Source: Botryllus schlosseri (taxonomy: Eukaryota). Taken from it: a DNA stretch of 64,000 nt. The first letter of the stretch is position 1, and every line of letters begins with the position of its first letter. The stretch covers positions 27,778,001 to 27,842,000 of the forward strand of contig CM119372.1 in the NCBI GenBank assembly GCA_051294905.1. The letters run 5' to 3'. Positions 1 through 64,000 of this stretch are shown here, piece by piece. The position numbers and the translations under genes were made by a program. Below the pieces are notes generated by a model that made no database searches, had not been told where the DNA came from, and saw nothing but the letters and a program-made list of their open reading frames with translations.

Positions 1-1389
1 AAAACGAATGATCGCGCAAACTGCGCGGATTAGTGAGTAAGCTCGTATTAGTCCTTGCCGCTCATATTTCGTGAAATGGCACGGGTTGAACTTCAAGTCA
101 AATCGAACATGCTCCCGGGCCTAAAATCTTACTTCACGACGATCTGAATGAGTTCAAAATTTGATATTTATTTTATTTTATCAATGGACAAGCCTTCAAC
201 ATAATGCATCTTGAAATTTTGTTATTAAATTGCTAAATACCTCGCGGACCGGCTGGAAAGGCGTCGCGGACCGGCGGTTGAGAACCACCGGTCTAGACTA
301 CATTTAGTCCATGTACGGTAAGACATTTTGTAATTCTTACTGCAATTGTCATTTATAGCCGGTCCTCTTCACGGTTCCCTGTTAGTCTTTCGACTCGGGT
401 GGTTTTCGGGGATATTCTCTCCGACAGGCCCCTCTCTTAAGGCCCATTCGCACATGCACGGTTCCCGGCCACGATTTTTGCCGTGCGGTTTTCTATCGTA
501 CGGTTAACAGGCCGTCTTGCCATGGGAATGTTCGTTCACACATGCACGATTCGTTCACGGCGGTCGTGGCTACGGCTATCGTACGGTCAATTTCTCCGTT
601 ATTTTGCTGCCGTACGGAAAGTTGGATCAAACAAACTTTCCGTGGCTGTCGTTGCCGCCGTGAGCTCAGTCGAAAGTGTGCTCCTATGGATTTAGCAGCT
701 TGTCGAGATGAATGTATTGAATAATTATCATGCATGCCGGTATGATGGTACTGCTATGCAGTAGTAATCAGTCGTTTTGTTATGTATGCTCGCCTGTTGT
801 GGTCATTCTATATTACTATGCGGATGTTATATGGGCTCCTCATCGCCGACCTCACTGCAACTTAAAAAGCCCAGTCGCAGAGGGCCGAGCTGTAGCCTAA
901 GTCGGCAGCAAAAGAGACGATTATGAAGCGCGCGTGACAGAGTGCCTGAGAGAGTGCAAGAACATTAACGACACGAAGAAATAAATTCATTGTACTGTAC
1001 AAATTGTAATGCCGTGGAGCACAAAGTCATAAACAGGCTATAAGCACCACTGCACACATTATTGGGCACTGTGCACATTCTTCGGAAGGCCTTGAATGCA
1101 CCACTGGACTAAAATTACATTGTGAATCACAGCATAATTTCTGTAATTTCGATTCTTCATCTTCAATCATCTCTACCTCTGCTCTGTAACCCTTGCCAAT
1201 TCTTCATCTGCTGCAATTCTGTAATCTGACTTCTCCATGTATTCCATAGGAATAACAATTTGAATGTATTACTGAAATTTTAAAAATTTACTCCAATCTC
1301 GCCATTTTCCTGTGGGGGCAGGTTGCTTCCCGGATTATGTGTGTATTTACCAGTTTTACTGTGAATAAAGAATATAATAATGCACCAAT

Positions 1390-2250
1390 GCACCACATGC
1401 ATCACCCAAAATCTGATACACAAAGACTGTACAGTGTACATCCCCAGAAAAAAGGTGGTCGAGGACTACAATAAATTGAACAAACTTTCAAAACAGAAAT
1501 CATTGGCTTGTCACAGTACGTCAACAACAGCGATAACATTTATTGCAAACTCATTGCACAGGAAGACAAACAGCGCAAAACAAAGTCTCTGAGCTATCGT
1601 CACGACAAGCACGTCAGAGAAGTCAACATGGAAACAGCTAACCTGTACGCTGCTGAAAACACTATTGCCAAACCCACAACAATAGCAAAAGCAGCACGAG
1701 TTCGATACAAAAATGCAACGCTCAAAATAAGAGAAACGATATGGGAGTCAATGCCTCTTCATGGACAGTACAAAAAGTTAACTTCACAGTCCCATGTAGA
1801 CGAGCTTTCATGGACCTGGTTATCCAGCTCTGGTCTGAAACCGGCAAGCGAAGGATTTATTTTCGCAGCACAAGACCAATCGCTTCCTACAAAATACTAT
1901 CGCAAAAGAATTCTGAAGCAAAACACAGACGGCAAATGCAGAATGTGCCACAACCAAAATGAAACTGTGGCCCATCTCATGTCCGGCTGTGGTGCACTTG
2001 CAGTTACCGAATGCACATGGAGGCACAATAGGATTGGTCACTACATTCATCTTGAATTATGCAAACATTTTAACATCACCACTTCGACAAAAAAATGGTA
2101 CGATTACAGCCCAGCACCAGTGACAGAAAACGACCAGGTGAAAATTCTGTGGGATGTTCTAGTTATAACTGACCGCGAAATCAGAAGCAACCGCCTGGAT
2201 ATGATCATCAAACTAAAAAAGAAAAGAGAATGCTTGTTCATTGAACTGGA
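1390..2250 (+). pseudogene. Degraded 3' fragment of an RLE-type (R4/Dong-like) non-LTR retrotransposon
   Basis: HHPKSDTQRLY-IPRKKGGRGL (frameshifted by a short TGTACA duplication), then ORF 1508-2305 with SEGFIFAAQDQ, CCHC knuckle CRMC..ETVAHLMSGC, RHN, KILWD and SNRLDMII (degenerate PD motif). Confidence 0.85.
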
Positions 2251-5200
2251 TCCGGCCTGCGAAGGGATTTTGTCCGGCCCGCGGACAGTTTTTCGTCTTA
2301 CATGATAATGTGGGCCGCCGGCCCCAGTCTTCCGAGATTCCCCACTACTTCGTCGCAGTGGAATCAAAGTGATTTATGTCCATTTTACACATTTTGAGAA
2401 AATTGACTTTACGTAAAGTTTTCATCCCTTTTCAGCCATATATTGGCCCAGATTAACTTTGAATTAATGACACAGACATAACCATGGCCAAGATATCGCC
2501 GAAATAAATTGAAAAGTTTTCAAAAACTTGATTTTTTTCCAGTTTTAAAATTGGACCTTCAAAATTTGAAAACTTGACATAAGTCACTTTGATTCCAATG
2601 CGACGACTTGCTTAAATACATCAAATTTTAGTGACTGTATGTTATTATATACGTGTATGCGCAGCTAGCTAGGGTAGAGCTCACGCGTAAGTTCGTCGAA
2701 GCGAGAAGACTTGCATTATCGGCATTTACACGGTACTGAACGCTAATGTAATTTGTGGTAATCATGGTGTTTGTCGACGACAATGGTCATTTACACCAGC
2801 CCGATATTTCTTATATTTTTGATTCCGCAACCGTCGACTTGTAGCGCGGCGCACACTGCTAGGCTTTTGTAAGACACCGCTTATGCCAGGTGTCGCCAAC
2901 TGAAAACGGGTCGCGGGCCAATTTCAAATTTGGAGGTCGCGGCTCGCATGAATTCAATATCAAGATAGACAGGCGACACAGTTTAACAACCACGCTATCT
3001 CGTCACCTACTAAACCTTAATGCATTGATATCTTAGTAAATCTGGGGTACCGGGCTTATTGAACGCCTTGAAATCATAATTAAGGATTGCAACGTGTGTT
3101 GATTGATCAGAGACAAGCAGACATGGTGGTACCTGTATGACAGGAATGCCCAACCTGCGGCCGTAGAAGCAAATTTGTGCGGCCGTGGACACGTAATTCA
3201 ATTAGTAGGTGTTCGAGGCCGTCGACATGGAATTTGAATTTACGAATTGACTCCCGATTTCTTGAAAGATTTTAATTATTCTTGAAATTTTCTTCGCGCA
3301 GGGCGCGATTCAATGCGACTTCATTTTTGGATTTTAATATAGTTGCGCACTTTGCAGTACAGTTGCGAACAGATGCGCCTCATATAGAAATACCAACTCG
3401 GAATCGCGTGTACTTCACTATACCGACAATCCTGACGGGAGGTCAAGACATGCAAAGAACAGCATGAAACAAAGTGACTAATAATAATTGGCCTGCCGGA
3501 AGATGCATCATCATTCATAACCTGCCCTTAATTTTTGAAAACTGCCCTGCATCAACTCTACCGGTGACTCTGATCAAATGGGATGAGAAATAATATGTAA
3601 AACTACTAATTTTAATGACGAAATTCATGAATGAATCTGAAAAAGTTTTCGCGCTTGGCGCGACTATGAGCAGCCTACATTATTCAATAAATTAGTACGG
3701 AGTTCACCGGAAATGGACATAGACACTTTAACTTGAGCATTTGGCGTCCTGCTAGTTCATTACGATTATGCCTTGGAATGCGGCCGTAGGCTACATGAGT
3801 AGTCGAAATGCGGCCGTGACTGGCAAAAAGGGTGGCCACCCCTGCTGTATGACAATGCTGTTCTCAAATCCACATTGTCTTCGTCATTATCGGCGAGAAA
3901 TGGCTTTGACGTTGCAATTGCTGTGGTTAAAATACATTCAGTAAATACGATTTATTCCGTGTATACGTGGATAAATGGCCAATAATGTATCGATTCAGCA
4001 ATCCGGCCCGCCAAGTACTTAATTTTCCTATATCCGGCCCGCCGATTGGAGAAGTTGCCCGCACCTGCCCTACATCAACATCAATTGCTGATGTACTACA
4101 AACATCTGGTATGTCCATTTCCATTAATTTATAATATTCATTTTTGTATTACTGCTGTAATTTCATTCAGTGATTCAGCGATGAGTAATAAGTCTTGCGA
4201 AATGCTTACTACTCATGAAAAAATATTTGGAGTAGAGACAGATGCAGAAGTTAGTGATAGTTAACTATTCTAGAATGAATATCGGTTGTGATAGTCCTGT
4301 TTATTTTTGTTGCAATTTTATATTGTAGCCTATATCTTAAATATTGTTGTGGCACAACTCTTGCCTTCATATCAACCGGAATGCAATAACTGGAATGTCC
4401 CTCAACCAAATCTTCTACATGGCTATTATAATTATATTTCTTCGTAGGGAGAAGAAGCCGATGAGGTTATGCTCCTGATGGAGGTACAAAAAGCAGTAAC
4501 TGAAAAGAGAATAAGGGCACAGCAAGATGTGAGGGCGATTAGGCTTTATGAGGTGAGTTGAACCTGGTATTGTGTGAACAATGAGCATAGATGTACCATA
4601 ACGTATTGATTTGTCAGATTTGTACTGATTTCGACTCTTGTCCTGATTTTCGGCAAACATTGCTCGGCGTTATCCGTCACATCTGGAACGTTTTTCATGC
4701 CAGGATTTGGCACAAGTTCGAACTCAACAGACCATCACAAAAGTACCGCTAGTTGTCTGAAAATTTCGTGGCTTAACATGGGCGCATGTTGAGTTAGTTC
4801 AAATTCGGGGTCTGTTGATTTCAGACGTGTGCTTCAAAAATGCAGCACGAATGTTTTTGGGTGCTGAAAATATAGTAGGCAAGGCCTATGTTTTGATTAA
4901 CTCGGTTTACGTTATGACGGTGCAATAAACACACTCGAACTGAAAACAGGCCTCTAAACAATAAATAATTATTAAATATATTTGAATTACATCATTTATT
5001 TCATAAGGCTAAATCTAAGTTAGAATGAGCTGGTGTAAATTCGTTTTCCTCCCGTACCCTGGAAAATCATTTCTGCTGCTAATGTAGTTTTTGGTTGTCC
5101 TTACTTTTGAGTCCATGACGATGGCTACCATGGATATAGAGCACGGAATCAGTGAATGTGAACATAATTCTTGTCTCGCTCCAAAAGGAACCTGTATGAT

Positions 5201-5330
5201 GGTATACTGATCAAATCTTATTGAATCAATAAACGTTAGTAAACATACTAGTTTATGGTTTACCCTCGACAGTAATCAGAACTTCATATGTTCAAGTACT
5301 GATTTACAGAAGATATCTGATGATGTAGAC

Positions 5331-5672
5331 TAGGCTTACCATATTTTGGAAATGTAAAAAGAGGACACTTTTTCAGAGATTTCAGACATGCAAAACTGGA
5401 GAAAATTTCTCCAACTTCGTGATCGGTTGACTAAAAAAAAAAAGGTCTTCTTTTCGCTCAGAGCTTAAATCACCACTTTTCCCTCCGAAATACCCGCCGG
5501 AGCTTCACTTCTGCGCTAATTTACGGCATATCACTCGCGATTTCCTTTAAATCTGACCTAATATTTCAAAAAAGAGGACAAAATCTCAAAAAAGAGGACA
5601 AAAGGGCGTCCTCCGAGAACACTTTCAAAAAAGTCAAAAAATCCTCTTAAAAGAGGACGTATGGTATGCCTA
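5331..5672. mobile_element. hAT-type MITE (342 bp)
   Basis: TIR TAGGCTTACCATA / TATGGTATGCCTA; perfect 8-bp TSD ATGTAGAC (5323-5330, 5673-5680); internal AAAAAGAGGACA repeats. Confidence 0.9.
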
Positions 5673-5689
5673 ATGTAGACACCCGTTGG

Positions 5690-7060
5690 ACTATCAAGCC
5701 CCATTTCTATGTACGATAGTTTGTCACTAATTATCACTGCAAGTCCTCCACTGCGAACTGTCTTGTCTCGTCTGATTCCACGGTAGCTAATGAATTTTGG
5801 TACGTAGTCGGGAATTAGATGCGTCTCTTGGGAGTAGCATAATATCTGATCGCTTTCAAAGTTCGGATAGATATCGCTTGAACTCTTGGATTTTCCGATA
5901 AATACCGCGACAATTCCATTGTAGTATACACATTACACAATCCTTTATTGATAGCCATCGCTCACAACGCTCATGAAAGATGTCAGCGATTCACTGTCAA
6001 TTGGTAAGCGGAGCCGTTTTCGCGTCGCACATGAAATTACATGGGAAATGTCTATCGCTTCTTTGGATTGACAAGATATGATGGTGACTCTGATTATTTC
6101 AGATATGAATGCAAGCATTACGGGTAGAGAGATGTCATCAGTGATAATATCAAGTCTTCTGGGATCTGCGATCCGTTGCTAGGCGGAACAGTACTTTTTT
6201 TGGCTTGCGTCAAATTTCATACGTATGGAATTGGATAGGTGGGTGTTTTGGGTGTCCGAGCATTTGGTTCTGGAGATGGATCTTGGATTGTAGGCTATTT
6301 GGCACTCTAGTTATATCACTGTACGAAGGAATTTCAAGGGTAGTAGTGGGTCTACTCTCGACTTGCACTTTTGCTCTCGCTGTTTCGTGATAAATTTTCT
6401 CGCTTTCTTTCAGTTTCTGTATTTGTCGTTCACTTTCGTATGCTCCACAATGCAGAACTATTATTACCTGAACAGTTAACGCATTTCATATCACACGTGC
6501 AATTTGAATATTCGTGATCTCACCCGCCACATGTCGAACCGGTGGCTTTAGAACCGCAATTCTTTCATATGTGTCCGAATCGGTTACACTAGTGGCATCT
6601 CAATAATGGGGGTTCCATGGTCTTGTCTTGAATTTGAAATAGCCGATTGCGACAGCACATGTGGAGATTCTACATTAAAGCCAAGCAGTACGGTGAGACT
6701 CTCTACGTATCCATCATCTGTTTTGCGCTCAAGACGTTTTGCGAATGTCACTCCATAATATGATATTACGATTTCATATTCACACAGATCAGTTGGACCA
6801 CCATTAAAGACGGCTCTGGAAGCATGTGTCCAATTTAGGTAGCGCATAACTTTCACAGGGATGCGGGTTTTCGACTCTTTAGCAATTATCTGCTCAGTAC
6901 CAAGAAGGGTGTTTACCTGCTTTTCGTTGTGGCATACCTTCTCATATTATCTTCCGATGGCAAAACCATAACGTTCGCATAATCGCTTACTATAGATACA
7001 ATCCCACATGAACGGCAATCGGATTCCAGTGCTTAATTTTGCGTGCGATCCCAGTGATAA
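5690..7060 (-). pseudogene. Old relic of an I-group LINE (ORF1 plus APE N-terminus), related to the LINE at 34980-53193
   Basis: Minus-strand translations LERKTDDGYVESLTVLLGFNV (cf. LKRKSTDGYVASLSMLLGFNV), CILQWNCRGIYRKIQEFK and QETHLIPDYVPK...RDKTVRSGGLAVIISDKLSY (cf. ORF2 QETHLIGKYVPK...KDKTLRSGGLAILINKQLSY); stops and frameshifts; boundaries approximate. Confidence 0.85.
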
Positions 7061-7415
7061 TCACTTGCCACATTGTTAGATGATATCGTGCAGACAGAGC
7101 ACACAAAATATTGGGTCGTCAGTATTGCAAAATCAGATTTACTGGGCCTATACTCAAGTATATAATACGTATTTATTTTACAAAAACCATTGTGTAAAGG
7201 TATTTACTACATCGGAAAAGGTAGTTTCTATCTTCTTTACAAAATTCTGTATAAAAGTGGTCGGTGGCTTAATAAAATCAGTATTTATTTTATAAAATTC
7301 TTAGCATAAAAAAAGTCTTTACCAAATCTATTCGAGTACTATCAAAATTAGAAGTAGTCCCTTACTAACCACCTCTGGTTACAGGCGTACAGATATAGCC
7401 TTTCTGGTCCATTTC

Positions 7416-9069
7416 CAGAGGTGGTCAAAGTAGTCAAGAAAGCTACTCAAGTAGAAGTAGAAGTAGCGACGAAAAAATCTACTCAAGTACGAGTAGAAGT
7501 ACTTCTTCCATAAGCACCCTAAAACTACTTGAAGTAGAATTAGAATTGCCTGACTTTAAAAGTACTCAAGTAAGTAGTTGTGAAAACGATCCTAATTCGT
7601 TCACATGGATTGTACAAAGGTGCAAATTAAGCTATGCGAAAGGTGGCGAGCTTGATTCATATTGATGCATACCAGCAGGTATTCAATTGTCGATGGCATA
7701 AGCATTCGTCCACATCATGGGATGAAAATGATAGGATTGTTATGGAAATGCGATGCTTATCCTTTGTTTTCTCGAACTGCATGTTTTAGAAAAAAAGCAT
7801 GGTATGGCGCCATCCCCAATATTATAAGGTCCGTAGTTTAGTCGAACAGCAATACGCAGAAGTTGTATAGGATACGGTGTAAACACTTTGCGCGATTAGT
7901 AAACGTTAACAAAAAAATATGGTGGGCCGTAAAAATGCCATATTGTGTAGCTTTATTTTCGGAAATCGAAGGCATTACTACACTTGCTTTTATACTTCAA
8001 CATGTATGTTATCCAGACAAAACAACTGAGATTAATTATAACTCAAAGTATGTGATACTGGCGATTGAAAATGAACCATAAATACTACTTCTAAAAGGGG
8101 AACACGTTTTTCATGCCTTTAGTCCAGAAAGTTTCAAAGGTGGTATGCTAAAACAGGTGTAAAGCTGAAAAAAGTCCGAGTCCACTTTTCCACGTTGGAA
8201 CGCGCCATGGACATTCTAGATTGCGAAACATCAGTTTCAAACGTTATGATAAGCCATGTATACTGTGATGAATTATTTCATATGGGCGAAGGGCGACAAT
8301 GTGGTGTAAACGCGGGATTATCTAGATATCTAGTTCTAGATATCCCTGTCTGAACGGAACCATGCCAACCCGCTACCTAAATTAAATTCATCGATACTTT
8401 CGTGAAATCCTACTGGTAACTCCAAGTGCGGAGCATGGACCGGAGCCGGATTGGACATCCAGCCGGATTTTGACAATTTTGGCCGGACCGAATCGGAGCC
8501 GGATCAGTACTTTTTTGATACGGCCAGAATCTTTATGGATAAGCATGACTTTTATAACTAAACAACTACCAACCAACCACTCGCAAGTAACCGCCAAGCC
8601 ATTGCGAACATAAACGAGGCATATTTATCAATTCACGGAACCCCCGTACCGTGTAGGGCCGGATTTTTGGCCGGACTAATTCATTTTTGGCCGGAGCCGG
8701 ATCAGTACTTTTCCCTGATACGGGCGGAGCCGGACCAGAGTATTTGACGATCCGCTCCGCACTAGTAACGCCGTATCCACTGCGCGCGAAGCGCGACGAA
8801 AATTCTGGGCTTTACTGAACTTTTATGAAGATTAAATGTTGATACTCCGTGAAAACAGCCCCGAAATTCCTCAGGCTATCTTCCTGATTAGAAAATTGAA
8901 CTACTTCTACTTGACAAACTGAAAATAGCGAAAAGTAAGTAAGTAGATCACAAAATATTACGAAGTAGAAGTAGCGAAAATCAGATCTACTTGAGTAAGT
9001 ACCAGAAGTATAGGGACACTACTTGAGTACTTCGAAAAAGTAGAAGTACTTCGTTACTGACCACCTCTG
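7416..9069. mobile_element. Non-autonomous hAT-like element with TACTCAAGTA/GAAGTA subterminal repeats
   Basis: TIR CAGAGGTGGTCA / TGACCACCTCTG; degenerate 8-bp TSD TCCATTTC / TATATTTC. Confidence 0.75.
8424..8764. mobile_element. MITE with CCGG-rich subterminal repeats, nested in 7416-9069
   Basis: Termini AAGTGCGGAGC / GCTCCGCACTA; TSD GTAACTCC / GTAACGCC; repeated GGCCGGA and GAGCCGGATCAGTACTTTT. Confidence 0.75.
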
Positions 9070-10749
9070 TATATTTCATGTCAGTGGTTCTCAACCTTTT
9101 TGTCTTTGCGGACCACTTTGGACCGTCACGGACCCCTCAAGTTTTCATTCAAGATTAGCTTCATTATCGTGCAACCGTCATCTGTCTTATGCAAATATTA
9201 ACTGTATCCACTGCATAAGGATGTAGTCTTGGTTTAAGAATTTTTGGTACATTTATGACAGAGGGCGGAATCCTTTTTAGTTAAAGGAGTCATGTTAAGC
9301 CTATCTTTTCAATCATCAATATCAATTTACTTTCACGTCATAATTCAAGATTCGTGACATCATGTCTAAAAAGCAAAAAATCAAAATCATAAATAGAATG
9401 TCTTAGACAAATGCCATTATTTTAACATGTTTGATTTAAATTGATTTTTGTTTTAAATGCAGCCCTGAGCCCAAGTGAGACTCTTCATTCGTGACGGCTG
9501 CACGATTCACAATAGAGAATTAGGATTACCTAACCTTGTAATAAAAACTGCTGCTCCACGTTGCTGTTGATACTTTCAAAACACAGTAAGTTTTATCGAC
9601 ATCCTTGGCCTTGCGTGATTCAATAGAATTTTAACTTTCTGCAATGGACTTCTTGCGTGTGTTCCATGTCCATTAACATTTATGTTAAGGAAACAATTAC
9701 GCAAAACCTGTAACTCGTAATTTAAATAGCATATATTTATAATACGCTATTTGCCAGGCAGGAGTTACTAATTTATGAATTCGAAGAAAGGCGTGATCTC
9801 GAACCAAGGAATACCGCAAACGAATGCAGGTTCCATACATACTGAGCTATCGCAGCGGTTCCTCGCCAATCATTGAAGTCAAACAGCACACCGAACACAA
9901 GGTAACTCTACCCAGTTCTACAGCCAAAAACATTACCAACGATTAAATTCTCAAGAGGAATACTTAGTTGTGACATCACAAATATAATAATGTAATAATT
10001 GAGATGAACGTTGTTATATCACATAGTATTTAATGTGCTACATTCAGCATGATAACATCACGGTATGTCATGCCATGACGTATATTCCATTGCATGGGAT
10101 GCAAACTAGTTAGCGAGGAAGCGAGTGGGAAATACCCAAGTTCGAATCTGATTGTCTTTGGGGGAATAAAACCGCGATCCCTGCCCCATCGTAACCTTTG
10201 GATAACCGCCATAATTTCAAACAATGTTTATTACATATTAGTACTCCGTAAAATACATAACATCGATTAAGATTCTAATAAATGATCCGACTAATTATAC
10301 ATTGATACAAAATAAAGCATGACTAGGACAATAGCTGAATGAACATCACATATGACGGCTACATTATGTAGCGCGATGCATTGCTCGAGAAATATTCATC
10401 AAAACCTCAGCTCCGACAAACGCAGGTCTTACATCTGTATTCCGCAAACTGTTCCAAAAAAATCATGAATTGTCCCTTGGCAATTTTTAAAATGACTTTC
10501 GGTCCCTTAAAATCAATACAAAACGATGCGTTTGATTTTATAGTGTCAATGCCACAAGTGTTTTGCAACCAGCTCGACTGGGTGTGGTTGCGTTTCTGAG
10601 AACGCAACTCTAATATCATGAATGACATTCAGCTGGTTAAAATCCACATTCAACACCCGAAAACGTTGATCTTGGCCCTCAGTGGGGGATCGATCTAATA
10701 TCTGGAGGACGAGTCCTTCAGATCCCTCTTACCCCTATGGATAATTTCA

Positions 10750-11880
10750 TAGGGTTGCCATACGTCCGGAATTTCCCGGACATGTCCGGAATTTCACTGT
10801 TCAAACTAGCGTCCGGGAGGAATTTTTAAAATATGCCAAATGTCCGAAATTTTGAAGATTTATCGACGTAGGCTCATAATTTTTTCGTAAATCAACAAAA
10901 AACATTATTTTTGGGAATATTTATGCTGATGCATGATAATTTTCTTTGCGCTGCGCGCGATTTACCATCACATTTATTGATTTTAATATGAAGACTACCA
11001 TACCCTCGCAAAAACTGCAATAAAATATTGATAAAAGAACCTTCATTTACTGGAATAAGCCTAATTGTAATCTCAATTATAGGAGAACGGAATATTCCTA
11101 GAGATCGTTAAGGCCGTTTAAATGCTTTATTCAAAGATAGTGGTTCCAACGTGGGGGTCGTTTGCCTTTATTCTGGGGTTCGTGAATATGTTGAACGTAA
11201 TCAGCCTCCAATATAACTCGTGAGTAAGTCCGGGCAAAGGTGCTGACTTCTTTTAGTAATCAGCTCGTCAAATTTTTATCTGGGCTAAGGAACACTTTTC
11301 GGAGATGGAGTCGCGACCATAAAAAGTTGGAAGCCACTGGATGTGGGGTGTTTATAAAGCTCCGTGGTGCGCACCGGCATAAGGCTGATAAACGATCTTA
11401 TCGGTTGGGCATGAACATGACTTAACGATGTAAAATTACGCTCCCTGTATTATCGAACTCATAATCCTCCACCAGCTCTACCGCTAACTCTGATCATGTG
11501 GGCGGAGAGTAGTAACTATCTATAGTTATATATGGAACAACCGAACAAACAATACTATTGACAGAAGTCACTCAATTAATTTAACAAGATGCATATAGAA
11601 ACCAGATTCATATAGCAAGCCCCCCCACCCTCCCCAGAAGTTGTATCGAATACCCTATGGTGGGCTCAAAATCATTGTTGATTTGGGTGGGAAGGGGCTA
11701 AAAACATGTGCTTTCGGTCCCTGTAACACAACACACAGCCACATACTCCCGAACCGGATCGTGAACACCTCTGGTCTATGAGCAAAGCTTTGCTAGTGTG
11801 ACGTCATAACTCATTTTGAAATCCACTAGTGGGCGCTAAAGGGTGTCCGGAATTTGGGTCACAGAAATATGGTAACCCTA
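10750..11880. mobile_element. hAT-type non-autonomous element (1131 bp)
   Basis: TIR TAGGGTTGCCATA / TATGGTAACCCTA; perfect TSD TAATTTCA; TGTCCGGAATTT subterminal repeats. Confidence 0.9.
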
Positions 11881-13170
11881 TAATTTCATCACTTTACACA
11901 CCCGTTCCGCAAACGGTGTTTTGCTGTATTAGGTACTAGCCAATAAGTGAGATTTGCAGAAAAGTCATTATTACAATATGGCTTGATCGCGGAAATACGT
12001 CGACCTTTGCATTACAAAAATTGGTTTGCATTCATTGAAAGATTTGTCAGTCATTGTATTCTTTAGAAAACACCGTTGGGGATCGTTGAGATGCTTTAGT
12101 GAAGGGCCGTGCAATGATCAGGTACGGGACTACGATACACAGGTAGGCTATTCAGAGAGCAACCCGCTTTCCGGACTGGACCACATGACGACGTGAAGTT
12201 TTCGGCAACGTACGGATGACAAAAGTGCGGTGTCAACAAGATCTGCGGTGGTAAAACCTTGGCTAAAATTACCGTAGCTGGCTCACCAAAGCCTTCAATA
12301 TTTGTATGTCCGGTCGTCGAAAGGGGTGGCATTCGGCACAGGTCCGTCCTCAAAGTATGAGTAGACAGAAGTTGAAATGCAGCCCGCAGGGGAGTATAAT
12401 TCACCTCAATTTGAAAAGGTGTGCGAAAAAAATGTTTCTCATTGCTGCGTTGCATACAACTGTCTTCTGCGCGTTCGCTATATCATACAATTCCGTAAAA
12501 ACATATAGCATACTAATAGAGGTTTTGGGTCGCGAGATGCCACTAAACTCAGATTGCGTCACGGCCTGAAAAGTTTAGTAACCCCTATGCTAATAAATCG
12601 ATAAGATTTCGAAACATAAAAATACATTTTCCGTACTGTAACTCGAGTTGTAGTATAACGACTCTTTCTTCTAATGCCCATCGGTAGTAGCCCCACTGCC
12701 TGCGGTCTGATCCCACTGATAGTTATCCGTTCCATCATACCAGTCTGAAAATTACCGAATAAATAGCATAGGTTAAATTCGGTGGGTCATTGGTCCATTA
12801 TACTCTACTCGTACACGACATCGCGGTTGCATGCTCAATCCTCATACAGGAGTGATCGGCAAAATTTTGTATGTAGTGTGCGAAATATCAACTCGTGTGT
12901 CAAATATTTCTATTTTCGACATAAATATGGTTCGGAGGAAAGAATCCCACCAACCTAGGGCTAGGGTTACGGTAAGGGTGGGGGTTAGGGGGATCGGCGG
13001 CTATTCGGAATAGACAACGACAACAGCTTATGACGCCTGGGTCGGAAAATATAATAGTTTATTTGATAGGTATTCATTCACGCGAACGTCGTTGCAAAAA
13101 GTATTTTTCTGGTAGCGTTTTTCAGTCTTTAATCTTCATTTCGAACAGGTTATACCATGTCACTATATAT

Positions 13171-13716
13171 CAGGGGCGGGCAACATACGGCCCGCGACGG
13201 AACTTCGAAAGGCCCGCCGAGAGTTTCTACTCTGAAAGTGAAATTCAAGTCTGAAGGCATTGACAAATTTTATGCGTCAAAGAATGAGTCAAGTTTGCCA
13301 ATCTGATAAAGGTGGTCACGAAACTACTTGTTGTGTTCGGGTCATATTGGCGAGCGAACATTTTCGACCGTGAACATTAACAAAACAAGGCTGCGTTTCA
13401 ATATAACTGATGTTCACGAGCAGTCCTTACTAAGGGTTTTAACATTCGACCTTCAGCGAAAGTTCGAAGAACATGTTGACATATTTGATCTGATTGACTT
13501 CCACAGCTTTTGAAGTTAAGAAGTAGCTTACATTAGGTTATTATCGTCATTTGAAAGTGTTTTTGATATCTATTGTTTAAACTTGAAGTTCACATTAAGT
13601 ACGACTTTTATCTTGCATAAGCGGATAAATACGCGATCAATTTATCGATTCTGGAATATGGCCCGCCATGTAATTAATCTTCCAATATCTGAACCGCTGA
13701 CCTAAGAAGTTGCCCA
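13171..13716 (+). mobile_element. Deleted Buster/Charlie-type hAT relic with transposase C-terminal remnant
   Basis: Left end CAGGGGCGGGCAACATACGGCCCGCG, degenerate right end AAGTTGCCCA; peptide ERTFSTVNINKTRLRFNITDVHEQSLLR (13328-13513) resembles the hAT dimerisation region. Confidence 0.65.
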
Positions 13717-13784
13717 TATCGACGTACGGATTTTGATAATGGGTATCTATACAAAATAAATGTCTCAGTCTACGACCATTGCAC

Positions 13785-15859
13785 CAGGGTTGTAATGACT
13801 CGAGTCATGACTCGACTCGAGTCAGACTCGAGTCACGATTTTTTTATGACTCGACTTGACTCGAGTCATTTTCTTGAAATGGGAAAATGACTCGACTCGA
13901 CTCGAGTCAATATTTGGATTGACTCGACTTGTACTCGAGTCATTACGCATGACTCGACCCAAGTCATTGACTCGGCTTATTTTATATGACTTGAAGATGA
14001 AGAAATTTGCAAATCATAATGGCTAGATCAACGCATCCGACGAATTCTGCCGACATCGCTATTTGTCACCACTGCTTTCGTTGCACTTGTCTGATATCAG
14101 ATATGCCGCCGTAAAAACAACAGACAATGATACATAGTAGCAATGCATTGTACAAAATCGTCCAGTGATGAAGAGGTAATAGATCCCCCGCAATTAAAGT
14201 ACTCAAGACTTTTCAATTATACAAGCAAACAATTGAATCAAAGTTCAATTAGAGCCGATGAAATGACTTAGATGGTGAAGAGACTGATAAGCTCATGTGT
14301 AGATTTGAAGGCGATGATTCTTTGCATTTTTGGGCGACTAGAAAGAATGAGTATTAAATGCTCCTCAGTGTGTTTCAAAAATGCTTGTCAATTCCTGCAT
14401 CTAGTGCACTAGTGGAGCGTGTATTTAGTAAATGTGGATTCATTCTACGGCCATGCCGCTTTAACATATTTAGATTAGTATTTTTGAGGTGTAACTCATT
14501 GATTTGATCTGCTGTTTGTGAAAACACACAATGCCCTTCGTCCATTTGACGTTTTGTTAGGTATGTGCATTGTGCACGTGAGTAATAATGAATGGCTAAT
14601 GTTGTGTGATGTTTGTACAATATGGCTGTTTTAAAATAACTTCTTTTTTATTTTACTGGGTGGTTACTTGATAAAATTGTGACGTTGCATAAAAGGAACA
14701 CTGAATCTGGCTTAATTTGAAAAAAGTGGAATCAATGATGTGAGAGGAGAATATTTTGGATTTGAAAATAAATGGAGTATTTTAGTGAGAAATTCTTTCA
14801 TAATATATAATAACATAGTAGTAAGCCGACTATTTTTTCACATCCAAAACATTCTACTCTAATAACTTCACTTTTTCTAGTTGAAATTGAGTCAAATTTG
14901 CTAGGAATCATATTTTTACACAATGTAACAATATCATGAGATAGCCGGTAAAATTCGAAAATCTCTATTTGTAATTAGTCTAAAATTTTCTTTCATAGCA
15001 TTGCTTTCTACTGGTTGGAATTGAGCCAAATTTGATTTTTTAGGCAATCTAGCAATTTTAAGAAGTAGCCGGAAAATTTGAAAAAATGTTTTTGAACAGC
15101 CCCATTGTACAATTATTTCTCCAATGCTGTATCTGCGATGTAGTCTGTAATGCAATTGGGAAAACCTTTAGTATAATCAAAGGATATCTGTTCTGTTGTC
15201 ACTGCACAATGCACATAGTTGCATGCACGCTTTTACAGCATGCTGGCCTGTTGTAAATACCCCTACATAAACATCCATCTATTGATTCTCTATCAACTAG
15301 TATCTTGACGTGAATTTGTTGGTTATCTATCAGATAGTATGTAGACGTGAATTTGTTGGTTCTCTATCAGATAGTATGTAGACGTGAATTCGTTGGTTCT
15401 CTATCAGCTATTCGTGAACTATCGTCGATGTGTTCATAATAAAAACTGAATGCTTGTATTGGTGATGTATCAGACTGACAAGAGAGATATTTGATTTTAA
15501 GTTCTAAGATTAGTAAAGTTATCTTTAGCATCGGTAAATGAGGCCAGGACCTGTCCGTTATCTGCCTAAATAAACACGTGCCAAGACTCTGATAGGGACA
15601 AAATGAGCATGTTTCGCAAACAAGGAATTTGATATTACCCAAGCAGGATTGAAAACATGAGTTGAACATGACTTCAATACTGTGACTTGGACTCGACTCG
15701 AGTCATAACACCATGACTCGGACTTGACCCTTTAAACGGTGACTTGGACTCGGACTTGACTCGGTGATGAATTGAAAATGACTTGACTCGACTCGAGTCA
15801 AAACCACAAAAGTATGATTGACTCGTGACTCGGAACCATGTGACTTGGTTACAACCCTG
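13785..15859 (+). mobile_element. Internally deleted hAT element (2075 bp) with GACTCGAGTC arrays
   Basis: TIR CAGGGTTGTAA / TTACAACCCTG; perfect TSD CATTGCAC; remnant CLSIPASSALVERVFSKCGFILRP at ~14382-14455 (hAT dimerisation motif). Confidence 0.92.
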
Positions 15860-16160
15860 CATTGCACACAGGATAAGATGTCATATATCGAGTGAAACGT
15901 AGGCGTTAAAAATTGAGCAGGGCTAATAGGTCGGTACCCGGTTGGAAAGCTGAACAACTCAACCATTCTATTAATGGCAATGCAAGATGATTTGATTTCA
16001 ATATAGGGCTTGGACTCCGATTCGATTCATTGTCAACATATCGATCACATTTCGTTTTCGAAAAAAACATGTCGTAGAGGCTTTGCGTGAGATGTATATC
16101 ACGAAATTCTTAAAACAAAGTAATTTAAAACACGAATCATCTTAAACGTCTTGAATCTAC

Positions 16161-16285
16161 CTGCGGGTGCAGTAGTGGTTGCAGACGAAACAGTTGTGGT
16201 TTCATAAAGTGTTGCTGTTGGCGTAGAAGAGGTCGATGCGGGCGTGGTTGCATGGTCAGTTGTATACGTATCTTCTGGACAAGTC
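16161..16285 (-). CDS. Candidate exon: Ser/Thr/Pro-rich mucin-like stalk (TCPEDTYTTDHATTPASTSSTPTATLYETTTVSSATTTAPA)
   Basis: Acceptor TTATTTTCAG, donor GTAGAT; open frame, phase 2 to 1, compatible with exon 16374-16416. Confidence 0.6.
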
Positions 16286-16373
16286 CTGAAAATAAGACGT
16301 CTATTAGCAAATAGGCTGGGCTATTGGCATCATCAACTGTCTGTCCTCGATCAAAATATGTCAGTAAAGTCAC

Positions 16374-16416
16374 CTTATGAAGGGACAATGCTGGTTCGGA
16401 ACCGAAGCTGCATTTG
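16374..16416 (-). CDS. Candidate small exon (NAASVPNQHCPFI)
   Basis: CCCCAG acceptor, GTGAC donor; phase 1 to 2; 88-bp intron to the next exon. Confidence 0.4.
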
Positions 16417-19129
16417 CTGGGGTCGGAGATTAGGTTTATGATTGAAAATACATACAGGTAATTGTTACGATTGCTGCGTTGCAATTCATCCAGTATCCAC
16501 TTTACTTTTCGTTTCGAGCAGGGGTTATCAAACTAGGTTCCACTGCACTCTTGGGGTTCATGGATCAATTTTCAGGGACCACGATGCACCTCCAGAAACA
16601 TACCAATTTTTCCGAGAAAAGTAATACAGACTATTAGTAACTTCAGGCAACTTATATTAAAAAGAAAACTCAACGCTCGAATGGGTTAATCATCCTCAAG
16701 TGGAATATCTATCTTGGCTAGATTGATCCATCTTGAAATTTTCCTCGCGATTTGCGCAATCTGCGTGTGAGGGACATTCAGCCATCGACGCAATTCAGCG
16801 TCGACCATTTCCACCAAGGAAGCTAAATACTGGTCGCAATGCGACTACAATTTGATCTACCACAAAGATCCGTGGCGATAAAAATCGGTGGTCAAAATCT
16901 TGGGTATTGTTATGTCTGGCGCCAAAATGACGGCACTGAGTCGTCTTTTCCGTGCTATTTGAGCCCCGTGGTACACTGCAGCCCAAGAATCGAGGAAGCC
17001 GATTTTATGAAATAACAAATCGGTAGGTATGAGAAGTGAGCAACTTGAATCTAACGGGAGAAGACAGTATATGAATAGACTTGACGGCGTGGTACGGTTA
17101 GTTGTTCTTGTTCTTTATTAAACAAACAGATGTGGCGCTTATCGCCTGACGGTCGTTTGCACCACGGTCAGTGATATATTGTAAACGATACGTGGAGGTC
17201 GTATGAAATAATAACGGAAATCAGAATGAATCAACAACGATCAAATACCAGAATAAACTAAAACACTGAAATTATAAATAGCGGGTAAATCATAAAGGCA
17301 CGGTTAGTATATACGGTTTGTGAAAAATAATATAATCAAGTTTTCGAAGGCACCATCTCCATCAGCTCTACCGGTAACTCTAATTACGTGGGCTGAGAGA
17401 GAATCAAAAATCTAATGTATTCAGGTACTCTGTCAGGTATTCTAATACCCAATGCGGTAGAACATTTACTCTCGGCATATTGCCTGTAAATATGATAAAT
17501 AAATCGATGATTCGTGACTGAAAATTGTGATTTGGACTTGGACGTAACCTTTCGTATAATCTCTCGTACTCGGTGACCAAATAAAATGACTCGCTTTGAC
17601 TCGAGCAAAACGTTAAAATCAGAGAAGGATTCATCACTCGGAACGCAGTGACTTGAATACAACCATGGATGCAACAAACTATCCGTTCGTAATAGTAATG
17701 GTTTAGAAAGTCGAAGCTTTGTATTCCACTATCTGTGTACGTCATTGTAGCAACCATTGGCATTAAATGGTCCAATTGTTAGTTACATTTTAGGGCCTTT
17801 ATGCATGTTATTAACGTCACTTAACTGAAGCGAGTAGCCTAGTGGCACGCTTTATCGCTGTAACACCAATAAGTTGTTCGGCGATTGCGCATCTTTAATA
17901 CTATGCCATCATAATTATTACATTTATGTTGATAAATATTTGTTCCAATATTCAAAGGTCAGTCTAATGCTGTTTTAATTTTACTTGGGCAATGCGATTA
18001 TAAATAGCTTAACATCAACAGTATACGCGGAGCCAGGATTTGGCTATACACAGCTTAGATATCATATCAATTTATGTTAAAAATTCAAATGTCCGCTATA
18101 GCTGCAAAATAGTAACGCGAAAGCTTTTGTGATGACATGATGCATTTGTGCTCTCGCAATGTGTCTATATCTCATGATTTTGACAAATTATGCTTACTCA
18201 CTATCAAGTACAGAAAAAATTTTATTCGAATATTTGAACATCTTATTGTGTTTTATCACGTCATATAAGGCCTACTTGAAAAGACATTGAATACCATATT
18301 TGTGGCCCGCGGCGTCATCTAAAACTAGAAAATTGGCCCACGAGCATATTTGAGTTTGATGCATTTAAAAAGACAATTGTTATCTCGCGAGGCCTTCTCA
18401 TCGCCATCGTTATGCCGTCGAGTTAGGCCTTATATGCCTTCCAATCGACCGACCGGAAAACACAAATATTATAATTCGATGCAAAACGCAACCGTCTGTC
18501 TTTTTTTAGATACAAATGCCACAGACAATAGCAGTCGGTTCATCTTTTACGCACGGTGCCATCAGATTCATAATCGGTTGTTCATATCTCATGATAATGC
18601 GTTGCCATTGGTCTGATTATGCAATTTCTTCATCAAAACTTGGTTCTTGACTGAGTGGACAACATTGCATCATCATTTCCTCAAATGTCATTAGAATATT
18701 TTCCGATATACAAAGCTCTCAAAGAATTTTTACCAACAGATCTTGTTTAAATTTGCATTCAAACGACAGTGACCAGTCTTTTGTCGTACTTAAGCGGTAC
18801 CGTCGATAAATCTATTTACACTACACAATTTACCAACTCTAATATATGCCCGCCGAATTTACTGAGACAGCTACCCATGATGACAGTCAACTTTACAAAC
18901 GTAATGGACTCACGGACGTCTCATTCGATTCGTCATAAAGCCTACCTATTATATTGCTTACCCAAACGCAAATCGTATTCCTAATCAGGTGAAAGTTGAG
19001 AATGTTTTCACGGTGAATGATTTTTTTTGTCATGATAATACGATATAGCAACGTTTGTTGATATGGTTGCCTAAACCATTGTCTTCAACGATGGTAGGAT
19101 TGTTTCACAATAATATGCTGAACTCTCAC

Positions 19130-19226
19130 CTTTCTCTGCATTGAATCAAATCTTCTTTGTAAATCGTAATCAGTTTCTTGTATAGGTAAGATTGCTCGCG
19201 GTTGATTAATCGAAGAACTGTGTTGT
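19130..19226 (-). CDS. Candidate exon 4 of the minus-strand secreted/membrane protein gene (NTVLRLINREQSYLYKKLITIYKEDLIQCRE)
   Basis: Pyrimidine-rich acceptor TTTCTTTACCAG, donor GTGAG; phase 1 to 2, in frame with exon 20121-20269. Confidence 0.6.
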
Positions 19227-20120
19227 CTGGTAAAGAAATACAATAAGGTTGGACATGGAGAGTGCTATATCTGATACCGGTGGGTGGGGACATTGGTAAA
19301 CTATTGATGTTCCAGATGACGCTGGCAATGAAACGATAGCCGTGAGATTCAAGCCGATAGCATCATTGTTTTTTATCTCTTCTCACATAAACGTTAAATT
19401 CCCCGCAGCAGAAGATTGTCACAGTGCCAGAAAATGAAGAACTTTCCTCGCGTACGGCCGAAAATTCTCTCGCCCATCAAAAGTTGAGAACCCCCGACAT
19501 AGTTTATATCATACTGATTTCTGTTTGGGCAAACTACGCCTCGCAACATAATTCTAAATCCGCCGATTATGATCTCATTTTCATTCGAAATTAACGAGGG
19601 TACAAGTGTGGGCAACTGCGCATCATCGGCGGATTGTCTCGCCATTTCAAATGGATTTCTAAATTCGATCAATGCCCTCTGGTTTTGATGAGTTATCTTT
19701 TTCTCGTGCAGCGAGTGATTTGAAGATTGGAAGCAATGATTCCTGAAATGGGCCGTTACAGCGCTCTCTTGGCGTATTTTAGTTCCTCAGTTAGGTGAAA
19801 TAGAAAATATAGACATTTTCTTTTGAGGCGAATAACTTTCAAAAGAGCAGGATTGGCTTACGCATTTCGAATGCGTTATCGGGGAATTACCAATATCATC
19901 TGTTGCTTGAGGTCATGTAAGGGGAATATGGTTGATCTATTGGGCTCCCTTCTCTATGTCACCTTCATGATTGGTCCACAAACACGGTAATTGACCACAA
20001 TGCTAATGATTGACTTGGATACAATTGAATTATGATGACCTAATTCTTATTTTATTTCTATTATACTGTACATGATTCGATATTTAGGTAGCATTTTATC
20101 ACGAAACACACAATGCTTAC

Positions 20121-20269
20121 TACTATAACTGCCATCTTCGCAGAACTCGACCGTGCAGTTGAAAGGGTCCTGCGTCGAATTCAAGGCGGTTTGATTCACG
20201 CATTGAATCCCGGAAAAGTCCGAGCATTCAAAAAGCGACGTCCAATTCGTATCGCTCTTATTGACGAAG
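20121..20269 (-). CDS. Candidate exon 3: Cys-rich, N-glycosylated segment (FVNKSDTNWTSLFECSDFSGIQCVNQTALNSTQDPFNCTVEFCEDGSYS)
   Basis: Acceptor TTGTGTTACAG, donor GTAAGC; 4 Cys and 5 N-x-S/T sequons; phase 2 to 1. Confidence 0.65.
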
Positions 20270-21768
20270 CTGTAACACAAGTAGAATGTGAATGAGTATA
20301 TAAGAGCTGCCATAGTAGTACTATACAAATTATATTCGTGTTCTGCGATACGAGCCTGCAGTAGGCTATACGCTACCATGAAAATGATAACTTTGAAGCT
20401 TATGAATACGTTAAAACGATCAATAACGAAGTAGTGAAGTAATTTGAAGTATTCATGTAGGTTTCTAATTGAATTGGTGAGTCGACATTTCGTAACTTCC
20501 CCTTATTTTTATCAATAATCAAAATCACCATTAGGAAGTTTTTGTATATGTTAGTCACTATGGTGCAATTTGCAATTTTGAATGCTGTCACTGTCAGTGA
20601 TTGCCTGTGGCGTCCCGTTCCCATCTACTTGATTGGGTACAATATCACGTTTTTCCTCTATTTCTATACTTGAGTTGATAAATGCCCTGTATACCCGAAA
20701 ATGAGTGGAAATCAACTGCATTATCCTACTTCTACACCTTGGCAAGGGCCTACAATGAATCTGTTGATCACCACAAGCAAGGCCCATGTTACTTTAACTA
20801 AATTGTATAAAATTTACGATTCATGTGCTAGCGATGTTTCCTTGCTTCCCCGTGCGTGATCAAGATCATGCAATAAATGCAGATACTCACTCTGCTCTCT
20901 TGCACAGTCGAAACCAAAACGTTTCACACAAAAATGGATGACCAATTAGGATGGGGAAAAAGATAAATATCACGTGTTTATTATGAAACAGATTTATCTT
21001 ATAGTTTGATATCATTATACCAGCAACCGTGCCGTAAACGCCGCCATTCAATCGCACGGAGTCATATTACAATTCACGGTCATGACCCGCTGACTCTAAT
21101 GTCTAATGGTACGAAATTGTCAGTAATAGGCTCTCCGTACTGCTATGCGCCAATATAAGTCAAGTTCTGTTTAATTCAGTACATTCTGCACGAGTAAAAA
21201 TATGCTCGTTCCCACTGGCTCTATGAAACGCAGATTAGTTCATTTTACAGTCAAGAAATTTGATGTGGCGCTGAAATCAACGCTACGTGACGTCAACGAT
21301 TATATTGTACAGAAGAGCGACGATTCTGCCTACGTAATATTCAGCGAATATAAGTCAATTACCCATTGCTTCATCAATGACTTTGAATTATACTTGATCA
21401 GTGAGTTGAGCATTGCCACCACTGTCGTTACGGCTTTCTCCCAACACAGAAAAATCGGTTGTCGAGGGAATATTGGACACACGTAGGTGGACGCACACAC
21501 ATGCCCTGCTCAGTATCACAACTCGAGACTTTTCCTATGACACCTGTGGCCCGTTCAGCTCCTAGGTATGTGGCGTCGTCAAACATATGCGAGTTGAATT
21601 TTGTGATCACAAGGGCGCCGCAGTCGGGAGAAACCATTTATCAAAAGTGATGTCATGGCTCTATCATATGTCAGAATTAGTTTACACGAAAATGTACACA
21701 AACAGTTGTTTAGAACGTAAAAACGATTCGAATGTTATCGATTAAACATTCTGAATACAATCACATAC

Positions 21769-21877
21769 CATCCACGCTCAACTTGATCTTTCCAATCCGC
21801 TACGTTTTGGCGCCAATCAAGAAGATCATTTATCCATTCACTTTCAGCATCCCCGATGTCATCATACGATGAAGCCG
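21769..21877 (-). CDS. Candidate exon 2 (ASSYDDIGDAESEWINDLLDWRQNVADWKDQVERG)
   Basis: Acceptor CAACAG, donor GTATGT; phase 1 to 2, joining the signal-peptide exon to exon 3 in frame. Confidence 0.6.
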
Positions 21878-23209
21878 CTGTTGGTTGCACGAAATGCAAT
21901 TTAAATTAAGAAGAGAATTGCATAGTTTTCGACTTAATTGGAAGTCCATAAACAGTTTTGGCGGTAGTTGATCAAAGTGGGCGGCGAGACGAAAGTACGG
22001 AAAAATCCTTTCTATCAGATCTGTGAGCACTGACTCATCTGCAACAGTTTTATCGTGACGTGAACTGCAACATTTATGACCCCAAATAAATTATTACCGA
22101 GTACTCTACATCGCAGCAAATTTTGTATTTTTGTCCATACCTATTTCATAATAGCCCCTTTTAAGGCAATGCTACGCGTCTAAGACAATTCCACAAAATT
22201 AAAGTGTGTTCCGCCATGGCAAGGAGAAAGCGCCGTAACTGCAACAATCGTTGACTAAATAAAGTCGTAGTGACATAACAGTGTATGATCTCAACAATCG
22301 GAAAATATCGTCTCTCATTGCTCGACTAGAATTAATGTAACTAGCCCGAATTAATATAAGTAGGCCTATAAACGGGCAGAAAGTAAGTAACTAAATTAGC
22401 TTAAAAGTTAACTAAATTTGGAAGAGATACTTGCTAAGAAGTTACTCAAAGAAGTAGCTCTAAAGTTTGTTTTTTCTCAGCCATCTTTTACTGCCAGAAC
22501 TTCTATCAAGTGTCGTTGAATTCTTCCTGGCCATCAGAGCGATAATTTGAGCCATTTATTGGTAAATGACTTGTGACTTGTGATAGGAATTTTGTACCGT
22601 TGAGCACCAAACCGATACGGTGATAAGCGTCACATTGTATCATTTTCACAACTGATAATAAAACTCATGAGACATATCCAACATATTCCGGTTAACTTTT
22701 GATTCGACATGATCCAAAAGATCACGTTATTGTCCGATTGATATCATAATTCTGAGAAGGAACCAATACAACATGGTGTGTCAGTGATGCATTACTCGCA
22801 CTTGCATTACGACCACCAGATCTGCCCATTTCGATGCCACCTTATCTTGGCAACCAGTCGAACTATCGCCGCACTTGAAGATGAGCATTTGAGCAATGAT
22901 ACCACGGTAAAAAAACGACGCACTTGCGGACGACTTCAGGACTATGCACTCCGACTCCGCCAATCACGCTGCAGACCTAGGTTTGGCTCCCCGTCGAGGA
23001 GAGTAATTTTAAGCATGTCATTTCAAGTCACTGGATCATTGTTTGGACGGTATGTATAATCCTATATGTAGAATATTTTGGGTTACGAATTCTCAATAAC
23101 GTAGTCGATCTCGCAACTACTATAAAGCCTGTCAGCGAGTTTGAAAATTCCACGCCTACCCTACATCATTGAAAGTCGAAAATACTTATATTAATGATGT
23201 TATTCTTAC

Positions 23210-23270
23210 CTTGCCCATGAACGGAGCAATGAATTCCCACAAAGAAAAGCAAGGCAGCCACTGACGTCAT
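23210..23270 (-). CDS. Candidate first coding exon: signal peptide MTSVAALLFFVGIHCSVHGQ
   Basis: ATG preceded by an in-frame stop; hydrophobic core with a V-H-G cleavage-like end; phase-1 donor G|GTAAG. Confidence 0.65.
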
Positions 23271-23552
23271 CAGGACACTTTCCAGCAATTTTCTCGTAAT
23301 ATACGCAGAGATTCAGCACAGCATAGATATGAGGCTAGTGAGATCACCGTAATGCACCTGGAAGACCGAGCTTTGACTGTACAGTAGTTCAATGTTACCG
23401 ACTTCCAATAGATAACACACTGCTAGTCTGTGTCGTGGCAAATTAGCGGGAATGATAGGTTACTCATCTGAAACACCTATGTGTGGATTGCGAGTTCGAA
23501 TCCGACCGAGGTCGACTGTACATTCCCAACGAATTGTTAGAGGTCGGTCTAG

Positions 23553-24729
23553 CAGTGGTCGGGAACCTTTTTTGTCCGAAGAGCTATATTGACCCAATTT
23601 TTTCCATCTCAACTCTCAAAGAGCCATGCATGCCAATCAATTGTTACGTCACAATTGTAAATTTGTGACGTCGTGGTAGGACTAATTCGAAGTCACTACA
23701 TGGGATTCCTCGTGTGCGCAACATTTTCTCTGTAAAAACTGGTATTTATTGTTCGAAAATAAAGCTCGAAACGATAGGTATAAGACGCAGGCGGGCCAAG
23801 CCTCACCAATGATAACGAAATTGGTCGTAAGTAGCTTAGAATTTATAATAACTGATATTAATCGAATGTGACTGTCACACTGATTCTGAAAATCTAAATA
23901 CTTCTCAATTCTCAGAGTATTCCACGGTAACACAACGTTGCGCTAAACGCATACATTTTATCGCCGCTATACAGAACGTAGAGAACGTAGATATGGCGCT
24001 GTTCGTAATGCGAGTTAGTAATTGTGAATGTCACATCCACAACAGTTCAGTTCGCGCCGTAGACCTGGAAGACCATGTGTATTTGAAAACTGCGTTTTGA
24101 AATGAGCGTCGCCATGTCTGCTATGCTCTTTGATTCAACGTATCGCGCAATGCAAGATTTCGATTCGCATACATCGCCAGGAGGTTTGAGTCACCAGTCA
24201 TTTCGATGGCGTGGGTTCGAATCCCATCGCTGCCACCACGCCAGGATACAGAGTCTGTACTCCCTGTGGCACCACGAAACGATGTCGTCACATGATAAAG
24301 GTTTATTACAGAAGAGAGACACGAGTATATAGTCGTTATATAAGGCAACTAAATAAAGGGCGCAATCAGCGAACTAATCATTAGCCTGTCAATCAACAAG
24401 AGCCGAGCTTCGGTTCCATAACACAAACAATACTAGCGCATAGAATTCGCGAGTGATATTGGCCGACAGCGTGACAGTAATTAAATCCGATGATTTTGAA
24501 GACAGGGGGTCCGAGCCCCTAAACCTGAAGACAAGACGGCATTGTCTTTAACTCTCAGAGACATGTTTATACCGCCACGAGGATAATTATTTTGGCCGTG
24601 ATGAAAATTTACCAACAAGTCTCTGAGATATTGATCAATTCAGTACAAAAATAAATATTTGACAAAGAGCCATATCTTATACTCAAAAGAGCTATATACG
24701 GCTCGCGAGCCATAGGTTCCCGACCACTG
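23553..24729. mobile_element. Buster/Charlie-type non-autonomous hAT element
   Basis: Perfect 16-bp TIR CAGTGGTCGGGAACCT; TSD decayed (CGGTCTAG / GTGTATAG). Confidence 0.8.
24192..24238 (+). pseudogene. 3' half of a tRNA-Leu-like sequence with encoded CCA
   Basis: CACCAGTCATTTCGATGGCGTGGGTTCGAATCCCATCGCTGCCACCA: long variable arm, T-arm and acceptor 3' strand typical of eukaryotic tRNA-Leu; 5' half absent. Confidence 0.7.
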
Positions 24730-25197
24730 GTGTATAGACTCATTCGTCCTCTCTATCCGCTATGTGTGTCTTATTAAGTCCAAAAATGAGCCGTGCTAAA
24801 AGTGTCGAAATATACACTATCATGTAATCAAAAATATCGGTCTGATGTAGAATGGCCTATGTAGTTGTAACATTATGAAAATCAAAACAACAAAATAACA
24901 ATTCTTCGGTCCTGCGAACTACAACGTGTCTTCACACTGTTTATGATTCGGAATTCTTGGCCAACATGTGCCCCAAAGCGACAGGTAGTATGATTAGCTC
25001 ACGATTTTTATTTGTAATATGAGCCACCACACCCAATGTTTGGCAACCCTTAGCAACGACTGTAGGAATTCATATAGAGATGCTGTTGTTGTTTTGGTTT
25101 CACGGTGTTTCGACTACTACAACCATTAACAGTATAGGCCGAGATTCTTTATTATTCTACCTGATCTGCCGACGAACGACACACCTTCGTTCTAGGC

Positions 25198-26765
25198 CAG
25201 TGGTTCTCAAACTGGAGGTCATGAGTAGAGCCCGACCGATATTGGATTTTTGAGCCGATACCGATAAGACCGATATCCAGTACCTCCACCGATAACCCCG
25301 ATATATTCAGCCGATATTCAAAAGGTATGGAATCTAGCTCAAGGCCCAATTTTAACAACTCAAGAGCATTTATTTCAACAGCTTTACAGCCATTTATATG
25401 CTTGAACATGAAATAAATGATCTAGGGGCTATAAAAATATATCAAAAGCACCAATCCAGCAGTTGCAGATTACAGTTCACGAAGCACAATTTCTCGGCTC
25501 TTTCTCCAAGGAATGAACTTCTGTGGTCTTCCATAAATGATGTATATAGTACTAAACATAGTGAGCAGTCTTTCACTTGGTACCATAGTTAGTGGCACAG
25601 CAAGAATTGGAAATCCTTCTTCATTTCGGTTCCACCGCTTCCTTGCAGGGATCTTTCCTTCAATGGTTTCACCAAATATTGATATCAATATTCTTCTGGC
25701 AGTGCACCTGGAGCCTTCAGCACATCATTAACAAATAACTGAAGAGAATGTGCAAAACAACTGAAATTGTCCACGTCTGCAACTGTTCCACCAATCCCCG
25801 TTGGGCCTTGACCACCACCAGCATTCAAACAATCAATTGATCAATATTTTACGCTCTTTGTCAGAATTGGAATATGTCATCATGGAATTAAAAATTTTCG
25901 TATCAATTATTGGCTCTACTTCACGTTTTCTTGATTTTCTTGCCCTCTATGCTCGCATATTTCCTATCATGGTGGCCCCGAAGGGCGAAGGCCTCAGTCA
26001 GACGACTTCATACATTACTGGTAGCTCTGTTGGTACCGAACCAATAGCACTATCTTCCGAGAAATGTTTCGACGAGACGCTTTTCTCTATCATCACGAGG
26101 GTCAGTCCAGCATGATTGATGTTCTCATTTCTCTTACTGATTGAAATCTTCTGCAGACAACTATCCACCCAGCTGCTCTCTGTCTTTGGTGAGCGATTAC
26201 TGCAGGGGATTCCCACAAAGTCAGTGGGGCATAACGGTGGTTAGTATTCCCTAATATTTTTCACATACGCACGCCTACTGCCTGTATGGAGTATGCACTA
26301 TGTGCAGCTTGGCCATTTATTTTTTATAACTTACCGTCCTCACGTCTTCTATCGATTTCTCTGACTCCCTGCCACCATGTTGTGACGTCACGAAAATGGC
26401 CGATATTTTTTTACCTTCAACGGCCGATACCGATATTTCTCTCCAAGCGTGATATCGACTCGATATTATCGGCCAGCCGATAATCGGTCGGGCTCTAGTC
26501 ATGAGAGCATCTGAAAGAGGGCGCGAAGCTGCTGTCGACTGAAATTTTCTCGCGCGCGGCGCGATTTGCTTCCATTTCATAGGTATTGCTCTGTGTATAG
26601 TCCTTTGAGAATTCTCTCATCAACAGTAAATCCTTCCATGCCACCAAACTATCCGTTGGGATTGCCAGCATTGTGGTTGTATTTTGTGATATGACGATGA
26701 GATAAGCGCGAAAATTTTCACTATCATAAAGGGGGGCGTGCCCAAAAAAAGTTTGCGAACAACTG
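25198..26765. mobile_element. Buster/Charlie-type MITE hosting a second hAT element
   Basis: Termini CAGTGGTTCTCAAACT / AGTTTGCGAACAACTG; TSD TTCTAGGC / TTCCAGGC. Confidence 0.75.
25226..26497. mobile_element. hAT non-autonomous element with CCGATA subterminal repeats
   Basis: Perfect TIR TAGAGCCCGACCGAT; perfect TSD GTCATGAG. Confidence 0.92.
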
Positions 26766-27251
26766 TTCCAGGCTTTTTCTCGGACACCGCTGACTCGGAT
26801 CATGTGGCTTGGAGGTAGATATACAGCTAACACTTCGGTAGGAATCCTGGAGTTGACCTCGGTCAGATTTGAACTCGCAACCAATTTATGTTGCAGTTGT
26901 GGAAGGTACCACTACGCTATCTCGCCGCCCATATGGAATTCAATTTTCCGTCTATTATGTTTAGATCATTTACAAATGTCCCTATGACAAGCCGAGTGTA
27001 AGGCAGGCTTGTTGACATTATTATATGCCTTACTCGAGCGTCGGGAAAAGTTGCGTTGCCTACTCACGCTAATCCGATGACGAAACTTCTAATCTCCTTG
27101 TGATGTGTAATATCTCATTGCGTAGTGCTAATAAGCACTCTATTTCATACACCAATAGTTCCAAGGCTGATGAGACATTTGGTTTGCTTATTTATTCGGA
27201 AAGCAAACAGTACTTCTATGTTCATTGAAATAACAGTTTCGAGATAGCGTA

Positions 27252-27590
27252 CGACGAGATAACGTAATGGTAAAGCGTCCGGCATCTCGATCGGTAGGTC
27301 GTGGGTTCGATCCCCGGCCGGGTCAGACCAAAGACCTGATTGGTAACACTGGTATCCATGACTTCCCTGCTTGGCGCTCATGCAATACTGGGATAGCATG
27401 AAGGGGTGTTGCAAGACTTAAAAAGCCGCAATAGGCTATATCTGCACCTTCCCTGTCCTGCGGCATCTGCACATCATGCACTCATGATATGCATATGCGC
27501 AGATCGTGTGTATGTATGTCATGAGTCGGTGTATATGCCGCAAAAACATCAGGGACAAAAATAAACTACGTCCTTTCCTTTCCTTTTCGT
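27252..27590 (+). mobile_element. tRNA-derived SINE with a Meta-domain-like core
   Basis: A box TAACGTAATGG, B box GGTTCGATCCC, core GGTCAGACCAAAGAC...CTTCCCTGCTTGGCGCTCA, (CCTTT)n tail; Meta assignment is from recalled consensus. Confidence 0.7.
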
Positions 27591-28682
27591 CTCTAAACTC
27601 CCCTTTCTTTGATATTATATTAATCGAACAAGACCTAATGATGATGATGATGATGATGATGACCTAATGAACGGCCGCAGCATATAGGATACAGGTGTCG
27701 CAGAGCAATGTACAGTACATAGATTCAATAATATTGAGCCCCAAGCACCAAATTAGAAAAGTTACTGACGTTTGTTGTTGTTGTTAGCGGCGGCGCAGTC
27801 AGTGCTTGCGTATGACTATAGAGTATGAGTCGTTGTCACATCGAGTCAAGAGTCATTTGTTGCAATCATCCATGTGGTTCACCATCGAGCGGCCATTTAT
27901 GAGGCCAGTTTATATTATGAATACGGATTGTGATGAGCGCATCAGATAATATAATTGTGTTCACCTATGTGTAACTGAAATTACCCTCGGCATTTAAATG
28001 AACATTATCGCATGTTATTTCCAAAATATTCAGCCGAAGGGCGTTGACTATGAGCTGGCAGGCCACGAGGTATAGTTACCACTACCTAAAGTAGAATGGT
28101 GATGCGAATTTACTTCAACGAAGAGATAGAAACATCGATGGTGAAGAATTGACAGCTTTCATTCTTAAAGGTCTGAAAGGTAAAGAACTGCACCCCTAAC
28201 AAGCTTGCTCATTGCTCGTACTGAATATAATTTAGACGGGAAATTTAAAGTGCGAGCCAATGGATAAAATCCTAAATCGATTTTCGAGAGGGCGGATTGA
28301 ACATATACGCTGAAGTGGTAGATGGAATTACGACTATGGACGCAAATGATTCAACACGAATCAAATGCAACAAGCTCATTGTACGCTACGTACTATAGTC
28401 AGTATTGCAGTCCCTACTTTCAGCATCTGCAACCGGTATTCATGGTAATATACCTGTAACCTGGTGAAATGAGGATTGCACTGTTGGCGTACCGCTTAGT
28501 GAACCTAACATTCTCCCCTTCAGATGATGTACTTTAGATGCCTTAACCTCCGACTTGAATACAAACATTGCTTGGCAGAGTATTTGAATAAATTCGAAAA
28601 CTCTCCGACCCAACAACATAAAATCTCTCGTATCTGCCGGATATATCATATGCGTTATTATGACTGACTCCATGCTGTAAAT

Positions 28683-30235
28683 CAGTGGTTCTTAACCTTG
28701 CCACCAGCGCCCCCCAGGGGGCGCTGGCGATCTTGAAGGGGGGCGGAAACGCTCAGGGGTCGATATGGGGGGCGCTGGGCTCAGGGGGGCGGTATGGGGG
28801 GCGCTGGAGAAAAATGGCTTCGCAGTAGATGATGTGGTGATAGGACATATCCTTAATGAGTATTCAGAGCAAATTAACACCGAAAACGTCGTTACATATA
28901 GCCTTCAAAATACATATAGGTTTAATTGTCCATGGACACCTAAATGACTGACACCGAATGTTCCTGTCTTGGCAATCAGAACCCCAGAAGACGAATTCCA
29001 TCTGGCAGGGAAAAATTATATGTCTGTAAAGAAATATCAACCTGAAATCGTGTGAGTCTTTTAGTTTAGTACGATTGGGCGACAGGGATATTCCTGCTGG
29101 GCGATATCCCCGTTGAGCGATTCTATATTTTTTGATATTGCAGACAGGGGGTCAGGAAATAACATTATGCAACGAAGTCATACCAACGGGATCGCCCGCC
29201 CGAATATGTTTAATTATTAGTAACGCGCCCTACAGTTTCCAAGAAACCTCACAATGTTCGCTTCAAGTTTTGATTAGTCTGCGCACACTCAACGACTCAC
29301 TGCGCTGACCCTTGGACAACAGTGCGTAACGACTTAAAAAAGGTAATAACTCCGGATTTGTTGTGCGCAACGTAGATTTTCTGTGTGCAGAGACCGTGTC
29401 AGTACTGCGCACGTGCGCAGCTTAGAGGGAACATTGCACCTCACTCAGCTCTACCGGTAAATGTGTTTACGTGAGCAGAGAGAGGATAAAAATTGATCTC
29501 AATTTACATGCAATTCCCGGTGATATTGAACAATTCAATCATTAATTAGTGAATTTTTTCGCACTTCGCGCGAATAGGCGAGAATAGCTGCCTCAGTAAA
29601 TGGACACCCAATGTAGATACCTAATAGGCTATCAGCAAATAGCGGACAGCCTAATGGGGGTCTGGGAGTGAAGTCTCCCGGAAGTTTGGTTTATCACCCG
29701 ATGGGGCCCAGGACCAACGTTTTTAGTTTGGGGGGGGGCTGACGAAGTGCTGTTACGGCCCTGGTAACGAATAATTGTACTTGCAGGCACGCCCGAATAT
29801 GTTTAATTAATAATTACGTGCCCTTTATTTTCCTATACAACAGCTCACTCAGTGCTACTGGTAAATCTGATTACGTGGGCTGAGAGGATAAAAAGTTTAT
29901 ATAGCGACTTATATGTGTAGTTACCACCTATTCATTCATGCATTATGGAAAATTTTGGTACTTAGGGCGACCAGGCCACACAAACTTTGCTGACCATCAA
30001 AAATCAAAATCACGATATGGGGTTCGTGGGGGCGAAGCCCTCAGAAGTTCGGTTTATCACGCTATGGGTGCGCAAGGCAATCGTTTTTAGGGGGGTTACC
30101 GAAGTGCTGTTACGGCCCTCCCTCTTACTCATTGTCTTTATTACATTCCTTACAATATGAAGTTGGGGGGGGGGGCGCTGGAGCACGATAATTTCTGAAA
30201 GGGGGCGCTGGAAGAAAAAAGGTTAAGAACCACTG
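28683..30235 (+). mobile_element. 1.55-kb Buster/Charlie-type non-autonomous hAT element, copy A
   Basis: TIR CAGTGGTTCTTAACCTT; perfect TSD CTGTAAAT; GGGGGCGCTGG subterminal repeats. Confidence 0.93.
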
Positions 30236-31114
30236 CTGTAAATGGAATCAACATTCTTGGTCACGCGTACATAATCATGCTTGTAACCCATGTAGCGCGC
30301 ATCGTTTCAAACAAGAAAGTATGCTCTCCCGGGCGTGCAAAAGGGTGTCGGGGTAACTGAGAAATATATCTCTGTGGCGTAGGCCTCTGAAAGGCCCGAC
30401 AGACTCTGCAGTGCAGAAAGCAAAGTACGCATACTCCGAAAACACAACTATCGACATTATAGATCGGCTCAATCATTCGCCTGCAATCCAGTTGTCTGTG
30501 TTTGTTTGTTGCGGTAGTACAGTCACTAAGGAACACCAGAAACCGGCATTTTCACGTTGCGTATTCGAATATTCAATGTCGTAATGACAATATTCGCTGT
30601 CGTATTCATATATATTGTAGTGAAAACGATGAGCCAGAGGTGTCAAACATACGGCCCGCGAGCCGCATCCGGGCTGGCAAACGATTTCATCCGGACCGCG
30701 AAGCGATTCTGACTATAGTGGAAAATAGTTGTATTATCCAGCACAGTTCTAATGAATGGTAAGGTTTTTAGTAAGAAATATTTCAATTAAATATTCCTAC
30801 GAGGGAACAAATGTTGAATTATGTTTATAGGCCGCGTTATAGCTATCCGACAGCTGTAGTAGGTTTTCACTCCAGTCACCATTAGGATCCGAGTCACCGA
30901 CATTGGCACCCAAGTCCAAAAAGTAGTTCTTCTCAGAAGCGAAAAGGTGAATGCTAAACCGCTATATGCTGGCTATATTGATAATAAAATGGTCACAAAA
31001 TTATGATTAAAATATATGTTGTCGCAGCTCTGTATCAGTTTTGACTCGAAAGATCACCGTCCTCCACATAAACCCGAATCGCGAATTAAAACTGACGAAT
31101 CAAATTCCAACATG

Positions 31115-31710
31115 AGTAGTATATATGATCGGTCTTGTTGTGCCATTGGTTCTTATGGGCACGCTCAACGGTGACCGGTGACCCTTTTAACCCCCCTCTC
31201 GCTCAACCGTGCGTTGGCTAGTATAGGCATCTCTCGCACGGTAACCCTTTTCGGTAGGGATCGCTCAACCGGTGACCCCATGCACCCTTTTGCTGAAGCG
31301 GTGCGTGGGCTAGTATAGGGATCTCTGATGAGGTGATCTCTCGCGGAGACGTGGATGGTTGAAAACTCGTGTTCGCGATGGCGCCCTTTTAGACCTCCTA
31401 TCGCCGAACCGGTGCGTGGGGTAGTATAGGGATCGCTCGCATGTCGTACTTTCGGGTATAGGCGTCTCTCGTGTGGTGTCTTATGGCTGCGGTGGCAAGC
31501 CGTATTTTCAGGTAGAGGTTGCGTTGGCATGTCGTCCTTCGTATGGTGTCGAACGTGTATCAAGAATATTGATCACGTGATTGATCCTTACATGATGTTT
31601 GTATACCAGATTATTATATATGACCGATTCGTGTTAATCCCAACGTTTACGGTGATTGCGACTTCAATATATCATTTTTCTTATGGCTGCGGTCGTGAAC
31701 TAATGTTAAA
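31115..31710 (+). mobile_element. Orphan, diverged Polinton/Maverick-type terminus related to the 36198-48928 element
   Basis: Starts AGTAGTATATATGATCGGTC...TCTTATGGGC (cf. AGTAGTATATAGGATCGGTC...TCTTATGGGC); shares GTATAGGCATCTCTCGCACGG, GTCGTACTTTCGGGTATAGGC and ATATTGATCACGTG motifs; no partner end in the window. Confidence 0.75.
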
Positions 31711-31845
31711 ATAGGTTACGTCACAATGTGCTTGTGAGTCATCGTATTTTTAAAATTATCCAAAATTGCTCGCTTGAATCACGTTACGGAGTTGGGATTT
31801 ATTTTTTTGGGACGTTTTCCTTGAAAGGGAACATTCCGAGTCAGG

Positions 31846-32346
31846 GATCGTTAGCCTCTTCACGAACGTGCCGCTGAAGGAGACCGTTGATGTTTGTGCG
31901 GACGCGCTAAATGGTGGTGGTGATTTAGCACCACCTTCCTTCTCGCGTAAAGTGTTCGTTGAACTTCTTAATACGGCTACTTGCTCTGTTGAGTTTAGTT
32001 TTAACGATACCATCTACATGCAAACCGACAGTGTAGCTATGGGTAGCCCTCTTGGCCCGATTTTAGCCAATATATCTGTGGGATTCCATGAAAACAGACT
32101 TTTCGCCGCAGATGAAACCAAGCCTCCATTCACGTACCGTCGCTATGTCCACGACACCTTCGTTATCTGTCAAAATAAGATGGAGTTCGATGACTTCATT
32201 GATAACTTGAATTCTCTACACTCGTCTTTAAAATTCACATTTGAAAAAGAGCGTGCTAACTCGTTCTAGCGGAAAAACGGAGTATTAGCTTTGTCACGTC
32301 GGTTTACCGGAGCCAACGTTTACAGGGCATTATATACGCTGGAATT
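31846..32346 (+). pseudogene. Penelope-like element RT fragment (5' piece)
   Basis: IVSLFTNVP, QTDSVAMGSPLGPILANI, RRYVHDTF, LKFTFEKE. Confidence 0.9.
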
Positions 32347-32349
32347 ACT

Positions 32350-34712
32350 ACTACCTACTAATCGTTTAGTGGGAACCTGGAGGGTGATTGGTGGGTAATA
32401 GGTAAGGGATTTTATTGGTGCTCGGCTACTGTGGCTTTGTGCTTTGTGTTCGGCAGGAGTGCGAATTTTAAAATGGGCATTGCAGTGAAGTGCAGGCTAG
32501 TAATAATGTCCGACACCATAATATCAACACCATGGTTCCTGGCAGCTTTGATGATTGTTGAGTGTCTCGGACAATATTGATAACCAATCTGCCTGCCCTC
32601 TTCGTTACGACCAAGTAAAGGTGACTAACGTAAACGTGACTAGTAGGGATGGTGAGAACCCCTGAAAGGTTCAGGTTCGTTTGAACGTGAACCTTTTTGA
32701 AAGGTTCTATGTGAACGTGAACGTGAACCGATGACGTTACGTGACGTCATATTGCTTATTCCACTCCTCACATTTCAGTGAAGTAATATACAAGATACAT
32801 ATAGCGACGACTCAGGCCACAATGCTGACGTACATGCTGACTTTTTTAACGTCACCAGATGTATCAACCGGAGTAATCAAATACTATAATGATCCCATAA
32901 AATTCATATCTTCCCTGGCTTTGCCAACAATTTCGATGAGGACTTGCAAGGGAATATAATATAACACCGTAATGGTTTCGGCCATACCTGACATTGTACA
33001 GTATTCGGCGTCTGACTCTTGCTACATTGATATTGAGCAGAGTGTAAAACGGGTTTCTATACTTGCTACCGATATTACCCCATAAACAAGATATACAATA
33101 GCCACTAGCCAACACCCCAATCGCACGGATTTGGTTTTTATGATACAATAAACATATGAAATCAAGATGGATCCTGTAATGCTACTACTCACAGCACATA
33201 GACAATAAATTTAAGGATGGTGCGATCACCTGAAAGGTTCAGGTTTGTGCGAACGCGAACGTTTTTGAAAGGTTTTGTGCGAACGCGAACGTGAAAATGT
33301 GACGTCATATTGCTAATACCTAGCCCTACATTTCATTGTACAAGATACCTAGCGACGACTCATGCCACATTATGCAACAATGCTGAAATACATGCTGACT
33401 TTTAAACGTCAGAAAATGTATCAACTAGAGCTAGCAAAAGCTATATCTATATTATAATAATCACAAATAATCTATATTTTCCGTCGCTTTGCCAACAATT
33501 TCGACGAGGACTTGCAAGGGAATATAATTTAGCTAACGCCTTAACGGTCTAGGCCCGACCACACAATGTATTCAGCATCTGACTATTGATACATCAATTT
33601 ACATCGAGGAGAGTGTAAAACGGGTATCTGAACTTGCTACCGGTATTACGCTGTAAACAAGTTAGCAAACACCGCACGGACGCGCTATATGGTGGTGGTG
33701 ATTTAGCACCATTTAGAACTTCCTAATACGGCTACTTGCTCTGTTGAGTTAAGTTTTAACGATACCATATGTATATACAAACCGACGGTGTAGCTATGGG
33801 TAGCCCTCTTGGCCCGATTTTAGCTAATATATTTGTGGGATTCCATGAAGACAAACTTTTCGCCGCAGATAAAACCAAGCCTCCATTCATGTACCGTCGC
33901 TATGTCGAGGACACCTTTGTTATCCGTCAAAATGAGACGGAGTTCGATGGCTTTTTGGATAACTTGAATTCTCTACACTCGTCTTTAAAATTCACATTTG
34001 AAAAAGAGCGTGCTAACTCGTTACCATTTTTAAACGTTCTATAACAGTGGTTCCCAAATGGTAGGGAATTCCCCACTGGTGGGGAATTCAATGGCTTCTG
34101 GTGGGGAATAGACGCATTTGTTAAACAGGATAGTCTTCATATTTACACATGCGCGATTACCGTTACCAGTTAACTGCTCTCTAATTTATGTAACGAAAAT
34201 TATATTGCGTGTTGTTCACAAAAAACTCATTTTTAACTGCAGATAACCAAGGATGGAGTCACTAACGCATCCATCACAACCAGTACCACGTGAAATATTG
34301 CTTTCGCTAAATTTTAAGAGTTAGCGGTATCGGTTCCCATTACGTTTCATGTTGCCATTTTAGGCGATTGTCTTGCGTACTGACGTGTGTTGTGTGTCTT
34401 GTGTACTCAAACAAGTAAATAGCTGCTCCGTAATGACAAAAGTTAACAGGAAATACGACGATAGTTTTGGGTAGCGGGGAATGAAGACTCGGAGTAAATC
34501 TGAAGTGGGGAAGGAAGACAAAAAGGTTGGGAACCAATGTTCTAGTGGAAAAAACTGGGTATTAGCTTTGTCACTTCGGTTTACCGGAAGCCAACGTTTA
34601 CAGGACAATATATACGCTGGAATTCGTTTAGCCCGAATCGCCGTAAACTAAATTTGATTGGCACATTGGTGCACAGAGCCTTGATGAAATGTTCGGATGT
34701 AAAATTAAACGC
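32350..34712 (+). repeat. ~2.4-kb direct duplicate of 54419-56809
   Basis: Both copies start ACTACCTACTAATCGTTTAGTGGGAACC and end AAAATTAAACGC; paired ORFs are near-identical (32741/54810, 32864/54933, 33769/55836, 34340/56436). Confidence 0.95.
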
Positions 34713-34979
34713 GGAGCTAGAATATATCCGCAAAATTCTATTCGATAACGGGTACCCCGAACACATCATCAAGAGTTCTGTGGACGGAAAACTTAGTAAT
34801 TTCAATCCCAACAAATCACAAAACACGAACACACGGTCTGAGGAGAATGTATATATACATTTACCGTGGCTGGGCCCCATCTCTTCCCGTTTTGAAAAGC
34901 GATTGATTTCTGCTGTAAATCGCTGTTACGATAACGTAAAAACTAATGTTGTGTTTGCCGCCAAACAATTGCTTCCTGC
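33670..34979 (+). pseudogene. Penelope-like RT/thumb region, interrupted by MITE 34045-34539 and then by the LINE
   Basis: QTDGVAMGSPLGP, RRYVEDTF, LPFLNVL, VYRKPT, LVHRA...ILFDNGYP, HLPWLGPIS; frame runs to VVFAAKQLLPA at the LINE junction. Confidence 0.9.
34045..34539. mobile_element. ~495-bp Buster/Charlie-type MITE (duplicate of 56138-56635)
   Basis: CAGTGGTTCCCAA ... TTGGGAACCAATG; right TSD TTCTAGTG, left copy mutated (TTCTATAA). Confidence 0.85.
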
Positions 34980-34980
34980 G

Positions 34981-35014
34981 CATTCGCGTCTGACCGCCGA
35001 GGTGTGCGGACGTG
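34981..35014 (+). promoter_or_regulatory. Putative LINE internal Pol II promoter (Inr-like CATT plus DPE-like GGACGTG at ~+28)
   Basis: CATTCG at the 5' end and GGACGTG at 35008-35014, the spacing known for I/jockey-type internal promoters. Confidence 0.55.
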
Positions 35015-35173
35015 TCTAGATTGAGCAGCTCATCCTGCAATCAGCGTCGAGAGCTTGTTGCGAGGTTTTGGTCTTCTGGTGTAAAGGCTTACTTGTTGTA
35101 ATACTATAGCGGTACTCGGATAGGATTACGTGCAGTGAGAAGTTAATTGCTGTATAAGCCACCATCCCGCCTG

Positions 35174-36197
35174 ATGGCAGCGGATGTTGGTAACGATGAC
35201 ATGGAATTTACTGTTGTCACGTCAAAACGCAGTAAAAGAGGTTCACAAAGCGAGTCTGATTGTGATAGTCCGCCATTGAAAGCAATGAATAATAAGTCTG
35301 ATGCAGACTATTCTGGCCGCTCAGCCGATCCAGCTCGCACCGAAAATTTGAAAATAGTTGTTAAGGGTAAAGATAGGAAGATGAAACACTATCATCCTAC
35401 CACAGTGAACAAGTGCTTACACGCAGTGATTGGTAATTATGAAGGGATCCGTGTCTTCCCGTCGGGAGACTTACTCGTCACCTGTCACAATCGCATGCAG
35501 GCCGATAAGCTCATATCTCTAGATATGTTTACGGACGGAGTAGTGTCAATTCCAATTAATACGGGATGTTACGATGAGAGTAAACTGCATCAGCATGCGT
35601 CTAGGGCCGTTATCCGAGGTGTGCCAGCTGACATTATCCGAGGTGTGCCAGCTGACATGTCAGAATACGAAGTTGTTGAATTCCTCAGCGAATCACACGT
35701 GTGCTTTGCTGAACGTCTAAAACGCAAGTCCACTGATGGCTATGTTGCTAGTTTGTCAATGCTGCTCGGGTTTAATGTTCCAACACCTCCAGATGAGTTG
35801 TATATTGGATATCTTCGATTCAAGACCAATCCCTATAATCCTCCCCCATTGAGGTGCCACCGATGCAATCGATTTGGTCACACGAAGGCTAATTGCGGCG
35901 GAAGAAAAACGTGCTCCAAATGTGGGAGTCATGAGCATGAACATCATCAGTGCGATCAGGAAAAGAGGTGTGTCAATTGTAAAATGCCCAATAGCGCAGC
36001 TTACGGTGGGTGCCCAGTGTATAAAAGGGAAGCCAAAATACAAATAATTCGAGAACGAGAGAGTCTATGGTATGTCGATGCTAAATCCAAAGTATCGCAT
36101 GTCGATGCTAAATCAAAAGCACCAGAAACATCTTCACATACACAATTGTCGCCAACTCCCAGCGGTAAAACTTATAGTCAGGCTGTACACAGACGGC
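35174..36197 (+). CDS. LINE ORF1 (gag-like, zinc knuckles), 5' part
   Basis: CHRCNRFGHTKANC, CSKCGSHEHEHHQC, CVNC..; interrupted by the Polinton-like insertion. Confidence 0.92.
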
Positions 36198-36235
36198 AGT
36201 AGTATATAGGATCGGTCGCGAGGTGGCAGGGGCTC

Positions 36236-37295
36236 TTATGGGCGGGGTGGCGAGCTAACGAGAAACCGGGGGTGGCGAACTAACGTTTTCGTCTTATGGC
36301 GGGGGTGGCGAACTAACGTTTCGTCTTATGGCGGGGGTGGCGAACTAACGTTTTCGTCTTATGGGCGGGGTGGCGAGCTAACGAGAAACCGGGGGTGGCG
36401 AACTAACGTTTTCGTCTTATGGCGGGGGTGGCGAACTAACGTTTTCGTCTTATGGGTGCGGCGGTGATGTGCCTGAAAACCGGGGGTGGTGACTCGTACT
36501 TTCAGACCCCCCTCTCGGCCGTGAGTCGTAATGGCTTCTTATGGATGCGGTCGTGATTCGTACTTTCAGGTATAGGCTGCGGCGGTGACTCGTATTGAAA
36601 ACTTGGGGTCGTGATTCGTACTTTTGGGTATAGGCTGCGGCGGTGACTCGTATTGAAAACTCGGGGTCGTGATTCGTACTTTCCCGCGATTCGTAATGGT
36701 TCTTATGGACGCGGTCGTGATTCGTACTTTCGGTATAGGCATCTCTCGCACGTCGTACTTTCGCGTATAGGCTGTGGCGGTGATTCGCCTGTCGTGTATT
36801 CTTACGGGATCTGTGGTGATTCGCCATGTGTTCTTATGGATGCGGTCGTGATTCGTACTTTCAGGCATCTCTCGCACGGTGTGGAATATGTATCAGGTAT
36901 ATTGATCACGTGTGTCTTATGGCGGAGGTGACCAGAGGCTCTTTTGTCTTATGGCGGCGGTGACATGCGGCTATTTTGTCTTGTGGTCGCACGGTAACCC
37001 TTTTCAGCATAGGGATCGGTCGCACGTCGTACTTTCGCGTATAAGCTGTGGCGGTGATTCGTCTGTCATGTATTCTTACGCGATCTCTGGTGATTCGCCA
37101 TGTGTTCTTATGGGTGCGCTCGCACGTCGTACTTTCAAGTATAGGTATCTCTCGCATATCGTATCGAAAACTCGTGTTGACACATCGTACTTTTAGGTAT
37201 TGACACGCATGCGGCTATTGTGTCTTATGGGTGCGGCCGTGAATCGCCCTTTCGGTATAGACATCTCTCGCATATCGTACTTTCGGGTATAGGCA
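36236..37295 (+). repeat. Subterminal GC-rich tandem and modular repeats of the left arm
   Basis: ~30-bp unit GGGGTGGCGAACTAACGTTTTCGTCTTATGGC (about 7 variants, 36236-36452), then degenerate modules with GATTCGTACTTT, GTATAGGC and TCTTATGG. Confidence 0.9.
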
Positions 37296-40200
37296 TCACT
37301 AAACAGGAAATTCACTAATCCGCAGTGCATTGGGCGATTTTGAAAACCAGATGTTGGCGGTTGTATTTTGACCTGTGTGACCCACTAAATACGTCCGTTT
37401 TGGAAATTCGGAGCGCACACTATCGTATCGATTATTCCACTAATCCAGTCGGTGCTATTACATTCAGCAGTATTCAGTATTCAGCAGCGACACGAAAAGC
37501 GAGCAACAAATAACCGCGCTCGTAAATTAACACTTCAAAAAGTGTAAAATAGATTGCAAATCCCGCGATCGCTAACAAGATGTCTCGAACATAACCATTT
37601 TTTAGTGACTTGGTGTTAAAGACATACCGATCGCTCACAAGGTAATATTTCCGCAATAAGTTTGTCACAGAGCCGGCGCAGACGGTGATTCCTAAACCAA
37701 CAATTTGACACTTTCTGGTGGTCGCTATATGTTTTGACACTTCGAACAGTGGCTGACTTTAGTTGCGCGATAAGAATTATGAGAATATTCAATCAATGTA
37801 TCAATTTGCCAACTCGAAATGAAACTTACTACACAGCTCAAGTTGATTCGTATCTGAATGTGTTAATTCGGTACAATTCTAATTATTTCGAGAAATCTTT
37901 TCGTGATCTTTTGATTCGACCATAACCCGAATATTACTGACACCGACTTTCAGCCACATTGAATTATTCACACACCCGCGCTGCTGTTTTCACAACTATA
38001 ACTCTACAAGAATCAAGAATCACAAGTATGTGCATTACACAGTTATTGTCTTTATTACCTTGAAATCAAACTCTTAACAAAAACACGCATCGTATCACTC
38101 GTCAACTCTATCATGAAAATCCTCGAGTCCTTATCATCAAAAATGTTATAGCGCGGCGTCGGAATCCATTCGTGGGATGTACTAAAGGTAAATCCAGATA
38201 ATCCAAAATGAAATAATTGGACTTTGACATAGTCTGAATTGAAATAGATTGACAAACACGACTAACAACTTTCAACCCAGTCATATTTAGAGATTATACG
38301 CACATTGATTCGAAACAAGTAATGAAACATTACAACTCTATTCGCGACCTGTCTTTACGTTTGTCAAAGAGAGTTTCAGAAATATTATCACTATGACATC
38401 TCAACATTTTAACATCTTGCCACCAACAAAAGAGTAAAATACAAAAACCTTGTCGAGTCAATCCGTTTGTAACTAACCGAACCAAAGCAAAAAGTGTCCA
38501 TACGAAAAGTAGACAAGACTACGCAAGTAATCACTACAACCCACAAACAAATCAAGTTCGGTTTTAGACATATACCACCAACTCGTCTTTTTTGTTCAAC
38601 TGTAAAAGTCGTTACTATGCCGCAAGACCAAGAAATTACTATGCGGTGTATTTTGTAAGACAAAAGTAATTACTTCTCGGTGTCAGCGACTTGAGATTAA
38701 CATAATATATTCGAGTATTCGACATTTGAAAGTATGACCATCGTAGTTTCTTACAATCGAACGCAGGTGTTATATCGAAAATTATCGTGATGTGAACATA
38801 AGGATTGACACATCGATTTAACATAGGAGATTTGTAATGGTCTATCATGACTTGATTATTAAATTATTCGCGTTAATTAGACCCGGCGTTGTGGTAAAGG
38901 TTATTAGGACAGCAACAAACTTTTCAGTACCGTTATTATTAACATATTGAGTTGAAAAACTATATGCGTGTCTGAAATGTTCTTGAATGGAAAATTATTC
39001 CACCTTGGTACATATCACCCTGCGTATCGCGGATATCAGAAAATATTTTACAAATGTAATTGTCTCCACTAACCAAGACTAAAGATGAAACAACAATTTC
39101 CTTTGTTAAACAATAACCGGTACAATACTTTAGCATCGTAATCAGCAGTGAGAATTGAAACACTTTCGCACATTATCCGGCGTCAAGATATCACACTAGG
39201 TGAATTGACATACCGCCGCTTGATTAATACCTAATCCATTCGCACCATTTCACATACTTTGATCATTACAAAAGTAAATTGGAATATGTTTGCTAGATGC
39301 ATTCAATTCAGTTACAAATGTCTGGTACACAACAATCGTAATATCAAGGAAGTACTTGCTACGTTGTAATTCACTTAACGTGTTTTGTATTGTTGTTCAT
39401 TTGTAGTATTGATTGTTTTTGAACCCCCAAATAATAATTCCCGACATGAAACCAAACCGCCGAAAGTCGTTACCATCACAACGAAACAATTTGTACGATG
39501 TTTGCCAAATGTATCCTATAGTTAGGTGTACTAGAATTATTTGTCTAACACATACACCGACAATGCAACCGAAAATTTTTCCGTTATCATTCGTTAAAGT
39601 AAATGTCATCACAATACTCATCAAGCTGTCATCTGTAAATCAAGATTACATCCAACTTGTAACTGTATCGTTTAACTACCGGGTTGCATCAGTTTGCTAT
39701 TTTTGTCATTTAGTGACTGCCGAACATACCAAACGATACATATTCACTTACGAAATACTGTGTTGATCGTAATTTCCATCATCGTGATAATCAAAGTACA
39801 TTTGTTTCGATTTCATAACAACCGACTACTTTTCTATGACATGATAAATTTTTGACAAGTTATGCTTAGAATATTGGTGCATACCGCGAAAAATAATATA
39901 CCACTCATATTGATAGTGTTACTCCATTCATCGGTATATTTTCCGTTGTCGATTTTCAAACGAGTAAAATTTATTACTTGAGTTGTTCTGCTTACTATAT
40001 TTAAATGTAAACTCGCCCGTCTTTCAACAAAAAACAATGATAAAAACGTATGCAATCAAACACAACAAGTTTTACTGTAGGACACTAATTATTACCCCAC
40101 ATAACTCATTTCTTACCGAAGACATATGAAATATATTCATGTTACACGAAAATACTCGATATACCCATGCTACGAACATACGCAATGATTGGTGACGCTT

Positions 40201-41576
40201 TCACACTATTTCGATTTAGTGTAACAAAAACAACAACAATTTCCACTCTCTTGACTCATGAAAACAAGAGACGAACCTTCATTCAATATTTTGTTTTTGT
40301 CAACTAGTTACTTTTTCATGAGACCCCCACAACTCTTACAAAAGTACGACACAAAGTAATCAACTTTACTCGATATTCTCACATTACGAAACTAAAGAAT
40401 GGTTGGTTTGACTCCACAAACTGTTTCGATACCTCAAGAACTTTATTGTCTGAATGGTTGGTCATGTATCTTGATAATCAAGTAGTTCAACACACAACTA
40501 GTATTAACAGAAACACCAGAGTTGCTTACACAAAAGTTTGTATGTGTACAGTATGCGAATACCACGTGTAAGTCCAACCCAATTGTGGTATCCATCCGAG
40601 TTTAGTTAACACAATTTACGACACCGAGGTCGCCTCATCTTTCGTAAGACAACAAACCAACCAAGGCTTCAGGATATGTCAATGTCATAACAATAAATCA
40701 GCTACTCCAACAACAGAGTGCATATGTTTTCTAGTTACGGTGCTTACATCTTACACACAAATCAATCTACTTTGCTAACGAAAAGTGGTGAGTCATCACA
40801 TGGTTGTCCTCACAACAATACAACTAAACATACTATCATACAAAATGGTTGTTATAGTTTGCACGCCAATGGTACATCGTACAAGTAACAAGTCTCGAGA
40901 ATCCAGTTATTCAAAAAACGTGAAAGTATTTCTACGCCAAGTCGTTATGTTGACGAAAGTGTATATTGTAATATCATGATTGATTTGCATTCGTTGGTTA
41001 CAAAATGTCACTACTCTAAATAATTATTTTTCACTCAAAAGCATATTTGTCACCATTCGTTTTCATCAAGCACGAGTTCAAGAAACTTACTTACTGCTAC
41101 ATGAATTGCTGTTTTTATGTTGTGTAAATAGGTAATAATTATTTTTAGTAACACTATATCAACATCATCGAGTTGTGCGAAAAGATTTACATGTGGTCTT
41201 GTGGTTTTAATCGAAGTACACAGCACGGTCTAATGTAGAGTCATCTCTATTGTACAGCAACTCGGTAATCGAAATGCATGCATTGACATTTAAACAGCGA
41301 TCTTGTTTCGTCACGCGAAAAATATGTTCACTATCGCGATACTCTGCACAGGGCGTGCAAATCCTTTTCACACTCGTAATAGTATACCAACAGCTACCAG
41401 TCACAACGTTTAACAATACCAACGACACTAAACATACGATACCTACCCAAGTAAAATTACCATTTTCACCTAGAGGTCAGCCGCTACCTGAGTAAAAATA
41501 CCATTATCCTTTGGAGATTTATCGTTTACCCTGTGTAACAATACATTTTCTCTTGGAGGTCTATCGTTTCCTAGAG

Positions 41577-41961
41577 TAACAAACCATTTTCACTTGCAAA
41601 TATATTTTTTCCTGGGTAACAAACCTTTTTCACTTGGAAATATATTTTTTCCCCTGGGTAACAAACCTTGTTCACTTGGAAATATATTTTTTCTCTGGGG
41701 TAACAAACCTTTTTCACTTGGAAATATATTTTTTCTCTGGGGTAACAAACCTTTTTCACTTGGAAATATATTTTTTCTCTGGGTAACAAACCTTTTTCAC
41801 TTGGAAATATATTTTTTCTTTGGGTAACAAACCTTTTTCACTTGGAAATATTTTTTTCTTCTTGGTAACAATCCTTTTTCACTTGGAAATATTTTTTTCT
41901 TCTTGGTAACAATCCTTTTTCACTTGGAAATATATTTTTTCTCTGGGTAACAAACCTTTTT
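41577..41961 (+). repeat. ~41-bp tandem array (9 full copies plus a partial) near the inner end of the left arm
   Basis: Unit TAACAAACCTTTTTCACTTGGAAATATATTTTTTCTCTGGG; (CA)n at ~42113-42132. Confidence 0.95.
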
Positions 41962-43163
41962 CGTTTTGAAAACTGACAACCACTCCGGCCAATTTGATAT
42001 TTTTGTATATTGTTACAACGGACAGTGACACAATATAAACAACGACTCCGATACATTTGTGTAATCGCATACTCACTTGTTCTGGTGCATCCCATCAAAA
42101 TCGACGGTTAGCCACACACACACACACACACAATAACAATGCGCTATTTCGATATGACTGCGATGTCCGGGTTCGTGCTTTAGATTTTCCAGAACCAATC
42201 CGTCTAAAGTTGTAATCCCCCCGCCTTTGTTCACTGGTTGATACACGGATAACAATCTTCGTAAAATGTAGGAACGCATACTACCCATCGTGCTAACGAT
42301 TCCAGGGTACTTGTGATTAATTTCCTTGCTCACCCTATACAGATTATACGTACAGCGATATGTAGCGGTAATCGGTTTGGTCAATACATATCGCCCCATT
42401 CAGTATGGAATTACAAACCCAATACAGGTCAGTTCATAACCGGATCCGGATATTCAATGCAAAGCGATAAAGCAGAACCAATGACCAAATGTAATTAAAC
42501 ATGTAGATTCACAACCCTTGATTTTTCTTCGTGAAAAATGACAATACATATCGAATATATATTTTACGATGGTTCAACCCTACCAAGTATTCACGTAAAT
42601 GTGGTTTATGACATTACATACAATGTATCAGTGTATCAATGTTGGGTGTTTATGCACACATCGGTATGACCCATAGACAACATCATCATACCCTCCAGGA
42701 CTTCGTTATTGCATCGTGAGGTCGATAAAATCAATCGGTGGCATAGACGACAGAAGGCTTGGAGATCCAATGTAAAATTCAGACAAACAAACGGATATAT
42801 TTGTCCATCTTGGTTATTCGCTCAACTACCATTGGTGCTCTCGATACAGCGAACGGTACAGTTTGCAACGCATATCATTAGAGTGATATATCCACAGGTA
42901 AATATGGGGCCTGGCCACAATAATTGTATCGAGATATAACCTCGAAGCACGAACCCGGACATCGCAGTCATATCGAAATAGCGCATTGTTATTGTGTGTG
43001 TGTGTGTGTGTGGCTAACCGTCGATTTTGATGGGATGCACCAGAACAAGTGAGTATGCGATTACACAAATGTATCGGAGTCGTTGTTTATATTGTGTCAC
43101 TGTCCGTTGTAACAATATACAAAAATATCAAATTGGCCGGAGTGGTTGTCAGTTTTCAAAACG

Positions 43164-43548
43164 AAAAAGGTTTGTTACCCAGAGAAAAAATATATTTCCA
43201 AGTGAAAAAGGATTGTTACCAAGAAGAAAAAAATATTTCCAAGTGAAAAAGGATTGTTACCAAGAAGAAAAAAATATTTCCAAGTGAAAAAGGTTTGTTA
43301 CCCAAAGAAAAAATATATTTCCAAGTGAAAAAGGTTTGTTACCCAGAGAAAAAATATATTTCCAAGTGAAAAAGGTTTGTTACCCCAGAGAAAAAATATA
43401 TTTCCAAGTGAAAAAGGTTTGTTACCCCAGAGAAAAAATATATTTCCAAGTGAACAAGGTTTGTTACCCAGGGGAAAAAATATATTTCCAAGTGAAAAAG
43501 GTTTGTTACCCAGGAAAAAATATATTTGCAAGTGAAAATGGTTTGTTA
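43164..43548 (-). repeat. Mirror ~41-bp tandem array in the right arm
   Basis: Reverse complement of 41577-41961. Confidence 0.95.
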
Positions 43549-46500
43549 CTCTAGGAAACGATAGACCTCCAAGAGAAAATGTATTGTTACACAGGGTAAA
43601 CGATAAATCTCCAAAGGATAATGGTATTTTTACTCAGGTAGCGGCTGACCTCTAGGTGAAAATGGTAATTTTACTTGGGTAGGTATCGTATGTTTAGTGT
43701 CGTTGGTATTGTTAAACGTTGTGACTGGTAGCTGTTGGTATACTATTACGAGTGTGAAAAGGATTTGCACGCCCTGTGCAGAGTATCGCGATAGTGAACA
43801 TATTTTTCGCGTGACGAAACAAGATCGCTGTTTAAATGTCAATGCATGCATTTCGATTACCGAGTTGCTGTACAATAGAGATGACTCTACATTAGACCGT
43901 GCTGTGTACTTCGATTAAAACCACAAGACCACATGTAAATCTTTTCGCACAACTCGATGATGTTGATATAGTGTTACTAAAAATAATTATTACCTATTTA
44001 CACAACATAAAAACAGCAATTCATGTAGCAGTAAGTAAGTTTCTTGAACTCGTGCTTGATGAAAACGAATGGTGACAAATATGCTTTTGAGTGAAAAATA
44101 ATTATTTAGAGTAGTGACATTTTGTAACCAACGAATGCAAATCAATCATGATATTACAATATACACTTTCGTCAACATAACGACTTGGCGTAGAAATACT
44201 TTCACGTTTTTTGAATAACTGGATTCTCGAGACTTGTTACTTGTACGATGTACCATTGGCGTGCAAACTATAACAACCATTTTGTATGATAGTATGTTTA
44301 GTTGTATTGTTGTGAGGACAACCATGTGATGACTCACCACTTTTCGTTAGCAAAGTAGATTGATTTGTGTGTAAGATGTAAGCACCGTAACTAGAAAACA
44401 TATGCACTCTGTTGTTGGAGTAGCTGATTTATTGTTATGACATTGACATATCCTGAAGCCTTGGTTGGTTTGTTGTCTTACGAAAGATGAGGCGACCTCG
44501 GTGTCGTAAATTGTGTTAACTAAACTCGGATGGATACCACAATTGGGTTGGACTTACACGTGGTATTCGCATACTGTACACATACAAACTTTTGTGTAAG
44601 CAACTCTGGTGTTTCTGTTAATACTAGTTGTGTGTTGAACTACTTGATTATCAAGATACATGACCAACCATTCAGACAATAAAGTTCTTGAGGTATCGAA
44701 ACAGTTTGTGGAGTCAAACCAACCATTCTTTAGTTTCGTAATGTGAGAATATCGAGTAAAGTTGATTACTTTGTGTCGTACTTTTGTAAGAGTTGTGGGG
44801 GTCTCATGAAAAAGTAACTAGTTGACAAAAACAAAATATTGAATGAAGGTTCGTCTCTTGTTTTCATGAGTCAAGAGAGTGGAAATTGTTGTTGTTTTTG
44901 TTACACTAAATCGAAATAGTGTGAAAGCGTCACCAATCATTGCGTATGTTCGTAGCATGGGTATATCGAGTATTTTCGTGTAACATGAATATATTTCATA
45001 TGTCTTCGGTAAGAAATGAGTTATGTGGGGTAATAATTAGTGTCCTACAGTAAAACTTGTTGTGTTTGATTGCATACGTTTTTATCATTGTTTTTTGTTG
45101 AAAGACGGGCGAGTTTACATTTAAATATAGTAAGCAGAACAACTCAAGTAATAAATTTTACTCGTTTGAAAATCGACAACGGAAAATATACCGATGAATG
45201 GAGTAACACTATCAATATGAGTGGTATATTATTTTTCGCGGTATGCACCAATATTCTAAGCATAACTTGTCAAAAATTTATCATGTCATAGAAAAGTAGT
45301 CGGTTGTTATGAAATCGAAACAAATGTACTTTGATTATCACGATGATGGAAATGACGATCAACACAGTATTTCGTAAGTGAATATGTATCGTTTGGTATG
45401 TTCGGCAGTCACTAAATGACAAAAATAGCAAACTGATGCAACCCGGTAGTTAAACGATACAGTTACAAGTTGGATGTAATCTTGATTTACAGATGACAGC
45501 TTGATGAGTATTGTGATGACATTTACTTTAACGAATGATAACGGAAAAATTTTCGGTTGCATTGTCGGTGTATGTGTTAGACAAATAATTCTAGTACACC
45601 TAACTATAGGATACATTTGGCAAACATCGTACAAATTGTTTCGTTGTGATGGTAACGACTTTCGGCGGTTTGGTTTCATGTCGGGAATTATTATTTGGGG
45701 GTTCAAAAACAATCAATACTACAAATGAACAACAATACAAAACACGTTAAGTGAATTACAACGTAGCAAGTACTTCCTTGATATTACGATTGTTGTGTAC
45801 CAGACATTTGTAACTGAATTGAATGCATCTAGCAAACATATTCCAATTTACTTTTGTAATGATCAAAGTATGTGAAATGGTGCGAATGGATTAGGTATTA
45901 ATCAAGCGGCGGTATGTCAATTCACCTAGTGTGATATCTTGACGCCGGATAATGTGCGAAAGTGTTTCAATTCTCACTGCTGATTACGATGGTAAAGTAT
46001 TGTACCGGTTATTGTTTAACAAAGGAAATTGTTGTTTCATCTTTAGTCTTGGTTAGTGGAGACAATTACATTTGTAAAATATTTTCTGATATCCGCGATA
46101 CGCAGGGTGATATGTACCAAGGTGGAATAATTTTCCATTCAAGAACATTTCAGACACGCATATAGTTTTTCAACTCAATATGTTAATAATAACGGTACTG
46201 AAAAGTTTGTTGCTGTCCTAATAACCTTTACCACAACGCCGGGTCTAATTAACGCGAATAATTTAATAATCAAGTCATGATAGACCATTACAAATCTCCT
46301 ATGTTAAATCGATGTGTCAATCCTTATGTTCACATCACGATAATTTTCGATATAACACCTGCGTTCGATTGTAAGAAACTACGATGGTCATACTTTCAAA
46401 TGTCGAATACTCGAATATATTATGTTAATCTCAAGTCGCTGACACCGAGAAGTAATTACTTTTGTCTTACAAAATACACCGCATAGTAATTTCTTGGTCT

Positions 46501-47829
46501 TGCGGCATAGTAACGACTTTTACAGTTGAACAAAAAAGACGAGTTGGTGGTATATGTCTAAAACCGAACTTGATTTGTTTGTGGGTTGTAGTGATTACTT
46601 GCGTAGTCTTGTCTACTTTTCGTATGGACACTTTTTGCTTTGGTTCGGTTAGTTACAAACGGATTGACTCGACAAGGTTTTTGTATTTTACTCTTTTGTT
46701 GGTGGCAAGATGTTAAAATGTTGAGATGTCATAGTGATAATATTTCTGAAACTCTCTTTGACAAACGTAAAGACAGGTCGCGAATAGAGTTGTAATGTTT
46801 CATTACTTGTTTCGAATCAATGTGCGTATAATCTCTAAATATGACTGGGTTGAAAGTTGTTAGTCGTGTTTGTCAATCTATTTCAATTCAGACTATGTCA
46901 AAGTCCAATTATTTCATTTTGGATTATCTGGATTTACCTTTAGTACATCCCACGAATGGATTCCGACGCCGCGCTATAACATTTTTGATGATAAGGACTC
47001 GAGGATTTTCATGATAGAGTTGACGAGTGATACGATGCGTGTTTTTGTTAAGAGTTTGATTTCAAGGTAATAAAGACAATAACTGTGTAATGCACATACT
47101 TGTGATTCTTGATTCTTGTAGAGTTATAGTTGTGAAAACAGCAGCGCGGGTGTGTGAATAATTCAATGTGGCTGAAAGTCGGTGTCAGTAATATTCGGGT
47201 TATGGTCGAATCAAAAGATCACGAAAAGATTTCTCGAAATAATTAGAATTGTACCGAATTAACACATTCAGATACGAATCAACTTGAGCTGTGTAGTAAG
47301 TTTCATTTCGAGTTGGCAAATTGATACATTGATTGAATATTCTCATAATTCTTATCGCGCAACTAAAGTCAGCCACTGTTCGAAGTGTCAAAACATATAG
47401 CGACCACCAGAAAGTGTCAAATTGTTGGTTTAGGAATCACCGTCTGCGCCGGCTCTGTGACAAACTTATTGCGGAAATATTACCTTGTGAGCGATCGGTA
47501 TGTCTTTAACACCAAGTCACTAAAAAATGGTTATGTTCGAGACATCTTGTTAGCGATCGCGGGATTTGCAATCTATTTTACACTTTTTGAAGTGTTAATT
47601 TACGAGCGCGGTTATTTGTTGCTCGCTTTTCGTGTCGCTGCTGAATACTGAATACTGCTGAATGTAATAGCACCGACTGGATTAGTGGAATAATCGATAC
47701 GATAGTGTGCGCTCCGAATTTCCAAAACGGACGTATTTAGTGGGTCACACAGGTCAAAATACAACCGCCAACATCTGGTTTTCAAAATCGCCCAATGCAC
47801 TGCGGATTAGTGAATTTCCTGTTTAGTGA

Positions 47830-48890
47830 TGCCTATACCCGAAAGTACGATATGCGAGAGATGTCTATACCGAAAGGGCGATTCACGGCCGCACCCATAA
47901 GACACAATAGCCGCATGCGTGTCAATACCTAAAAGTACGATGTGTCAACACGAGTTTTCGATACGATATGCGAGAGATACCTATACTTGAAAGTACGACG
48001 TGCGAGCGCACCCATAAGAACACATGGCGAATCACCAGAGATCGCGTAAGAATACATGACAGACGAATCACCGCCACAGCTTATACGCGAAAGTACGACG
48101 TGCGACCGATCCCTATGCTGAAAAGGGTTACCGTGCGACCACAAGACAAAATAGCCGCATGTCACCGCCGCCATAAGACAAAAGAGCCTCTGGTCACCTC
48201 CGCCATAAGACACACGTGATCAATATACCTGATACATATTCCACACCGTGCGAGAGATGCCTGAAAGTACGAATCACGACCGCATCCATAAGAACACATG
48301 GCGAATCACCACAGATCCCGTAAGAATACACGACAGGCGAATCACCGCCACAGCCTATACGCGAAAGTACGACGTGCGAGAGATGCCTATACCGAAAGTA
48401 CGAATCACGACCGCGTCCATAAGAACCATTACGAATCGCGGGAAAGTACGAATCACGACCCCGAGTTTTCAATACGAGTCACCGCCGCAGCCTATACCCA
48501 AAAGTACGAATCACGACCCCAAGTTTTCAATACGAGTCACCGCCGCAGCCTATACCTGAAAGTACGAATCACGACCGCATCCATAAGAAGCCATTACGAC
48601 TCACGGCCGAGAGGGGGGGTCTGAAAGTACGAGTCACCACCCCCGGTTTTCAGGCACATCACCGCCGCACCCATAAGACGAAAACGTTAGTTCGCCACCC
48701 CCGCCATAAGACGAAAACGTTAGTTCGCCACCCCCGGTTTCTCGTTAGCTCGCCACCCCGCCCATAAGACGAAAACGTTAGTTCGCCACCCCCGCCATAA
48801 GACGAAACGTTAGTTCGCCACCCCCGCCATAAGACGAAAACGTTAGTTCGCCACCCCCGGTTTCTCGTTAGCTCGCCACCCCGCCCATAA
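47830..48890 (-). repeat. Mirror subterminal repeats in the right arm
   Basis: Reverse complement of 36236-37295. Confidence 0.9.
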
Positions 48891-48934
48891 GAGCCCCTGC
48901 CACCTCGCGACCGATCCTATATACTACTGACGGC

Positions 48935-49314
48935 AGGCTGTACACCAACGTCAGAATGCCTCTGCTAAGTCAACTTCGGCGAAAATCAGTCCACCGCGAC
49001 AACCCCTTCCAAATGATGCGAACTTATCCTTTTTGGAGACCTCTTCTCATGTAAACGAGGCCACCGAGGCCGCCAGTACCCCGTCCGAATCAGATCACGA
49101 CTCGTCAATTCTATCTATCATGTCTTCTACACATCCGTTACTATTCTTCGCATTCATATGCGAAATTGTGAACCTCACAGCTAAAACTTGTCGTTCAAGC
49201 GATGATATCGATCTTCCGTCATTGATTACCTCCGCGGCACAGAAGTGGCTAAGCGTTTCTTTCGACCCTGAATCACTGAAAAGCCTTTTGAGCGCAGTTC
49301 CACAAAATGTATAA
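48935..49314 (+). CDS. LINE ORF1, 3' part
   Basis: Removing the insert and one TSD gives an open frame YSQAVHRRQAVHQRQNASAK...LETSSH...VPQNV*; its end overlaps the ORF2 ATG (49307) by 8 nt. Confidence 0.85.
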
Positions 49315-52300
49315 GAACGCTGGTGTTCTTATACTGCAATGGAACTGCAGAGGAATATACAGGAACTTACCTGAACTGAAGAACTTTATAGAACAACTCC
49401 CTACGCCTCCTGATATTATGTTAATTCAAGAGACACATCTTATTGGTAAATATGTTCCAAAGATTAAAGGGTACATCATGGAAAGAAAAGATAAAACACT
49501 TCGCAGTGGTGGGCTAGCCATTTTAATCAATAAGCAATTGTCTTATCGAATACTCGATATTCAGTCACCCGGTGGTGGTATAGATACGCTGTGCATCGAA
49601 GTGAACGGTTTGCGGATCTGTAACATATACTGCTCTCCCGAGTACCGAGTTGTTGATGGTGACTTAGACTTCTTGGGTGACCTGTCCGACAGGTCTTTGA
49701 TATTAGGTGATTTCAATGCCCATCACTGGTCATGGAGTGCTGGAAACTCGAATCGCAGAGGTCACTTGTTGTATGATTCGATAAATCGGCATGGATTGGT
49801 AACTCTGAACGCAACGAGTCCAACTCGCATCAATACTGCATACAACGCAGTGAGCAGGGCCTCACTCATCGACTTGTCACTGGCGTCGGCAGATATCGCA
49901 CACTCGTGCTCTACCAACGTGACAAACTCCCTATTAGGCAGTGATCATTTTGTCATACTGACATCTTTATTGGCTAAACTACCCCGCTCTAACAAACGTC
50001 CGCTTACTTGGGCCCTCTCGAAGGCAGATTGGGCGAGCTTTCGCCAGATCCTTGATCTACCCGAGGTGCCAAATTTAGGGAACAACATTGACGCCATGGT
50101 CGACAAATTCACTAGTGATGTATTATGTGCGGCCAGCCGGTCCATTCCAATCAAGAGAAGTCACAGTCGCTCATCAGTACCATCGTGGAACGACGATTGT
50201 GCCAGGGCTGTGAAAAAGAAGAAGGCAGCGTTTTTGAAAATGAGGCAAACGTTTGATGCGCAATACATTGCTGAATTTAAACGTAGTCGGGCACAGTGCA
50301 GACGAGTGATACTAACAGCGAAACGTGAATCATGGAGATCCTTTTGTGAAACACTTGGCACCAGGGGAAATCTCCAGAAAGTGTGGAGTGTCGTCCGTTC
50401 TATTTCGGGCAATCTTTCTAATAGTTCGGTGGCATCTTTGAAAGTTGAGAGCAATTATATTACTGATGAAAGAGGAAAAGCACAAATACTAGCGAAGACA
50501 TTCCAACGTTGTAGCAGCTCTTTGAATTACCGTCATAGGTTGGACTTGAGAGCTTCACTCCTCATAGAAGTCGAACACCATAGGAACGATACTCTTCTGA
50601 ACAATCCTTTCACGATTGCAGAGCTTGAGAAAGCACTGAAGTCGAAAAAAGACACGTCCCCGGGACATGACACTCTTTGCTACTCCATGTTCAAAAACTT
50701 CCCGCCAGATGCCCTACTCAGTATGCTTTCGGTGATAAATAACTCATGGTGCAATGGGACTGCCCCTCGCAGCTGGAAGCACTCGATTGTTATTCCAATT
50801 CCCAAAGGAAACAAGGACCGATCAGACCCACAGTCATATCGTCCTATAGCCTTAACCAGCCACCTCTGTAAAGTGATGGAGACGATGATTATGAAGCGAC
50901 TATCTTGGTATCTAGAAAAGCACGGCTTACTCCACTCAGCTCAAAGTGGCTTTCGTCGGGGACGGCGGGCCCTGGATCATGTTCTCCGATTACACGATGC
51001 CACTTACAAAGCTATCCATATTGGAAGATCGGTCTTAGCTGTCTTCTTAGACATCGAGAGAGCATATGACATGGTGTGGAGGGCTGCTGTCATCCATAAA
51101 TTACGGGAAATGGGTATTTCGGGGCCTTGTCTTTCTTGGATCAACAATTTCATACACGACCGTACTTTTCAAGTTCGAATCGGGACAACGTTATCCGACA
51201 TTTTCCTCACCGAAAATGGTATTCCGCAGGGGAGTGTGCTTAGCCCTTTGTTATTCAGCATTATGATAAATGACCTTCCAACAGTTATCGAGTCAGACAT
51301 GGGGCTCTATGCGGACGATTGTGCCATTTGGGAGGCCGGTCTTGCTGTTGACCAACTTGCTCAAAACATTCAGTCATCCCTTGATCAGATCCATCGATGG
51401 TGTGTAAAGTGGGGTTTTATGGTATCGGTCGAGAAATCCGTAGCAATGGTTTTCACGAAAAAGCGAAATTATGCACAACCTGTACTCAAACTTGGAAGTC
51501 ATCAACTGAGGTAACTTGGAAGTCATCAACTGAGGTATGTGGAATCCTTCAAATATTTAGGTGTCACTTTTGACAAAAGACTCAACTATAAGATACACAC
51601 ATCTAACGTTGCATCCAAATGCGCAAAGCGCATGAATTTACTCAAAATGGTATCCGGCACATCTTGGGGTGCATCCACTCGAACGCTATTAACCCTGTAT
51701 AGGAGCCTGATAAGACCCATCATAGAGTATGGCATGGAAGCGAAGCGTACTTCTTCGCACCGAAATCACACCTCACGAAAATAATATCAATCCGAAATCA
51801 AGCTCTGAGACTTTCTTGCGGTGCCATGTCCAGCACCCCTATCTGCGTATTAGAGGCCTCGTGTAACGACATGCCCCTTTTTCTAAGGCACCAATATCTT
51901 TGTCTCAAGTACCGTTCCAAGATCAGAACACAACAATCAAACCCAGCACGCAGTTTATTGGAGGGTTCATGGGAGGAAATGTACAATCTACTCTCCGACC
52001 GATTTGTGACTTTCAATCTCTTATCCCGACTTCAAATATTGGATGATTTGCAAGTCAGAGGTGACCATCCTCTAACCATATGCCCTTGGTTATTGAAATG
52101 CGCTATGATTGATACATCATTACAAACAGCCCTCGGACGCGATCCACCAAGTCACATTGTCGATGCTATATTCAGAGATTATATTTTTGAGCAATACCCA
52201 AACAGAATGCTAGTTTACACCGTTGGATCTGAAAACATCAACGGTGCTGGGTACTCCTTCTACATCCCCGATCGCAATATAAGAACATCAAAAGTATGTT

Positions 52301-53065
52301 CGAAACTCCTATCAATCTTCTCGATTGAGCTGAAAGCAATATTCGATGCACTGATATGGATTTCAGAAAATTCCATCGAACGTGTTGCTATTCTGAGTGA
52401 CTCTTTGAGTGCATTGCTGTCGTTGAAAACCTATCTTGGTGAAAATAACTAACTATATTACCAATCAAATATTATATCAAATATTAGAACTAACTCACCA
52501 TCTCTTACATGAAAGCCATAGAGATATTTCTTTTGTATGGATTCCAGGACACTGTGGTATTGAAGGGAACGAAGTCGCTGACCGACTTGCGAAAGAGGCT
52601 GCGGCCCATGACTTAGCTGACCAAAGTGTAGATCTTACTTCTAGCGAGGCCAACTCATTGATTTTAGGTCGCTGTAGGCAAGACTGGAACCAACGTTTCA
52701 TTGAAACCGCCTCTGGAGCACATTTCAAACAGTTCTGCCCTGACATATACACAAAACTACCTACTTTTACCACGCCACGCCGTGCCGAAACCACCATTTT
52801 CAGATTACGCACCGGACATTGTCGTCTCAACTCCTATCTTAACAAAATTGGATGCTCCGATACCCCTGATTGTACCACATGCCATGTAGAAGAAACTGCA
52901 GAGCACGTTATTATGGAGTGTGCAAAGTACGTTAATGAAAGATGCCAGTTTAGAGCTGCCGTAATGGACCTGAGAGTACTCTTCACCATGGAAAATGTAA
53001 TAACAAGTGATTATATATTACCTTTGCTGTGGGAATTCCTTGCGAAGACAAAAAGACAATACTAA
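49307..53065 (+). pseudogene. LINE ORF2: AP endonuclease, reverse transcriptase, RNase H, CCHC; one stop and two frameshifts
   Basis: QWNCRG, QETH, GDFNAH, SDH; YRPIALT, QSGFR, PQGSVLSP, YADD, KYLGV; RNase H (YTVGS with mutated Asp, IELKAI, LSDS, WIPGHCGIEGNEVAD); CTTC..ETAEHVIMEC. Confidence 0.96.
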
Positions 53066-53206
53066 ATGTTTAGTTGACTGTATTTACTTATCGCAATATC
53101 GATTCGATTAGCAACCGTTACGTCGTGACGCAAAAGACCATAGTTGTTATATGCGTCACTAAAATCGCTTTTAAATATAATAATAATAATAATAATTGCT
53201 TCCTGC

Positions 53207-53790
53207 AACGCGCAAAGATGTTCTTCCTGCTTCTCAACAAAGCAATATAGTCTATGATTTCAAGTGCCACTGTGATTTTCGGTACGTGGGAAGAAGAACT
53301 CAGCGCTTGCAGGAACGCATCAAACAACATGTCCCGAGCGTATTAGATCGCGCACATTGGACTCTCGCGAAGATTCAGCCGTAACTGATCTGCAATTACT
53401 AAAACGTAATCAAGCCATGGCTCTGCCATCGGCAAGCATTTGGCTGAGAATGCAACTTGCGCTAAAAACTACCGCGATGAAAGATTCTCTATATTAGGTA
53501 GAGGCCGCACTCATTTCCATCTGTCTGCACTGGAATCGACTTATATAACAAAATCCAACGACCGCACTTGTGTCAGCAGAAGGAATTTTTAGTCAATCTA
53601 AAATTTGGCCACGAGCTGCGCTCGTGGTTTGCTTGTATTTCATGTTGTTTGTTTCTATGACGTCATAATTGGTTGTATGCAATGTAGCTAGTCGCATGTT
53701 TTTGAAATTCTCCATTTGCTGACGATTGCCCTTGAAGAGTGTCAGCTCGAAAAGCTTCGGGTTTTAATATATTTTGCAATGAATATATTA
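53207..53790 (+). pseudogene. Penelope-like GIY-YIG endonuclease and 3' end
   Basis: SNIVYDFKCHCDFRYVGRRTQRLQERIKQH, SAIGKHLAEN..C, LSALESTYI; continues the frame from 34979. Confidence 0.88.
53728..53762 (+). ncRNA. Degenerate minimal type-I hammerhead ribozyme at the Penelope 3' end
   Basis: GCCC-UUGAAGA-GUGUCAGCUC-GAAA-AGCU-UC-GGGU: helix I GCCC/GGGU, core variant (U3), short helix II, palindromic AGCU in place of helix III, UC site. Confidence 0.5.
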
Positions 53791-55737
53791 TTAAAACGTG
53801 TATTAAAGTTCTGTACCTTAAGACTACTTTACCGATACTTGACAGTTTCAGTTTTAGATAAGATTCGGAAACCAAGTAATTTTATAATAAACACAAGCTA
53901 ACTGAATGAATTTACTCAAATGTACTATGCCGCGCTGATAAGATAAATTATATTATACTTATCATGTTACAGTGTTTTTCAATAACGAAACTCTTTTACA
54001 GTATAAGCTAAGTAGTTTCATCATAAACATAAAAATACCTGGTGATGTTGATTTGTACTTATTTGCGGTATGTTTAATTAACTCATGAGCCTCTAAAATG
54101 TATGAGCCTCTAAAATGTAGTAAGCAGGGCGATGGGTATATTCGTTGAGTTGAATAAACATAAAAAAAAAAAATATTCCCGCGCCCTCCTAAACCTAACT
54201 CTTCCTAACCTAACAACCTTGGGCGCGGAAATATACTTTGGGCATCATCAACATAGTGTTTGTTCCAATATTGAAGTTCTGTACTTTCTTAAGCCCAAAT
54301 TGCAAACACTCCATAATATCCGACTCGGGTACATGTGCAATAAAATATGACCGAAAGATCAGGCTCTAATTGTTAACATGGTTTGACAGTAGGCTACCTC
54401 TTGTTATCAGAGCGGCCAACTACCTACTAATCGTTTAGTGGGAACCTGGAGGGTGATTGGTGGGTAATAGGTAAGAGATTTTATTGGTGCTCGGCTACTG
54501 TGGCTTTGTGCTTTGTGTTCGGCAGGAGTGTGAATTCTAAAATGGGCATTGCAGTGAAGTGCAGGCTAGTAATAATGTGCGACACCATAATATCAACACC
54601 ATGGTTCCTGGCAGCTTTGATGATTGTTGAGTGTCTCGGACAATATTGATAACCAATCTGCCTGCCCTCTTCGTTACGACCAGGTAGAGGTGACTAACGT
54701 AAACGTGACTAGTAGGGATGGTGAGAACCCCTGAAAGGTTCAGGTTCGTTTGAACGTGAACCTTTTTGAAAGGTTCTATGTGAACGTGAACGTGAACCGA
54801 TGACGTTACGTGACGTCATATTGCTTATTCCAGTCCTCACATTTCAGTGAAGTAATATACAAGATACATATAGCGACGACTCAGGCCACAATGCTGACGT
54901 ACATGCTGACTTTTTTAACGTCACTAGATGTATCAACCGGTGTAATCAAATACTATAATAATCCCATAAAATTCATATCTTCCCTGGCTTTGCCAACAAT
55001 TTCGATGAGGACTTGCAAGGGAATATAATATAACACCGTAACGGTTTAGGCCATACCTGACATTGTACAGTATTCGGCGTCTGACTCTTGCTACATTGAT
55101 ATTGAGCAGAGTGTAAAACGGGTTTCTATACTTGCTACCGATAGTACCCCATAAACAAGATATACAGTAGCCACTAGCCAACACCCCAATCGCACGGATT
55201 TGGTTTTTATGATACAATAAACATAAAAAATCAAGATGGATCCTGTACTGCTACTACTCACAGCACAGAGACACTAAATTTAGCGATGGTGTGATCACCT
55301 GAAAGGTTCAGGTTTGTGCGAACCCGAACGTTTTTGAAAGGTTTTGTGCGAACGCGAGCGTGAAAATGTGACGTCATATTGCTAATACCTAGCCCTACAT
55401 TTCATTGTACAAGATACCTAGCGACGACTCATGCCACATTATGCAACAATGCTGAAATACATGCTGACTTTTAAACGTCAGAACACGTATTAACTAGAGC
55501 TAGCAAAAGCTATATCTATATTATAATAATCACAAATAATCTATATTTTCCGTCGCTTTGCCAACAATTTCGACGAGGACTTGCAAGGGAATATAATTTA
55601 GCTGACGCCTCAACGGTCTAGGCCCGACCACACAATGTATTCAGCATCTGACTATTGATACATCAATTTACATCGAGGAGAGTGTAAAACGGGTTTCTGA
55701 ACTTGCTACCGGTATTGCGCTGTGAACAAGTTAGCAA

Positions 55738-56809
55738 ACACCGCACGGACGCGCTATATGGTGGTGGTGATTTAGCACCATTTAGAACTTCTTAATACGG
55801 CTACTTGCTCTGTTGAGTTAAGTTTTAACGATACCATGTATATACAAACCGACGGTGTAGCTATGGGTAGCCCTCTTGGCCTGATTTTAGCTATTATATT
55901 TGTGGGATTCCATGAAGACAAACTTTTCGCCGCAGATAAAACCAAGCCTCCATTCATGTACCGTCGCTATGTCGAGGACACCTTTGTTATCTGTCAAAAT
56001 GAGACGGAGTTCGATGGCTTTTTTGATAACTTGAATTCTCTACACTCGTCTTTAAAATTCACATTTGAAAGAGAGCACTAAAATTCACATTTGAAAGAGA
56101 GCGTGCTAACTCGTTACCATTCTTAAACGTTCTAGTGCAGTGGTTCCCAAATAGTAGGAAATTTCCCACTGGTGGGGAATTCAATGGCTTCTGGTGGGGA
56201 ATAGACGCATTTGTTAAACAGGATAGTCTTCATATTTACACATGCGCGATTACCGTTACCAGTTAACTGCTCTCTAATTTATGGAACGAAAATTATATTG
56301 CGTGTTGTTCACAAAAACTCATTTTTAACTGCAGATAACCAATGATGGAGTCACTAACGCATGCATCCATCACGACCAGTACCACGTGAAATATTGCTTT
56401 CGCTAAATTTTAAGGGTTAGCGGTATCGGTTCACATTACGTTTCATGTTGCCATTCTAGGCGATTGTCTTGCGTACTGGTGTGTGTTGTGTGTCTTGTGT
56501 ACTCAAACAAGTAAATAGCTGCTCCGTAATGACAAAAGTTAACAGGAAATACGACGATAGTTTTGGGTAGTGGGGAATGAAGATTCGGAGTAAATCTGAA
56601 GTGGGGAAGGAATACAAAAAGATTGGGAACCACTGTTCTAGTGGAAAAAACGGGGTATTAGCTTTGTCACTTCGGTTTACCGGAAGCCAACGTTTACAGG
56701 ACAATATATACGCTGGAATTCGTTTAGCCCGAATCGCCGTAAACTAATGTTTGATTGGCACATTGGTGCACAGAGCCTTGATGAAATGTTCGGATTTAAA
56801 ATTAAACGC
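55738..56809 (+). pseudogene. Penelope-like RT fragment inside the inner hAT element
   Basis: QTDGVAMGSPLG, RRYVEDTF, LKFTFE. Confidence 0.85.
56138..56635. mobile_element. 498-bp Buster/Charlie-type MITE
   Basis: TIR CAGTGGTTCCCAA; perfect TSD TTCTAGTG. Confidence 0.92.
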
Positions 56810-57080
56810 CTATACCTACCTACATGTGGTGTATTTCGTTCTTCCTGTTGTCTGATAGCGGGTAAGCTTACATAAGAGAGTCACTAAATACGCGCACACG
56901 GAAAGCTGATTATTTCGAGCAGACTTTTGCAACAAGGTGCATGCTCGTTTGGTGTTGATTTCTTTAAAGTTGCCAGCGCCATGCATAGATTGGTCCGAAG
57001 TTGAAATGCAATGAAATTCAACAAAAGATGCTTTATGACGTGAAGAATTGTAAAATATGAAAGAGGTTCACAGTGTAAAG

Positions 57081-58804
57081 CAGTGGTTCCCAACCTTTTT
57101 CGGTGTCAGGGCCAAATTTAGAATTTCAGAGTATAGTTGGGGCCGCACGAATACCAGGGCAATGAAACGGACCCAAAATAGTCATCAAAATATGAAAATT
57201 GGCATTGTTCCGATCAATCGCTTGACGCCATTGGCCATTGTTATGATCATGTGTTGCTGCGCTCCAATTGTTCAGAACAATCGACCTTTGGTAGCTATTT
57301 CGGAATAGTTATTGCCCTGGCGAGATTTCAATTAGTTTTTGGAATAGCTTTCGATAAACACCGGACCTATCAAATTATTCGGACGCTTAGGTCGTGAGCT
57401 ATAGGACTACCAATTATGCTGCTTTCGGGGCGGTTTAGTAAGTTAGCTTTAAACGCCTATAGACGTGCGAAGCGCGAAAATTTTCTGCAATTCATGATTG
57501 AATCGCTCAATATGATCGGGAATTGCATATATATTGCCATCAATTTTTCAGCCTCTCTCTGTTCACGTTATCAGTTTTACAGGTAGAGCCGATGCAGGTG
57601 CATGTGTTTGAAAAGATAGGCCCCTGAATAATAATTAAACGTCTTCGGGCGTATACCCGTTGGCAGGAGCAAAACAGCACTTCGTCAGTTCTCCCCCCCC
57701 CCCCCCCCCCCCAAAAAAAAAAAAACTTTTGTCTTGGGATCCCATAGGGTGATAAACCTACTCCCTATCACCTTGTTCGCTTTTGCCACGAAACTAATTG
57801 TACTTGTACTGCTTAGTGAGCCAGCGGGAAGCGCGAAAATTTTCGATAATTCATGATAAAATCGGTCAATATGATCGGGAATCGCATATATGTTGCTATA
57901 AATTTGTTGTCCTGGCTGGTCACGTAATCAGATTTACCGGTAGAGCCGAGTGAGGTGTCTTGGAAACTGTAGGGCCCATTAGTATGATTCCGTAACATTT
58001 TATTTCGTGACCTCCTGTTTGCTATATCAAAAATATATAGAATCGCCCAAACGTAGGCTTCTAAACTAAAAGACGCACACGATTTCAAATTGGTATTTCT
58101 TCACTAGAATATTTTTTTTTCCTGCGGAATGGTTTTGTCTCGTGAGGTTCAGATTGACAAGACAGTATTTTGTATATATATAGAAAAGTTTTCGGTCAGC
58201 ATAAGGGCAGTCCTGTTCGGCCAAAGTTTTCTCGCTGCCGATCGTTAAACACACTTCTTGGAGTCGCATACATGACCGAAAACTTAATATGTCTTGGTGT
58301 GTTGTGGCGCGGAAATGGCCAATGCCCATATGCCCAATGCCCATTTCTATAAATCTTGCGCACTTTTTTCTTGGGGATGAGTACCCAAAAATTAAGATAT
58401 TTGGCAGCATGAAATCACGCCGAGACCGAAAAAACTGAAAAAGATGCATAAATTTTCAAAAAATACTCTATAATTTATGCTAATTCACGAAATAATTTTG
58501 GGCCCCGTTCGAGCTGAAATTGGGGGTTTGGCGTGTGGCAGTTATGGTCCTGTCCTGTCTTTACCTATATCTATAGCTACTGCTCATTCAACTGGAAAGT
58601 TATGGCACATTGCATTGAAACAACAGTGACGTAACGATACCAGTCTACTCACGACTTTCCTGCAATCCTAATTAAAAACTGCAGACTCCAAGCCAAGCAG
58701 GTGTATTTCATAAATATAGACTTAATTTTTTGTCATTGCTCGATTTCTTAATATTTTGTGGGGCCGCAAGAAGGCTAGCTGGGGGCCGCGGTTGGGAATC
58801 ACTG
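57081..58804. mobile_element. 1.7-kb Buster/Charlie-type non-autonomous hAT element
   Basis: CAGTGGTTCCCAACC / GGTTGGGAATCACTG; TSD GTGTAAAG / GTGTAGAG. Confidence 0.85.
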
Positions 58805-59320
58805 GTGTAGAGCCTAGCAAGGTCCGTTTGTGAACCTGAACATCAAAATTTGTAAGGTTCAGACGCAGAGCGTGAACGTAAACCTCACGTTCACACCATC
58901 GCTACTAAATATTCACACACGGAAAGCTGATTATTTCGAGCAAACTTTTGTAACAACGCAAGTAAAGATTTTGAGATTGATAAGGTGCATGCTCGTTTAG
59001 CGTGGATTTTTTATGCTGCCAGCGCCATGCATATAGTCCGCAGTTGAAATGCAAAGAATTTCAACCAAGGATGTTCTAATGACGCGAGGAAATTAAATAT
59101 GTGAAAAAGGTTCACAGGTAAGAACCTACCAAGGTTCGTTTGTGAACGTGAACATCTAAATTTGTGAGGTTCACACACAGAACGCGAACGTAAACCTCAT
59201 ACTCATACCATCCCTAGTGACTAGTATTGAACGCTCAGAAAGACTCCGGCAAAGCATAACTATCGTAAACAATCTGATTATCATGACTTTTGGACTGTAG
59301 AGCAAGAAGTGCACTTAAAC

Positions 59321-60803
59321 CAGTGGTTCTTAACCTTTTTTCCCCCAGCGCCCCCTTTCAAAAATTATCGTGCTCCAGCCCCCCCCCCCCCCCAACTTCA
59401 TAATGTAAGGAATGTAATAAAGACAATGAGTAAGAGGGAGGGCCGTAACAGCACTTCGTCAACCCCCTAAAAACGATTGCCTTGCGCACCCATAGCGTGA
59501 TAAACCGAACTTCTGAGGGCTTCGCCCCCACGAACCCCCTATCGTGATTTCGATGGTCAGCAAAGTTTGTGTGGCCTGGTCGCTATAAGTACCAAAATTT
59601 TCTATAATGCATGAATGAATAGGTGGTAATTACATATATAAGTCACGATAAACTGAGTGAGCTGTTGTATAGGACGATAATGGGCACGTAATTAATAATT
59701 GAACATATTCGGGCGTGCCCGCATGTACAATTATTCGTTACCAGGGCCGTAACAGCACTTCGTCAGCCCCCCCCCCCCAAACAAAAAACGTTGGTCCTGG
59801 GCCCCTATCGGGTGATAAACCAAGCTTCCGGGGGACTTCACTCCCAGACCCCCATTAGGCTGTCCTCCATTTGCTGAAAGCCTGTTAGGTATCTACATTG
59901 GGTGTCCATTTACTGAGGCAGCTATTCTCGCCTAGTCGCGCGAAGCGCGAAAAATTTCACTAATTAATGATTGAATTGGTCAATATCATCGGGAATTGCA
60001 TGTAAATTGAGATTAATTTTTATCCTCTCTCTGCTCACGTAAACACATTTATCGGTAGAGCTGAGTGAGGTGCAATGTTCCCTCTAAGCTGCGCCCGTGC
60101 GCAGTGCTGACACGGTCTCTGCGCACAGAAAATCTACGTTGCGCACAACAAATCCGAAGTTATTACCTTTTTTTAGTCGATACGCTGTTGTCCAGGGGTC
60201 AGCGCAGTGAGTTGTTGAGTGTGCGCAGACTCATCAAAACTTGAAGCGAACATTGTGAGGTTTCTTGGAAACTGTAGGGCCCGTTACTAATAATTAAACA
60301 TATTCGGGCGGGCGAACCCGTTGGTATGACTTCGTTGCATGATGTTATTTCGTGACCCCCTGTCTGCAATATCAAAAAATATAGAATCGCTCAACGGGGA
60401 TATCGCCCAACAGGAATATCCCTGTCGCCCAATCGTACTAAACTAAAAGACGCACACGATTTCAGATTGGTATTTCTTCACTGACATACGTCTTCCGGGG
60501 TTCAGATTGCCAAGACAGGAACATTCGGTGTCAGTCATTTAGGCGCCCATGGACAATTAAACCTATATGTATTTTGAAGGCTATATATATGTAACGAAGT
60601 TTTCGGGGTTAATTTGCTCTGAATACTCATTAAGGATATGTCCTATCCCCACATCATCCACTGTGAAGCCATTTTTCTCCAGCGCCCCCCATACCGCCCC
60701 CCTGAGCCCAGCGCCCCCCATATCGCCCCCTGAGCGTTTCCGCCCCCCTTAAAAATCGCCAGCGCCCCCTGGGGGGCGCTGGGGGCAAGGTTAAGAACCA
60801 CTG
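59321..60803 (-). mobile_element. Copy B of the 28683-30235 element, inverted
   Basis: Same TIR and body in reverse complement; own perfect TSD ACTTAAAC. Confidence 0.93.
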
Positions 60804-61327
60804 ACTTAAACTGTCTGATAGTCCAGCTATATTTGTCCGTTTGAATAAAAAATCATTGATTGTGAGATACAAGAGAAATCCTTCGCCAGTTGAGTTTTTA
60901 AATTTATATGGAAACATGGTGGTTTCAGAACACGATTTTGTTATCCGCTCGTCTCTACGCCCGACTGACAGTGGGTTACGGAAGTAGTTTTGGACGTAAC
61001 CTTTGAAGACAGTCCAACGTTCCCAACCCCCATCGAAGGATGACAATTCAACCAAGCGGGGCTTCACATCGATTCGTGTGACCTTGACCGTACGCTTGAA
61101 CCATAGCATAAGTTGCCATCATATATACACATCAATCGATCAGCCCGCCATTACACAATGAGTCACGCCAGGGGAACTTTTCCGTATCGTCGGGGTACAC
61201 ACCATGGAGATCTAGAAAGATTATATTGTCACACGCAGAAAATTATAGCAAAGAATACAATAACCTTCAGAATATTCGCTTGATAATAAAAGATTATTCA
61301 AGACAACCGAGTTTTGATTATACGCAG

Positions 61328-61601
61328 ATAGCAGCCGTACTCAATTGATCCGGAGATCATTCATCGACACGATGGGTCAGCCAGGCAGGACAATTTCTAG
61401 TTTAGGAATCCACTCATCGCCCGACAGTGAGCTACGCAATTTTGCATGCAGCCTCGAAAATGATACCAAGAATACATATATATCCCACTCATTTGAACCG
61501 GAAATCACTAACCGTAACGACATCACACCTTCAGTCACAGAAAATATTGATCGCGGCAATCCGTCACGAGGGAAAATCCTCACGGCAATTCTGCAAAATG
61601 C
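61328..61601 (+). CDS. Candidate exon of an unidentified host gene
   Basis: Acceptor TATACGCAG, donor GTAAGT; 274-nt open frame (SSRTQLIRRSFIDT...ILTAILQN), phase 1 to 2. Confidence 0.45.
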
Positions 61602-62832
61602 GTAAGTCCGTTATCCTTCGTTTCTGTATTATATTAGAGAATTTCGTTTCTTTATTATAAAATGATGAATGCGGGGATTCCGCCCAAAACATAACTACTT
61701 GGGTTGATCCCCAGACTCCACTGGAGACACAGCATGATGCATCATCAACTCACTGATCACCACTTCTTTGCGTTGACTTCCAAACTGCTTATGATCACAT
61801 AGAGAATATACCCGAAATCAAATCAAACAAATTTATTTCTCATAATTTTTCAACCGAAAGCAAACTCCATTTCATCATACCATTTGGACAAGATATAAAT
61901 TGCATGTTCGGAGTGATTGATTACGAGAACAATATTGAAGAAAGTGCAGCTATATGTTGTCCTAAATTGTGTGGACACAGCCAGATGGAACGGCTCACTG
62001 CATATGAGTTCCGTCGTACTTTCCATTTGGCCAAAGGCAATTTTGCGGCCATTTTTGACTAGCTCGCCGATCGCTAAATTTGATAAAACGGGTATCAATG
62101 GAAAGTTGCTGCTGCAATGATTACGAAAATATCAATTTTATTCGGCGCATAGTCCCGGAACCTCCAACACCAGACTCGATTTTTGGATTGTGATGAAGTT
62201 CGGAATTGTGACGCAACAACTCTGTGTGGCTCCTGCTCCTGAGCTGCGTTCCCGTTTTGACCGACAGCTTTGTTGCGTCACAATTTCAAACTGAATACGG
62301 GAATCAACCTTGAGTCCTTTTGGACTTTGGATACCTGTCCCACATCTAAATTTTGTCTCTTATCCGTGGCAAGTTTCATTCATCAGAACAAAATCAACGC
62401 GTGCACAGTTTATCACTAATCCATATTTGCCTCCAGCCTTGCGTGAGTTAGCAGACCGAGTTACAAAATGCGGATAACGTTTCTTGAAATCCAGCAATCA
62501 TCCGTCATGACATGAGAACTGGAATTGTTGTTTTGTGCAGTTGGAGGTATAGATGCTGTAGTTGTTGATGGTAAAGATATGCCCATGATTGCTCGGAAAA
62601 TGGAAAAATATTTCATCCACAACATACATACTGATCGTATAAAGCAGGGGGCCCAAACACGCAGCCCGCATGAACGTTTTGTTTGGCCCGCGACAGCATT
62701 TTTGGATTTCAAGTATTCGACAATTTATTCAACGGCCACATAACTTTTCTAGATTTGAGAACTTAAAGTTTATTCTAAAACTGCTCCAAAACCCCGAAAT
62801 CCCATCAAACTCCACTATCGCATCACTTGCAA

Positions 62833-63096
62833 GGTGGCGAGATAACGTACAGGTATGATCCTCAGCTACAACACCAACCACCGACCGAGGTCAACTCCAG
62901 AATTCCTTCCCAAGTGTTGAAGGTTTATAGGCTCCTACTCGCCATGTTATCCACGTAAGCAGTGTCTTATAAAAGCCTGGAGGTGGGCCATGTTACAAGT
63001 CGGTAAATACGGAATCAAAAATAAAGAATATCGACATGGTATAAGATGACCAATGTAGCCGAAACACCATGAATATCGAACAAACAAGCAAACAAC
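62833..63096 (+). mobile_element. tRNA-derived SINE copy (same family as 25085-26929)
   Basis: GGTGGCGAGATAACGTA..., CCGACCGAGGTCAACTCCAG, AATAAAGAATATCG...GTAGCCGAAACACCATGAA, ACAA-rich tail. Confidence 0.6.
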
Positions 63097-63456
63097 ACTT
63101 TCAGAAGCTACCATATGTTTGATGATCAGTTTTATGTCACATTTCTAGTTCATCACGATAAACATGACCAGTTGATGATTCGCGACCGAAAACTGTAATT
63201 TGGACTTGGGCGCGACCGTTCGTGTAATTATTCGAATTCGGACTGACTGGGTGATAAAATGAACTTGATTCGAGTTGAGTCGGGTCAAACGTCAAAATCA
63301 GACGACTTCTGACTCGGAACGCCATGACTTCGCACGACCACGGTCGCAACAAACTATAGCCATATATGAAGAGACCGTATAGCTTGCGTTGTGTAGAGTA
63401 TATAGTTATCTAATCAGGTCAGGATTGAAACCATTGGCATTTTGTTGTCCTCATAG

Positions 63457-63519
63457 TTATCTACATCCTGGGAGATCTTTGGTCTCATTATCCACGGTAT
63501 TATCACGTGGGGCGATAAA
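63457..63519 (+). CDS. Candidate exon (YLHPGRSLVSLSTVLSRGAI)
   Basis: Acceptor TTTTGTTGTCCTCATAG, donor GTGAGT; phase 2 to 2, compatible with 61328-61601 and micro-exon 63947-63964. Confidence 0.35.
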
Positions 63520-64000
63520 GTGAGTGCATGGTACGTTCCACAGTTGTTACATCAATGGATTCTTTGGCGACCGAGCATTTATATTCCAGGGGTTCTTAAC
63601 AAGGGGTCCTTGGACCCCTTGGGGCTACGAAGCACCACATCAGGGGGTACATCTTATACCGTGTCAAGCTTGGGGTATAGTATGTAGCACGATGGTCATT
63701 TTCAGAGTGCCTTGCGAAGGAATACCCCGACAGCTCTTTAGCGTGGAAACGTTTCAGTTTGACATGTCTCCGACTTAAATTCCCTGTCCTTATTAGATCC
63801 ATTGAATATTTGAATGCGGTCGTTGTCATTAGTATATTGTTTTCGGTATGAGTGAGCCATCAGGGATTACTTTAACGTGTTATGTGCCAGCGGCTTGCCT
63901 GCCAGATCGCAACAACGCATCCCGTAATCTAATTTTGCAATTTCAGGCGCGTAGCCAAACAGCCGTGAGTACTGGACAGTCGAACGCAGTGGTTCTTAAC

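What the first reader, a model, noticed from the sequence alone, without database searches (positions are those of the whole stretch)
36198..48928. 12.7-kb snap-back palindrome with Polinton/Maverick termini and no genes
Seen: ~5,983-bp inverted arms, a 764-bp loop, AGTAGT...ACTACT ends, an exact 6-bp TSD GACGGC, and an interrupted LINE ORF1 that rejoins in frame, so this was a single integration event. Known: Polintons have 6-bp TSDs from a retroviral-like integrase and AG...CT termini with short terminal repeats used in protein-primed pPolB initiation; their TIRs are usually hundreds of bp. Inference: a coding-dead parasite of a Polinton/polintovirus, 94% of it inverted repeat, analogous to copy-back defective viral genomes and mobilised in trans. 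I recall long-TIR non-autonomous Polintons being described in fish, so novelty needs checking, but this family appears uncharacterised from what I can see.
Basis: partly seen in the sequence, partly recalled or inferred. Interest (0 to 1): 0.9.

Follow-up and report, generated by a model that had tools for sequence, protein, structure and literature searches.

The report
Giant palindromic hitch-hiker of Polinton transposons
This 12.7-kb stretch is a real, recently inserted, gene-less mobile element made of two mirror-image halves; it belongs to a very large family that borrows the ends, and so probably the enzymes, of virus-like Polinton/Maverick transposons living in the same animal genome.

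Summary
Window 36198-48928 is a 12,731-bp element with inverted arms of 5,983 and 5,984 nt. The arms differ by 2 substitutions and one C-run indel. It has a 764-bp centre, AGTAGT...ACTACT ends and a perfect 6-bp duplication (GACGGC), and it sits in frame inside a LINE ORF1.

It is not a one-off snap-back. All 10 other copies I fetched have the same architecture. The end motif occurs about 2,300 times in the genome.

An 18.3-kb element with the same end motif, its own 6-bp duplication and related subterminal repeats encodes a protein-primed polymerase and a chromodomain integrase. The Polinton link is therefore shown.

- The palindrome is inherited. Arms are 96.4-99.95% alike within a copy, while copies differ by up to 25%.
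- The window's "loop" is the inner end of one arm, left unpaired by a roughly 1.1-kb central deletion specific to this copy.
- Nine of 11 copies carry a conserved 91-93-aa gene in the centre. This copy and one other lack it.

Mobilisation in trans, hairpin-based replication and a packaging size constraint are inferred, not shown. I found no paper describing such elements. Earlier notes of this scan report the same family on other DNA of this genome.

The parts
36192..36197 (.). Left copy of the 6-bp target-site duplication GACGGC
   Evidence: Paralogous empty LINE sites have one copy only.
36198..42180 (+). Left arm, 5,983 nt, non-coding
   Evidence: No ORF over 127 aa. No Rfam match at E<=0.1 in 36000-43200.
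36198..36217 (+). Terminal motif AGTAGT-N6-GATCGNTC, beginning with the (AGT)2 Maverick end motif
   Evidence: There are 2,299 genome matches against 20 for the control. The (AGT)2//(ACT)2 motif is described for vertebrate Mavericks (PMC8097293, passages).
36267..36455 (+). Six tandem 33-bp terminal repeats, mirrored at 48671-48859
36546..36683 (+). Subterminal 32/58-bp repeats related to the 32-bp repeats in the TIR of the coding Polinton
   Evidence: (93% over 106 bp, E 9e-41).
41525..41962 (+). 41-bp tandem array of 10.6 units near the inner end of the arm, mirrored at 43163-43600
42181..42928 (+). Segment X (748 bp). In complete relatives it is the innermost part of both arms; here only one copy is left, so it looks like a loop.
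42929..42944 (+). Thirteen nt from the edge of the ancestral 339-bp loop plus 3 nt at the deletion junction. About 1,087 bp (the loop and the second X) are missing.
   Evidence: The junction is unique among the 40 scored of 449 candidates.
42945..48928 (-). Right arm, 5,984 nt, the mirror of the left arm
48929..48934 (.). Right copy of the target-site duplication GACGGC
35147..36199 (+). Host LINE ORF1, 5' part (contains a CCHC motif), interrupted by the insertion
   Evidence: No Pfam match.
48931..49314 (+). Host LINE ORF1, 3' part, in frame with the 5' part once the element and one duplication copy are removed
49307..51514 (+). Host LINE ORF2 (endonuclease and reverse transcriptase)

Best explanation
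The element is a non-autonomous, non-coding member of a large family of palindromic derivatives of the genome's own Polinton/Maverick elements.

Shown:
- It carries the Maverick (AGT)2 ends and makes a 6-bp duplication.
- Its outer 1-2 kb is homologous to the ends of coding Polintons.
- It has no Polinton genes.
- It inserted recently into a young LINE copy.
- The palindromic layout is inherited, and the two arms of each copy change in lock-step between lineages.

Inferred mechanism:
- The helper's integrase joins the two identical ends to the target.
- The helper's protein-primed polymerase copies the element from its (AGT)2 ends.
- Each displaced single strand snaps back into a roughly 6-kb hairpin. 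Mismatch correction or copying round the loop resets the arms to identity in every cycle, so arms diverge only after integration.
- The inner 4-5 kb of each arm acts as stuffer. It keeps the whole element at about 13.6-14.9 kb, roughly three quarters of helper length, perhaps because the element is packaged in helper capsids.
- This particular copy then lost the true loop and one inner arm segment in an asymmetric central deletion, of the kind long palindromes are prone to.

My odds: family identity and dependence on Polintons about 0.9; replicative hairpin stage about 0.5; packaging size constraint about 0.35. The confidence given for this field is for the statement as a whole.
For: Ends and duplications:
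- The end motif and 6-bp duplication are present in the window copy.
- Of 9 further copies with both ends intact, 8 have a perfect 6-bp duplication and 1 has 5 of 6.

The helper:
- The 18.3-kb element at G000:C1:5923771-5942033 has the same 20-nt end motif, duplication GCCGAG and 443-bp TIRs.
- It encodes a 1,214-aa polymerase (PF03175, E 5.5e-8) and a 359-aa rve plus chromodomain integrase.
- 38 polymerase copies were scored of 437 candidates. They are 92-95% identical, and 34 of 38 have no internal stop.

Shared sequence with helpers:
- Palindrome ends are colinear with the ends of two polymerase-bearing elements over 0.6-1.3 kb at 81-91% identity.
- They also match the unique subterminal regions of either helper end (C3b 90.7% over 549 bp; C7 89% over 938 bp).
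- There is no similarity to the polymerase, integrase or ATPase.

Inherited architecture:
- All 10 fetched copies are palindromes, with arms 96.4-99.95% identical within a copy.
- Identity between copies is 65-95%, and both arms give mirrored, equal alignments.

Arms diverge after insertion:
- The copy with the most diverged arms (C3b, 96.4-98.6%) is also the only one with a decayed duplication.
- The host LINE flank is 98-99% identical to 8 paralogues.

Size:
- 9 copies with both ends and without a large deletion measure 13.6-14.9 kb, although they have three different centre types.
- 22 of 40 motif pairs are 12.5-15.6 kb long, with a median of 13.7 kb. Eight are 16-21.5 kb. Of the three in that longer class that I examined, all hold a polymerase.

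Literature analogy:
- Helper-dependent adenovirus genomes need only the ITRs and a packaging signal, and rearrange below about 75% of wild-type length.
- A 15-kb vector is packaged as direct and inverted dimers (PMC4189039, passages).
- Maverick size is constrained, and the repeated end motif serves the jumping-back step of protein-primed replication (PMC8097293, passages).
Against: - No extrachromosomal, hairpin or encapsidated form was observed.
- The one read-laying run gave only very short, collapsed contigs, with no listed piece bridging the central junction.
- Tight size could simply reflect common descent.
- Only 11 palindromic copies were read in full, and the 10 others were picked because their termini resemble the window's.
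- Most copies carry a conserved small gene of unknown function. The family may therefore contribute something of its own that this model does not explain.
- The origin of the inner 4-5 kb of the arms is unknown.
- The Polinton transposition mechanism has not itself been demonstrated experimentally, as far as I recall.
Confidence: 0.7

Rival explanations
1. It is a plain cut-and-paste (or integrase-only) non-autonomous transposon. The helper integrase recognises only the terminal bases, and there is no replication by the helper polymerase and no packaging. The palindromy is a historical accident, and the arms are alike because copies are young.
For: Only the termini and the 6-bp duplications are directly shown. 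Most insertions look young.
Against: Lineages up to 25% apart all keep near-identical arms, so something resets the arms before each insertion. Total length is held at 13.6-14.9 kb across three centre types. The outer 1-2 kb, not just the tips, tracks helper ends and has been exchanged with either helper end.
Confidence: 0.2
2. The copies are old, and their arms are kept alike in place by intrachromosomal gene conversion, as in large chromosomal palindromes.
For: Arms are 96.4-99.95% alike while copies differ by 5-35%.
Against: Duplications are perfect in 8 of 9 further copies and in the window copy, and the one copy with diverged arms is also the one with a decayed duplication. The host LINE copy is 98-99% identical to paralogues, so this insertion is young. 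Close relatives of the window arm exist at 95-99% identity.
Confidence: 0.07
3. It is a foldback transposon of another superfamily (FB/MuDR-like or Galileo/P-like) that only resembles Polinton ends.
For: It has long inverted arms with tandem repeats near the tips.
Against: The duplication is 6 bp, not the 9 or 7 bp I recall for FB and Galileo. It has the (AGT)2 end motif, and its ends are homologous over 0.6-1.3 kb to elements that encode a protein-primed polymerase and an rve integrase.
Confidence: 0.02
4. It is an assembly artefact, such as a fold-back chimeric read.
For: The arms are almost identical, and one of the three differences is a homopolymer length.
Against: The boundaries are precise with a duplication, and paralogous empty sites exist. 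There are 2,299 motif hits genome-wide. The same architecture is seen in 11 copies on several chromosomes.
Confidence: 0.01

Closest known systems
Autonomous Polintons/Mavericks (e.g. vertebrate Mavericks, PMC8097293, passages read; the genome's own 17-21 kb elements)
   Same: The (AGT)2//(ACT)2 end motif, the 6-bp duplication, terminal inverted repeats, and sequence homology of the outer 1-2 kb to the genome's own coding elements.
   Different: There are no polymerase, integrase, ATPase or capsid genes. The inverted repeats are 6-6.8 kb, or 94-97% of the element, against 46-1,447 bp reported for vertebrate Mavericks and 443 bp in the local coding element.
Helper-dependent ('gutless') adenovirus genomes and their inverted dimers (PMC4189039, passages read)
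   Same: A protein-primed linear replicon reduced to its terminal cis signals plus non-coding stuffer, dependent on a helper. Inverted dimers arise to reach a minimum length of about 75% of the helper's. Here the ratio is about 14 kb against 17-21 kb.
   Different: Those are laboratory products that re-form from monomers. This is a natural, heritable, integrated lineage with its own diversification and, in most copies, its own small gene. Packaging has not been shown here.
Foldback transposons (Drosophila FB, Galileo; Galileo paper PMC4168063 seen only in a search listing; features recalled)
   Same: Very long inverted arms with tandem repeats, a short centre and mostly no coding capacity.
   Different: A 6-bp duplication, Maverick end motif and Polinton helper. 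The arms are several times longer than any I recall for those families.
Butterfly polintons with ~2-kb TIRs (bioRxiv 10.1101/2025.02.07.637071, passages read)
   Same: Polinton inverted repeats much longer than usual.
   Different: Those repeats carry hexon and adenain genes within a coding element. Here the repeats are three times longer, non-coding, and make up nearly the whole element.
Transpovirons (PMC5499653, passages read)
   Same: Small linear dsDNA elements with terminal inverted repeats that lack capsid genes and ride on a larger virus.
   Different: Transpovirons encode a helicase and other proteins and depend on giant viruses. They are not giant palindromes.

Membership tests
Polinton/Maverick superfamily (as a non-autonomous derivative) | 6-bp target-site duplication | tested here: met
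   GACGGC on both flanks, with a single copy at 2 of 2 paralogous empty sites. Of 9 further copies with both ends, 8 are perfect and 1 has 5 of 6.
Polinton/Maverick superfamily (as a non-autonomous derivative) | 5'-AG...CT-3' ends, here the (AGT)2//(ACT)2 end motif | tested here: met
   The motif is as described in PMC8097293.
Polinton/Maverick superfamily (as a non-autonomous derivative) | Terminal sequence shared with a coding Polinton of the same genome | tested here: met
   The 20-nt motif and 32-bp repeats are shared, at 93% over 106 bp for the window copy. Other family members match helper ends over 0.6-1.3 kb at 81-91%.
Polinton/Maverick superfamily (autonomous member) | Encodes a protein-primed family B polymerase and an rve integrase | tested here: not met
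   The window element has no ORF over 127 aa, no Pfam match at the curated threshold and no tblastn similarity to helper proteins. The partner element does meet this feature.
Polinton/Maverick superfamily (as a non-autonomous derivative) | Mobilised in trans by helper integrase/polymerase | not testable with these tools
   Inferred from the shared ends and from the abundance of intact helpers.
Foldback transposons (FB/MuDR-like, Galileo/P-like) | Duplication of 9 bp (FB) or 7 bp (Galileo); both values recalled | tested here: not met
   The duplication is 6 bp in all 11 elements where it could be read.
Foldback transposons (FB/MuDR-like, Galileo/P-like) | Long inverted arms containing tandem repeats | tested here: met
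   This is a resemblance only.
Copy-back / snap-back defective viral genomes | Made of one genome end duplicated in inverted orientation | tested here: inconclusive
   The outer 1-2 kb derives from helper ends, from either end in different copies. The inner 4-5 kb has no detectable helper counterpart.
Copy-back / snap-back defective viral genomes | Generated de novo from the helper during its replication | tested here: not met
   The architecture is inherited in diverged lineages with lock-step arms.
Copy-back / snap-back defective viral genomes | Replicated and packaged by the helper | not testable with these tools
   There are no data on free or encapsidated forms. One search was uninformative.

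The most novel reading that the evidence does not exclude
These palindromes are natural 'gutless' satellite genomes of polintoviruses. They are inverted dimers that carry the helper's replication, integration and possibly packaging signals at both ends. Stuffer pads them to the minimum length the helper capsid accepts. Snap-back hairpin replication keeps the arms identical. Most lineages carry one small gene of their own in the only unpaired segment. They would then spread both within the genome (roughly 1.5-3% of it, a rough extrapolation) and between animals.
Probability: 0.35. Interest if true: 0.85.

Novelty: new variant of a known kind. Interest (0 to 1): 0.68.

Why it matters
How Polintons/Mavericks replicate and move has, as far as I recall, never been shown experimentally. 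A family of about a thousand young, helper-dependent palindromes gives several natural handles on that question:
- Arms that are reset to identity in every cycle point to a single-stranded, fold-back intermediate.
- Length held near three quarters of helper length is what encapsidation would predict.
- Repeated exchange of end modules with helpers marks the cis-acting region.

Practical points follow as well. Repeats of this size and symmetry are hard to assemble and annotate. They are likely hot spots of instability. They would also be missed by Polinton surveys that search for polymerase and integrase genes.

Tried and rejected
- A genome search with Pfam PF03175 found nothing, although the polymerase is there. 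It was a false negative of that search mode, and the controls did not ring either.
- My first end-motif pattern had one N too many and hit an unrelated repeat. It was corrected.
- Rfam gave no match in the arm and centre at E<=0.1.
- Pfam found no family for 8 element ORFs, apart from a DUF5624 hit at E 0.077, below its cut-off.
- The small centre gene gave no Pfam match (best TriTu, E 0.11, 1 of 6 members) and no PDB relative (best E 0.84).
- The AlphaFold model of the small gene had mean pLDDT 45.5, so I did not use it for a fold search.
- The Atlas hits were all under 0.9 and gave no lead.
- The small gene has only 5 database relatives, all unnamed.
- Sequencing runs: no RNA holder is listed.
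- Laying contigs of 4 runs on 42181-43100 gave only short, collapsed pieces, and none was listed as bridging the 42944/42945 junction. This says nothing either way about the junction.
- The type-C centre (window, C7 and the relative L052) has no ORF conserved better than its DNA.
- Kapitonov & Jurka 2006 and Daniell 1976 are not held. What I say of them is recalled, or taken from papers that cite them.
- No supplementary files were opened.
Only one coding element was therefore read in full, together with the ends of three more elements of the longer size class.


Full report
THE OBSERVATION

Window 36198-48928 is a 12,731-bp element made of two inverted arms around a 764-bp centre.
- An exact comparison gives arms of 5,983 and 5,984 nt.
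- The arms differ by two substitutions (39133/45992 and 39771/45354) and by one C6/C7 run length at 36507-36512. That is 99.95% identity, with 94.0% of the element in inverted repeat.
- The ends read AGTAGT...ACTACT, and GACGGC flanks both sides.
- The interrupted ORF (35147-36199) resumes in frame at 48931 for 127 codons. It belongs to a LINE whose ORF2 has endonuclease and reverse-transcriptase domains.
- Two of two paralogous LINE copies that I read have the uninterrupted target with a single GACGGC.
- The element has no ORF above 127 aa, no Pfam hit at threshold and no Rfam hit.

IT IS A FAMILY, NOT AN ACCIDENT

The terminal 323 bp has 61 matches in the window's own 495.5-Mb assembly (40 scored of 1,610 candidates). 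Most lie in inverted pairs 13-15 kb apart.

I fetched 10 such pairs. All 10 are palindromes of the same design.
- Arms are 4.6-6.8 kb, except in one half-deleted copy.
- Arm identity is 98.6-99.95% in every copy except part of one (C3b, whose inner arm segment is 96.4%).
- Centres measure 0.33-1.9 kb, or about 5 kb in two rearranged copies.

Between copies, identity is only 65-95%. Each alignment to one arm is mirrored by an equal alignment to the other arm. The two arms of a copy therefore evolve in lock-step.

Of the 9 further copies with both ends intact, 8 have a perfect 6-bp duplication, each different, and 1 has 5 of 6. One copy (C13) lacks 36 bp at one end.

The 20-nt end motif AGTAGT-N6-GATCGNTC occurs 1,156 times forward and 1,143 times reverse in the genome, against 6 and 14 for the reversed control. 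Among the first 100 listed matches, 40 plus/minus pairs can be formed:
- 22 span 12.5-15.6 kb (median 13.7 kb);
- 8 span 16-21.5 kb;
- 4 are shorter;
- 6 are longer, and two of those resolve into nested elements.

This rules out an assembly artefact and a locus-specific snap-back.

THE LINK TO POLINTONS IS SHOWN

The 18.3-kb pair at G000:C1:5923771-5942033 has the following features:
- the same end motif;
- its own 6-bp duplication (GCCGAG);
- 443-bp TIRs at 99.5% identity;
- a 1,214-aa protein-primed polymerase (PF03175, E 5.5e-8);
- a 359-aa rve integrase with a chromodomain;
- a small ATPase with weak A32-like similarity.

A search with that polymerase returned 38 scored matches of 437 candidates, at 92-95% identity. 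Of these, 34 have no internal stop, and two lie inside motif pairs of 17.3 and 20.9 kb.

The palindromes share the following with these coding elements:
- The end motif and subterminal 32-bp repeats. For the window copy this is 93% over 106 bp, E 9e-41.
- Colinear terminal sequence, in other copies, of 0.6-1.3 kb at 81-91% identity.
- Sequence from the unique region just inside either helper TIR. The left end matches C3b (90.7% over 549 bp) and C8. The right end matches C7 (89% over 938 bp).

Different palindrome lineages therefore carry modules from different helper ends, which points to repeated exchange with helpers.

None of the helper's proteins has any counterpart in the 11 palindromes. 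The only translated matches come from the repeat-derived frames of the TIR and from one 80-aa stretch in C8.

The (AGT)2//(ACT)2 motif, the 6-bp duplication, TIRs of 46-1,447 bp and a constrained size of about 17 kb are the published features of vertebrate Mavericks (PMC8097293, passages).

WHAT THE WINDOW'S 'LOOP' REALLY IS

The 764-bp centre is itself a repeat that is 97-99% conserved (40 scored of 703 candidates). In many other copies it occurs twice, inverted, about 325 bp apart.

In a close relative (L052), the arms run through this segment (here called X, 748 bp) up to a 339-bp loop. The window copy aligns through X and 13 nt of the loop edge, and then jumps to the point on the other arm that lies just outside X. 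It lacks about 1,087 bp, namely the loop and the second X.

The junction was found only in the window copy among 40 scored of 449 candidates. In contigs of two other runs, the sequence at 42928 continues into the complete loop. The window element is thus a central-deletion derivative of an element of about 13.8 kb. Whether the deletion came before or after integration cannot be told.

THE FAMILY IS NOT ENTIRELY GENE-LESS

- Nine of 11 copies carry one 91-93-aa ORF in the unpaired centre. Eight are open and one (C3b) is disrupted. The window copy and C7 lack it.
- Pairwise dN/dS over 28 pairs is 0.12-0.66, and about 0.2 for the deepest pairs, where dS is about 1.
- The genome holds at least 150 matches (of 1,189 candidates), at 87-100% identity.
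- Its function is unknown. Pfam, PDB sequences, an AlphaFold model (pLDDT 45.5) and the Atlas gave nothing usable.

The window copy and C7 belong to a subtype whose centre (X plus the 339-bp loop) has no ORF conserved better than its DNA.

HOW IT MOST LIKELY WORKS

Shown:
- The element has helper-type ends and a helper-type duplication.
- It lacks helper genes.
- Intact helpers are abundant.
- Arms are identical or nearly so in young insertions.

The only copy with clearly diverged arms (C3b) is also the only one with a decayed duplication. The window's host LINE is 98-99% identical to its paralogues. Both facts indicate that arms start identical at insertion and drift afterwards, rather than being homogenised in place.

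Inferred:
- The helper integrase inserts the element.
- The helper polymerase copies it from the repeated AGT ends.
- The displaced strand folds into a hairpin of about 6 kb, in which differences between the arms are erased.

Total length stays at 13.6-14.9 kb in the 9 copies that have both ends and no large deletion, although they have three different centre types. That is about three quarters of helper length.

Helper-dependent adenovirus genomes behave in a comparable way (PMC4189039, passages):
- They need only the ITRs and a packaging signal.
- They rearrange when shorter than about 75% of wild-type length.
- A 15-kb vector is packaged as direct and inverted dimers.
- Non-coding stuffer is used to reach the required size.

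Adenovirus packaging signals lie just inside one ITR (PMC5033970, passages). An inverted dimer of one end would place such a signal at both ends. This analogy is the basis of the packaging hypothesis; nothing here tests it.

RIVALS

- Integrase-only mobilisation without replication or packaging remains possible (0.2).
- In-place gene conversion of old copies is unlikely (0.07).
- A foldback transposon of another superfamily is refuted by the homology with helper ends (0.02).
- An assembly artefact is excluded (0.01).

NOVELTY

Four full-text searches and passages of six papers turned up no giant palindromic or non-coding Polinton derivative.
- The longest Polinton TIRs I found in print are about 2 kb, and they are gene-bearing (bioRxiv 10.1101/2025.02.07.637071).
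- Repbase and Dfam could not be consulted.
- I recall that non-autonomous Polinton entries exist in Repbase, but not of this design.

I rate the finding a new variant of a known kind. Earlier notes of this scan (e1-7786796, e1-7803791, e1-7786340) describe the same family on other windows of this genome. One note (e1-7786388) calls the animal a sea squirt, which I did not test.

LIMITS

- Only 11 palindromic copies and one coding element were read in full.
- The 10 further palindromes were chosen by similarity of their termini to the window's.
- Genome searches score only the best candidates, so all counts are lower bounds.
- The share of the genome (about 1.5-3%) is a rough extrapolation.
- No supplementary files were opened.

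Noticed in passing
window 31115-31134 (+) and about 600 bp downstream: A third, solitary copy of the Polinton end motif (AGTAGTATATATGATCGGTC) lies here. It is followed by about 0.5 kb with weak similarity (75-81%) to Polinton TIR regions. This looks like a truncated end of another element, 5 kb upstream of the palindrome.
   Followed up: partly
Centres of copies L033, L035, L040, L043, L046, L048 and others; not in the window: A single conserved 91-93-aa ORF sits in the unpaired centre of 9 of 11 copies: 8 are open and 1 is disrupted near the 3' end. dN/dS is 0.12-0.66 over 28 pairs, and about 0.2 in the deep pairs. In the genome, 150 matches were scored of 1,189 candidates, all at E<=4.6e-51. 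No family, fold or named relative was found.
   Followed up: yes
Flanks of 21 independent insertions (window, L003-L030, L031-L051): The 6-bp target has CG at its two central positions in 12 of 21 insertions and TG or CA in 7 of 21. This suggests an NNCGNN (YR-centred) target preference. For 10 of the 21, only one flank was read.
   Followed up: partly
G000:C1:16768420-16810257: Three elements are nested one inside another, judged from the end-motif positions alone. The spans are 14.7 kb inside 28.7 kb inside 41.8 kb, so each layer adds 13-14 kb.
   Followed up: no
G000:C2:27881946-27885359, about 40 kb beyond the window's end: An intact-looking Polinton polymerase frame lies close to the window: 1,300 aa open, 95% identical to the query, with no internal stop.
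   Followed up: no
window 42181-43100 in coded runs X4, X7, X9: Runs filed under a second species label hold 42-49% of the sampled words of the centre segment. One 482-nt contig differs from the window by 6 letters and 2 gaps. In two runs, contigs leave the window sequence at 42928 and continue with the first 30 nt of the complete loop seen in the relative L052. The family may be shared between species, or the labels may be close relatives.
   Followed up: partly
window 35147-36199, 48931-53065 and 1508-2305: The host LINE has an APE endonuclease, RT, RNase H and zf-RVT. Its ORF1 region is 98-99% identical to at least 8 other copies, so the LINE family is itself young. A second zf-RVT fragment lies at 1508-2305.
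   Followed up: partly
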